Positions 1-62,413 are shown, counted from the first letter of the whole stretch. The stretch: 62,413 nucleotides of DNA, filler included, from Atractiella rhizophila (GCA_021432655.1; 26 parts of 26 records of this genome joined end to end with filler, not necessarily neighbours in it); one strand, 5' to 3'. Translations and numbers: made by a program. The notes: a model not told the origin generated them from the sequence alone.

Positions 1-315
1 AGCCGGACTTCCCTAAAGAGAAGGGGAACGAAGATTTCGCGAAGTCGTTTGCATGTGCAGCTCAGGTTCTTGATGGAGCGAGATGGCCGAACGAGAGATT
101 CCACAGAAAGGTCTTGGGCGGGAGTGAAGCGACTGATGCGAAGGAGGACGGTATCTGGCAGGATGAGGATTAGGCTTGGTTTCCAGAATGAGCATACCAT
201 GTTGAATAGGGATTTCCCTCTGCAGCGATTTGAGGACCTCACGATTGAGCCTGTATTTATGCTGTCGGCTCTTCGGCAATCGTTTGTGACAAGAAGATAA
301 GGGAGGCTGGCACAA
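1..315 (-). CDS. Putative F-box protein, 5' part (runs off the window start)
   Basis: Removing a GTATGC...CTAAT...CCAG intron near 157-198 gives ...EIPIQHDTVLLRISRFTPAQDLSVESLVRPSRSIKNLSCTCKRLREIFVPLLFREVR. This resembles the fungal F-box pattern (LxxTCKxLRxxxxPLLFRxV). Start codon uncertain. Confidence 0.45.
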
Positions 316-898
316 TGCGCCAACCCTTTGTCAACATGTCCCTTACTAGTACAATTTTACGCAGAACAAAGTTTAACACGAAGGGAACAAGGCCTATCTT
401 TGGACCTGCTTGAGAGCTTCAAACTCTTGATTCAAGCGAGTGGATTGGTGATACCTGGAGTTCGCTGCCGATGCTTTTGCTAATTTTCTGTCTGCAAAAT
501 GCCGCTACATACTCTTTTGTCAAAGTTTTATATAAAAGTGATGCTGACCGTTGAGCTTGGTTGAGCACTAGTTGAGATCTAAAAGTAGAATCAATCAATG
601 CTAGTACTCTTCACCAGATGGCTATGGAGGCGTTCAGTTCGCTAAAACAACTCGCATGCATATGCATGACTTGCGCCGGATGGAACCCCTCCGTTTAGTA
701 CTTTTTCATCTGGTCTATTCTTCCTAGCTAGGATATTAATATATATATATCACCTTCTCGTCTCAATATGTCGTTTAACTTGAATGTTTGAGTAGCGAGA
801 ACGTGAACAGTTACATTTGACAACACGCCAACACTCAAAGTAATACACGACAAACCTACACCCGTTACAAGCATTGAAATATTGAGCTGCTAATCCCT

Positions 899-1736
899 TC
901 ACATCAAAATGCAGTTCCCCGCGGCTAGATTGACAGTCTGCCCGACCATGTCCATGCCCCCATTTTGGACGAACTGATTGAGCAATTCGGCTACACCTCC
1001 CTGATTCTCGGACCCATAATCCGGGGCAGCGTAGCCTGAGAAAGGGTTCATAGCAGTACCGCTGGCTGACGTTCGTTTGGCTTGTTCTACAGCTCCACTG
1101 TAGGCGTAAACAATGCTCAGAATATCGCCGTTCCATGAGGGAGGTAGAGACCAATGAATGGTGCCATCGGTGAAAGAGGCGAAGTAGAGCTCTGGTTTCG
1201 TAGGGTGTAGTTGAACGCTCTGGTGTTATAAAATTAGAACCTATGATTGAACTGGGAACAAAATTACATAGAAGCTTTTAAATCCTTGGTTCTTGATTAC
1301 CTCGAGTAATGCAGGGTATTTATCCTTCAGTTGGTAGAAATACCGGCCAGTCGAGAGTAGGACGAAATAGGTGTCATCCACTCCAAAGGAACAGGACGTC
1401 ACTGTCACGGTACCATAGTATGGTTTGAGGTACGTGGTCAAATGTCCATCCAGATCAAGGGGACAGCGCCAGCGAGAATTGGTGCTGCTGAACATAATAA
1501 ACCTCCCGTTCTGCCCCAGAGCGCCATCAGCGATAGGATAGTTATTTCCTTCGAGCCAAGCTTCTGCGTCTACGAACTCTTTCTCGAATCCTACACTTGA
1601 ACCTGGACTACTATCAGTGCCTGTCAGAAAAACGAAATAGCGACTCACGACACCAAAGTTGATTGTCCACGCCCTTCCAGGCCATAAACCATGAGTCGCT
1701 TGGACCAATGACAATTGTAACGATCGAGCCATGCAT
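899..1736 (-). CDS. Uncharacterised 3-exon fungal protein ending in a CaaX box (CILM*)
   Basis: ATG at 1736 (MHGSIVTIVIGPSDSWFMAW...). A GTGAGT...CCAG intron joins WC|RSSVGFEK and a GTAATT...CCAG intron joins KSFY|SVQLHPTKPELYF. The last exon ends NLAAGNCILM-TGA (901-899). The frame stays open across both introns. Confidence 0.65.
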
Positions 1737-2361
1737 GGTTTGGGGTCTATTGGGCTCTCTGATAAGTTGAGACTCCAGGCAAGCGGGAAGATTTTTCCTA
1801 CAACGATGGTGAGTTATTCGAATCTCCCTCACTCAGCCTAGCTGACCGTGGCACTCACCATTTTGTGAAATATTCACAAAAGAAGAAGTATCCATCTTCC
1901 GTTCTCGCGTTACTCGCAGGTGCAAATTGCATCCAACACTTTGAAAGCATTTTGTGGAAGGTAGGTTAGTTGATGTTATAAAGTCTGGCGGAGGAGCCAT
2001 TTTCCTCATGCTCAAGTACGTTTTATACGAGACGACGACAGAACGAAAAGGACGTGGGGAAGGCAGTGTGGTGGTTACGGAACGAGAGCAGAGAAAAGGC
2101 GTTCGTCGTAATAATACAATCACTTGGTGAAATATCAGGTTCCGGGAATCTTCTGGCAGTTCTTTGTTCTCGGAAGTAGAGGAAGTGACAGAGAATCTGG
2201 AGAAAATGCGCGTCCTTCAGGAAAGCAGACGATAAGAAGACATTTACGCAACGTGGAAGAGACCATAAAAACTAAGGAAAATGTTTCCACATGATGTTGG
2301 CAACACTCAGTCACTCAGTCAGATGACCTTCAGATTTTGAACCCAAGTAACTGCCAATCTC

Positions 2362-2461
2362 NNNNNNNNNNNNNNNNNNNNNNNNNNNNNNNNNNNNNNN
2401 NNNNNTTAATTAATTAANNNNNNNNNNNNNNNNNNNNNNNNNNNNNNNNNNNNNNNNNNNN
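2362..2461. other. Artificial contig spacer (first of 25 identical spacers)
   Basis: 44 N + TTAATTAATTAA (stops in all six frames) + 44 N. Also at 4816, 7261, 9706, 12145, 14583, 17019, 19444, 21868, 24289, 26704, 29112, 31517, 33921, 36322, 38720, 41115, 43505, 45887, 48269, 50650, 53027, 55387, 57735 and 60076. Confidence 0.99.
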
Positions 2462-3187
2462 TTCTTACAGAATCCATGGCATCATGGGTCCAGGAGAAGG
2501 CAATCGTTGGGTTCAGAACATGTACGTGTGTCGCCATTGTTGCTTGCCCTGTGTGCCCACTTTGCTTGTCTGCAGAATTCCAGCAACTTCTGAACTCGAA
2601 TTTGGCGTGAGGACACCTCGGTCGGAAGATTTATCGGAACTAAAGAAGAAGGTAGAGAGGTGCTTTCTGGCGGGGAAAGAAGCGACTGGGTGTGAATTGA
2701 CTGTGGAATGGACCATGGAATACAAGGGTAAGTCCCATGGGACTCAAAGACATGTGCTGATGGCGAATCGGATTGGCGACAGATTTGCGAAACAACGCTG
2801 CCTTGCAAGAAGAATACAAAAGTTACATGGAAAGTCACCAGGATGTCCCAGTAAATGTCATCGAACCTTTGGGATCGACTGATTTTGGTGATGTCTCTCA
2901 CGTCTGTCCATCTATTCACCCAATGTTCGCAATACCAGTGCAAGGTGAGAACAGCGGGAACCACACGTATGGATTCGCAAAAGCTGGTACGCAAAATTAC
3001 TCTTCGAAAAAAACCGTCAGCTGTTTACAAATGTATGACAGCCGCTACTGAGGAGGCTCACAACGAAACTCTGAAGGTGTCAGCCGGAATCGCGGTCACT
3101 GCCGCACGCGTTCTCCTCGACAGTAGCTTCGCTGCGAGGGTGAGAAACAATTTCGATACCCAAGTCTTAGGACAGGTTAATGAGTGA
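2462..3187 (+). CDS. M20 family amidohydrolase (PM20D2/Acy1L2-like), 3' part
   Basis: Spliced protein RIHGIIMGPG..NIIPATSELEFGVRTP..CFLAGKEATGC..LGSTDFGDVSHVCPSIHPMFAIP..GNHTYGFAKAAATEEAH. The GSTDxGxVS and NHTxxF motifs match this subfamily. Three short introns; stop at 3187. Confidence 0.88.
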
Positions 3188-3207
3188 CAAACTGCCATCC
3201 TTGCAAT

Positions 3208-4815
3208 CTAATCGAGGTCAATCAAATCAGTGTCATTCTCCTTCTCCTCTCTAGCCAGCTTATAGAAATATCCGCCTTCGTTCTTGACCAGTTCTTGCGG
3301 AGCATCGTATTCGACTAGCCTTCCTCCATCCAGCACAGCGATCATATCTGAAGAGTTTTCAATGGTGTGAATTCGATGGGCAACAATCTAAACGTGGGAT
3401 AAGATTCTGCATGCGAAATTCAAACTTTTTCATGCATACCAACACAGTGCAACTCCGAAAAGCGTCCCTCAGACTAACACCAATAACATGAGTTTCTTTG
3501 ATCAGATTTCAACAGCAGAAACTAGCGTACGCTTCCTGCAATGCATTTTCAGTTAGCTGGTCAATTGAGGACGTTCCCTCATCAATAGCCACAATTTTTT
3601 TGTTTCGGCTCAGCATTGCTCGTGCCAAGCAGAGTAATTGCCCTTCCACTTGTTCAGCATTCAGGCAGAGGGGACGACGCGGACTTACTCTGTCCACGAC
3701 TGAATGTATCACCGTCATTCTTGATAGTTGTGTCTAATTTGGCAGGTAATCCCTCAACATGTGCTTTCATCTATGCATGGCATGGTCTTATCAAACAACT
3801 GGTAGTTGTAATTGGGCATCTGAAAGGACGTACGTGAACACTTTCCAGCGCCTTCCAAATATCATCATCAGACCAGCAATTGGCTATGTCCAGGTTGTCA
3901 CGCAAAGACGTTGCTAGTAACACTGGATCTACATTCGCCGGTTAGAGTCTTATTGCCAAGTAGCATGGATCGTGTGGTACCTTGGGGAATTATGGTCAAC
4001 CTAGACCTGAGGGCAAGCCTTGAAATGGCAGCTATGTCGATACCATCGACTGGACACAACTTCAGGCTTTGCAATGGACAGTTGAAACGACCGTACTCTT
4101 GATTTTCCCACTCTCTATCTCTCTGAGCCTGAACAGAGAATTGATGAGAGTTGTCTTCCCACTTCCTAGCATAACGAGTCAGTTGGACTCGAAGTAATCA
4201 AAACTCTACCTGTTCGTCCACACACCCCTAGCCGTGTTCCGCCCTGAATCTCGAAATTGATGTCGTCCAAAGCCAGGTTTGCTTCATTGTTATAGCGTAC
4301 GTCGACGTGCTCGAACGCAATTCTTCCCCGTTGCGGCCATGTTGGCTCAACGGATTGGTGATCGTTGGGAAAATCCATGTCTTCTGAAGGGAGCGTGCTG
4401 TATCATGGTCAAAAACGGTTCAATAAAAACTTTGTCCCACCGGAGCTCATCCAGGCGCGCGACAGAAACCACTGAACAAGGCAAGTCATTTGGCACCGGG
4501 CCCTTCGGAGTCAATGGCTTACTTGAAACTTCCAAGAGACTGTAAGCTTGCGTAAGGAAGCCAAGGAACATTGACATGAATGTCAGTTGAATCAAAGAAA
4601 CGCCAAGAAAAGCCTTCGTTTCTGCGCTTTGTCGAGTAACTGGAGAAGCCTTTAAGTCACAAACAAGCTAACCTGTTGAAACTTACCGACAGCAAACGCT
4701 ACCAGTGACACATTGATCACGGTCGACAGGATTCCAAGGGTAGATGACAACCAGCTGAATATCATTCAGTACACGCTACGCTGAGTGGTTCACCTGCCTT
4801 CGAATAACATCCCAA
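3208..4815 (-). CDS. ABCC (MRP/YCF1-like) ABC transporter, end of TMD2 plus NBD2
   Basis: WPQRGRIAFEHVDVRY, Walker A GRTG|SGKTT, IIPQ|DPVL, signature FSRGQ|RQLLCLARAML, Walker B IVAIDEGTSSID, H-loop IVAHRIHTI. Many short introns; TAG at 3210-3208. Confidence 0.93.
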
Positions 4816-5031
4816 NNNNNNNNNNNNNNNNNNNNNNNNNNNNNNNNNNNNNNNNNNNNTTAATTAATTAANNNNNNNNNNNNNNNNNNNNNNNNNNNNN
4901 NNNNNNNNNNNNNNNGGCGAATGACACTGCTGCTGCTTGCTTGAAGTAGTCGTCGCTCACTTTGCCCTTTTCTCTGTCCACTCATCATCTTGCATCATCT
5001 TATCCTGATCCATAAAGCAGCAGCCTAAGAT

Positions 5032-7260
5032 ATGGCAGCACCGACGAGTTGTCCTGGCTTCAACACGCCCAAATGTAAAGGACTGTTGCCCGAAGGAGCA
5101 GCGAGATGTCCAACCTGTTTGAAGCAGGGTGTGACGAGCAGGTGGTGTTCCAAAGGTTCGTCTTTGGCATCCCAGCTTTAGAATTCGAGAAGGCTGATGA
5201 AATGTTGCTCTCTAGAATGCTTTGCTGATAATTGTACGTCTCCTCTTTATAGATTAAGCGACGGCTGATCCTGCTACAGTCGTGAGTGATTTGATCTCGG
5301 TTTCGTCTATATCATCTCGATTTATGTTTCTTTTCTTAATCTGATTAACTCGTTGAACAAAGGATTCCTAATTAACAGGAATACAGCTTATGTCTTTTCT
5401 TTGTAGTCAAGAAAGGCATCTCCTGCTCAACCAAGAGCATGATGTCAGTGTTGTTTGAAACACTTCTTACCTTCAAATACCGCGCTCCATTCCGCAAATT
5501 CACGCTGGGAGATGCTCTAATGCACAGATTCCGTCCACAGGTTTTCAATGATTCAAGCGAGAGAGCACATACTTTATTCGTGTGCTTTTTGCCCAAATAT
5601 AAAACGAGAGCTTTTCTAGGTCTCGCTGTATTGTATTTATGCCTAAATGTCCTGGTATCTCTTTCCATGATAAAAAAACATTTCCATTTATATCTCAACA
5701 TCGCGGTGTTACAAAATGGTACCGCTCTAACGTTATCGAATTTTGAAGATATCGATTTGTGATGATCTCTGCGTGTGATTATTCTAGCTGGTTGTACACA
5801 ATTTTGCAATCGTTCCAGTTTTGATAGATCCATCAAAGGCATTTTCGACTTATATTAGTCTCACTGCTTCAAGTTCCAAAGCAGTACGTTCCATCACATT
5901 TTCTCACACTTTTGCAGTTGCGATTGCATAGGAGTGTGTGGTCATGCAAGGAAGTCACTGTCGTTCTCCCTTACGTTTGAGTGTCGAGTTCTAAACGAGG
6001 ATTTTTCTATCTAAGCTGAACCAAGTAGCTTTACGAGATTATTACTACCTGACTCCTGAAAGCGACATTTTCAGTTTCACTGACATCTGTTGAACTAGCC
6101 GAAACACAAATTGCAACACAAAGGTGGGTAAATCTCATTCGACAGGCAGCACCTCTCACCGTGTCGCATCATTCAAGCGCACGACCCATACCCGAAAAAA
6201 GCGTACACCGGAACACTCCGAGCTTCGTTCCCAGCATCCGTTCGTTCAGTGCCATCAGACATCCAACAACGACAGGTTCCCCCTCATATCCTTAAACCAG
6301 ACTATGCAGAATCAGGTGCGTCTCCACCGTTCTCCTCGTACCAATCCTTGCTGACGGTTTGGGATTTGGGTAGGTAAGTGGGGTCGCATCAAGTATGGAA
6401 TCTCAGAAGTGGGTATGTCTGATCGACGATTTTTTATAATTGAAAGGTCAATCGAAAACGGAAATGGCAGCTCGAAATTTTGCTCCTGCTTGTTTGGATG
6501 CGAAAGGCATCGAGGGAATGCGAGAAGTCTGTCGCGTGCGTCCTCTTTTCGTTGTCATCGAGCGAGCTAAGTTGAAATGTATTTGGCGACAGTTGGCGAG
6601 AGAAGTATTGGACTTGGCTGCTAGTCACATTAAACCTGGAATCACGACCATAGAGCTGGATGAGATCGTACACAATGCTTGCATCGAGCGAGGAGCATAT
6701 CCTAGCCCGTTGAACTACATGCTCTTCCCGCGCAGTGTTTGTACAAGTGTGAACGAAGTCATCTGTCATGGTTCGTCTTTCATTATGCGCCTTGCAAAGC
6801 CGAGCTTATTCTTTCACAGGGATCCCTGATCTTCGTCCACTGGAAAAGGAGGACATCATCAACCTCGACGTGACGCTCTACCACAACGGGTGTGTCAGCT
6901 CTGATCTTCTCACGTCAGCTCAACCGACCCGAATGGTGGCAGGTTCCACGGCGATATCAACGGAACGTATCCCGTCGACGAAGCGCATACCCCTCCGGAC
7001 TCTTTACGACTCATCCGCACGGCTCGCGAGTGTCTAGATGAGGCAATAGCAATCTGTAAACCAGGAGTGCCGTATTCACAGCTCGGAAAAGTCATTGAAG
7101 GCATCGCCAATCGGGAAGGAATGGGCACTAATCGACGATATTGTGGACATGGGATAAATCAGCTCTTCCATTGCACACCAAACGTCCCGGTACGCTTTTA
7201 TTTCCCTTTCTCTCTCCCTCTGGAAATTGCTGAGTTAAGATTATGTAGCATTATGCTGCT
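5032..7260 (+). CDS. MAP1: Methionine aminopeptidase 1 (N-terminal zinc finger), 3'-truncated
   Basis: Exons 5032-5155, 5216-5233, 5280-5281, 6099-6123, 6178-6315, 6447-6535 and onward give [126 protein letters not shown]. Confidence 0.95.
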
Positions 7261-7360
7261 NNNNNNNNNNNNNNNNNNNNNNNNNNNNNNNNNNNNNNNN
7301 NNNNTTAATTAATTAANNNNNNNNNNNNNNNNNNNNNNNNNNNNNNNNNNNNNNNNNNNN

Positions 7361-7610
7361 CTGGAGTTGAAAGGTAGTGTCGCCCCCTGCTAAGGAAGAG
7401 GATTCAAAGGGGACTTGATCTTGAACGGGAACTGGTGGCCGAGGCCTGAGTTCGAGCCCTAAATGATGCCAACGAGGATCCGACTGGAGTTGAAAGGTAG
7501 TGTCGGCCCCTGCCAAGGAAGAGGAGTCAAAGGGGACTTGATCTTGAACGGGAACTGGTGGTTGAGGTGGGAGGGCAAATTGATGCCAACCCGATTTCCC
7601 TTGAAGTTGC
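7361..7610. repeat. 123-bp coding tandem repeat, about 2 copies
   Basis: CTGGAGTTGAAAGGTAGTGTCG...GGGGACTTGATCTTGAACGGGAACTGGTGG starts at 7361 and again at 7484. Confidence 0.9.
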
Positions 7611-7957
7611 ACGGATGCGTCATCAACATTTAAGAGGGTTTGGGATTCCTTTCCATCTTGATGGTCAAGGCTCCGTGGAGGACGAAGGAGCACCTGAGGG
7701 GGGTCGTGATTGGCGAGAAGTTCTGCCTGTCCACCTTGCCGTGCAGCCTTGAGGACATCTTGCCTGAGATTGTGTGTAGGACAGGACAACGAACTAGCAT
7801 GTGCTTGACGTTGGTTGGTTACGACCTGATTGGAGTGATCGTTTGGCCGATCGCGCTGCCACCACCTCTCTGCCTCTGCAAGCTTACGTAACAGAGCGCT
7901 GTTCTCCTTCCGTAACCGTTCATTTTCATTTTCCAAATCTTTGAGCCTCTCCTCCAT
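7361..7957 (-). CDS. Hypothetical protein, N-terminal coiled coil followed by 41-aa tandem repeats (truncated)
   Basis: Open from ATG 7957 (MEERLKDLENENERLRKENSALLRKL) to the contig end; PPVPVQDQVPF(D/E)SSSLAG(A/G)DTTFQLQ occurs twice. Confidence 0.45.
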
Positions 7958-9507
7958 GCTGCGATGGTCTGCATAACTGATCAGCGAGATTACGGAACGG
8001 ATTGTGAATTACCAGAAGAGGTTAGGTAGACAAATCCCTCACGGCGGATGCAACTCTCCTCTAACCCTTTCCTGCAACTCTTCTCAAAACAAATATGTTC
8101 GAAATGATCCACCTACTTTTTACAGAGAGTACACGGGAAGCGAGTTCCTTTCGGCCTCACACACTTGGTCTTCTTTCGTTCGCATTCCTACGCTATCCGT
8201 TCAGTAACAGTCTTAACCGTCGCTATACGAACCAAACAGCTGTCGCCAGGAGTCAGTAATGCAAATCGATACGTGAAAAGGAAGAGAAATGGCACCTGAA
8301 TTTGGGCCGTTTTTTCAGAGGCAGGCTCACCTCCTTTTTGTTCGGCATGCGGGAAGGACCTGAAATTGAGATGGACTCTTGATGCTTGTCTCTTGCCCCT
8401 GACTTTGTCTGAAAAACGAACATAGAACGATATAGCTGCGAAGAAGCTGAGGAAGATTGAACTCGAAAACAATGAGGTCTAAATGGAGACAACCTTGAGG
8501 GGCTTCTGGGGGGTTGCCCTCGGTCGTCTTAGGGTGACAGACTTGGCTTGCTCATGGTATTGTACCTTGAAGAACACTGCATGTAGGAGATTACCTTCCT
8601 TTCTTCTTCCTTCAGCAGAAGTTACAGCAGTAACATACCTTTCCACAAGGCATTTTCCATTGTGTTTTGTACTTAGTTAACAACAACTACTAATATGAGT
8701 GAGCACAATAAGTCTATAATTCGAAACCTTCGTCCGCTTCAGCCAAGCGTGGTAGGCTCAAAATTTCACCATAACACAGGAGATAAACCGTTTGGCCATT
8801 GGGTGGCAAACGTTCCGTGAGCTGGCTATGAATACAGTTCGCAACACAGGCAAGCATCTTAGAACGACGGTGGGAAATTACCAAGCTAGGTGAAGGCAGG
8901 ATGATGCATGAAATAACGAACCTGAAAGACAAGAAGGTTCTGGACTTTGGCAAGAATGTTCGAATATGGGCAGCCGAAGGTCGTATCTGGCTGTGAAGAT
9001 TGAAGAGGCGGGACAGCAAGGCTTTTCGTCCGATTCGCCGAAAGAAGAGAAAGAGAACAACGAGAAACAGCAGAAGGAGTTGCTGGCCACTCGCATGGTT
9101 TAGGGAGGTGAAGGCTCGCGAGCAGCAGCGCAGGTTTGCAGTCTCGGAATTGCTACACGGCTTGAAGCGGCTGCGGCGCCGGTTCGACAAGGCATTTCAG
9201 ATATGAAGGGTACTGTCTAAGCGACGCAGTCAGATAACCAAAGAGATGAAGAGCGACTCAAAAGCGAAACGGGATACAGAGGGTTTCGTGTCGTCGGCAT
9301 GCCGGAAGAACTGTCCAATGGGGAACACACTGAGATATGTACAAGATATGTACGTGGAAGCAATCAGCATCTAATCCCAGAAAAAGAGGAAGGAAGTATG
9401 GACGCAAAGAAATTGGCAGAGGAAATGCCATCAGGGTCTTGTAATCAACTGTCGCAATGAATGCCCAGTCCAACAAACATCTGGTATCCTCAAAATGAGA
9501 TACAGGC

Positions 9508-9705
9508 CTCAGAGCCTGTTTGGCAACTTCCAAGTTTGAAATTGTGGCTGGGGTGAATTGGACATGAATTGGACCCTAATCAGGCAATTCACGGTACTGT
9601 TTCGGCTGCCAAACAGTACCGTGAATTGCCTGATTAGGGTCCAATTCATGTCCAATTCACCCCAGCCACAATTTCAAACTTGGAAGTTGCCAAACAGGCT
9701 CTGAG
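9508..9705. repeat. Perfect 95-bp inverted repeat with 8-nt loop, reaching the contig end
   Basis: 9508-9602 is the exact reverse complement of 9611-9705; loop CGGCTGCC at 9603-9610. Confidence 0.95.
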
Positions 9706-9805
9706 NNNNNNNNNNNNNNNNNNNNNNNNNNNNNNNNNNNNNNNNNNNNTTAATTAATTAANNNNNNNNNNNNNNNNNNNNNNNNNNNNNNNNNNNNNNN
9801 NNNNN

Positions 9806-12139
9806 CTCTTGCCACGGATTGCTTAGGCCCCCGAAAACACCTCCAATACTGTTAAGTCTCTTAGTTATTGCCATCTCTAAACAAGCGTATAAACTTACGT
9901 TATAGCGAAGAACGCCAATCCAGTCTGTCCGTTATCGAATCCATACACATTCTTGCAAACCAAAGGAATCGCTTCAAGGAGTAGGTATAGAACCCCCCAC
10001 GCAAATCCCACCCAAAGAGAAAACGACAGAACTACTGGCTCAGTCGCCATGAGATCTGTTGCCCACACTCGACATCAAACTCGGATAATGCTCAGGGGGA
10101 AGAAGAACGCACAGAGTGGCCGCGACAAACTAACACGGATCAATATCGCAAGGCTCGCTCGCTCTTCGTCAGCTTTCACTTTGTATCTCTCATCTCCAGT
10201 GATGGAGCGGAGATGCTGGGCGATGCGGGACAAGATGACGGAACCTCGTGTCTCCCTGAGAATGAGTAGCATCAGGAGCCACGTCACGCTGGCAAGTATG
10301 AGCTATGGCCACTGCTAAGTTCTGCTTTCGCTAACAGGAAGCATTGACGTTACCTGAATCCAATTCGACCACCTCCAACCAATGTCTTGTTCTACATAGC
10401 CGAACCATACCTAATCATCATTAACACCTACAGGACTCACATAAGAGAGACGCTTACAGCTCCCAAACCAGTCCCAGCGAAAGTACATATACTGAAGATA
10501 CTCATTGGCACACCCCTCTGCGAACTTTCAAACATATCGGCCACGGTTCCTCCCACCATCGTACTCCCAGTGCTCGCAGCTGCCCCAGAAAGAAACCTAA
10601 CGACACATATGGCCGCTATGCTTCTCGTGAGAGCTTGAGGGATGAAGAATGCGGCGTAGAGCAAAGTTGTGACGATGTACAGAGGATTTCGCCCGTACGC
10701 CTCTGAAAATGGGGCCAGGACGAGAGGTGCCACCCCGAAGCCAAGTGGGTAACTAACACAGGATCTTGTCAGCGGAATACAAAGCACGAACGGAAAAGCG
10801 ACTTGCAGCCCAAGTGCCAAATTGTTAATTTCACTCTTTGACCCTAGGTCAGTAGTCATCCCAGGAATACAGATAGCGAAGGCTGAAGCAGTCGAAGCTC
10901 TGTTTTCCCGTACACGAATATCAATTAGTGGGTCATTTCATGACAACGAGGGAAATGTAGGGAGAGGGGAAACGAACACCAGCAAGCAATACCAGCAGCA
11001 CAGGATCGTTATCGTCCACTTCTTCCGACTCGTCCAATTGAAAGGGTTCCGCTTTGAACCTGGCACGAACTCGACCTGTGTATCAGGTCAGTGAGCGGGA
11101 ATCTGAATGGTCGCAAGTTCATCATCGATCGTCTGTGTTCACATTCCAGTACTGTACAACAAGAGGAAATGTCCTCGTCCAACTCGAATCGGGAACAACG
11201 GGACTGCACGCATTCCATTGATAATGAGGGAAAGCGGAAAACCTTAACATCAAAGTCGATGAGGCGTTGAATCCAAGGGAGCCGTAAGACCATTTTACCT
11301 CACGCATCGTGCGATGGGTTGTTACTCGACTGTCCCAACTTCAAGTTGTGCAGAAAATGTCAAGGATCTTCGTCATAGAAACTAAATTTAGGGACAGGTG
11401 CAGGTTGATTGTCATGCTTCCAGCAATGACAAGTGAGTAGTGTAACTCGTAGTTGAAAGAGTTGGAAAGACATGAAATAACGATGTTTGGTCGTACGGTA
11501 CGCAGATCGCGTCCCCCTCCATTGAGTTGCGACTAAACAAAACAATATGGATAGGGGTGAACTAATGCGCACTGCTAGATGTCAAGGTGGATGAGGAACC
11601 TAATCATTGGACCCCAAACAGCACTAGCCAGTTAAGACTAGAAGCGAAAAGGACAGGAATCTTGTGGTCCTGCTCGTGCTCCATCCAGCTAGTATCGATT
11701 GAAACGAAATCAAGTTAGGTCGCTGAAAGTGAGAAAGTGGGAGAGGCTGCAACAACAAACTGGCAAACCAGTCTGGTTTTTATTGGAAGCATTGTGAAAA
11801 CGAATGCACTAGATGCATACTACATTTCTAGATGATAGGAACAAGCAAGAAACTCACCCAAAGCACTTCCTCTCCTTCCCTTCGTTGTAATACCGATCTA
11901 ACTCCCTCGTCCCTCTCCACCGGTCGTCCAACCCACTCCTCCCCCTCCTTATTCTTGTCACCGTCGTTTTCGTGTTCTTCCTCATTCAGAGTATCGGATT
12001 CATCCTCCTTCCGCCGTCGCTCCTCCAAGCCTTGGGGTGAAATCCTTCCTGCTTCGAGCTCTTCATGTAAATTATCGTTTTTCTCCATTGCTTGAACCTT
12101 CCGCCGATGATGGGGAAAAATTGGCGTCAGAAAGCTCAT
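9806..12139 (-). CDS. MFS drug:H+ antiporter-1 (DHA1, Tpo/Flr1-like) transporter, 3'-truncated
   Basis: VLW|VEFVPGSKRNPFNWTSRKKW, GFGVAPLVLAPFSEAYGRNPLY, RFLSGAAASTGSTMVGGTVADMF, GWRWSNWIQ, LRETRGSVIL, SLSRP..EPVVLSFSLWVGFAWG. First intron is 782 nt (11857-11076); one GC-AG intron (10806-10753). Confidence 0.92.
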
Positions 12140-12893
12140 AAATANNNNNNNNNNNNNNNNNNNNNNNNNNNNNNNNNNNNNNNNNNNNTTAATTAATTAA
12201 NNNNNNNNNNNNNNNNNNNNNNNNNNNNNNNNNNNNNNNNNNNNTTGTCTGGCAGAATTTGACGACGAGATAGTTACGAGCTAATTCTACGGAACTTACT
12301 GCCACTCACTCATGATTCGTAGTCTCTTCATTCTATTTCTTCTTTGCGGCAGTTTAACAGTCGGAAATCTCCTAGATTCTGTGAATACCCTCATTGAGAT
12401 TTTGGTCTGTTGTATCATTATTATTCGTCGGATTCGGACAGGTTCAAGTTGGCGCATCGAAATTGTATGATAGTTGGATGTGCCCAGTAATTCATGTTGG
12501 TTATCGATGCATCGCTGTTGCGCTTTCGTCGACCGATGGCATCTCAACATGTCATTTAATGTCACGATGCAACTAGCTTCACTCAATATCTAAACCATTG
12601 GCCCACTCACCCACACGATAATTGCTGCAGCTCCCCAATCTCGGTTCGTTAGCTTACGCAAGACAAAGGCTTGATCAAAGGAAGCCACATGGAACTAACT
12701 CCCCTTTGTCTTGGGATTCAATGAATTGGGAATCCAAACTGACTCATAAATGAATTGCAAGGTTATGCGCCAAAACAAGCTCAATTAAATTTGTTTGGAT
12801 CGTGAGGGACTGTGCCCTCCTTTCATTGCCATTTAAAAGATGTCACGCTGGCTCTTCGGTTCTCCCCCCTGACTGCCAGCCTGAGCGTACAAA

Positions 12894-13875
12894 ATGCCGC
12901 TCGTCATAGAAGAGGTCGATGCGAATCCACCGTTCCCACCGTTACACATCGGACCGAGCGCGAGACCTCCTTCCGCCATCTCATCTGCCAGTGCTTCAAG
13001 CTCCGCCAGTGAAACAACGAGCAACCCTTCCATCAATCCTGCAGCCCATCGGCGGAAGAGACAGAAAAGAAGGGACCCTAACTACACACTTCGGGACTCG
13101 CGGCGAGAAAATCCTCTTCGAGAGTGGTTCATAAACAACCTTGGATGCCCGTATCCATCGGAGGAAGATAAAGCTCAACTACAACAGCAATGTCCGCACC
13201 TCAACGCTGCGCAAATCAACACTTTCTTTGTCAACTTTCGGAGGAGGACAGGGTGGATGGAGCTCTTCAAGACTTATGCAGAGAGCGATATGGGGGTGAT
13301 GGGGAACATTTGCGCTGCTTGCCTCGATCCAAGGCTGCAGTTTGAGATGGATCAGAAGGTAAACCGTAGCCTATTCTTCCTTCCTCCTATGCTAAGCTTA
13401 TCCACCTACGACTAATGAATAGGTTGTCCGAGCAGTCCACGAAATGGTCAGAAGACTAAACCATGCCAACGTCTTCAAAGCGCGCAGCATCCTTCCTGAA
13501 CAAAGAGAAGATGAACTTGCTGCCACTGCTCCGAACCTCGTAGCCACCGTCTCTCAACTACCGCCGAAACCAGTCCCCGTCCTCCCTCCTCGTCCTCCTT
13601 TAGGCACAGGTCGTACGCAGATGCCGTTGTTCACGATCCCCGATTCGTATTTTGGAAAGCCAAAAGAACCTGTTTCAAGTTCCACTCGCGTCGAGAATGG
13701 GCAAGAACAATCCAATTCTACGAATTCACTCTTTCCCCATTTGATCCGCACTGACCCTCGGAGCGCACCATCACCTCCCCCCCATCGCGAACTTAGGCGT
13801 TCCATGTTGGAAAGAGAAGAAGAGCAGGACGAAATGGCCAGTTGGCTGAACTATGACGTTTTTGAGTCAGATTGA
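12894..13875 (+). CDS. TALE-class (Homeobox_KN) homeodomain protein resembling basidiomycete HD1 mating-type proteins, ~305 aa
   Basis: NPLREWFINNLGCPYPSEEDKAQL..QINTFFVNFRRRTGW, with the PYP TALE loop and NxRRRxGW tail. Exons 12894-13358 and 13423-13875; intron GTAAAC...CTAAT...TAG. Confidence 0.8.
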
Positions 13876-14152
13876 CCATTTTCATTTTCTCTCACAACAG
13901 CGCATACCCCGATACACATTTTCGTTATACGTACCGTTTTTATCACCAGTTTGCATCGCACCAGCATTACGTTTTTCAACCCTTATACAAATCAAGTGAA
14001 AATTATGATACGTGCTATAAATGCCCTGGCTTGTCGCGTTTGGAAAGTCACGTGTGGGAGTGGGATCGTGCTTGCTGAACCACAGAAACGACGAAAGCAT
14101 GCATGCTGGGTAGAAGGGAAGGGAAGCTTCAAAGAGCTTGTGGTATCCTGAA

Positions 14153-14582
14153 ATGAGTTCAGACTATGGGTTTGATGACGACTTTGACCTTTCACCCGAT
14201 TTGATTGAGATTTTGGACCGGCCAACTCGAGCAGCAAAGCCACTGAAGAAACCAGGTGTGTGGTCTCATTTTACGCGTTACTTTGGGAGGGAGTTTGAGA
14301 GAGCCGTATATTAGACCTTTCGCCTATTCGCCCCGCGAAAAGAGCGAAGTATGAACCGACTGCTAAAGTGGAGGATGAAATCGCAGACGTGCCATTCGAG
14401 CTCGAGTGGGACGAAACAACGAGATCATACAGAGCCGCTGGCGTAGACGATACAATACAGAAAAGCAAAAATGAACCATCTGTCGCGCGGAATACTGGGT
14501 GGAAAACGAATCCAACTCAAGTTCCAGCCTTGCCAAAAGTTGCACCTCATGCCCTGAAGGACAACAGCCGGTCAAGCACTCG
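14153..14582 (+). CDS. Hypothetical protein, 5' part
   Basis: MSSDYGFDDDFDLSPDLIEILDRP..KKP, then a GTGTGT...TAG intron, then DLSPIRPAKRAKYEP...; open to the contig end. Confidence 0.45.
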
Positions 14583-16163
14583 NNNNNNNNNNNNNNNNNN
14601 NNNNNNNNNNNNNNNNNNNNNNNNNNTTAATTAATTAANNNNNNNNNNNNNNNNNNNNNNNNNNNNNNNNNNNNNNNNNNNNAGTCTTGATCTACCGCAT
14701 CAGCAGCATGGTTGGACAGAAGCAGAGTATGTCCGGTGGCTTAACGAGCATGAGGAAGCGGAAAGAGTGAGACTACTTGAGAGAGTCGAAAGAGAGGAGG
14801 CTGCCAAAGACAAAGAGAAGGATGAGCTGAAGGGTTGTATTCTGCGATGGAAGGATCTCCTTCTTTAAATCATGTTAGCCTTGTTAATCTCTTGTTTGTC
14901 ACTTTCCTGTGGTTTTATGTTGCTGTTGCTAGTCAGTAAACTGGAGTTTATGACAGAATTTCTGCGGTATCTTCCAAGTATCATTTTGGTTACTGCAGAT
15001 AAGTAGACATTACTTTGCTGCACAAACCAATGTTGCAGTCGATCAATATTACTCAATAATTAATCAATATTGATCGGTACTGATCAACGGTCCTCATAAC
15101 TGTGACGGAACCCTGAAGCAGCTGCCATCTGCACTGTTACAATGTATTGAACCATCCAAACCACCGTCATGCAGGGTGTGTAGTATGTTTGGTATTATCA
15201 CCGAACTCCACCAGTTCTTGAACGATGCTCAATTGAAAATGGAGAACTGCTGATACTGATACCAGGGGGGTGGATGCCGGTGGACGAAGGAACCTCTAGG
15301 TTTGATTTGACGGACGTCCATGATTACACGACTGTGAGGCTACAACCAAGGGTCCATTGTGAATATCGTTCAAGGTCAAAGCTCGCAGGAACCAATGTCT
15401 CGTTGCACGGCCTGCGAATGGCATAATGTTTTGGAATGTGAGCCAGTTGCACCTCCAGCTCGCACTCCATGCAAGAGGTGTCGCAAAATTGGATTGAGGT
15501 AAGTGGTCATTTGACATTGCCAATGTCAAGCACACTAATGCGTGTGCTGTGAATCTCAAGCTGCACATTCAGTAGCGCGAAGCGTGCTGGTCGGCGTGTT
15601 GGTCGCAGAAACCCTGGCAATCGGGAGGTACCTCTGCAAGGACGTCACAAGAGCATTCACATTGATGATTCAGAGGGCAAAGGCCAACAGCTTACGAAGC
15701 AGCGTGATGCCGTTGCTCACTCCATGTTGCGAGCCATGAACATATCCGCATCTTCGCTGAATTCCCGCCTCGGGGAAGTACAACTTATGATAAGTCTAGG
15801 TAACCATCTTTTGAGTGGTATAGTTTGACCTTTTTTTGCTTTCTTTTACCTGAGCTGCGTTTTCTAGTCGCATCTATTCATCTACGAGCCGACTTCTCGT
15901 TCCTATCCTTCCTCCCCTTCTCCGAAGACTGGGTTTCGTACGAACGCTTGCGCTCGAATCAAACGTCCTTAGGGCCATACTTGGACGTGAGCATCGTTTA
16001 TCCGCTGCTACTAGTACAATTCTTTAAGTCAAATTTTAGTTGTGGATTGCGTATTGTCTTGCAATGGCGTCTTCCATTTCAAACCATTCTGCAAGTTGTT
16101 GCTACCGGCACTTGCAAATCCTAAAAGTTCGTGTAACAGGCGATTGTCGGTCATAAAAACGCA

Positions 16164-16970
16164 ATGGAGTCTATCCCTCTTCAGACTCTGAACAGCACCG
16201 AACTCAATGATTTGAGGCAAGCCGGTTACAGCAGATATGCTATTCAAGCACACTTCGTCGACAAATGTTATAATGTCGCTATATCGGTGCTCTCATCGTT
16301 TGGCCAAACAGATTTTCAGGCATTCAAAATAGCAGTCACGATTCTGGGTACCGTGAACAAAAATGACGAGCAAGTTCGACCTCGAAAAAGGCTACTTATC
16401 GAGGAGTGCGCTCGCTGTTTCAGAAACCTCTGGGAACAAGCAGAGAATGACACTAAAAGGTTGGAGATGTTACCAACCTTCGCCATGCTATGTGCACGTC
16501 CTTTCCTCTACACATCCTCATTTGTTCACATTGATTCGGAAGGCTGAAGACCATTCCGCGTGTCGACTGGCCTTGCCTGCTGTGTGCGCATGTTCTCCCT
16601 CCTCCTGTCAACCAACTAACCGATAAACTAGTCGTGACGAGGATCTCCGGCGTTACTCGAGGATAGAAGAATATGCCCCATTAATCATTAGTCATTCAAC
16701 TGCTTTGACACAGCTGGAGTTGGAAGCAGGCCAGTTCTCCAAGGACGGGTATGCAGAACGTATCTACGAGTGCCTTCAATCAATCCTGAGGTCATTGGTT
16801 GTTTCTCGTGCGTTGATAATTCCTTTACTTATGACTGAAGGTTGTATTAGGACATCGAGTATTTGAAACCGAGAGTTCAAGAGACGCTGTTGAAGGCATC
16901 TGTGTCAAAGCTTGTCAAAGCCTGCATCGATACCGAGGGTGGCGGAACAGATGTTTTCAAGTCTTGACGG
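16164..16970 (+). CDS. Hypothetical intron-containing protein
   Basis: 127-aa ATG-initiated ORF (MESIPLQTL...) followed by plausible introns and further coding-like exons. No family recognised; 3' end approximate. Confidence 0.35.
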
Positions 16971-17118
16971 CCCGAGACTTTGAACAACCTGAAACCTCCT
17001 TCCTCACTGGACCTCACGNNNNNNNNNNNNNNNNNNNNNNNNNNNNNNNNNNNNNNNNNNNNTTAATTAATTAANNNNNNNNNNNNNNNNNNNNNNNNNN
17101 NNNNNNNNNNNNNNNNNN

Positions 17119-19346
17119 AAGGGAGTGGGGAGGGAAGAGAAGGCGGAGAAGGTGTTTGATATCCTTCCGAGGTTGGAGTGGGTGCCGGCGGTGGAGAAAT
17201 ATCAGCCAGGTCTGACACTGAACTCGGAATACGAAACGGTGAATGTAGCCATTCCAAAGCCCAAAATAGGACCCGTGCGTCTTTCCTTTCACTTTTCTTT
17301 GCATCCTAGGGATGTGAAGTTGATGTGCTATGGGATGGATGCGAATAGGAGCTTCCCGTCGCCTCAACGTCCAAACAGACGCTCTCTCCCCCGCCCTCTC
17401 CGCCGTCCTCGCCTGTTCCCGCTTCACTCTCCCCCTTCTCCACCCGGCTACACACCTCCACCCCGCTCTCCCTGCAATGGCCCAACACCCCTCTCAAGTC
17501 CGCCCCCGGCCTGCACAACGCCGGCAACACCTGTTTCGTCAACTCCATCCTCCAGCCGCTCCTCCACACTCCCCCCCTCATCGACGCCCTGGTCGTGAAG
17601 GGCATGCACGAGATGGGGAAGTGTAGGAAGGAGAATACGAGGGAGGGAGAGTCGAGGTCGAACAATAAGTTGTGGGGGTATTGTGTGGCTTGTGCGATGG
17701 ACAATTTGATGAAGAAGACTTGGGTCGATGGAAATCGGGAGCGCTCGACGGGATTTTTTGGGACTAAACATATGAGACGTATGTATTTGTCTCCTTTGCC
17801 CTTTTTTTTGGATAATTGATTGGTTTGGGTGGAGTAGTTATAGTACCTCATTTCCAGGCATATAGACAAGAAGATGCCCATGAATTCCTACGCTATACCC
17901 TGGACGGGATGCAACAGGCCCTCTTAAACAAATTCCCGTTCGTCATTTCCCCTTTCCCGTCCAATTCATCCCCAACCAACTCAAAACTCATGTTTTGCGA
18001 ATGAGAACAGGAAAGACGTCGAGGCAAAACTCAGACATCAGACCTTCATCTCACGCATCTTCGGAGGCAAGCTCCGTTCGAGAGTGACATGCAAGACGTG
18101 CGGCTATAATTCGGACACGTACGACGAGATGATGGATGTCTCCCTCGATGTCAGGCTGAACGATGTAGAGGGAGGATTGAGGGCTTTCACGCGGGCGGAG
18201 AGGTTGGATGGACAGAATAAATATAAATGTGATAAGTAAGTTCTTCCCTTACCTTGCTACTTGCTTCATGGTTCCCCGGTTCGGCTCTGAAGGATATGGA
18301 TGGTGCAGGTGCAAGAAACCGGTCGCTGCTGAGAAGAGGTTTTCGATAGAGAAGGCACCTATGGTTCTCACGGTCCATTTGAAGAGGTTCACCAGCATGG
18401 GGAAGAAGATTAATGGGCCTGTAGGCTATCCCGAGAGGCTGAACATCGCTCCTTATCTCAGCCAAAATGAGGTGCGTTTGCCTCCACCACCTCATTCCTC
18501 GTTGACATTATTGACGGGGGCTTGGGTGTGCAGGGACCGGAGTGGTACAAGCTTTACGCGATGACCGCTCACCATGGAGGCTCCCCTAATTCCGGACATT
18601 ACATCTCTTACGTCCACACTCCCCGCGGCTGGGTAGAGTTCGACGACTCGTCTAGGACCACGGTCACCGGTTTCCCACAATACAAAAACAGCGTCTACCT
18701 CCTCTACTACCTACAAGAGCGAAGTCGAGAGGGACACAGCAATAGAACCCCCACCTCATCCACCCCTTCCCGCCAAAGCCATCATAACCTAGTATCAAAC
18801 ACACCAAAGAATCCCAACGCCTCCTTCCGTTCTCTCACCACCAACAAACCCTCATCAACCGAGCCCTTCGGGTCGAACGAGAAAAAGCGAAAGCTCGAAG
18901 ACGGCGCTTCATCCCTTCCTCCGGCAAAGAGACCAGTGACGGTATCCCCTCGCCACCCAAGCATCCTTCCCCCTCCCACAGAAAACATGCGTCGCGAATC
19001 GATCGCCAACCTAAAAGCGAAGGCGATGGCCCAGGCTCAGACCTCTTCCTCGTCCGCACCGTCCTCGCCCAATAAACACAAATCTGCTACGTCGACCGTC
19101 CTGACAGAGAGCGCGGTCGGTGCTCGTGCGGTGGGAGGAGGACTGATGAGCGCTGCGATACAGGGGAGAGGAGGGGTCGCGCTTGTGGACTATGAAGAAG
19201 AGGAGGATGTGGGCGAGAAGGTGGAGAGGCAGCAGGCAGGGTCGTCCAAGTCGTCGAGTGTAGCGAGCAATGGGACTGGAGGAGGGAAGAATGGAGCGAA
19301 TAGACCAAAGATGATCGATGCGCTGAAAGGGAAGAAGAACCGTTGA
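17119..19346 (+). CDS. Ubiquitin-specific protease (USP36/USP42/Ubp16-like), 5'-truncated
   Basis: Cys box GLHNAGNTCFVNSILQ, QEDAHEFLR, FGGKLRSRVTC, NKYKCDK|CKK, LTVHLKRF, His box HHGGSPNSGHY..WVEFDD, then a disordered C-tail; stop at 19346. Confidence 0.93.
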
Positions 19347-20831
19347 AGAAATGGTAGAACAGACCTTGAAGTCGAATGCCCTTTGTAACTCCGTTCAGCT
19401 TAAACTCTTGTTTGTTTCCATCAATGCATACAACACCGTGAAANNNNNNNNNNNNNNNNNNNNNNNNNNNNNNNNNNNNNNNNNNNNTTAATTAATTAAN
19501 NNNNNNNNNNNNNNNNNNNNNNNNNNNNNNNNNNNNNNNNNNNTAATAGAGACGGTGCAGACCGGCGAAATGTGTAAGGTTTGCTGAGCGGCGATTCGTG
19601 TAAGATAGGGAAAGCGGCGATCAGCGCGAATGTGAGCAGAGCGGCGATGGGGAGGCGCGTGGTCTTATGGCATGGTAAAGTAGGTCACGTGACTTTAGAC
19701 GGTGCATTTCGGTAATGCGTAGGGGCAAGCCTGACACAGTTCTCATTCCTCGAATCGGCACTGACAGTGTAGTATCAAACCAGCTTCCTTTTCAATTCCG
19801 GCGCTTTCAATTCCCTGTGCGCTTAGCGTTTGCCTTAACTCTGAATAAAGCGTGAGGACAATCTGTTGGACATGTGGGTTTGTACTCAGAGTCTTCTCCT
19901 TTCTCTCATGGGCAGCTTTATGTTGGTCTTTCACGGGTTTCAAATGCAAACAATTTATGAGAATTGGTCAAAACAAAGCAAGGAGAGGAAAACAAGCAAA
20001 CAGATAATGTAGTTTACAAAGAAGTGTTACGAGTACTCAATCACTGATCATCTCTCAGCATGTTCCTAACAGTATAGTCAAAAGCTGAAGTGGTTCTCTG
20101 AGGTACGAGGAGACCACCCAGCTTTTCATTGTTTTTTGAAGACAGTAGAGTACATATGGTGAGTCTGTGCTCGCCGAAGGCAAGGCCCCACGCAGTGGCT
20201 GCCAGAGGCAAGAGTTCCACGCAGTGGCCGCCGGAGGCTGGGGTCCAAGGGGCGAAGCCCCTGGCGGGGGGGGGATGCCCGAGGGACGAGGGCACTGACA
20301 CACTTGTCCCTATTAAATTATAAGCCCCAAGGAGCACATTATGTTTGCTTAAATTACACGACATTACATTATAATGTAATGGTAGGAGCGCTGCTGAGGA
20401 CCTTGCAACTCACACCTTCCTCAGGCAGCAGACCTGCATGAGGAATCAAGATCCCTCCCACTCATGTTCTTCAGAACCGATCAGCAGGTCCAAGAGCCCT
20501 CTATCGATGAACGAGGAAGAGGAGAAGCAAGATGTGACGTTTGCTTTCCTTCCGTCCCCCTGCTCGTGGCGGTGAAAGCACGGACCAACACTCCTTTCAA
20601 CCGGGCAATGTGACGGATTCCGAAATCCGCACAGTAACCCTACAAAATGTGCTGACGGAACAGTTCCGCCGCGAAGTGATATAAGCAGAGCCACTGAAAG
20701 ATCGTTGGAATGACCTCATTTGGGAAGGGCTGGCGGTGAAGTGGATTGTCGCGAGGGAACCTTGCGACTGTCAGTTTGTGGAGGGGCATCACAATGGTGT
20801 CAAATTGAAAGGATCATTTCTTAACCATAAA

Positions 20832-21867
20832 TTACTCTGAAAGTGCCATTTGCCCTTTAGCTACCTTCACAATGTTCCCACTTCCGGGTCCCCTCAATTT
20901 TTTGGAAGCTTGACTGGATGGCAACGTCCTTCCCTTCCTTTTTCGTGTCTTCTGACCAGGACGCCTAACCTCGTGATCGTAGGCCTTATCCTTCTCATCT
21001 CCCCAGTCACCCAACAGAAGCGAGCGCTTCAATATCTTTCGTAAGCAGTCGTGCGTCCCCATCTGCGCGAGTAGCGTCTTTTCCTCGCGAACGGCCACGG
21101 CCTCGACTTCTTCCTCTGTAAACGAACCCTTGGTCTCCAGTTTCAACCTCAACCTGATGTTCTCCTTCTTCTCCCTACTCAATCCAAGAACGGATTGCCT
21201 TAAGGCAGTCATCACTTCTTCTAGGACTTCCTTGAATGGCAGTGCAGTCGTTAGTTTGAGGCTTTCAACAGTCGACTGCGATCCGATCACCATCCTTCTT
21301 GCCTCGACCGATGCAGATAGTTCGTGGAACGGCACTCTATCAAAGTTAGAGAGGAATCGTCCGCGTTCGTCGGGGTTCATGTTGCTGGCTGCGTACGAAG
21401 CGGCGGACCACAAAAGAACATAGACCATGGACTCCATATCGTCCTGCACTTCATGTTCCACAGGCGAATCATCCACCATGCTCGCTAGGAGACGTAGGGA
21501 CATGAATTCCTCTGTTCCCTACTGAACGTCAACTATGGCATTCACATCAGACAGGAACACCTACAGTTCGCTCGTTCGCCTCCGAAGTACCCTCCCCCAC
21601 CCTAGCCAGCTCCCAATCACAAAGGAAACCGCGTCTGTTGTCGTCAAAGAGAATGTTGCCTTCAGATATATCTCTGTGAAGGATCGAAGCTTGACCGCCG
21701 GAAGAATCGAAGGCTTTCTGATGAGCTAAAATGGCCAGATCAGAACTTGGTGTTGCCAAGAAAATTTACCTGCCTTCGAGAGCATCAGCTAGAGCCTGAA
21801 CCAAGCATTTCGTGGATGGGAACTCCCACAGCGGACGGACGACCTTGTCCAAAACCAATCGATAGTG
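20832..21867 (-). CDS. Fungal-type protein kinase (FunK1/Pkinase_fungal), 3' part
   Basis: HYRLVLDKVVRPLWEF..ILHRDISEGNIL..GFLCDWELA..ERT|GTEEFMSLRLL..HEVQDDMESMVYVLLW. Confidence 0.88.
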
Positions 21868-24388
21868 NNNNNNNNNNNNNNNNNNNNNNNNNNNNNNNNN
21901 NNNNNNNNNNNTTAATTAATTAANNNNNNNNNNNNNNNNNNNNNNNNNNNNNNNNNNNNNNNNNNNNGATGTGGCAGGATAGTACACCCTTGACCACCTT
22001 CCAAATCAAAATGTTTCACTCCCTATACATCCTATGCATTGGGATGACAGTTATTTAGAAATTCCGGATTGATTTCGAGCAATCTGAACAGGAATAGTCT
22101 CGCGCCCATTCCCTCTACGATCTCCTGTTGAAGAAGTCATCGTGCTTGAATGAAGTGGATAAAATAGGACGTGAAGGAGGTGTCAAATCTCAAAGTTTGG
22201 GTCGCTTTTTCCAAATTCGAGATCCATGCAGCAAAACAAATATCGAAGGCGCTTATGGGCCCGACGGACGAAGACGAGGAGGAGCAAGTCGTTACCGATC
22301 ATGTAACGGCAGGAAAGGATGGAATATAGAGAGCTTGGAAGCTACTGGAGAGGGGTTGTGCTGAGTTTAAGAGCAAGACAAGGTCTCAATCCATAAGTCC
22401 CTTCCCATCCATCCCTCTGGGTGTATAATAACGATATGCGCGATGAGGGTAGAGAACAGCCATTTTGAATGTGCAGAAAGAACTTAAACAACAGCACGGA
22501 GATGTACACTGTCCGGCGGTATAAGAAGGATGAGAATGGACAGATGTCCGAAGGTCAGTGCTTCCTTCACCTATTGTTTGTTTCGCATTATCTAAGCATG
22601 TTTAGCTGGAAGTAGACACATAATGCCAGCAATTCGCAAACAGAGCTTCATATCATGGAGGGCTTCAAGGTGTAGGAAGCATGGTAACTTCCTGATCCTA
22701 TGTGCGGAAGCCATGAACCTCCCTTACCACAAATGTTCCTTCAATGGAGGAACATACTAGAACTTGCGTATCATTGACGACAGCATCTACCTGGACATTA
22801 TCCTCCATCGGGGTCCTGATATACTCGAGTATCTCTGCTTGAGCCTTCTTCTCGGCTTCCATGATGTGCTGTCTCCTGGGCTGCAGCCAGGAGCTGGATT
22901 TCATGAACAAACTAGTGTCAGGATGAAATCCTGCCAATGTAGCAATCCAAGACAATTCACCTGCTCTGCCTTCATTGTTTCCCGTGGAGGCGAGGAGGAT
23001 TCGATTTCCTCGACTGTGAAAGAAGGAGATGGAATATAGTATCGTCCTGCGAGGTACTCGATGTCAAAGATGTGTTGTCCGCCTGGTAGCAACAGGGGTT
23101 GGAAGAAGTATCCTTTGCAGGAGAGATGTCAGCTATGGGTGGTGGCATCGAGGCTGAGGAGGTGATCTTTTGAAGACCGAACGGGATAAATTGAGTATTT
23201 TTGGAACGCTGCCATTGTATGTGCACTGGGGGGAAGATGGAATGAAGAAAGCCAAATCGTGAGTATGCTTGCTCTATCTTTTGAAAGGCAGTTTCAAGGC
23301 AACGGGGAAGCCACATCGCCATGATTTCTGAATTTTTCTGAGCAAATTCACACCTTTGAAAGAGAATTTACGAAATCTCGTCTTTCAGCATTCTCCAACT
23401 CAAGCGCAACGGTTGCTCAATGTTACGAAACCAAATACCTTCCCCCAGTTTTCCCGACTCCTTGAGTTACCTTCAGCTTTCTTGCAGAAGATTCAACACT
23501 TACGACCACTGGAGACAATACTCCGTCCAGGACCTAAATCTATAGGCTCCCGGACGATCCCTCCGCCGCGAGACCCTGAGATGATCCCCAGCTCATTCAA
23601 GGCGATGTGAAACTGCCAACCAGCCCCCAGTGCCTTACATTTCCGTGTTTGTTCGTGTTTATTCACTCTCACCAAAGAGCGATTACGTTCCTTTGACAAA
23701 GAAACATGTTGTCGTTCACGGTTCATCCTGCCATCTCACTTGAGTGGCGATTGTTCTCACATTTTCTAGTCCCTTTACTACTTTACTTTTTCTTGAATGT
23801 CCTAGAATAATGTCTTACAAAGTATATAAAGCCTGTAAAACACTGAAGAATATTGTTCCCATTCTACAATATCAACAAAACAGCTTTTACGGACAAAAGG
23901 AGGAAGCAGAATGATATGAATGAGGATACAGCTTGGTGCATCAACATCTGCTGGGTCCCCATCTGATAGAAGCTCATCGTGCTTGTCAGCAAAAGGCTGC
24001 AATCACTGAGAATCACCCTGAACCTCTTCCAATGCAGACTTCCGAACAGCAATCCTTAGATCGGGGAAGAAATAGGTGAGGTGGGAAGTAGAGATGAAGA
24101 TGGAGTGCTTGAGGACGAGGATGATGGCGGCAGGAGATATGTCTTCAGGCATACATGGGGATTTTGGCAAAAGAGGCGTCCCATTTCAGTGCCCATAATG
24201 GCATGATTTGGAGAATGATGTCCTTTTCAGCGCTCCCTTTGTCAAGCCCACCTGTGCATGTGACATTAGTGCTTCATAGATGACATTANNNNNNNNNNNN
24301 NNNNNNNNNNNNNNNNNNNNNNNNNNNNNNNNTTAATTAATTAANNNNNNNNNNNNNNNNNNNNNNNNNNNNNNNNNNNNNNNNNNNN

Positions 24389-24960
24389 TCCATCATCGAC
24401 GCCGCTTCTGAACCGGTCGTAAGGTACAGACGCTCGTTGATCCAACGAAGTCGCGCCCCGAGAAGTTTGGTACGCATCTTCGTTTGGAGGCTGGTGCTGC
24501 CGAGCGTGGATAGGTCGTTGGTGACGTGAGAAGAGGACGAGGGAGGTGGAGGTGGATCAGAATGAGTTTGAGATGATAGAGAGGCTATTTTCTGCTTTTT
24601 GGTAGGCTGTTTAGAAGGTCCTTTCTCCATTCTCTCATTCTTCGACATCTTGGACACTCCTCCCTTTCCCTTTCCCTTTCCTTCTGCTTTGCTACCAGCG
24701 AAAGAATGAACCACACCATCCTTTTCCTTATCCACCTTCAACTTCTTCTTCCCCTGCGATGCAACTTTTCTCGTACCCATCCCATCCCCATTCCGCACAT
24801 CACCCTTCTCCTTTCCGGCTCCTTTCCTCTCTTCTCCATCACCATCTCCCTCCACACCACGCTTCCGCTTCTTCGACTTCGTCCGTGGCTGGTGAGAGAC
24901 CGAAGGATCGGGGGCGATCGCGGACGTGATGTTCAGACCGGGGGTCTCAAAGAGAGACAT
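24389..24960 (-). CDS. RRP8: 25S rRNA m1A methyltransferase Rrp8, 5' part
   Basis: MSLFETPG, a Lys-rich N-tail, then TSLQTKMRTKLLGARLRWINERLY, matching the Rrp8 motif LQxKMxxKLxGxRFRWINExLY. Confidence 0.85.
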
Positions 24961-25975
24961 TGTCCCTTTTACAACTTAAGGTGTCTTGAGCTCTGCAGTA
25001 CAGAATTTTTGTGTGTACGTAATTGGTCTGTGTGGATGGAAAAAAGCATTTTTTCGTCCACTTGAGTACTTGCAATGTTTCTTCAGATGGTATCAGTCTT
25101 GAGGAAATTGGTAAGGGCAAGGTCGAACTTGTAATGGGTCAAGAATGGCCTTCAATAGTAGGTGGTGCGATGGAACCATGGTGCGTGTTGCGGCGTCATT
25201 GCCCTGGAAGTTTTGCGCTAACAGTTGCAAAAGAGGAGAAGGGATTGAAAGGAACATTTAGAGCTGAACCTGCCCTTGCTTCTGTTATTATTGCACCTTA
25301 GCAAGGTTTTAATCTCTCCTGCAGCTGCCTGCAGTGATGAAACATGAAATCTCGGTCATTGTCTCACACATCACAATCACCATGAGCTCTGCCACTTGTA
25401 CATTGTCAGGTAAATTGTGTCCAGTCACGGCTAAACTCATCGAAGCTTCCTACAATGTTCCACGCACTCTCATGCCGCCTTCAAAATTGCAGCTTTAATC
25501 CTTCCCGTTTCCATCTCCTGACTGATCCTCTCCGAACTCTCACGTATCCTTCCATTGATACAAGTAACTCAGAGGGCTATGGTGGTCAATTAAAGGACAA
25601 GTGGGGCTTTTACAGGTGTGTGGTCGACCCATTTGCGCTCTTGGTCATCAAAATATAGTCTTTGGCTGTTGTTTGATATGGGTTCGGGGCACAAATCACG
25701 ATGATGGCGACATCTCGATTTTTGTGTGATGAATCGCAATATTGGAACCTCTTGGTTGATTCTTGACCTGCCGTCAAGTGCTCTCATGGGCAGACATTTG
25801 AAGCTGTCGACTTTGAGGAGCAGAGAAGCTATCGGAAACACGAATCGATTCATCAAGAGAAAAAGGGTATAAGTTAGGATGTAACTACAGTCTGTGAGTT
25901 CGAAGTTGAATTTGAACTAGATGAGCATCCGTCACAAAGGAAAAAGAGCAGGACACGGTGCTTTAATCATCACCG

Positions 25976-26703
25976 TTAACATTCTCCTTCGTCGTTTAAC
26001 CCATATAGCACAGTGTTGATCAACGAGATTGGTGATGTTTTGCTATCCACGAAGCTTTTTACTGCTTTACTGAATTCACCACTCGATGCCTTGCTGCCAT
26101 CTCCCAAATGGAGGTATTCGTCCATCAAGAGATCGCGGAGAGCGCGATTTTGGTTTCCGACGAATTCTTGATAGCGAAAACGCTCTGTGATCTGGTCGAT
26201 CAGCTGGAGGAGAGATGTGTTTTGTGCTCCTGCGTGAGCGCGGTAATATGAGCGAAAACGGAGAAGCCAATCTATGAAAGCATCAACACCTAGCTCACTG
26301 AGATGAAAGGAAGAGAATATACTGTAGTCGTTCATGTTTCCTATCCCGTCGACAAGATACCTTATATCTTGAGGGCAGTTCTGCAAACACCACATTTTGA
26401 CGGCTACTCCGTCCCAAACTCAATCAACAGATAATTCAAGAGACGGGAAGGAAGGCGAACCGTATACCGCTACGGCTCCTACGTTATCGTTATACATTCT
26501 CTCTTCCTTCTCCACCCTATTCTTATCCCAAGCAACCCTCTTCTCGTCCACCTCCTTCACCTTCTCCAAGATTCCTACGAGACGATCGCACTCCTTCTTC
26601 CAATAGTGTTGCTGCTCCTGCTTCTTCTCATCTTTTGTCGGGTTGGGAGTAGGGGTAGGAGTAGTGTTGGACGAGAGATGGCAAGAGCAGGTGCCAGACG
26701 TCA
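25976..26703 (-). CDS. Hypothetical protein fragment
   Basis: 139-aa ORF (WCLQNCPQDIRYLVDG...) preceded by a coding-like coiled segment at 26480-26700. No family recognised. Confidence 0.35.
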
Positions 26704-26803
26704 NNNNNNNNNNNNNNNNNNNNNNNNNNNNNNNNNNNNNNNNNNNNTTAATTAATTAANNNNNNNNNNNNNNNNNNNNNNNNNNNNNNNNNNNNNNNNN
26801 NNN

Positions 26804-27225
26804 TGACTCAGTCGGCGTACCTTATCCCAATTCTGGATCTGCTTACTGCGACGCAAAGGTCTGTTTTGTGTTTGTTGCCACTTTCACGTCATGTCTTATG
26901 GATTGTTTAGGTCGCTCATCAGGACGACCTGCCTCTGCTTTTTGCGAGTGGTCCTGTCTATCCCTCCACAACCGCTCAAGTGCTTTCCACCGCGGAGACC
27001 CTTCTTCGCTGGACACAATTTATCAAGTTTGGGAATCCAAACCAGCTCCCTCTGGTGACCTGGAACCCTGTTATTGATTGGAATCATCTCAACATGCTTC
27101 TCATCGGTGGAGGCAACTCCAACGGCTTGAGTCAAGTTACTCAAACTTTCAGAAATGATATATGTGGGCCGACTTTCTGGGGAGCGACAGGCTACATTCC
27201 TTTCGATAGTCAACTCTACTCTTGA
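26804..27225 (+). CDS. Type-B carboxylesterase/lipase, C-terminal part
   Basis: GVPYPNSGSAYCDAK|VAHQDDLPLLF (catalytic His region)..RWTQFIKFGNPN..W..C..FWG; stop at 27225. Confidence 0.7.
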
Positions 27226-27547
27226 TGGCCATTCTGCTCTAATCTATCTAACATATTCGGTTCCGTTTAATTTGGTCCAATTATTTTCTCCCAACTTATC
27301 CCCAATGAAACTCGTTCGTTAAGTGGTCTCCTCGTTCGTTATGTCGTCTTGCAACTTCGCAATTTGCAGTAGTTAATCCCTGTAGCCCTTTCTCCTCGAT
27401 TTGCCTCGTATTTCAATCGTACATTACAAGTGCAGAGCTGAGCGCCGAGTACTGACTAGTGGATTTAATGAAGTAATCTCATTAGAACATTATTTCGTTA
27501 TTCGTGGGTATGCATTTGCGGCTACGATTCACAATTGTGACATTTCC

Positions 27548-28590
27548 CTACACGTCCGGTTTGACCCAGGCCCACGGCTGCCCCATATCCATCATTCCAG
27601 GTATCCAATATGCGTCCTCTCGGGGCGTATTCCAAGCAACAGTCCAGCGGCTTTCAAGACCAAGTTCCTTTGCCACTCTCTCCTTCAGTCGATAGACTTT
27701 CTCCGGGACCTCAGGTTTCTCAAAGTAGCGCAATCGTTGCTCCCTATCTTCTTGTTTCTCGCTCACCTACGAGTCATATTATTGAGCTCACTTGAGTGCG
27801 CAGATAAAGAAAAGGCACCTCGTAGTCATCTGGGTGAACAGAAAGATATGCCAGTTCCGGGGGTTGCAATCGCCAATCTTCTTTCCATTCGGGGTCTGGT
27901 AGAGGCACAGACGGGTCGTACGGGAGATGGATATAATCGAGGGAGCTCTTATTTCCAATGGTCAAGTTGACATAAATGACCGGTACCCTGCTGGCACAGT
28001 CAGCTAAGGTATGAGTTCGCAACAACTGTGGGCCCCTACTCTTGGATAAACAAGCGCGCCTTCAACAAGACGGGGAATGTTGCATCTGGTGCTATCTGGG
28101 CGACAGTGAACTCTTCCCTCTCTGCCCAACGATCAACATAAGTGACTTCCCCTCTCTCTGTTGTTTTTTCATCTGCGACAAGGAACGGATTGATGCGCCA
28201 CGTCTTTGCCGTCCATCCATCATGCTCGTACTCATCAAATGGGTTAGTGCCATTCTCCTGCTGTAATCGACCCATGATTTCGTTTGTTGCGAGACCATAA
28301 AAATCAGTCCTTTCTGAAACAGTCATTCGGACCATTGGATCATAATCGTCGTGCGCGGATAAAGCGAAGTCTCGTTTCAACGCTGAGATTGTCGAGGGTT
28401 GAAGAGGGTGCGAGAGGTAGAGCGTGATGATATCAGGAGGAGAGCGACGCAGCTTCGTTCCAGGTGTAGCTTTTTCATTAGGGAGCGTTTTGTCTGATTG
28501 AACTTCCTCGCGATCGGACGCTGGGGTTACCACAGCACCTTTAGGCGTGCCTTTTACTTTTCGACTGACTTTTCGTAGGAGTTTTTTCAT
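27548..28590 (-). CDS. Hypothetical 3-exon fungal protein
   Basis: ORFs 28590-28036, 28025-27774 and 27766-27548 can be joined by two short GT-AG introns into one frame (MKKLLRKV...VNLTIGN...WVKPDV*). Confidence 0.6.
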
Positions 28591-29248
28591 CGCCTCCTGT
28601 TGGTTGCTGATGGTTAAAGTGGGATAGTGGGAAGGACGTCATCTTCCTTTTGATTTGATTCCGCGAATGGATGTGGCACGTGCCTGCAAACATCTTCAGA
28701 AGGGAATTACGCAGCCAATATAGCGGCCGCTGTTCAGAGAAGAGGACGAAAGATTTCCAGATTCGCAGAGCACATCCGAGACAAAGACGGGAGAACAAGG
28801 ATTGAAGCAGAGGCGGAGGGCATCAGTGCCGCGTGAACAGGACAAACGATGCAAGGACAGCTCAGCTCAGCTCGGTTGAAGCTTTAACGTGATCGTAGTC
28901 ACACTCCTTGACAATGCTTTCCAATGTAGACCATGCCAGTTGCAGCTGGTCCTAGACGTATGCTCCAATCGGAGACAGATATTCTTCACTAAATAAAGCT
29001 GGATACATAAGTCGAAAATAGGAACCATACTGGGAGGACAGCTGCGCCATAAAAATAGGCTACTGAGAAGATTGAGAGGGTGAGAATTTCCAATTCAGGC
29101 AACGCAAATGANNNNNNNNNNNNNNNNNNNNNNNNNNNNNNNNNNNNNNNNNNNNTTAATTAATTAANNNNNNNNNNNNNNNNNNNNNNNNNNNNNNNNN
29201 NNNNNNNNNNNTTTTCCCCACTTACAACCCCTAATACTCTGAATGCAG

Positions 29249-29287
29249 TATTACAATACCGCCTCACTTGTGGCTTATTGCAGCTAA
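29249..29287 (+). CDS. Last exon of an upstream class-3 lipase paralog
   Basis: GAATGCAG|TATTACAATACC...TATTGCAGCTAA encodes YYNTASLVAYCS*. It has the same acceptor context and length as the last exon of the downstream lipase (YYNTLAIVPYCS*). Confidence 0.75.
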   Translation, partial: YYNTASLVAYCS

Positions 29288-29777
29288 GCCAAACGAACCA
29301 AAAATGATGATCTGACGAACATCTCAACGAAATGTATTAAATGCAGCTGTACCAATGGAACAAGCGACAAAATTCGCCAGAGACTTTGCTCGTTCCTAAT
29401 TTGTTGAAGTATCACATATTAATATTGATCTGCAGTTTGCAGAAGAGCTGAAATGGGAAGCGAGGGATCGCAACTTCGGTCTGCGGAATTCGCATTTGAT
29501 GGGTGGGAGGTGGGATCGAAAGCCGAGACGCGTGGGAGGACGGTCTATCAGTTCTCCCCGCCTCGCAGCCTCCACACTCGTGTCCTGCTGATCAGGCGCA
29601 AAGAGAGCTGCAGTGTGGCTGGAGCTGTAAGATCAGCGCGTAGCTGGATATAGCTCGACGTTGACTGTGGGTGAAGATGGGTGGGTATAAATAGGGAGTG
29701 GTGATGGCATTGCTCATCAGAGCACAGGTTTGTCTTTCAGGCGTCGTGTGTGAGTAGCAAAGGTTGTGAGCTCGAGG

Positions 29778-31012
29778 ATGGGTCCCTTTTCCGTTGTTCT
29801 TGCTGCTCTCTCCCTTCTGGTCGGAACGACGTTGGCGGCTCCCGTCTCCCGCTTGGAGAAACGAGTGGATCAATGTACGTGCCTTACTTCCTTCTCACAC
29901 AAGGAATCAACTGACTCTCGAATAAGCCGTGTATGACGAGCTCCTCTATTACTTCCGTTACGCGTCCTCCGCCTATGGCGACTCTTGCGCCAAACCAAAC
30001 GGCAATACTCTCGTCCTCCAGATCGAGGACCTGAACACGGACACTGAGGGATTCATTGCTCGTGATGATAACAGGAAAGAAATTGTTGTCGCTCTCCGTG
30101 GATCTTCGACTATTGACGATGCGTTTACGGAGTTCGTTACGTCTTCACCTGCCTTTTTTGACTCATCTTTCGTGGACAAACAGTGTCAGCATCCTCCAAA
30201 AGCCATACAGTTCAGCTGGTGTAACTCCCGCCGACGATGTGTATGTCCACGGTGGTACGTCTGCATTGCCAGCGCCGAACTGGGACTGAAATATTAGCAG
30301 GATTCCTTGATGCCTGGAATTCGGTTGCACAAATTGTCATCGACACTGTCAAGGGACAACTCGCATCTCATTCCGAGTACACGATCGTGACAAGTGGACA
30401 TTCCCTCGGTGGCGCTCTCAGCTCTTTGGCCGCTGTTAGCATGAAGGGGAACTTTCCCAACTCGTTCGTCTCCTTATACTTGGTGGGAGGGGGGTTTCCT
30501 TCCTGACTCCATTTTTCCAGACCGGTACGGATGTACACTTACGGCCAACCCCGAACTGGAAACAATGCCTGGGCTTTCTGGGTTAATAGTCTCTTTGGAG
30601 AGAATGCGAAACGAGGCGTTAACGCAGACGATGGAGTGCCCACACTTATACCCGTTGAAATTGGTTATCGCCATCACGTGCGCACACCTACTTTTTCCGC
30701 TACAAGATATCGTAATCTGTTTTACCATGAAGGGTATCGAATACTGGACGAAGGATTTCCCTGCCACTGCCAGCAACACGGTAAAATGTGCTGCAGATGG
30801 GGAGGTGAGCTTTGAGCTTTCAGTTTGCTCTTGTACCCGACCCTCACATCTAGTGAGACAGGACCCGAACTGTTCTGCATCTATCCCTTCAGGAGGAATA
30901 AACCTTGGGCATACCACCGTGAGTGGAGACATCTCATCGTTATTCCTTCCAACGTCTAATTTGTTGAATGCAGTATTACAATACTCTCGCAATCGTCCCT
31001 TATTGTAGCTAA
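29778..31012 (+). CDS. Secreted class-3 lipase (alpha/beta hydrolase), complete
   Basis: Signal peptide MGPFSVVLAALSLLVGTTLAAP with a KR site, IVVALRGS, VHGGFLDAW, GHSLGGA, YTYGQPRTGN, DGVP, GYRHH|GIEYW, DPNCS, H..YY. TATAAA upstream near 29686. Confidence 0.93.
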
Positions 31013-31281
31013 GCTGATGATATCCTATCGAACTTGAAGCGTCGCATTGACATTTTGTACTGCTAGTGAACTGTAACTGTAGCCTAATTGAAATTGCGAA
31101 GTTATGGGTTCACCTTGACCGAGTGAAAGAATTACCATGCCTCATCAGACGGATGGTCACAATCACGGATCTCGGATGTCGGATGTCACAGTTCAAACCA
31201 CTTGCAGAACAGCAAGTGCCACAACTTAGTGCCACATATCTGAACGTTTATTTTGCTAGCGTTCGCAAAAAACGCGACAGT

Positions 31282-31362
31282 GGCGCTTTGGCGGAGTGGT
31301 TAACGCGATGCCCTGCTAAGGCATTCCCTTCGGGGGCGTGTGTTCGAATCACACAGGCGTCG
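31282..31362 (+). tRNA. tRNA-Ser(GCT), intronless
   Basis: Acceptor stem GGCGCTT/AGGCGTC, A-box TGGCGGAGTGG, anticodon arm ATGCC-CTGCTAA-GGCAT, long variable arm, TGTGT-TTCGAAT-type T arm, discriminator G, TTTTT terminator at 31366. Confidence 0.95.
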
Positions 31363-31616
31363 AACTTTTTCCAGTTGCGTTTCATCCTCTCACTCTCGCT
31401 GACTTTGGCATCTGCGTAACGTAATAATGATTGCTTCGGTTGCAATGGCAATTCCTTGTCTAACCGTCCACCGGCTCTCACGCATGCTTTTTCATCAGTA
31501 GTCTCTTAATATGAATNNNNNNNNNNNNNNNNNNNNNNNNNNNNNNNNNNNNNNNNNNNNTTAATTAATTAANNNNNNNNNNNNNNNNNNNNNNNNNNNN
31601 NNNNNNNNNNNNNNNN

Positions 31617-33788
31617 GCGTCAGCTCCTTTCTACACCCCCCGTCCACATCCTGACATGACACCAGCGTCTTTCCTACGCTCCGCTCTCGAGGACGCGATA
31701 AAGCAGGTGGATACCAATCACTACAGGTTCCGTCGTCCCCTCCTCTCCTCTTCTCCAGACGACATTCATTCACTGGGCTGATGATACGATCTACACAGCC
31801 ATCCCCGTGGTCGTTTGAGGTTGAGGAATGCGCTGTCGGAGTATCTGTCTCCCACTTTATCGTCGTCGCTGGGGAGAAAGCTGGACCCGGCATCTGAGAT
31901 CGTGGTCACTGCCGGTTCGTGTCCCTCTCCTCCTTTCTTCAGTTTTGGTCCATGATCGGACGTATGGATTATAGGCGCAGATGAAGGCATCCATGCGTTC
32001 TTTACTGCCTTCTTGAACGAAGGGGACGAAGTCATCCTCTTCGAGCCCTTCTTCGACCAAGTATGTCTCCTCCCTCCATCCCTCCCATATTCCCCTTCCA
32101 CATCGTAAAACCGACGTTACCTCTGATGCGTTATTTATTTATGAAGTACATTGCAAATGTGAAATATAATGGAGGAACACCAATCTTCGTTCCTCTCCAT
32201 CCACCGCCACGATGCTCATCAACGACGGTTCCGGCGAGCGAATGGAAGATAGACATGGATGAATTCAGGGATGCGATCACGGGTCGAACAAAAGCTATCA
32301 TACTAAACAATCCGCACAATCCGTTCGTCTCCTTCCCTCCTCTTCTCTCTGCTTGTTGAATGGAAAGGACGCACTGACATTCGGGTCTGCTCTGATGTTG
32401 ATGTAGGGTGGGGAAGATATTCAGTGAAGAGGAACTAAGGGAAATCGGCAAGGTAGCGGAGGAATTCAACCTCTTGATCCTAAGCGACGAGGTCGTGCGT
32501 ATCTCTCCTCCTCGTTGATATCAAGCAACCATCGACCTATTATGAACAGTACGACTGTCTAGCCCTGAACGGTCCGTCCCTCCTTCCGTTCGCTTCCCAA
32601 CATACCGCTCATTGATCCCAATCCCCTTCAATGATCAGACGAAAAGTTCACGCGGATAGCTGCAGTCGACGACTTGTGGAAGAGGACGGTGACCGTTGGG
32701 AGCGGGGTATGTTTCCGTTCTTTTGACGACCAAAATACCAGCAATGCGAGCTCGAGCGCGATCGATGTTGACGCTGCAGTATTTGTGGTTCGGTGATTGA
32801 TTTTGGGAATGTGGGATCGTAGGGCAAGACGTTCGCTGCGACGGGATGGAGAATCGGGTGGTGTTTTGGGCCGGAGTACTTGATACAACCTCTCCTTTCT
32901 GGTGCGTACCGTCCTCTCCTCCATCTGAATCAGTGGATGGCTGGTGAATTGATATGTCTGTTTGAATGATATCACAGCAACGTGAGACCTCCCAACATCT
33001 GTCAAAGTGGCGATTGAACAGTAAAACATTTTAGGACGCGCATAGTCTTTTGTTGTAATGTGTGTCTTTTTTCTTCTTTCCCTGACCTGTCCTAATTTGG
33101 AGATAAACGACTGAAAATTGAAACGTAGTCGCCATGTCAAGAAGCCATGGCTGTCGGACTCGAGGTCGGAATGAAGAATGGATTCTTCGATCGTCAACGA
33201 GCTGAGTATGCGGAGAGGTTACAGGTGGTGAAGGAAGGCTTGGACGAGTTGGGGGTGCGTATCCCCTTCCATTAACTTTATATTTGCTTGGGAGCTTATC
33301 ATGCGTCGTAGCTGCCATATACCATTCCACAAGGTAATATGCACCCTTCTTTCGTGTAGAGCATACCGTGTGTTGACCAAGGCTTGCGTTTGTATTGACA
33401 GGAGGATACTTCGTCCTCGTTTGCACCGAGTCTGTCTCTTCCCTCCATCTTAGCCCAAAGACATAGATATTGAAGTGAGGAAACAGCAAACTGAACATCC
33501 CAGATTCATTCGAAGCGGATCCAATCGTCAGTCCCTCTCGCCCTATTACTTCTTCATTGCTCATGCACACACGAATATATACAGGTCAAAGGCTTTGCCG
33601 CCGATTACCGCACTTCCTTCTTCATCACACAAACCGCCGGCGTGGTGTCCATCCCCGTGAGCGCCTTCCACTCAGAAGCGCATTGGGGGATCGGGGAACA
33701 CTTTGTTCGACTATCTTTCGGCAAGGATTTGCAGACGCTTAGCGAGGGCATGGAGAAATTGAGAAAGCTGAAAGTGTATTTGAAATAA
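31617..33788 (+). CDS. Class I PLP aminotransferase, kynurenine aminotransferase (BNA3/KAT)-like, 5'-truncated
   Basis: NHYSHPRGRLRLR, EIVVTAG|ADEG, GDEVILFEPFFDQY, ILNNPHNP|VGK, ILSDEV|Y, TVGSG|GKTFAATGWRIGW (PLP Lys), TRIVFCCN|SPCQEA, RLSFGKD; TAA at 33788. Confidence 0.9.
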
Positions 33789-34020
33789 GGTACTCATTAA
33801 CATTCCATTGATAACATTCATCATCTTGCTTGTACCCAGTACACTCTGAGTCGTCACGAAATCTGAGTAGATAGGTACAATAAGTCCACAAGTTAGTCCG
33901 CATAAGAAACAGTCAAGCAANNNNNNNNNNNNNNNNNNNNNNNNNNNNNNNNNNNNNNNNNNNNTTAATTAATTAANNNNNNNNNNNNNNNNNNNNNNNN
34001 NNNNNNNNNNNNNNNNNNNN

Positions 34021-35004
34021 TGTGCCTGCACATGACTTCCTGCTGGCTATTAATCTTCTCCGTAATCAGTCTCATCCTGGCAATCAATATCCATTTCCGC
34101 ATCACGAAGATAATCCAAAGCTGCCCACACTCTACGCTCATTGGTGCCTGGAAGAACAGCCATTCCAACTGCTCTTAGAAGGGACTGTGCGCCTTTGTAG
34201 GCAGCTTTAGCGCACCTCTCAAGTTCAACATTGGTAGGATATTGAGCAAGGGCAGCAAGGTCAATATCTTATCTTTTGAATTGACATAAGTGTGATGGTA
34301 GCCAGCAGCTCCTGTGGCAGCATTATCTTTGGTCGACAAATTGTGAAAGGCACCCGCCAGCAGAACTCAAAGCTTCAGAATCATGAGGAGGGCATCAACA
34401 GCGCTAAATGTCCCGACAATTGTGCGCATTCCAGTGAAAACATGCGCGTTTGTTTCGGTTGTCAGTCGCCATGGGAGAAGAGGATAATCTGGAAAGAATT
34501 GGCGATAGATAAAGACGAGCATGACCAAGCTATCAGCTTCAATGTTGAAAATGTCATAGGCTCATGAGAGATAAACTGGCGGGAGACGGAGTAAAGATGA
34601 TGACGATCCACAAAGTGCTTCCAACCGGCAAGCAAGAACTTTGCTCTTAGCACCATTTCAATACGCTTGACCAACAGTAAGCACCGGTTCTCCAATGCAT
34701 CTAGCAGTTGTCCATGGATGAAGGTATAAACGATGAGGCCTAACCCTTCGGAGCAGGTTTGTGCCAGGTGTTCTAGAAGAGGAGCAGAGAAAACTTGAGC
34801 AGCTGCATGATCATCATGACAGTCGCTTCTTTCAACATCCTGATGTAGCAATGGCCCTTGGTTAATGTCTGAAAAGGCAATGTCGTGGAGCTGGTCTCCT
34901 AATGCGAGAATGCTAATGCCTGTCATACAGTTATTGCAGGCAGTTTTGGTGGCATGTTTGCGGTTCTGAAGCTTGACAGCAGGGGAGTATTCCTTCAGCA
35001 TCAT
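34021..35004 (-). mobile_element. Decayed P-element/THAP9-like fungal transposase
   Basis: QNRKHATKTACNN resembles the DxxHxxKxxRN motif; DVERSDCHDDHAAAQVFS resembles DRQDDxAAxRLFS; then YPLLPW..TETNAHVFTGMR after a frameshift near 34560. Confidence 0.55.
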
Positions 35005-36321
35005 GATGTGTAGCCTCGAATGTGAGTTCTTTCTGTGGCCCCCTACACCTCAGGAACAACCCAGACCACTTGGAATACAGTCTCCAAATCGATTTCAGCC
35101 CCTTCAGGTCGAAGAAGAAGAAGAAGAAGAAGACAGAGAACGGTCTCTAGACCCTCTACAGCTCATGCCTGAACGCCCTAGGACACCCCCACCTTGTCAG
35201 TCACCATGCAGAGAGATCCTTAGACAGGAGTTCACATGCCTAGATTCTCAGAGTCTCCAGATCCCCTCCAGATCCACCCGACAACACAGATCGACCTCCT
35301 CCAGCAGCTTCGACACCTCTCCCTGTCACCAGGCCTTCAAGAATTTATTCTAAAAGTAGAGGACGACCTGTCAACAGATTTAGGACCCCAGAAGCACCTC
35401 AGAACAACAATGAAGGGTCAGCAGATGAGCTTGGGATGTTGGTGAAGGAATGTGACATCCTCACTGAGCCAGAGGCAGTGGAATATGGCTATATGCTTGT
35501 CTCACAGCATGCCATGAGTGCAGCAACAGGAATAGAAGTCCCCCAGTCATATTCAAGAGCGATGGCAAGCCCTAATGCGAAGGAATGGCATGAAGCGACA
35601 GTGAAGGAGATTCAGTTGCACTTGGACAACAAGAGTTGGATTCTGGTCAAACCGCCTAAAGGAGAAAAATTGTTGGTTCTTGATGGGTGTTTGCGGTTAA
35701 GAAGAAGTCAGATGGTTCTATAGAGCGCTTCAAGGCCAGATTCGTCATCAATGGGTTCTCTCAATGCCCTGGATTCGACTACTTTGATACTTTCACATCT
35801 ACAGTCAAATAGGCGACACTTAGGACCATTCTTTCGCTCACTTGTGTCTTGGACATGGAGTTGGAGTCAGTGGATATCTCTACAGCATTCCTTAACGGCG
35901 ACATGGACACAGAAGTCTATGCACAACAACCAGAAGATCATCCACAGGGTCCTCCAGAGTACGTTCTCAAGTTAATCAAGGCCATCTATGGTACAAGGCA
36001 AGGAGGACGTCAATGGAAGAAGAAACTCGACAAGGAACTCGTCCATATGGGATTTAAGAAGATCAAGAGCGACTCTAGTCTGTGGATTTACTCGAAGGGG
36101 GACATCAAAGTCCTTGTCCCGGTCTCTGTGGATGATATTATGATCGCTAGCACATGCAAGGGTGCTGTAGAGGACTTCAAGAGTGAGTTAGGGAAGCGAT
36201 TCAAGCTCAGAGGCCTTGGACCAACAGAATTCCTACTTGGGGTTCATATTAGGAGGGATAGGAAGCGAAGAATGATGTGGTTGGATCAAGAACAGTATGT
36301 TAAGGACCTTCTAGAACGCCA
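35005..36321 (+). mobile_element. Decayed Ty1/copia retrotransposon, reverse transcriptase region
   Basis: PQSYSRAM..EWHEATVKEI..W..IVGS*WVF..RFKARFV..GFSQ.PG.DY..DISTAFLNG..LIKAIYGTRQGGRQW..VSVDDI (YVDD mutated); contains a frameshift and stops. Confidence 0.93.
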
Positions 36322-36421
36322 NNNNNNNNNNNNNNNNNNNNNNNNNNNNNNNNNNNNNNNNNNNNTTAATTAATTAANNNNNNNNNNNNNNNNNNNNNNN
36401 NNNNNNNNNNNNNNNNNNNNN

Positions 36422-37290
36422 CGTGCTGTTGGTGCAAAGACTTTATCGTAGTCTATTCCAGGGATTTGACTGTACCCTAGTGCCACAACACGAGCCTTAG
36501 GCTTTGTCCCCCTCAGGTAGTATCTTGTCAGAATACACCTATCTGCTACCAACGACTGACTTTTGCTTTGGTCGAGGATGCAGTTCCCACGTTTGGTTCC
36601 GCTCATGAGATGCTAGTTCTATGTCCATGGCTCCCACCCATTTAGGGCCTTTGGCAGCTTTGATATAAGAGGATGGAACAGTAGCATTCATGGCCCAGTG
36701 CAACAGCTTCTCTCCTGCAGCTGAATCACCAACTTGCATAGCCACCTCAATGTTGTGTTGCGTAGAACCATCATAGCTTAGCCTGCGAACAGGTTGACGC
36801 TGTCTTTGGGACCTTACTGCAACTTGAGGTTCATCTCTATCTCGCTCTAGAGTATCCTTGTGCAAACCGTCTCTGTTCTTCGGTTAGGGTTGCTATTGCT
36901 TCGTCCTTATGCACTGCTCGGTTTGATGCTGCTGATGGCAAAGGGGCTCGCCGTGGTAGCTGACGGAATCTCGCCTGTCGCCTCATTCTGATTCTTGGTA
37001 GGCTTTTGTTTGATTCCATACTCGATTCCGAGTCGGCTAATGCAGCTGGAGGGGTATGTGTGGCTGGTGCTGGAGGTATGTGACTGGTGCCGTTTCCGCA
37101 CGATCTGTCGCTGTATCTCTTCTGGGTTTGCCGGTGGTTGAACGTGCTTTGTTTGTTGCCTCGCGGTTGACTGCGACTGTTGTCGGTGAGAAAGTTCGTT
37201 TTTGCCTTGGTGGGGGTGTTTGCATATCGGATGGGATATAAGGTGGTGATATCTCTCGGTCTGATTCGTCGGACATGAGAGATGGTGTGT
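36422..37290 (-). mobile_element. Decayed Ty1/copia fragment (pre-RT linker and start of RT)
   Basis: VPSSY..KWVGAMDIELASHERNQTWEL..VVGSR*VY..KARVVALGYSQIPGIDYDKVFAPTA. Confidence 0.88.
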
Positions 37291-38330
37291 TGTGTTCATC
37301 AGCACTTGCTTTTCCAACACGAACATCTCCTCCTTCTCCCTTGCTCTCTCCTCCTTCTCTCTCAATCGCTCCTCTTTTTCCTTTCTTGCTTCCCTAAGGT
37401 CCGGCCCTAGGCTCACTTCTGACAGCTTCACAAGCGTATCTGCTACTTCTCTAACCGTCATAAGGCTCAAACGGTGGGTTTGGATAGTTCAAGGGAAGGA
37501 ATCCTTGAGTTTCTGAGCTAGTACAGGTTCATTCTGGTAATCGTCCCGTAGGGCCACGAATCGTGACTTGACTTGTAAGGCGTATGAGATGTGTTGTCGA
37601 ACCAACTGGGATTCTGGGTTCGATGGGTCGAGTGTAACCCTCTTTTCGAGTTCCTGTCCCTTGCTTCCGGATTCATCTATCAGTACCTCCAGTTCCTAAT
37701 CCTGCGTAAGACCTTGCTGAACCTGCACTCTTGGTGGTGCAAACGTCTCCTCTATCCATGTACATGCTTCTTCCAGCAACTGCCAACTTGTTCCGCGAAC
37801 CCTCATGTCCCTCATTCGTTGTTGAAGCGCTTACAGAACGTGATTGTCGGCCTGGAGCAATCTCTCCAACCCTCCATAGCCTTCATCAGGCTGTACCGTT
37901 CTACCTCCCTGACCTCTCCAACTTCATCCTCTCTTTCTACCATACTTCGAAATAACCCCCCTTCTGTCCCTTTCTGCTCCTTATGGCAGGCTAGGACGTT
38001 AGCCAGGAAACTCCTCAATTCCTCCCTTTTGCCGCTCCAAGCCGTAACGTTTTTAATGCTCACCTCCCTTTCCCTGCTCCGACATTCCTCTCTCTCTCTC
38101 TCTCTGTTCCTTATTATCCTTTCTTACTTCCCTTAACTCCATTAAAAGCATCATCTGCATTCTGTCTCCTCCTTCTCCTCCCCTATCACTCCTGATCTTC
38201 CTTCTCCTTGCTCCAGGTCCATCAGTAGTCTGGAAGTTGGCTTCCACATCGAGCTCATACAACATTGGACGAAATTTGTCTCTGCAGTCAAAATCATCAC
38301 AAACATCCATGCCGCCTCTTTATCACAACT
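37291..38330 (-). mobile_element. Decayed gag-like retroelement ORF
   Basis: Purine-rich interrupted ORF (SIKNVTAWSGKREELRSFL..., coiled REKEER segment) resembling gypsy-type gag starts (FxGxxxxLxxFL); it abuts the copia fragment abruptly. Confidence 0.4.
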
Positions 38331-39082
38331 TCAAAGTGCAGGTTCCTTCATGGGCGGCTTTTGCACTGGATTTGGGGAGCTCTACGTGCGGAACATCCCT
38401 GCTCTGGTTCGCCGTGTTCCAATGAGCCTGCATCAGCTTCTGCATATTGTTCCCTTGAGCAAGATTCTAGGAAGCCTAATGAACTTCACACAACTTCCTT
38501 TGGAGCGAAATCTAGGAACTGAGAAACACAAGCTGGGTTCACGAAGACTGCCATATGCCGAACTAGCGAATAACCTGATCCGGCGCGAACAACTGAATAT
38601 TCTCAAGCTCTACATTCCTCACGTTGACACCTCTCCTAAACCGACAAAAAGAACAAACACTTTTCCGCCAAATCACGGTCTAGGACATTTGATTCTGCTC
38701 TTGAAAGCGGCATCTTAACNNNNNNNNNNNNNNNNNNNNNNNNNNNNNNNNNNNNNNNNNNNNTTAATTAATTAANNNNNNNNNNNNNNNNNNNNNNNNN
38801 NNNNNNNNNNNNNNNNNNNTCTTTATCGTAAGAAAGATCAGTGCCCAGTGCAGTTGTGGTCTTTCGTGCTTCTTTCAGTACTGTTCATTTTACGAGGTTA
38901 TCTTGATGGAGCAATTCAGCAACAGTAGCACTCGAAGTGACTAGTAACATAGGTTTGTCTTGTGGATTATCCAAGCTGTAGGTCTTGTATTCTATCACAA
39001 TGTTGTCCAGGACAAAGTACATATTACTCATATTATAAACCAATCCGCTTTGAAGCACCTATTCACGAAACTTTTTCAAAAC

Positions 39083-40640
39083 TCAAGATGCATCTGTAAG
39101 ATGAGGTGAAGGTAGTAGGGGAGATCGTTTCTTGCTCGGCCCCTCCAGTTCTGAATCGGAATCGTCTTCCTTTCGAGGTCGGGAACGTTTGCGCTCTCCT
39201 GCTCCTGCAGGCGATCCATCCGGCGTGTCATACTTTCGCCGACTAGCTTGACTGTGCGGATTGGGCCTGAGCGAACCCGTGATCCTCCCGCTCCCCAACA
39301 AATCCGCCACCCTCACATTTGTCGGCGTTTCAGGCTCTGCAGGCACACCCAGTCGGGCAGCCTTCTCTTCTGAATTAAGCAACGACTTCCCCTTCCCCTT
39401 CCCCTTCGCCTCGACGGTCGATGGGTGAACAAAGAAGTTATGATGTTTTGTCGGTGGCCGCGGAGGTCGAGAGAGAACGGTTCGAGGACCAAAGACATCT
39501 TTATCTTTATCCTCTGTGGTCGCTCGAGTCGGACGAGGCTCCGTCATTGAGCCATTGGATGTGTTGGCGTGAGCTCGACGGCTCTTGAGCATTTCGAGCT
39601 CAACTTTGCTCTTTTGAAGCTCTGCTTGAGCGACCTTTTGAATCTCTGCGGGAGATGAACTGGGTGGGAGTTTGAGAAAGGAGGCGGTTTCCATATGTGA
39701 TCGAAGGGCATGAGGGGAGGAAAGGTGGTCCTGTGGAATATCGGGTCGATCTATCTCTTGAGCCTTTCGCGGAGATGAGACGGTTCGAAGATTACGGTTG
39801 GGACTGAGGTGAGCATCAGAATGAGGGGGCAACGAAGAAGGATTGAGAGGAGAGGATTGCGAGGTTGCAGTAGACTCGATCGGTTGATGTCGGTCTGGTG
39901 ATGGGGGTAGAGGTTGAGGAGTTAGTTGCGAGTGGGAGGACTGGGAGCAAGATTGTCAGAGAAAGGCAAGAAAACAATGCGGTGTTACGGACCTCGCCTA
40001 CTAACTCAGTTTCGTCCATTTCGGTTCCCAGGCTCAAGTTGATGGCGCGTTGTAGCGCTTCTTCTTCCGTCAGACCGCCGTTGACTTTCAAGGTTGATGA
40101 AGAGGCGACTTGATCCTCAATCGCTTCCTCCGCATCTGCATGTTCTACTGGCTCATCCACGTCAAGGAGGATGGAGACATAATAATTTGGTCCCCTTCTC
40201 ACGACCTATCGTCTGCCAATTATTCTCCAGGAAACACGCCAAAGAAAGACTAACATCGTCGGTAGTCTCCATGACCTGTCGCATCAGATTACTACATTCC
40301 TTCATTCCTCCCTCCATCGGTCCATCCGTCCCCAGCCAAACAGAGACCATATCCCTCTCGCATATTCGCAAATCGCGTATCCAAAATTCCAATCCCTTGT
40401 TCATGAGCTCAGCCGTCCCTGCATCCTCTTCTGAGCTACTCGCTTTAGAACGTCGTTGTAATGCCGTTTCTGCATGGGAGAGGATGCTTTCTAGAAGGTC
40501 GTAGAGAGAGTCCATGTGCTTTTGAAGGGTTTGGAGATGTTGAGCGGCACCCATTATGTCGCTGGAAGAAAGAGTTAGTAGAGTTTTTAATTGCCTCAGA
40601 AAGGCGAGGTGGAATAATGAGGCGGAACATTGAGGCAATG
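39083..40640 (-). CDS. Hypothetical protein with a ubiquitin-interacting motif and disordered C-tail
   Basis: Three long same-strand ORFs that can be joined by short introns; LTEEEALQRAINLSL matches the UIM pattern. Start uncertain. Confidence 0.55.
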
Positions 40641-41214
40641 AGCGAGCGGCTCCCTGCTTCGGAGAGCGAGGATGTAGTCAGTCTGTGAATGCTTGTATGT
40701 GGTTATCTGATAATATTATTGAATGACAAGCGGGAAAATAAAGGTCTTATTACAATCACATGTCTAATTGTAATTATATTCATGCGAGGCATTAACTCGT
40801 TCTGTCTGTGATGGTTTATTAAGATTGTCGACATTAATTAACCTCAGCCGTGTATTCGTCTCAAGGACCTCGTTTGCACAGATGAAAGTTCAAGCCATTT
40901 TATTAGCCCCCCAACAGATCATCAAAATGTTGCGTGAATATAGAACATTTCATTCTATCCGCCTTCGCAAAGACGAATTGAATATCATCTCGAACGCGCC
41001 AAATTAATCCACTTGATCTATTGGTGTGAATAACTGTGAATCAACATTTTGGCGTTGGAATGGTCGCGTCTTCAGGTTTGTTCAGCACAATTGGCAGAAT
41101 GGATAGAGAAGCATNNNNNNNNNNNNNNNNNNNNNNNNNNNNNNNNNNNNNNNNNNNNTTAATTAATTAANNNNNNNNNNNNNNNNNNNNNNNNNNNNNN
41201 NNNNNNNNNNNNNN

Positions 41215-42184
41215 TGAAAGGAAATGAGTAGGCAGTAACACACTCTTTGCAATAATATGCAATGTATAACTCTCCTTGAAGCGTCCTCCGATTGTAACCT
41301 TTCATATCCTTCGCTTTTTCAATACAAAAATGAGCGTAGAGCTCCCTCGTCTTCTCAGAGACCCAGGTGCGCTTACGGCGACCTTGCACCAGTAGTAAAC
41401 ATACGGCTCTTGAAATATGAGCGAAGTAGACTTATGGAAATCATTTTCATCATCAGAAAGGTCTGAATCTGAATCCAAAGCGGGATCATGAGGCTTCTTC
41501 ACCAACTTTCTCTTTGGGGCATTGATGGTAGGGGCAAGGTCATCCTTCTGAGAGCTGATTGGGGTTGAGGAGGAGGATTCAGAGCAAGGATTGTTCTGCA
41601 AAACCGGACCTTCTGCCTCAGCTTCAGACAGATGTCGTAGTGTGAATTCAACTCTGGATTGAAGATGGTGTTTGCTACTAGTCCAACAAGCGACTTTTAA
41701 AGGAAGACTTACTACAGAAATAACTTGACAAAAAGAACAAGGAAAGAATCTCAAAGTCTGGCGTAGAAGCCATCGGATGACGCTCGCGACAATCGTACAC
41801 GTAGAATATCACAGATAGATGGTTGGTGTCGAGCGTTGTTGGTCGTGAAGAGGAGGGGACGAAAGGACACTTGTTCGGATTCGAATTGAGATGAAAGAAA
41901 ACTAGAGGCGAGCGGTTGCGACTCTAAGAGAGCCCTGTCGATGTCCATGCAGCAGCTGGACGTTTGTGGTTGGGAAGGGTTGGTTGGATTGGACCGTTGG
42001 GGCAGCGGAGGAGCCTAGCACAGCACGGGTACCGGGCTGATGCTTGGATGATTTGCGCACAGTGTGGGTACAGCACAAGAGGTACCCGTCTCATGAAAAA
42101 AGCCAAACGGCTGTCACGTAACTCGTTGTAGGCGAGTACCCGCAACGTGAGTACCCGCGAATCCCGTACTTGTCGACACCTCTA
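41215..42184 (-). mobile_element. Left end of a hAT-like DNA transposon with the start of a BED-finger transposase
   Basis: Terminus TAGAGGTGTCGACAAGTACGGG (from 42184) fits the hAT YARNG start. GTACCCG subterminal repeats at 42082, 42136, 42151 and inverted at 42026. Downstream ELYAHF..YYCKEC resembles a BED zinc finger. Confidence 0.55.
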
Positions 42185-43604
42185 GGATGAGGTCAAGATA
42201 TTGAGGAGGACCATGCCTTCCATTAAGCCCCAGCTGGCCCCAGACAAGAAACAAGATATTCGCCAGTCTCCTACTTTCCCAACTTCTCTTCAAAGAATCT
42301 GAGCCTCTACAAAGACGAATGGGAAGTCGTCAGGCGTCCTGGTTCCCCTTCTATTGTATTGCCTGTAAAAACACATCTCCTATTCCTTCTTCTCCCAAAG
42401 CAACATTGCCGCAACTCGCGTCACCCGTCAAACCACATTCTCCTCACCCATCCGTCCTAGGCAGAGAGCAGTCATCCCAGTCTGTTGGAGATCAGTTCAT
42501 CTAAAGTACTCCTATATTGACCTGCCCTCAAACTCCTCATTTTGCCTTCCCATCTTGAGAATAGCTGAGGGGTCTATGTGCTCAAGTCTCTGTAAAAGCT
42601 GCAGTGCAAAACAGTTGGAGCTTGTGTCCTGGTCGCCGCAAACCTACCAGAAATTGTGTTTTCAAAGGGTGAGACTGGATCTTTACTGCCCTTGTCAAGT
42701 AAGGGCAGTGTTGGAGCTGTTTTCTCAAGCGAAGTCGCAGGGAAGACTGAATCCTCCTCATTGACGAAATTTACAACCTGAATGAGCATTAGAACTTCTC
42801 AGCCGCTTGTTTCCATCTGCTTCCATCGCCACTTGTTTCCTCTTGCTACTCAAACTCATTCGTAACTATATAAACGCTGCTCATGCCTCTGATCCAGGAA
42901 TACGAAGACATACAAAAACGACCACCATGGAAAAAATCTCTCCACCTAACTCCACCAAAACACCACCAGTAATCCTCACAATTCCACCCAACCCTCCACC
43001 ATACCATCCAACCCAGATGCCCACCCCTCCAGGCTCTCAGAAGGGAAGAGCCCGTGCCACCATCCCCTGTAAGGAACGTTGAAGTAGATTCTACTTCAAC
43101 GTGGGACCTGCTGCTAAAGGTCCCCTGGCTATGCTCCCAACACTGCTCTCGCTTCCTAAACTCCAAAAGCCAACAGATTCCTTGACGTGTTCATACCCAA
43201 TACTCGGGACCAGGACGACCTGACCAAAGTCCTACAACTCCTACGAGATTTCCTAGATGATACCCTGTCAAAAGTCCTTTCCTGAATTTCCCATTGATTG
43301 TGCAACAAATGCGGACAAATATCTACGAAATTTCCACATTTTTCGACTGACACGGCAACGCCTGCAGCAAAGCAAGTTCAGCTCTGGCTCAGTTGGGAAA
43401 CGTTGGAGAAATTAGGAATTTCTGGGGGCTGAAAGGGGCTGGCAAGAAATCAATGCTAATGTGAGCTTCTCTGTTGTTGAGCGCAGGGAGGAGGGGGTTA
43501 GTCGNNNNNNNNNNNNNNNNNNNNNNNNNNNNNNNNNNNNNNNNNNNNTTAATTAATTAANNNNNNNNNNNNNNNNNNNNNNNNNNNNNNNNNNNNNNNN
43601 NNNN

Positions 43605-44388
43605 GGGAACGAACGAGTTGCTGCCATCGAATTAGACTTGAAATGGGACGACATGAAGTTGAGAGAGTGGGCGGGAAAGTTGACGACGGAGCACAGTGAC
43701 TTGGATGGGATCATCCTGAATTCTGGGATTCAAGACATATGGGATTTGAGCAATCCTTCTACAATCGACATGTCCAGTCCGTGTCCCCTATCTGCTTTTA
43801 TAGGCGGTCAGGTATTGATGATGTAACAGGGATACGTACTGAGTTTCAAGTAAACTACCTTTCCTTCGTCGCGCTCCTTCTCTCCGTGTTGCCCCACTTC
43901 CAGTCACTGAAGACTCCTTCTCTCATCGCCACCGTCACTTCCGGCCTCGCCATAGAACCCATAACCACCGTCTTCAATTATTGTGCTTCCAAAGCGGCTG
44001 TTCATTCTTTCACCATGTCGCTTCGTGCAGATTTGAAGGCGACAGGCCATCGCGTTCGGGTAGTGGAGGTATTCCCTCCGTGCGTTCTCTTCCTCTTTTC
44101 AATGTATTTGACGTGGTTAACCACTCGATGCTTACTATGTGTAGTCTGACCGAAAGCGAATTGCACAATCATCAAGGCACTGTTCCAGTGCTCTCTAGTG
44201 CCTGGATGCCTCTCGACCAGTTCAACAAAATCCTGGTGCATCGGTTGACGGAGACGGATAGCGAGGAAATTGCGATTGGGACGGCAGAAAAGCTGTGGGA
44301 GGAGAGGGAAAAGGGGAAGGCTGAGAGCGTAGAGAAGTTTGCAAGGGGTATTGGCAGAAGGTTGTTGGAAACCGCAGCCACGTCGTAG
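43605..44388 (+). CDS. Short-chain dehydrogenase/reductase (DltE-like), 5'-truncated
   Basis: LDGIILNSGIQ, VNYLS, VTSGLA, NYCASKAAVHSF (YxxxK), VVEVFPP|LTESELH, MPLDQF; stop at 44388. Confidence 0.9.
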
Positions 44389-47300
44389 TTTCACGTCAAG
44401 CTAAGCTTCCAATTCTGCTTAGCTTTGCCTCAGGACGTATTATGAATGTGAATCAATATATTCTTCGACCACATATCCATCTCCTATTGAAAGTGCTCCC
44501 CCTCGCGACATTTTTGTTTGTTTGCAAAAGTGAAAATGAGCCTGTTCAGCTTGGAAGAGAGAAGTGTCTTGAGCCAATCCAACGTCTCGTATCCTAGGTA
44601 TGGTAATACATCAAGGGCTACTAGGAGTGCTAGTGCGGATTGGGAAGATCTGCCAACTGACCTGAAAAACGACACAGTTAGGCAATGGTGCCTTTGGATT
44701 TACTCTGTGTAGTTACGTGTTGTAAACCCAGAGGGAGCCATTAGAAATTTATTGTTGGCAGTAAATGTTCTTCACTGGCTCCATTTCTGTTAGGCCCTTG
44801 CTGGAACGCCAAGAGACAAAAGTATAAAAACATGGAGTAAGATTCCCGTTTGGAGGTTGGTGAATTGGTGACCAAGAAGTGAGCTCTGACAAACACACTG
44901 TTTGTCAAGAAAAGAGCATGTGGGAGTTCGACACCTTGTGGTTAACCACTAGACGACTCGGAGATGGGCGACAGCACGTTGCAAGGGAGGATTGCACATG
45001 TCGAGTCAAGATAACGAGAAGAGATACCAAGAAACGAGGGCTGTTCCTGCGGTATGACAGGAAAAGCAATTGTCATGTGAGCGTTGGGGATTTGCAAGCA
45101 AGGGTGTAATAGTGAACCCACGGTTGTGCCCACCAGAAGCCAATTGTTCGACATCTGCCTCCATGCAGCGGTCGTCAACTTAGTGTGAAATGTTGTCCCT
45201 TGCAAGAACGAACGTGGGAGGTTGCGATGTACAAACTAAGTAAGGGTAAAGGGGGGGGGGGCAAGGGGAACGTCGACGCACTTTTGCGAGAACTATGTGT
45301 TGTCGATTTCCAATAATGTTTGCACCTTTGCTCTTTCTCCAGAGCTCATTATCAAAATTGCATTTCCCAAGAAGACTGTGCGTCAAGCAATTTATCGGAT
45401 TAGATTTTGGTCTTGAAGAAGAGGAGGTATGGGAACCCGCAGAGGATCATGGATGCTCGTTATCATCTCCTTCTTGGTGAGTTACACTGAAGAATGAAGC
45501 GCGCTCCTCGGACTCGGAAGCTACGCCGTAGTTCCTCTCGTTGAAGACCACTCGCTTGAAATACGGTTGGTCTGAGAGCGATCGTCTGATGGTGCAATTG
45601 AGGCCACTGGCTGAAGAAGAGGGGAAACTTGACGGACGACGATATAGAGAGCTTTTTGCCATGGAGATGGATAGGTCGAACAAACGTCTATAATAATGAG
45701 TTGTTACGTTGTTGTGATTTTTGCTTACTTGTAACGATTACTTGACGAAATTAAATTTGTGTCAACAACGACATCGTTGCTCTATTCCTCGCCTGCCTCT
45801 TTTCTCCTCTCAAGCTCCATCTGCCAAATCAGCTTTTGCCTCGCCCTCTCCTCCTTCCTCTCCACCTCCTCACTCTCCTTCTTCTGNNNNNNNNNNNNNN
45901 NNNNNNNNNNNNNNNNNNNNNNNNNNNNNNTTAATTAATTAANNNNNNNNNNNNNNNNNNNNNNNNNNNNNNNNNNNNNNNNNNNNATAGCTGTGGCGCT
46001 GGTTGGCGTGGTGACTTGGAAAATTCTGCGCTCCCGACTCATTCTTCACCTTCTGGGAGGGATATAATTGGTATGCCCTCCTAGTTATGCATTTACAATG
46101 CCCTAATTCGTTCCGCTTTAATAACATGGCACCGCAACCTTTCTTCTACACTCATGGAGCCTCTGACTCTCTGTAATATCATGGATGACATTTCCAGTGG
46201 ATTGGTCGTGGCACAAGCAGCGATGTATGGTTTCAAGTGCCTCGGTCCACGTCATCTCCCACTGGGAGCAACAGTTAACTTTAAATAGGAGTTTGAAGAG
46301 TCATCGCCGCCGGCGTTTCTCCCCTTCCCAATCGTTCGACCACTTGTTCAATAGCCAGTGGCACGGTTGACAAAATTCACTCCCAATTGATTCAATGATC
46401 CGCTATTGGCCGGGAGATGACGGGAACATTTAGCAAATGCATAAAGAAGAAACCAGGCGAAGAAGTTGGTTTAAGATCGTTCTCTATAATAGGCGGATGT
46501 TGCATCGCTATACACATTACAATACAGGAAGAATTGGTTATCTCAGCTCGCTACAAAGCTGAACGTTTATGCCTTCTCAGGATTGTCTTCCTGGTGGTCA
46601 AAACTTGCAAAAACGCTGTAAGTAGGAGACCTCAGGAGGAAACCAAATGATGAAAGGCCGATGAAACTACACAGCTAACATCACCTTGCTACTTTCTCAT
46701 CTTGCAACACATTCTTCTCAAAGGAATGCCGCTTGCGAATAACAGACCTTCCTCGCAAACCCACCAAATGAAGCCATGAAAATTGCCCTCCTGATGTAGA
46801 AATGTAACCAACGGTGTAGAATGATTAAAGAAGGGAGGTCTCGTGAAAATATTGGATCAAGGACAACCATTTCATGAAAAGATCTGGCAACGTACCACCT
46901 ATTTGTGGATAGCTCGCGGTTCAACTGCACTTTAATATTGTGTGAAAAAGGGTTCGCTGAGCTCGGAAGATCCTCCAGGTTATAATCAAGAGTTGCCAAT
47001 GTTTGCCATTCGAAATGTCGAAGAAATATGTTCAGGTGGCACTGCCTAGAAGGAGCTCGAAGTCCAAAAAGAAGCTGGCCCTCTTGGCACGATAGAAAGA
47101 ATCTTTTGATTCTACTAACATGAAACCGTAGAGTTACAGTCCAATAATGTTCATGAGCTATAGGACCAATGTTACATCATTGTTCTTTCAACCGAAGATG
47201 CAAGTTTTGGAACTGTACGCAATTCGTAGAACAACTCGGATAGGCATTTTACATGGCTTTCGTCATCTGCGAACGACAGTATTCGAAAATCTCGGCAAAT

Positions 47301-49030
47301 AGGCTTTCGGAACCCTACGATTCACTTTAGATGGAGTAGTGAAGTAAATGCACTCCCCCATGTATCATCCAGCATTCTCATGTAACTTGGGGAAAAAAAG
47401 AGGTTGCAAGGCTCATGGAATGAACCAAAAGAAGCTGACCCTGCATATTTATGATGGCAAGAACACTTGATCCGCCATCATGAAACCAATAGGTGATGAT
47501 ATCCATCGTGAAGTTGGAAGCTACAGGACTGATTATACTTCATGATTCTTTCAACTCATCAAACAAGTTTAGGAATTGTTGCACGCGCTTTTCTGACTCG
47601 AGTTCACAGATCACTTGATAAAAATCTCGCTCGGACAAGGCAACGTCCAGCGGGAATGGCCAAGAAATAGGACTTTGTTCTGAGATGACTGTGCCAGTGG
47701 GAAGTATATCGTTACGGCGATGTTTTGATCCCATGAGTTACAACAACTCGACAAAAAGCCAGATGGCACTCCTAATCCGCAATGAATGTAGGTACGAACA
47801 GAGAGATAACTTATGTTCGTTCCAATCCGTCCTCGTCTCCTCCCTCCTTTCTACGGCAATACGCCACGTATGTGTCCAATCCAAACGAACGAATAGTTGG
47901 ACTGAGATAGACTGGGTTATAGATGTAGTCGGCCTACCCGATTACCCGATTTTTGATCAACAAACTTCAGACAGATACCCTCCATCAATATTTCACATTG
48001 CTTGACCAGGTGTTAGTTATTGACGTTGAGAGAGGAATACGCGGGTTCATAACATTTATAAGCACTGTCAAAAGCTGGTTTCAGGTCAACGTAGGAATGG
48101 ATGACTCCTCACGCCCTCCATCTTCAGACAAGCCCTTCCTCTCGTCTTGGGACCCGCCAACACCACTACCATCCTCTCCTCCGAACTCGCTTAGATTTCC
48201 TTCCAAATCGCCTTTGCACGACCAAGTGTCGTTTGACAACCTCACTCCCCTCCCTCCGGGCTTCTTGANNNNNNNNNNNNNNNNNNNNNNNNNNNNNNNN
48301 NNNNNNNNNNNNTTAATTAATTAANNNNNNNNNNNNNNNNNNNNNNNNNNNNNNNNNNNNNNNNNNNNGTCGTTGCACCAGTTATTTTTGTTTTGCTGAG
48401 AAATTGAGAAAACTAGCACTACAATAGCGGACGGTTCACAGCACCACGCTTTCCCTGATGGCTTCCTGTTACCCCGTCGCACTTTCTTGCAGGTTCGAAA
48501 CACGTGCCTTGTGAACTTGATCACATAACTGCATGACGCAGGGGAAGATGATCGGGAAAGTTTGTACAATCTAAGATCGAATAATTGGTTCCGCGAGCTT
48601 CCAGAAAGAAGTTGAGATGGAGCTGAGGAGGTGAGATGACAAGGCACTCCGCATCGTGCACCCCTCAATCTTCATGCTACGGTAGCATGGCGAGGGACTG
48701 GCGAAGAAGAGCCAGGATGCGGTGCTGCGCTGAGGACCGACGGTCTTTATCTGGCCTTCTGGCTCGTTGGCTTTTGCTTTGACCTTGCCTTGACAGTTTG
48801 AAAGGGGAGTTAACTCGCGTCGGAGCTCCTCATTAACCTTGAGTCATAATTTGAGATGGCACTGAATGAGAACAGCAGCAAGGTTAATGTTACTTCGATC
48901 AGAGGGGACACGACAGAGAACTTGGGATGCCCGAAGCCTTTATAAGGATCCCCCGCAAGTCATCATCTCTCCTATTCTTGCCTCTTTTTCTGATTCATCT
49001 CCTCTGTTGTCTCGCCCCATTTCCTCTTCC

Positions 49031-50527
49031 ATGTCTCCCATCTCGTTGACCAGCACACCAGAGCTGGACACTCACTCAACCCTCCGTGCTAGAATGGATC
49101 GAATAGATGCTTCACAACATTCGTCCAGTTTACGCACAGTCCCTTCTAGGGATACGACCTCTTCAACGAGCACGACGTCCATCCCCATAACTCCTCGTCT
49201 CTCAGGAAGCCATATGTCAAGCTATCCAGTCCCTGCTGAAGAATCCGAGGATGAGTTACCGCCTTGGATGGCAGCACACCATCAGCGCAGCGCGGCGATG
49301 ACAGCTGTACGAGCGAAGAAGCGACGAGCTAGTCTAGCCAAAGACAAATACGGCCTGTTCGTCTCTCCAAGGGGACTCACGACCTCCTTACTCGGGGCAT
49401 CCGACAGCGATATCGCCCAGAAATCAGATGGAGAGGCTGGTCTAGATTCGGATGATGGTGTTTTCTTTATGGAGGACGACTTTATGTGTCAGCAGGAGGA
49501 AGAATTGACTCCGGTAGAGGCGGGAGAGGATGTGGCTCCCACGAAAAGCTTATTTGGACTGAGGATATCGAAAGAAGAGTTAGCGTGAGTGACTCCATTC
49601 TCAATAAACTGACTGGCTCAACCAAAGAGGACCAGGCCACCGATTCTCTCTTTATCAGCAGCAGTAGCGGATGGGGGAAGTGTGAGCGATTCTGAGAGCG
49701 CGCCAGATCCTCAGCACCTTCGCGCCCTTTTGGATCTACGAGGGGTGGATGAAGAATTCAGGACATATTCCTCTCGAACGGAGTTACAGCGTGTGCCCAA
49801 TCGAGCACGAGCAGAGGAGGCATTAACCCAGTTTCTTCCCGTCCCGCAACCCACACCTTGCACTCCGTTCAAACGAAGGTCAGCAGACCCCCGACTTTCT
49901 CAGGATGTGATGGCCACATCCTGGCGCTCTTTGCTGGAGGACATCAACCTTGCATCTTTTTATCCTCCGCCTTCCCCTCCGAACCGTGGGAGCACGGCCG
50001 TCGTCAGCAAAAGTTTGCCTTCGCGTCCTTCTTTGTCTCCCACAGCGCCTAAACGACCGTCCCATTCACCGCGAACGAAATCCGAGATCCTCGTTCGAGG
50101 CCATGATCACGTCAGCCAGCCTCCGGAAGGTCAGAAAGGGAAGAACGCAGCGCTGGATTTGTTCAATACAAAGTATTTCAGCTCCATCACCGTACTCTCC
50201 ACAGCACGAATGGATCACGGTCTCAAGCTCGTGTCCATCCTCCGAAACGCTTCCCAGACCTCCATCACGCTCTCTCAGCCTCCACCTCATCAGCCCAGAT
50301 ATCGTCGGATCTCCTCCTCATCGCAGACGAAACCAACGGGCTCCGCTGGGATCCCTAAACCAGCAACCGAGGTCCCGACTGTCCGGTGTGGCTTCCGCAA
50401 AGTCCCTAGCGTGAAGGTTGTCTATTCCAATTCCTTCGAATTGGAGTTTAACCCGCAGGACCTCACTCTGGATGAGATACTAGGCAAGATCTTCAACGAC
50501 GGCTTGAACAAGGCGTTCCAACGATGA
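49031..50527 (+). CDS. Hypothetical Ser/Pro-rich disordered protein (probably 2 exons)
   Basis: Consecutive long same-strand ORFs (240 and 281 aa) separated by a GTGAGT donor and CTGAC branch point near 49585-49630. No domain recognised. Confidence 0.55.
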
Positions 50528-51809
50528 TTATTCCCTCGTCGAAATCAGTTTAATTCCCTTTATTGGTCTATACCCAAAATATGTAGGAATACGTCTGTTT
50601 TGTCTCTTTCAGCTTCTATATCTTGTTTATGGTATCTATGTTGTTATCCNNNNNNNNNNNNNNNNNNNNNNNNNNNNNNNNNNNNNNNNNNNNTTAATTA
50701 ATTAANNNNNNNNNNNNNNNNNNNNNNNNNNNNNNNNNNNNNNNNNNNNTCCTCGCCAAAAGGGAAAAGGGACGCAGGATATTAGCCGAGAAGCGAGTGA
50801 GAGTCATCCTCGCTCGTCTCCCCAAGCGACGTCGACGGGGACGTCCCTGCCCTGGGCGGTCAGAAGCGAGATTAGCGATGGGCGAAGCGAGAGCCGATCG
50901 CTTGTCTTGGCCCTTCGCCATCCACTCCGCCCTTTCCCTCCGTCGTGGTCGCCCTGTGGACGCTGCGCGTGAAAGGTGTCTGGGAATGAGGTCGTGCGGT
51001 GCTGTGACTGGTCGGCCGAGGATGGGGCGCGAGATGTAGATGGAGTTGGGTGCGTGGTGTGGTGCGAGGCCAGGTTAACGCTCTCGTCCGTCGCTGCTTT
51101 GAGATGACCGTCGGACTTGCGCGTTGGTCTGCTTCCTCGTGGGATGTAAGAGAGCGTAGGAATCGTGTTTCTGCGTCCTCTTCCTCCGACTTCCTCCCTC
51201 TTTCGTCATTTCCATCAATCAATCAGATCGTGAAACGGCTTCAAAGATGGGACATCAGTATTTACTTGAGTTCGAGTCGGCGTTCTGAGCTTGTTTGAGA
51301 GGATGGCATTGGTGTAGAGGGAGCGGGTTAAGCGAGTCGAAGCGAGGCTTATGCGCTTTCGATGTTGGAGAGGAGGACAGATGATTTGTGGCTTCGTCCT
51401 TCGTCCGTTTCGTTGGAGCGGTCGGGATCCGAGATGAAGCGGTGAGATGGAGTGGGAAGTGGTCTTGCGTATGTGGCGATTGAGAGTCGGATCAGTCGCA
51501 GAGTGAAGATCTCTGGTTTTTGTTTGATATGCAAATGTTGGTGCAAGGGCTCAGGTGTGGTTCAGTGTAGAGGACGACCTTGAGCTGCCGAGTAGAGAGG
51601 ATAGGATATGTTGAACAAGCTTTATTCTTGCATTCTGGTAAAGCGAGGCGGAAGAGTTTATTCTTTCACTCATCAAAGCTTGGCACATTATACTTTCTTG
51701 GATGATGGTGCTCAGGACACATTTTCCCTTTCTTGAACCTGCTTCGATATTTATGGACTGTTTGTGCCATCTGTTAAGCGAATACTGACGAGGTAATTGG
51801 TGCATCTAG

Positions 51810-53026
51810 CAATTGTTCAAGTAAGGCTATCCATCGTCCACCAGTTAGACGACACTCACGAAACCGGACTTCAGCAACCATACGCGCGTACCGCCCTCAG
51901 CTTGGGCTGCACTAGACCTCCCCAAACCAGAAGAGATCCCAAACATCGACCTCGAAATCATCAACTACCATCGTCCCCTCTTGGGCACGTTCCATGCCAA
52001 GTTTATGGTGGTGAGTATTCCAGCTCTTCGCTTCTGGTTGACTGGCTGAGAGGTGTGTAGGTCGATCGTAAGGTCGCGGTCATCAATAGGTGAGCTCATG
52101 TGCAGATGTGTGGCGGACTTGACGGGAAAGTTTGCAGCAACAATATCCAGGATCGACCGAATCTAGAGATGATGGCTCACCTGGAAGGTCCGATTGTCGG
52201 TATGCCTGCTTTCTTCTCGTACCCCTCAATCTCTTTGCTGAGGTTCCAGTTACCAGATTCTTTCTACGAAACTTTTCTCATCGTACGCAAACCCCCATTC
52301 TTGCGTCGACGCTCACTCTGGTTCAGTCATGGGCGAAAAGCCTCAATCCTATACCGCCCTGTCTAAGCGAGCCGTATGTTCCTCCACCGGAATATCTGTT
52401 TCAGGACGCCAATCCGTACCTCGACAAGATCGAAATGTGAGCGGAACAGCTCCCACCCAGTAGTCATCGATGTTGACGTGCGATACAGTGCCAAGGCCGC
52501 GAAGGCAGCACGCATCCTCCTGCTCAAGCAGAACAAGCAGACGACGGAGGAGTTCGAGCGGTTCATGAAGGACCAGGAAAACTCGCTCCTTTGGAACTTT
52601 GCCAACCCCTCTGGAGGCGATAGGAGGCGGAGGAGTCTGCCGGCGAGCCCGGATTCGAGCGCGCGCTGGAATTTTTGGGGGTTTGGAGAGACGGCGGGGA
52701 CGAGTTCGGCGGATGGGAAGAGGAGGAGTCTGATGGAGGTCGTCCAGGAGGCTATCAGGGCGGCTCCGTCGGGTCGTGGTGATGGGCTGAATCGAGCTTC
52801 GTCCTTGAAGGAGAAGAACAAGACGCTGGAGATGGCGGAGGTGAAGAGACGGAAGTCTCATACAGACCTGGACAGTGAGGACGACACTGCAAGAGAACCA
52901 TCTGCTAGTGCAACTGGTCAGAACTTTCCCCTTTCCTAATACAATTTAATTGGTCGCTGACGGTTTTGTAGCCGTTTCTTCCATGGCAGATATTGGGGAA
53001 CATAAGAAACAAAGTGGAGAAGAAAA
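51810..53026 (+). CDS. Fungal phospholipase D-superfamily protein, internal fragment
   Basis: QLFN|NHTRVPPSAW..EIINYHRPLLGTFHAKFMV|VDRKVAVINS|NNIQDRPNLEMMAHLEGPIV|DSFY contains the HxKxxxxD motif. Confidence 0.85.
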
Positions 53027-53126
53027 NNNNNNNNNNNNNNNNNNNNNNNNNNNNNNNNNNNNNNNNNNNNTTAATTAATTAANNNNNNNNNNNNNNNNNN
53101 NNNNNNNNNNNNNNNNNNNNNNNNNN

Positions 53127-53582
53127 AGATAATCTAAAACATGAGTTTGCATAGTATAAGAACAATAGCATAAGATATAAGTATAAGCGAGACAAACATA
53201 CCTAAAACACTCGAAGAGTCTATGGAGCTGGGGACAGCGGAGAAGGCTTTGGCAAAGCCCTAAAATAGCATGGACTAAGTAAGCGGAGAAGACGGTCAAA
53301 AGAAGAGTACAGACCCTCTTCGAGTGTTTTAGAAACGAGGGGTATGTCGAACTTGCAGAGAAGAGAAAGGAAACCTTCGAAGCGTGCTTGAATGAGCACA
53401 GCATAACTAATGAGAGAAGGTACTCACCTCACACACAGCACTAGCTATACCTCAGTACAGGCAAGCTCAATGTGATGGTGGTTGTGTGTGAGTATTAAAT
53501 ACTCCTCAGGTCTTCATACGTGGCCTCAGAGGTAGTTAATGTGGCTGTTCAACTTTAGCTAGGAATACCATCACCCATCACA
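53127..53582 (-). mobile_element. Possible LTR fragment
   Basis: On the minus strand it begins TGTGATGG, has a TATTTAA box and continues as T/C-rich non-coding sequence. The other end is not visible. Confidence 0.3.
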
Positions 53583-54001
53583 GTGCCCAGAGTTGGCCTA
53601 TTAGACTCCCTCACCTCGGCGAAATTTAAGTTGAATCAGTCCCAGTCCTACCGTCTTCAACTGTGCATATAAGAGTGTGTTAGCACATGCTGACAGATTC
53701 AGATCATGATCCATCCCGTATGCTCTACCTCCAATGGTTTGCAGTGGTGAACCGGGAGCTTTTTCTCAGAAGGAGACCGTGGGTTTGGAGACCGTGGGTT
53801 TCCATTTTACCTGCACAAGAAACTGCAAGGCTAAGGGGGCGTGTTAGGCAGACTTTTGGAGGGAGATAGATAGAAAAGGTTTGTTACTTTGGGGAGAAAA
53901 TGTTCGAACCTATGCGGTGGACAATTGAGGCGGCTTTAGTATGTGGATGATTGTTGACTTTGTGGCTAGCGACATGAACTAAGGAATTTCAATTACTCGA
54001 T

Positions 54002-55224
54002 CTAAATTTTAAACAAGGGGCATGTAGAAACATGAGGCTTATGGAACATTTTGGTGATTTTAACACCTTTCTGTGCGAGTTCGGGATCCAGAAGTTGCAC
54101 GTCGAGCGCTGGGTTGCAGATTTCGTCACTATGCCGACAAGTTCTGCGACTGCAAAAAACAAGCATAGTCAAGTCTTCATCACCAAAATGAGAATGGTGT
54201 ATTCCCTGTGAGATTATGAAACAAAACATTCGCAATTGGCGCAACCGCATAACCTCCTCTTGAATGGCTTTCTGCATCACTTCATCGGGGTCTACGGCGG
54301 AAAGTGCGGAAATGACTTTCTCGATGGATGTTGGAAGCGACGGCAAAACCAGGAGAAATGTTTCCCGTTCCTCTTCTCATCGGCGCAGAACCCTGCGGTC
54401 GCGAGAAGGGTCCGTTGAGGCTAGCAGTGAAGGGGGTAGAGGAAGAATCTCAGGCGTTCGCAAGTGCGTGCAACACTCGAGGATAGCGCCAGGATTCGCC
54501 CTGAGGGTGAATGTGAGCCCCAAACGAAGGTATCTGAGCTTTGGTCCGACGGCTTGGAAGGCCGAGATGATGTTTTGTGACGTTCCGTAGCCGTCATTGG
54601 GTATGAAGACAACACTCGTCAGACGTGAGTCGGAATAGGAACCGAATACCTTGAGGAAATAATGATCAAATGGGAAAGATGTCGTGAATGTGTTGTTAAA
54701 GAGAGGTCGTTATTGAGACGCCAACCATGCTCAAACCTGAGTTTGAATGTTTGAATGGTGGATGGGATAAGTGTCATGACCGTTTGGAGCATCAAAAGTG
54801 CATCTTTGAAATCGCTCTTTGTAGATGTTAATGGTTTGGAAAATGAGGCGATGGCGACTTCAAGACTTGTAAGAGCCGGAAAACTAGGACACGTAAGAGC
54901 CGGGCGGTTTAAGCTCAACGCGTGGCGCACAAATCTGAGGTTCGATGGAAGCGTTCTGTTTTCAAAGCCACCAAGTGTTAGGTCTTTGACCAGCAGTGTA
55001 ATACGAATAACATAAATGAGCATTCTTCGTACCTTATGAGTCACTTCTCTTTTCATCGCAGTGTTGCTTCCGTGACCCCTTTCTTTCCATGACGACGGCG
55101 AAGCGTGAGCCCGAGTGAAACCCCCAAAATTCAGCATCTCAATCTTTGTTCGACATAAATGTATTTGTAACAACACTTCGCGTGCTTCGCAGATTTTCGC
55201 ACGATCATGATGACTACGCATTAA
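54002..55224 (-). CDS. Host-like gene fragment (LRR/F-box C-terminal-like), 5' end replaced by copia gag
   Basis: Leu-periodic segments FPALTSLEVAI and IPSTIQTFKLRF, followed by further interrupted ORFs down to ~54002. Confidence 0.35.
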
Positions 55225-55386
55225 CGCATCCAGGATTCCCATTATCCCTTTCGCCTCTTTCACCGCGCACAACTGCGTCCACATCTCCGCTGCCGTCTTC
55301 GCGCCAGCCAAATGGATCAATTCGCCATCGGTTATCGTCAACTCGATGCGCGTCTGGGCCTTGGCGTCCTTCGTCTCCCATGCGTC
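55225..55386 (-). mobile_element. Ty1/copia gag (UBN2/Retrotran_gag_2-like) fragment
   Basis: DAWETKDAKAQTRIELTITDGELIHLAGAKTAAEMWTQLCAVKEAKGIMGILDA is a typical copia gag segment (WxxKDxKA...TAxEMWxxL). Confidence 0.8.
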
Positions 55387-55699
55387 NNNNNNNNNNNNNN
55401 NNNNNNNNNNNNNNNNNNNNNNNNNNNNNNTTAATTAATTAANNNNNNNNNNNNNNNNNNNNNNNNNNNNNNNNNNNNNNNNNNNNAGTAATTCGAAGCC
55501 TAGCGTGGCATTGGAATTGCAAGCAAGTGTGGGCGAAAAGTAAAAGTGCTCTTTACGTCGAACATCGCAATTTCATACTGTTCTGCCCGAATTGCAGTAA
55601 ATGCCCAGATGAACGCCTAAGCGCCTAAGCTTGGCTGTTCGATTTTTTTGAGGTATTTCAAGGTAAATGCATTGATCATGCCCACTTCCGGCTCCTGAG

Positions 55700-57300
55700 C
55701 ATCTTGAAGCTTGAAAGTCTGCGCTCGAAGTGCCTTGTCCGCGTCCGAATCCCAACATCCCGAGCCGCTCATTGGTGTCGAGATCGAGCCCGGGCGAACT
55801 CCTGCTCGCTCGTGCGAAGCCAGGTCGCAGTGAGGACGCGGACGACTTCATTTACAGTCTGCGGCGGCACAGGGGAAAGTATGCCACAGTCAGCGTAGAC
55901 GAAATTTCTGAATAGCTACCTGTCTCACCGGAGTAACCGCTGAACAAATTCAACTAGACGTTGGCATAGAAAGGACTCCTTGTAACAATTGTGTGTGTGG
56001 AGTGATCTTGGAGACTTTCCTCAAGCCAGTTAAAGAGAGAGTCCATGGATTGGCCACTTCGCGACGCGATGAGAAAGATGGCGGAGTAGCAGAAGGCGAC
56101 TCTGAGACTTCAAATTCACACGAGGTCAAATAACAATTTACAGCAGCACCACCCTTTCTACCCAAGAATGAGGGTCTTCTCTTTCTTCCTTCCCTAGCAC
56201 GATGCTCATGTTTTCTCTCCTCCCGCGCCGGTTTCCTCGTTCCGCCTTCGTTCAACTACCGTCGCCCCCGCGAGTTCTTTTGGAACTATACGCATTCCTC
56301 AGTTGAGGACAGGGGACGCAACAACACGATGGACTCCTGAAGGTGACACATACGGCGAGTTGCTCGCACACGAAGTCCTAAACGTTCTCCAGGTCCTTGC
56401 ACAGAGCGACGCAATGGTAGACTCCGACTCCATTGTGTTCGGCTATTGACAGAAGACCATGACAAAAGGGACTCAATCCACCATCGCACTGTTCTCGACA
56501 AGCTCAGACGGCATCAGTTTGGGTCCAGCTCTGGGCATGTAAATGGCTTTTCAGATGTTGGCGAGGTGCTCCTGTATTCTTGGGATCAATCTATCAATCT
56601 GATCCGTTATTTTTAGCGTGCACCTCACTTCCTGCTTGGAACAGGCTCAAAGTGCTGCAGAGGGATGTCTCTTTTCGGAACATTCTTCTTGACCTAATTG
56701 AAGAAGGGCTAAATGGATATTTCATTGATTGGGAATTTGCAAAGCAACTAAACGACCATGAGAGCTCTTGAGAATGAACGCTCCGCACCATCCTGCAATT
56801 TTATGTAGTGGTTCATAATGACATAGTGCACTTACGAGTTTATGTCACGTCGACTCTTAGGCGAAATCGGCACAACATAGACCGTCCGTCACGAGCCGAG
56901 ATGACATTGAGTTTTTCTTTGACGTTCTGACTTGGACAGTTCTACGTACGCACAAAGCGAGTTGTCGCTTCAACAGCAACGGGTCGAACGGGTATCATAA
57001 CGGGAGGTCCAAGCGCGTTAAAGTTCACTTCCAACGAGCTACAGCAACTACTTGGGGAAATCTTTGGTTGGTCGCAGTCATCTAGTAAATGATATTCTTG
57101 CTTATTCCAGAAAGGTGAAGCTCCAAAGAGATGACGGAGGGGAAGTTGATGAAGGCTAAGAAAACGGCTCATAAGCAAATCTAGTCAAGTGACTACTCCC
57201 GAATCTATGTCGTGGGTGTTATTGGATGCCTTCAAAGGTATCGCAAAGTCAGAGAGTGGAGCAGTTTCGCAGGACGGTCATGTTGTGAGTAGCAATAGGA
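55700..57300 (+). pseudogene. FunK1 fungal kinase pseudogene
   Basis: IHHRTVLDK..VLQRDVSFRNILL..GYFIDWEFA..CTYEFMSRRLL..HEPR-DDIE with in-frame stops and frameshifts; HRD changed to QRD. Boundaries approximate. Confidence 0.75.
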
Positions 57301-57834
57301 AAGGAGAAGAGAGGCAAGGAAGCACATCCTCACTCATCCAAACCGAACGTATTCAGTACACTCTGCTTTCTTTACGCACACGAATTCTAATTGTGTGGAG
57401 GTACCTCAGACTGATCATCTGTTCACCAACTCGGGACTGACGAGACGTGAGTCGAAGAGTTTCGCTGACAGCGACAGGATGTCATCATTGTGGAGTAAAA
57501 GATATTTGATACACCAGACACTTTCACAACAGTGTACCGAAAGATATAGCACTAGTAGGACATAAATTTTTCGAAAGAGCTATTCAATCTCCATACTTGC
57601 TCAACTATGTCAGTACAATATCGTCAGCATCAGCTTACGCAAGGTATACAGATATAGCAGAGTGCTTACATCCAGGGTAAGAACCATGCTTCCACCCTCC
57701 TCTAAATTCCTCGTCACCCCCACCAATGCGTTGGNNNNNNNNNNNNNNNNNNNNNNNNNNNNNNNNNNNNNNNNNNNNTTAATTAATTAANNNNNNNNNN
57801 NNNNNNNNNNNNNNNNNNNNNNNNNNNNNNNNNN

Positions 57835-58387
57835 GTCCCCAACAACGGAAAAAGAACTACTTCCCCTAATTCACCGGTGTTGGCCATACATAGTCAAACG
57901 GATCAGTCCGAAGGAAGAGCCTTTCGTGATTCTGGAAGCTGTCAGTCTGATCCAGGAGCTTGCGAAGTGGACAGGCGATTTTGTGGGTCAGAGAATAGTG
58001 GACGATGTTTGGCCCAACATCAAGAAGATATTGCAAGAGAACGAGAAGGAACAGGGGAGGAGGGACCTGATAAGGCGAGAAAAGTACGCCGTCAGAAGCA
58101 AATGGGACGTGGCCGTGCTCAAAATGGCTCTGCAAGTCGTCAAAAGCACGAGAACTACGGAAGAAACCCGTTGGGATATTACGTTGCTTTTGCGCAGCCT
58201 TCTAGATGAAAGACAAGACGAGGCAACCCAGCAAGCGGCCGTAGATCTGTATGTCGAGCTGTTCAAAAGAAATCCCTCAGGGACATGGTTGGCCCTGAAA
58301 GGAGCGGGCTGCGATACCGGGTTGCCCAGGTTCCTTCGACTCCCTGCTCATCTTGACATCACTGCAAACTGCAACAGGATATACTAG
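57835..58387 (+). CDS. TTI1: TEL2-interacting protein 1 (TTT complex), C-terminal part
   Basis: ELLPLIHRCWPYIVKRI..EPFVILEAVSLIQELAKWTGDFVGQRIVDDVWP..NPSGTWL matches the TTI1 C-terminal pattern. Confidence 0.75.
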
Positions 58388-58805
58388 GCTGCCCAATAGT
58401 TTGTACTCAGCGCTCGAAATTACCGAACGAGGATATTCCATGATTTGAAGGACGCCGTCCCACGTCAAAAATTTGCAAGAAAGCTCATGCCAAAAGGATC
58501 TCGTTTCAAATAGGAGGCTAGGTTGTTACAACTTCTTGAGCAGATGAAGAAGAAACTTGTAGAGGTGTTGGTAATGGATGATATTACATGGCATACATGA
58601 ACAGATGATGATTACTAGTAACTTAAGGAATTCGCTCAAATGTCTGCCAATTTTGAACCTGAAAACTACAGCAACCAACTGGAGAACAACCAAACGATGA
58701 CCGAGATTGGAGAAAACAGAAGGGGATGTTTAGAATATACAGACTACCTATCAGCGTTTCACGGATCGTTCCTGGACAACGTTTATTGTTAGAGAGCGGA
58801 CGGTG

Positions 58806-59900
58806 TTAATTTCGTTCACGCCCCTCTGTCATGATATAAGCTCCTGGGCTGGCCCTATTTTGCATGTTTAAAGTCCTTGCAGCATTCTGAGCTTGAACCT
58901 GCGCAAGATCGTTCAGACTGATGCGGCCCTCCCTAAATTGGAGCAGCAGCTGCTCGTCTCGTAGACGCGCCAAGTTTTGGGCTCGAAGCTGTTCTGCTTG
59001 TTGAAGTTGAAGTTGATGCATTTGAGTCTGAGTAAGACCTTGATTCTGGACGTGGGAACTTTGCTGCTGGATGTTATTGAGGAAGGGGATATTATTTGCT
59101 TGTCGCTGATGTTGTTGTTGCTGTTGCTGTTGAAGAAGATGTGCTTGTAGCTGTGTTTGCTGGAACTGGGACAGCTGGGAACTAGCAGCAGCTCGCTCCC
59201 TTTCTTGCAGCAGCGCTCGTTGCTGAAGGAGTCGCAGTTGCTGTTGCTGTTGCTGTTGGTGCTTCATCTCCAACTCTCGCTGTTGCAGAAACTGCTGGTT
59301 CCGCAACCTCTCCAAGTGTCGTTCTCTTTCCCTTTCCAACAAGTATTGTTGTTCTTGTACGCTTAATCCACCCATTGCACCAAGCCTCTGTTGCAACGCC
59401 ACCTGCTCTCTCATGGCTGGAGAAATCTGGTTGACCTGTTCTCTGAGTCCAAGTTGGTGTAAAGGAGAGCGTTCCTGATCTCTAATACTATGCAAGTGGG
59501 ACAAGGGGGAGTGGCCGTCACGTATGGTGTTGAACTGCGACAGTTGGGACTGAGGTTCGCGAAGGCCAGACAGGTGAGATATTGGGGACTCTGACTCGCG
59601 GAGAGACGGTAACTGAGAAACGGGTGACTGATCTCTGAGACCGCCAATTTGTCCCAATTGAGGTTGGTGAGAGTGCTCCCTCGTCAGGCCAGATAATATC
59701 TGTTCTCGTGTTGTGGGATTTGGCTGCACAGTGGGGATGTACGAGTCTCGACTTTGCTGTGGTTGCGTAAAGAGACTTCGAGACGTCGGCAAGTGATGGG
59801 GGGAAGGATGGACTGGTTGTGAAATTTGCCTCTGAAGGGAAGGAACGGGCTGTTGTTGAAAGGAGGATTGGAACTGCAAGTTCGCCAGCAGCCTTTGCAA
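58806..59900 (-). CDS. Glutamine-rich low-complexity protein, 3' part
   Basis: 364-codon open frame with polyQ tracts and short internal repeats. Confidence 0.7.
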   Translation of the reverse strand: MQRLLANLQFQSSFQQQPVPSLQRQISQPVHPSPHHLPTSRSLFTQPQQSRDSYIPTVQPNPTTREQILSGLTREHSHQPQLGQIGGLRDQSPVSQLPSLRESESPISHLSGLREPQSQLSQFNTIRDGHSPLSHLHSIRDQERSPLHQLGLREQVNQISPAMREQVALQQRLGAMGGLSVQEQQYLLERERERHLERLRNQQFLQQRELEMKHQQQQQQQLRLLQQRALLQERERAAASSQLSQFQQTQLQAHLLQQQQQQQHQRQANNIPFLNNIQQQSSHVQNQGLTQTQMHQLQLQQAEQLRAQNLARLRDEQLLLQFREGRISLNDLAQVQAQNAARTLNMQNRASPGAYIMTEGRERN

Positions 59901-60912
59901 GCTCTCCTGTTCTTCGCGAGACGCGCCATTGCTTTGATTAGCCTGGCTAGTAGTGATAGGCCATCCGTTTGAGGTTGAGGCGGCCTCTCGAGTCGAAATA
60001 TTCTCATTCTTGCTGGCCTCAAAAATCTTGGCGAATCTACTCCCCGTCTGTTGATGGTGATGTGTACCAGGATTTNNNNNNNNNNNNNNNNNNNNNNNNN
60101 NNNNNNNNNNNNNNNNNNNTTAATTAATTAANNNNNNNNNNNNNNNNNNNNNNNNNNNNNNNNNNNNNNNNNNNNGAATATTTTGTGACGATAACAGGGA
60201 TTTGAAGTATCTAAGTTGTGCTCTGTTCTACCCTAGTCGTCACTTGAGGTTACGAAAGCAAAGGAGCAGATAGAGGATTCCACGAAACTTTATTTTATTA
60301 CAAGAATGCACAATGTTGACAAACATAAGGAATAGGTTTATTTCGATAGTGGCCAATGTTTAATACTGCTCCTGGTTGATGTGATGAGAAGCTGCGTTGT
60401 GCTCTCAGCTCAAAACAACTAGAAGGGGTGAAAGTCATTGAGCTTCTCATACAGACATGGAGGTAAGCGCTGTTCAAATCGCCAACTTCGAAATCCTTAC
60501 TTTGGGTCGCTTTTCTCTCAGGGAGCTCTCCGAACTGATTCACCATCTCGGACTCACAGGGTTTGTTGCCATCACGAAGCACTAGAACTCGAGTGGACCG
60601 AATCAAGGTCAACGCTCGCGCTGAAGCTCCACACAACACTACTATAATCCATCATCCAGTTTCTGCCACACCGACTTCGAAGAGGACTTACCTCATCCTC
60701 CACAATGTCCAGCTTTTTTTGCTTGCGTTCCAGCTTCCATTTTGGAGACGAGACGGGCGGACTGCATTTCTAAACCCCGCGTCGAAGCGAGGGTGCAGCG
60801 ACCGCAGGAGAAGCGATAGGAGAGGAGATAAAAGAGGGCAGACTGATACCTAAACAGAGAGCAATTTGAACCATTCGCAAGAAGTTGACGTTGAAGCAAA
60901 CAGAAATTCAAG

Positions 60913-62035
60913 ATGCCAGCTACCCAGACAGCAGCCATTACTCCCATCACTCATGGCAGTTCTGTTGTTCAAACCTACCCATGCGAAGGACGAAGTGCTC
61001 ATCAAGATTGAAGGTGCTGGCTTGAATCCAATGGACTGGAAGATGCACGATTTCAATGCTATGGTTCCTTCTTACCCCTACGTTTTCGGAGGAGATATTG
61101 CTGGAAAAGTTGAAAAGGTGAGTCTGTTTCATCCCTGTTGCCACACAACAACATTGAGCTTGGGACCAGGGTGATGGGAACAATTTCAACAATATTTCCT
61201 CACAAGACTGACGTTTTGGTTCGCTCAGGTGTTCACTCGAGCGTTGGAGTAATCATGGGCTGACCTTCTGGAATTGTAGATTCCTGATAACGTGGGCTTC
61301 GAGGAGGCGGCAAGGCTCCCAGTTTGTTCAGCAACTATGATAATTGGGCTGATGCTCCCCATGGATTATGCCTTAAACCCCACTTCCTCCATGAATTGCA
61401 CTGGTGATTGGTGGCAGCACCTCCATTGGACATTTGGTACCTCTCGCCTGTCTGATACCAAGCTGAGGTTGTTTTCAAACAGCAATTCAGGTCCTTAAAT
61501 TTCTCGGTTTTTCAAATATCACTACCTACGGCTCGAACAAGCATGCAGACTATGTCACATCCCTCAGCGCTACCAAAGTCCTGGATCGCTTCACTGTCTC
61601 TCTTCCCGAGCTTTCGTACTCCGTCTCCCAGTCCGATATCGTTGTAGACGCTATCGGCACCTTAGAATCTCAGAACACGTCGCGCGACTGGTTGAAGGAG
61701 GGGGGAGGATGGTTGAACACTCTGATCCGATTACAGGAGAGGATCGAGGAGAGGCTAAAGAAGGAGGGCAAGAACATATGCAACGTCTTCGGAGCTTATC
61801 AAAGTGTGAATATGACCAAATATGCCGTGACCGCGTTCCTGAATTGTTAGAGAAGAAAATCCTTGTAGTTCGTCTTAACGTTTATCCTTATTTACAGGCA
61901 GAAGCTAATTGCAGTGACAGGGCATTGATATGAAGTCATCCCAGAGGTATCGTTGGTATTGCGGATGGAGTGGACCGTTTGTGAAAGCAGAAGGTTAGTG
62001 GGATCAAGCTTATAGTTCGCCCATTTGACGAGTGA
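60913..62035 (+). pseudogene. MDR-family enoyl reductase-like (LovC/YNL134C-like) probable pseudogene
   Basis: MPATQTAA..QTYP, frameshift, KDEVLIKIEGAGLNPMDWK..YPYVFGGDIAGKVEK..IPDNVGFEEAARLP.., frameshift, VIGGSTSIG..AIQVLK..KVSGIKLIVRP. It has deletions and an internal stop. Confidence 0.8.
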
Positions 62036-62413
62036 ACGTTCTGTGCAAGAGTAGAACACAAGCAAAGTTGAGCGGGAAATCCTATAAAGCTGTGTAGCTA
62101 ATAATCGAGACGGCATTCTCACATCATGGAGCTCTCGATCTTGAGGGTATCAAATCGCTGTGCTCGTTTATGTCCACCGTCGTCAGTCACCGAGGTCTCT
62201 TCTCGCTCTCACTACTAGAGAGGCACATAAACAGAAACTAAGGTACTCTGACATCCTGTCGGCCACCTATGTATCAAAAATGTGAGCTGAGTGCACGAGT
62301 ATGTCACCAAGGTTCTAGGCCTTCTGAGCTCAGCACAAACGGCACACTACCACCTGAAATAGTGTAGGGTTGGATTTTTTCAGTGTCGAATTTAGTGCCA
62401 CCAGTTGCTATCA

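Follow-up and report, generated by a model that had tools for sequence, protein, structure and literature searches.

Does the fungus Atractiella rhizophila (GCA_021432655.1) remove the 131 nt at positions 6316-6446 of its MAP1 gene as one intron, or as two introns that abut with no exon between them and are taken out one after the other? The second possibility, a recursive splice site in a compact fungal intron, had been raised from the DNA alone (hereafter the sequence-only reading). The whole stretch analysed (the window, 62,413 nucleotides) consists of 26 separate contigs of ~2.3-2.4 kb arranged in falling order of length and joined by 44 N + TTAATTAATTAA + 44 N, the linkers lying at 2362-2461, 4816-4915, 7261-7360 and onward. 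Since the contigs were joined artificially, genes flanking a linker are not genomic neighbours. The composite intron lies wholly inside the contig at 4916-7260. Elsewhere in the window, the next contig carries two tandem copies of a ~120-nt unit (7361-7560), which fall within a minus-strand open frame of 231 codons (7313-8008) and encode a repeated peptide, and a tRNA-Ser (GCT) gene at 31281-31363 was the only Rfam or ARAGORN match in the 62 kb.

MAP1 (type-I methionine aminopeptidase) is encoded on the plus strand and is truncated at the contig end (7260). In a profile search, Peptidase_M24 (PF00557) matched two of its exons with 48.2 and 33.5 bits (cut-off 23). Exon 1 alone holds only part of the zinc finger, and its partial match to zf-C6H2 (PF15801) for that reason reached 18.6 bits against a cut-off of 30. 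A protein search with the 82-residue exon at 6944-7189 returned 189 matches led by fungal MAP1; the best were MAP1 proteins of Sporobolomyces and Rhodosporidiobolus (62-70% identity), followed by those of Polyporales and rust fungi, and both domains are present in nearly all full-length matches among the 189. The gene was assigned to MAP1 on the Peptidase_M24 matches together with the orthologs, which are named MAP1 and bear Peptidase_M24 and zf-C6H2.

RNA data were taken from four public runs (X13, X1, X2 and X3) out of 13 weak matches, in the form of assembled contigs with a minimum likeness of 85%. X1 is a metatranscriptome; X13, the kind of which is without record, behaves as RNA, because its contigs skip MAP1 introns. 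The RNA contigs are 95-99% alike to the window in exons and therefore come from close relatives or other strains, independent of the assembly. The gene structure obtained is as follows.

5032-5155, plus strand: exon 1, 124 nt, from RNA contigs
5156-5215, plus strand: intron, 60 nt, from RNA contigs
5216-5233, plus strand: micro-exon, 18 nt, from RNA contigs
5234-6098, plus strand: long intron, 865 nt, from RNA contigs
about 6099-6123, plus strand: micro-exon (exon 3), about 25 nt, from RNA contigs
6124-6177, plus strand: intron, 54 nt, from RNA contigs
6178-6315, plus strand: exon 4, 138 nt, ending in PDYAES and the first base (G) of a split Gly codon
6316-6446, plus strand: composite intron, 131 nt, phase 1, skipped in RNA contigs
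6447-6536, plus strand: exon 5, starting with the last two bases of the Gly codon, then QSKTE, from RNA contigs and orthologs
6537-6593, plus strand: intron, 57 nt, skipped in contigs of X13, X1 and X3
6773-6821, plus strand: intron, 49 nt, skipped in contigs of X13, X1 and X3
6890-6942, plus strand: intron, 53 nt, skipped in contigs of X13 and X1
7190-7248, plus strand: intron, 59 nt, supported by loose contig ends

Six of the eight introns of the gene measure 49-60 nt. The zinc-finger part is split by two micro-exons (18 nt and about 25 nt) that flank the 865-nt intron, by far the longest in the gene, and these are bridged by X1 and X2 contigs. At the start of the small exon 3 (6099-6101) the X1 and X2 contigs have five letters against three in the window; read with the window bases, the zinc-finger exons are shifted by 2 nt relative to the catalytic part, and the RNA letters restore the frame. 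The mismatch could reflect an error in the assembly, variation between strains or a broken allele.

The 131 nt were divided as follows.

6316-6373, plus strand: unit 1, 58 nt, with donor GTGCGT, branch motif CTGAC (A at 6354) and acceptor TAG
6374-6446, plus strand: unit 2, 73 nt, with donor GTAAGT, branch motif CTGAT (A at 6422) and acceptor AAG
6371-6379, plus strand: candidate zero-nucleotide exon (ratchet point), TAG/GTAAGT, with presumed splice use

As sequence, the description of two complete introns that abut without an intervening exon is accurate at every base, and translation after deletion of the 131 nt gives PDYAES-G-QSKTE, as had been stated. The branch A lies 19 nt before the end of unit 1 and 24 nt before the end of unit 2; in each unit the acceptor (TAG and AAG, respectively) is the first AG past the branch motif. 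All three borders of the composite intron read AG/GT. Both units, with 58 and 73 nt, have an ordinary size for the gene, and the 131 nt amount to about twice as much. Unit 1 has the donor hexamer (GTGCGT) and nearly the length of the RNA-verified 57-nt intron at 6537-6593, and shares its layout of a pyrimidine-rich first half, a branch motif and a ~20-nt tail. The inner donor GTAAGT is the full consensus, from which the outer GTGCGT deviates at +3 (still a purine) and +4. The stretch CTGAC .. TAG/GTAAGT at 6351-6379, an acceptor followed directly by a donor, has the sequence of a ratchet point.

Three other identities for the composite intron were considered and rejected. It is not a stwintron sensu stricto: the outer donor GTGCGT, CTGAT and AAG are all intact, and the units abut without nesting. 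An introner-like or duplicated origin was set aside, the halves having no copies anywhere in the window; neither half resembles the other half, the flanking exons or the rest of the 62 kb (best 11-12 nt, E at least 0.14). A hosted small RNA in either unit was likewise discarded, as no RNA family was matched; in this contig no Rfam family reached its gathering score, and the sole weak match (E 0.38) was to an insect lncRNA model.

The joint 6315/6447, a 131-nt skip with GT..AG borders, was found in contigs of X13, X1 and X3, with word depths of 325, 6.6 and 5.8 and with 33, 86 and 33 letters on the shorter side, respectively. Contigs of the same three runs cover exon 4 up to its 3' joint; run X2 has no contig across the junction of the composite intron. 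In the assembled contigs of all four runs the depth over 6338-6416 is 0, X2 being without cover at the junction. The mature junction predicted by the sequence-only reading is thus present in contigs of three runs, in which the outer exons are joined directly and the interior is absent, as in the product of a ratchet point. The whole of the 131 nt is intronic and is removed from the mRNA as a real intervening sequence.

The half-spliced joints 6315/6374 and 6373/6447 occur in none of the contigs of the four runs, and since rare forms are dropped in assembly this absence favours neither pathway. In X13, where word depth is ~300, a contig retaining the long upstream intron persisted at a depth of 5.9, and no half-spliced form of the composite intron did. 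This low-depth contig (5.9 versus ~300 for the mRNA) spans 5214-5662; it has intron 1 spliced and runs into the 865-nt intron, within which it is about 91% identical to the window and is without 79 nt (5546-5624). It comes from a diverged strain and represents a transcript processed in part, and its comparison with the window puts intron divergence among the sampled strains at about 9%. Half-spliced forms were also sought among predicted proteins: a query with exon 4 gave no match among longer proteins, and exon 4 read through into unit 1 gave no match among proteins of similar length.

For the route of removal, we assign a probability of roughly 0.5 to a two-step process through the zero-nucleotide exon in many or most transcripts. 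The fungus would pair splice sites across its short introns (intron definition), and two ordinary splicing reactions would suffice. Most likely, unit 1 would be removed first, as it is transcribed, using GTGCGT, CTGAC and the first AG downstream. The CAG at the exon end, joined to GTAAGT, would then rebuild a perfect donor, which would pair with CTGAT..AAG for the removal of unit 2. The reverse order (unit 2, then unit 1) or removal of 6316-6446 in one step may operate alongside; because the units abut and neither interrupts the signals of the other, all three routes end in one and the same mRNA.

The two-step process is favoured because short fungal introns are paired across the intron, because unit 1 is complete before unit 2 is transcribed, because both units carry full splice signals at the usual size for the gene and because the inner donor is a perfect consensus nearer to the final acceptor, which removal in one step must ignore. 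In terms of general splice-site competition, a stronger and nearer donor would have to be passed over. Each unit also has an exact CTRAY motif, and a site of this kind arose in 0.015-0.21% of shuffles of the interior. Against two steps, the final product alone was seen in the four runs, a weak objection since contigs drop rare forms, and in a scan of very large size a site of this kind could arise by chance. Where an acceptor and a donor overlap, the two also compete for the same bases. Spliceosome profiling, in the accessible parts of the reports, gave one or two recursive events per fungal genome (10.1101/226894, 10.1101/224170), so that many look-alike sites may go unused.

Removal of a single ordinary 131-nt intron in one step (6316-6446), with the inner TAG/GTAAGT and CTGAC as unused chance motifs or as rare noise, is a serious possibility, to which we give somewhat less than an even chance. 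The 131-nt skip is the only form in the contigs of three runs, with intermediates absent (assembled contigs drop rare forms), a longer intron of 865 nt is removed from the same gene at 5234-6098 and recursive events are rare in the fungi profiled. A single intron, however, would contain an inner donor of perfect consensus that is closer to the acceptor than its own donor, and a unit 1 that is like the verified neighbouring introns in every respect. In the minimum-energy fold, a 10-bp interrupted stem (6317-6327 with 6378-6388) could loop out the whole of unit 1. With this stem formed, no more than about 59 nt would separate the outer donor from the 3' end, but the 131 nt fold no better than shuffled versions (z -0.84, equalled by 38 of 200) and part of the outer donor would be buried.

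How readily chance alone would supply the inner site was estimated in two ways. The window was scanned on both strands for pairs of abutting units under the rule GTNNGT, then CTRAY 8-35 nt before HAG, with a length of 45-100 nt. The composite MAP1 intron was the single such pair in the 62-kb window; 0.035 pairs are expected per window, and 3.5% of 200 dinucleotide shuffles of all 26 contigs contained at least one. The rule is a crude yardstick, without enrichment for real introns (90 single units in the real sequence versus 89.3 in shuffled sequence). In addition, the interior of the composite intron was shuffled 20,000 times with the outer signals kept. A usable HAG/GTNNGT appeared in 2.5% of these shuffles, a frequency for the looser form that leaves room for a single intron; the proportion fell to 0.21% with CTRAY added and to 0.015% for GTAAGT with CTRAY, a site as strong as that observed, which speaks against one. 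The inner site is uncommon, yet chance examples would be expected across a scan of very many windows. A survey of intron lengths over the whole window by bridging of open reading frames (at least 45 open codons per side, which misses genes with short exons) was too noisy.

The sequence-only reading had named as its alternative an in-frame micro-exon within the 131 nt.

6374-6412, plus strand: alternative exon of 39 nt, 13 open codons, with no contig cover and no ortholog residues

Flanked by introns of 58 and 34 nt, this exon is absent from the main mRNA, as judged by the contigs of the three spanning runs, and from the 42 aligned orthologs; its presence in a minor mRNA is improbable. Its inclusion would place 13 extra residues between zinc-finger linker and catalytic domain. 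In its favour, the frame stays open through all 39 nt, a good donor hexamer (GTATGT) stands at 6413 and micro-exons do occur in MAP1 (18 nt and about 25 nt). Chance alone, however, would leave 13 codons open in about half of cases, and no contig of the four runs lies over 6338-6416. The 34-nt intron (6413-6446) would leave 3 nt between the donor hexamer and CTGAT and falls far short of the 49-60 nt that the short introns of this gene measure.

The orthologs were examined by aligning both candidate proteins (fully spliced, and with the 39-nt exon) to 42 of the 120 listed matches (P0001-P0033, P0035, P0036 and P0038-P0044, all longer than 340 residues). Agaricomycete and ascomycete sequences (PDYAED-G-IPVSE, PDYAKD-G-IPRSE) align with the fully spliced form without gaps. 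In 36 of the 42 proteins, 0-3 residues separate PDYAxx from the conserved G, and none of the 42 has residues comparable to the 39-nt exon; the lost micro-exon for which orthologs were to be checked is therefore not found at this site in the 42 proteins aligned. The other six (P0001, P0009, P0014, P0018, P0021 and P0031, models from Sporidiobolales and Microbotryum) bear long inserts exactly here, which look like read-through introns: all start with G, C or S followed by E, as expected from read-through of a phase-1 intron starting GTGAG. The inserts are indirect evidence, at the level of protein models, that the phase-1 intron position after PDYAxx is one which this gene has in common with Microbotryomycetes, and they suggest that several deposited MAP1 models of Sporidiobolales and Microbotryum are wrong here, reading through the intron.

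Four of the six insert-bearing models have lost the conserved G.S..E motif. The insert peptide is alike across Rhodotorula and Sporobolomyces species, a likeness that hints at a conserved element inside the intron of these two genera. A conserved peptide in the composite intron itself was considered and rejected: in local alignment against shuffles, the frame-1 read-through peptide compared with five Sporidiobolales models gave p values of 0.036, 0.32, 0.15, 0.058 and 0.97, a likeness that is non-significant after five tests, and the range (p 0.04-0.97) argues against a micro-exon as well. Relatives were also sought in metagenomes. A scan with the poorly conserved exon 4 matched 600 stretches by pattern and gave no relative, and the conserved 82-aa exon as query detected 80 loci, most of them ascomycete-like and none above 59% identity. 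Among the 61 loci with both flanking motifs, some of which may be cDNA, none has an intron at PDYAxxG; in nine of them an intron of about 53 nt lies farther along.

That the 131 nt or their inner junction are a mis-join absent from the genome is barely credible. In its favour are the strong fragmentation of the assembly, into contigs of ~2.3 kb, and the 2-nt difference between the same contig and the RNA contigs at 6099-6101. Against it, the outer borders of the RNA joint coincide exactly with GT..AG, likeness in the flanking exons is 95-99% and neither half has a copy elsewhere in the window.

The two-step process would place the composite MAP1 intron in a known class, and it was compared with the systems described in the accessible parts of the literature. 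The sequence-only reading had tied recursive splicing to long animal introns, a tie that does not hold: cases with a zero-length exon are on record for Schizosaccharomyces pombe, Cryptococcus neoformans and snoRNA hosts of the Candida clade.

The closest of these by type of gene and host is BOT1 (CNAG_07884) of C. neoformans, where a 375-nt intron is split into 210 + 165 nt at a zero-nucleotide exon (Burke et al., 10.1101/224170). Both BOT1 and MAP1 are protein-coding genes of basidiomycetes with short introns. The junctions, branches and 3' ends of BOT1 were measured on purified spliceosomes, whereas the MAP1 evidence is the final junction only, and the MAP1 units, at 58 and 73 nt against 210 and 165 nt, are ordinary for their gene. 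Both BOT1 units are well above the usual intron size of C. neoformans.

In S. pombe, the host of snoRNA61 (SPNCRNA.445) has a zero-length exon in a 336-nt intron, called the first case of recursive splicing in a yeast, and full removal of the intron was confirmed by RT-PCR (Chen et al., 10.1101/226894). There too, a 3' splice site stands directly beside a 5' splice site in a fungal intron. SPNCRNA.445 is a non-coding snoRNA host, in contrast to MAP1, a housekeeping protein gene with no RNA family in its units, and its site is conserved among Schizosaccharomyces species.

Polycistrons of the Candida clade and Debaryomyces have exons of size zero and one between introns that bear snoRNAs (Donovan et al., PMC5033589). 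These are again abutting fungal introns with an exon of zero size, removed by successive standard reactions. Each of them carries a snoRNA, by which the units are kept apart, whereas the MAP1 units are too short for one and matched no RNA family.

Ratchet points of Drosophila (zero-nucleotide exons) occur in introns tens of kilobases long (10.1101/006163, PMC6110457). The acceptor AG followed by GTAAGT and the rebuilding of the donor after the first step would be common to both systems. The steps in Drosophila are thought to aid accuracy over distance, a need that a 131-nt intron does not have.

Stwintrons, the ascomycete comparison made in the sequence-only reading, are likewise complex intervening sequences of fungi that use consecutive U2-type reactions under intron definition. 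That part of the comparison applies; its ascomycete setting does not, as the nearest proteins found here by protein search are those of basidiomycetes (Pucciniomycotina). A stwintron has one intron nested in a splice signal of the other and its order is forced, whereas the MAP1 units stand side by side and any order would work. Lipomyces starkeyi has a [D6,7] 'stwintron sensu lato' with abutting donors (PMC7138796, PMC6616335), for which removal in one step and in two steps coexist (PMC7138796). Kavalecz et al. (PMC6616335) list 'abutting U2 introns excised by recursive splicing' as a type separate from stwintrons.

The composite MAP1 intron is therefore described here as a short candidate of a known kind, recursive splicing at a zero-nucleotide exon. 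In mostly open literature, to which the supplements of the profiling studies may add further examples, no fungal case was found with units as short as 58 and 73 nt. We propose, tentatively and at slightly worse than even odds, that the 131 nt are removed mainly or only in two steps and form by far the shortest recursively spliced intron known. Each step would then remove a unit of exactly the normal intron size of the organism, and in fungi that use intron definition a double-length intron could be two introns without an exon between them.

The protein is unaffected by the arrangement, and mRNA and protein are ordinary. Since all three borders read AG/GT, the arrangement could have originated from a new intron landing in the proto-splice site CAG/GT formed by the exon end and the older donor. 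Sites of this type mislead gene predictors, and the composite intron of MAP1 invites a false exon of 39 nt. If the two-step process were shown, recursive splicing would no longer seem a device for very long introns only and would look like a plain outcome of intron definition in compact genomes. The composite intron would then provide a 131-nt, easily engineered model for the sequential use of an overlapping acceptor and donor, and the same model could reveal how a new intron arises beside an old one.
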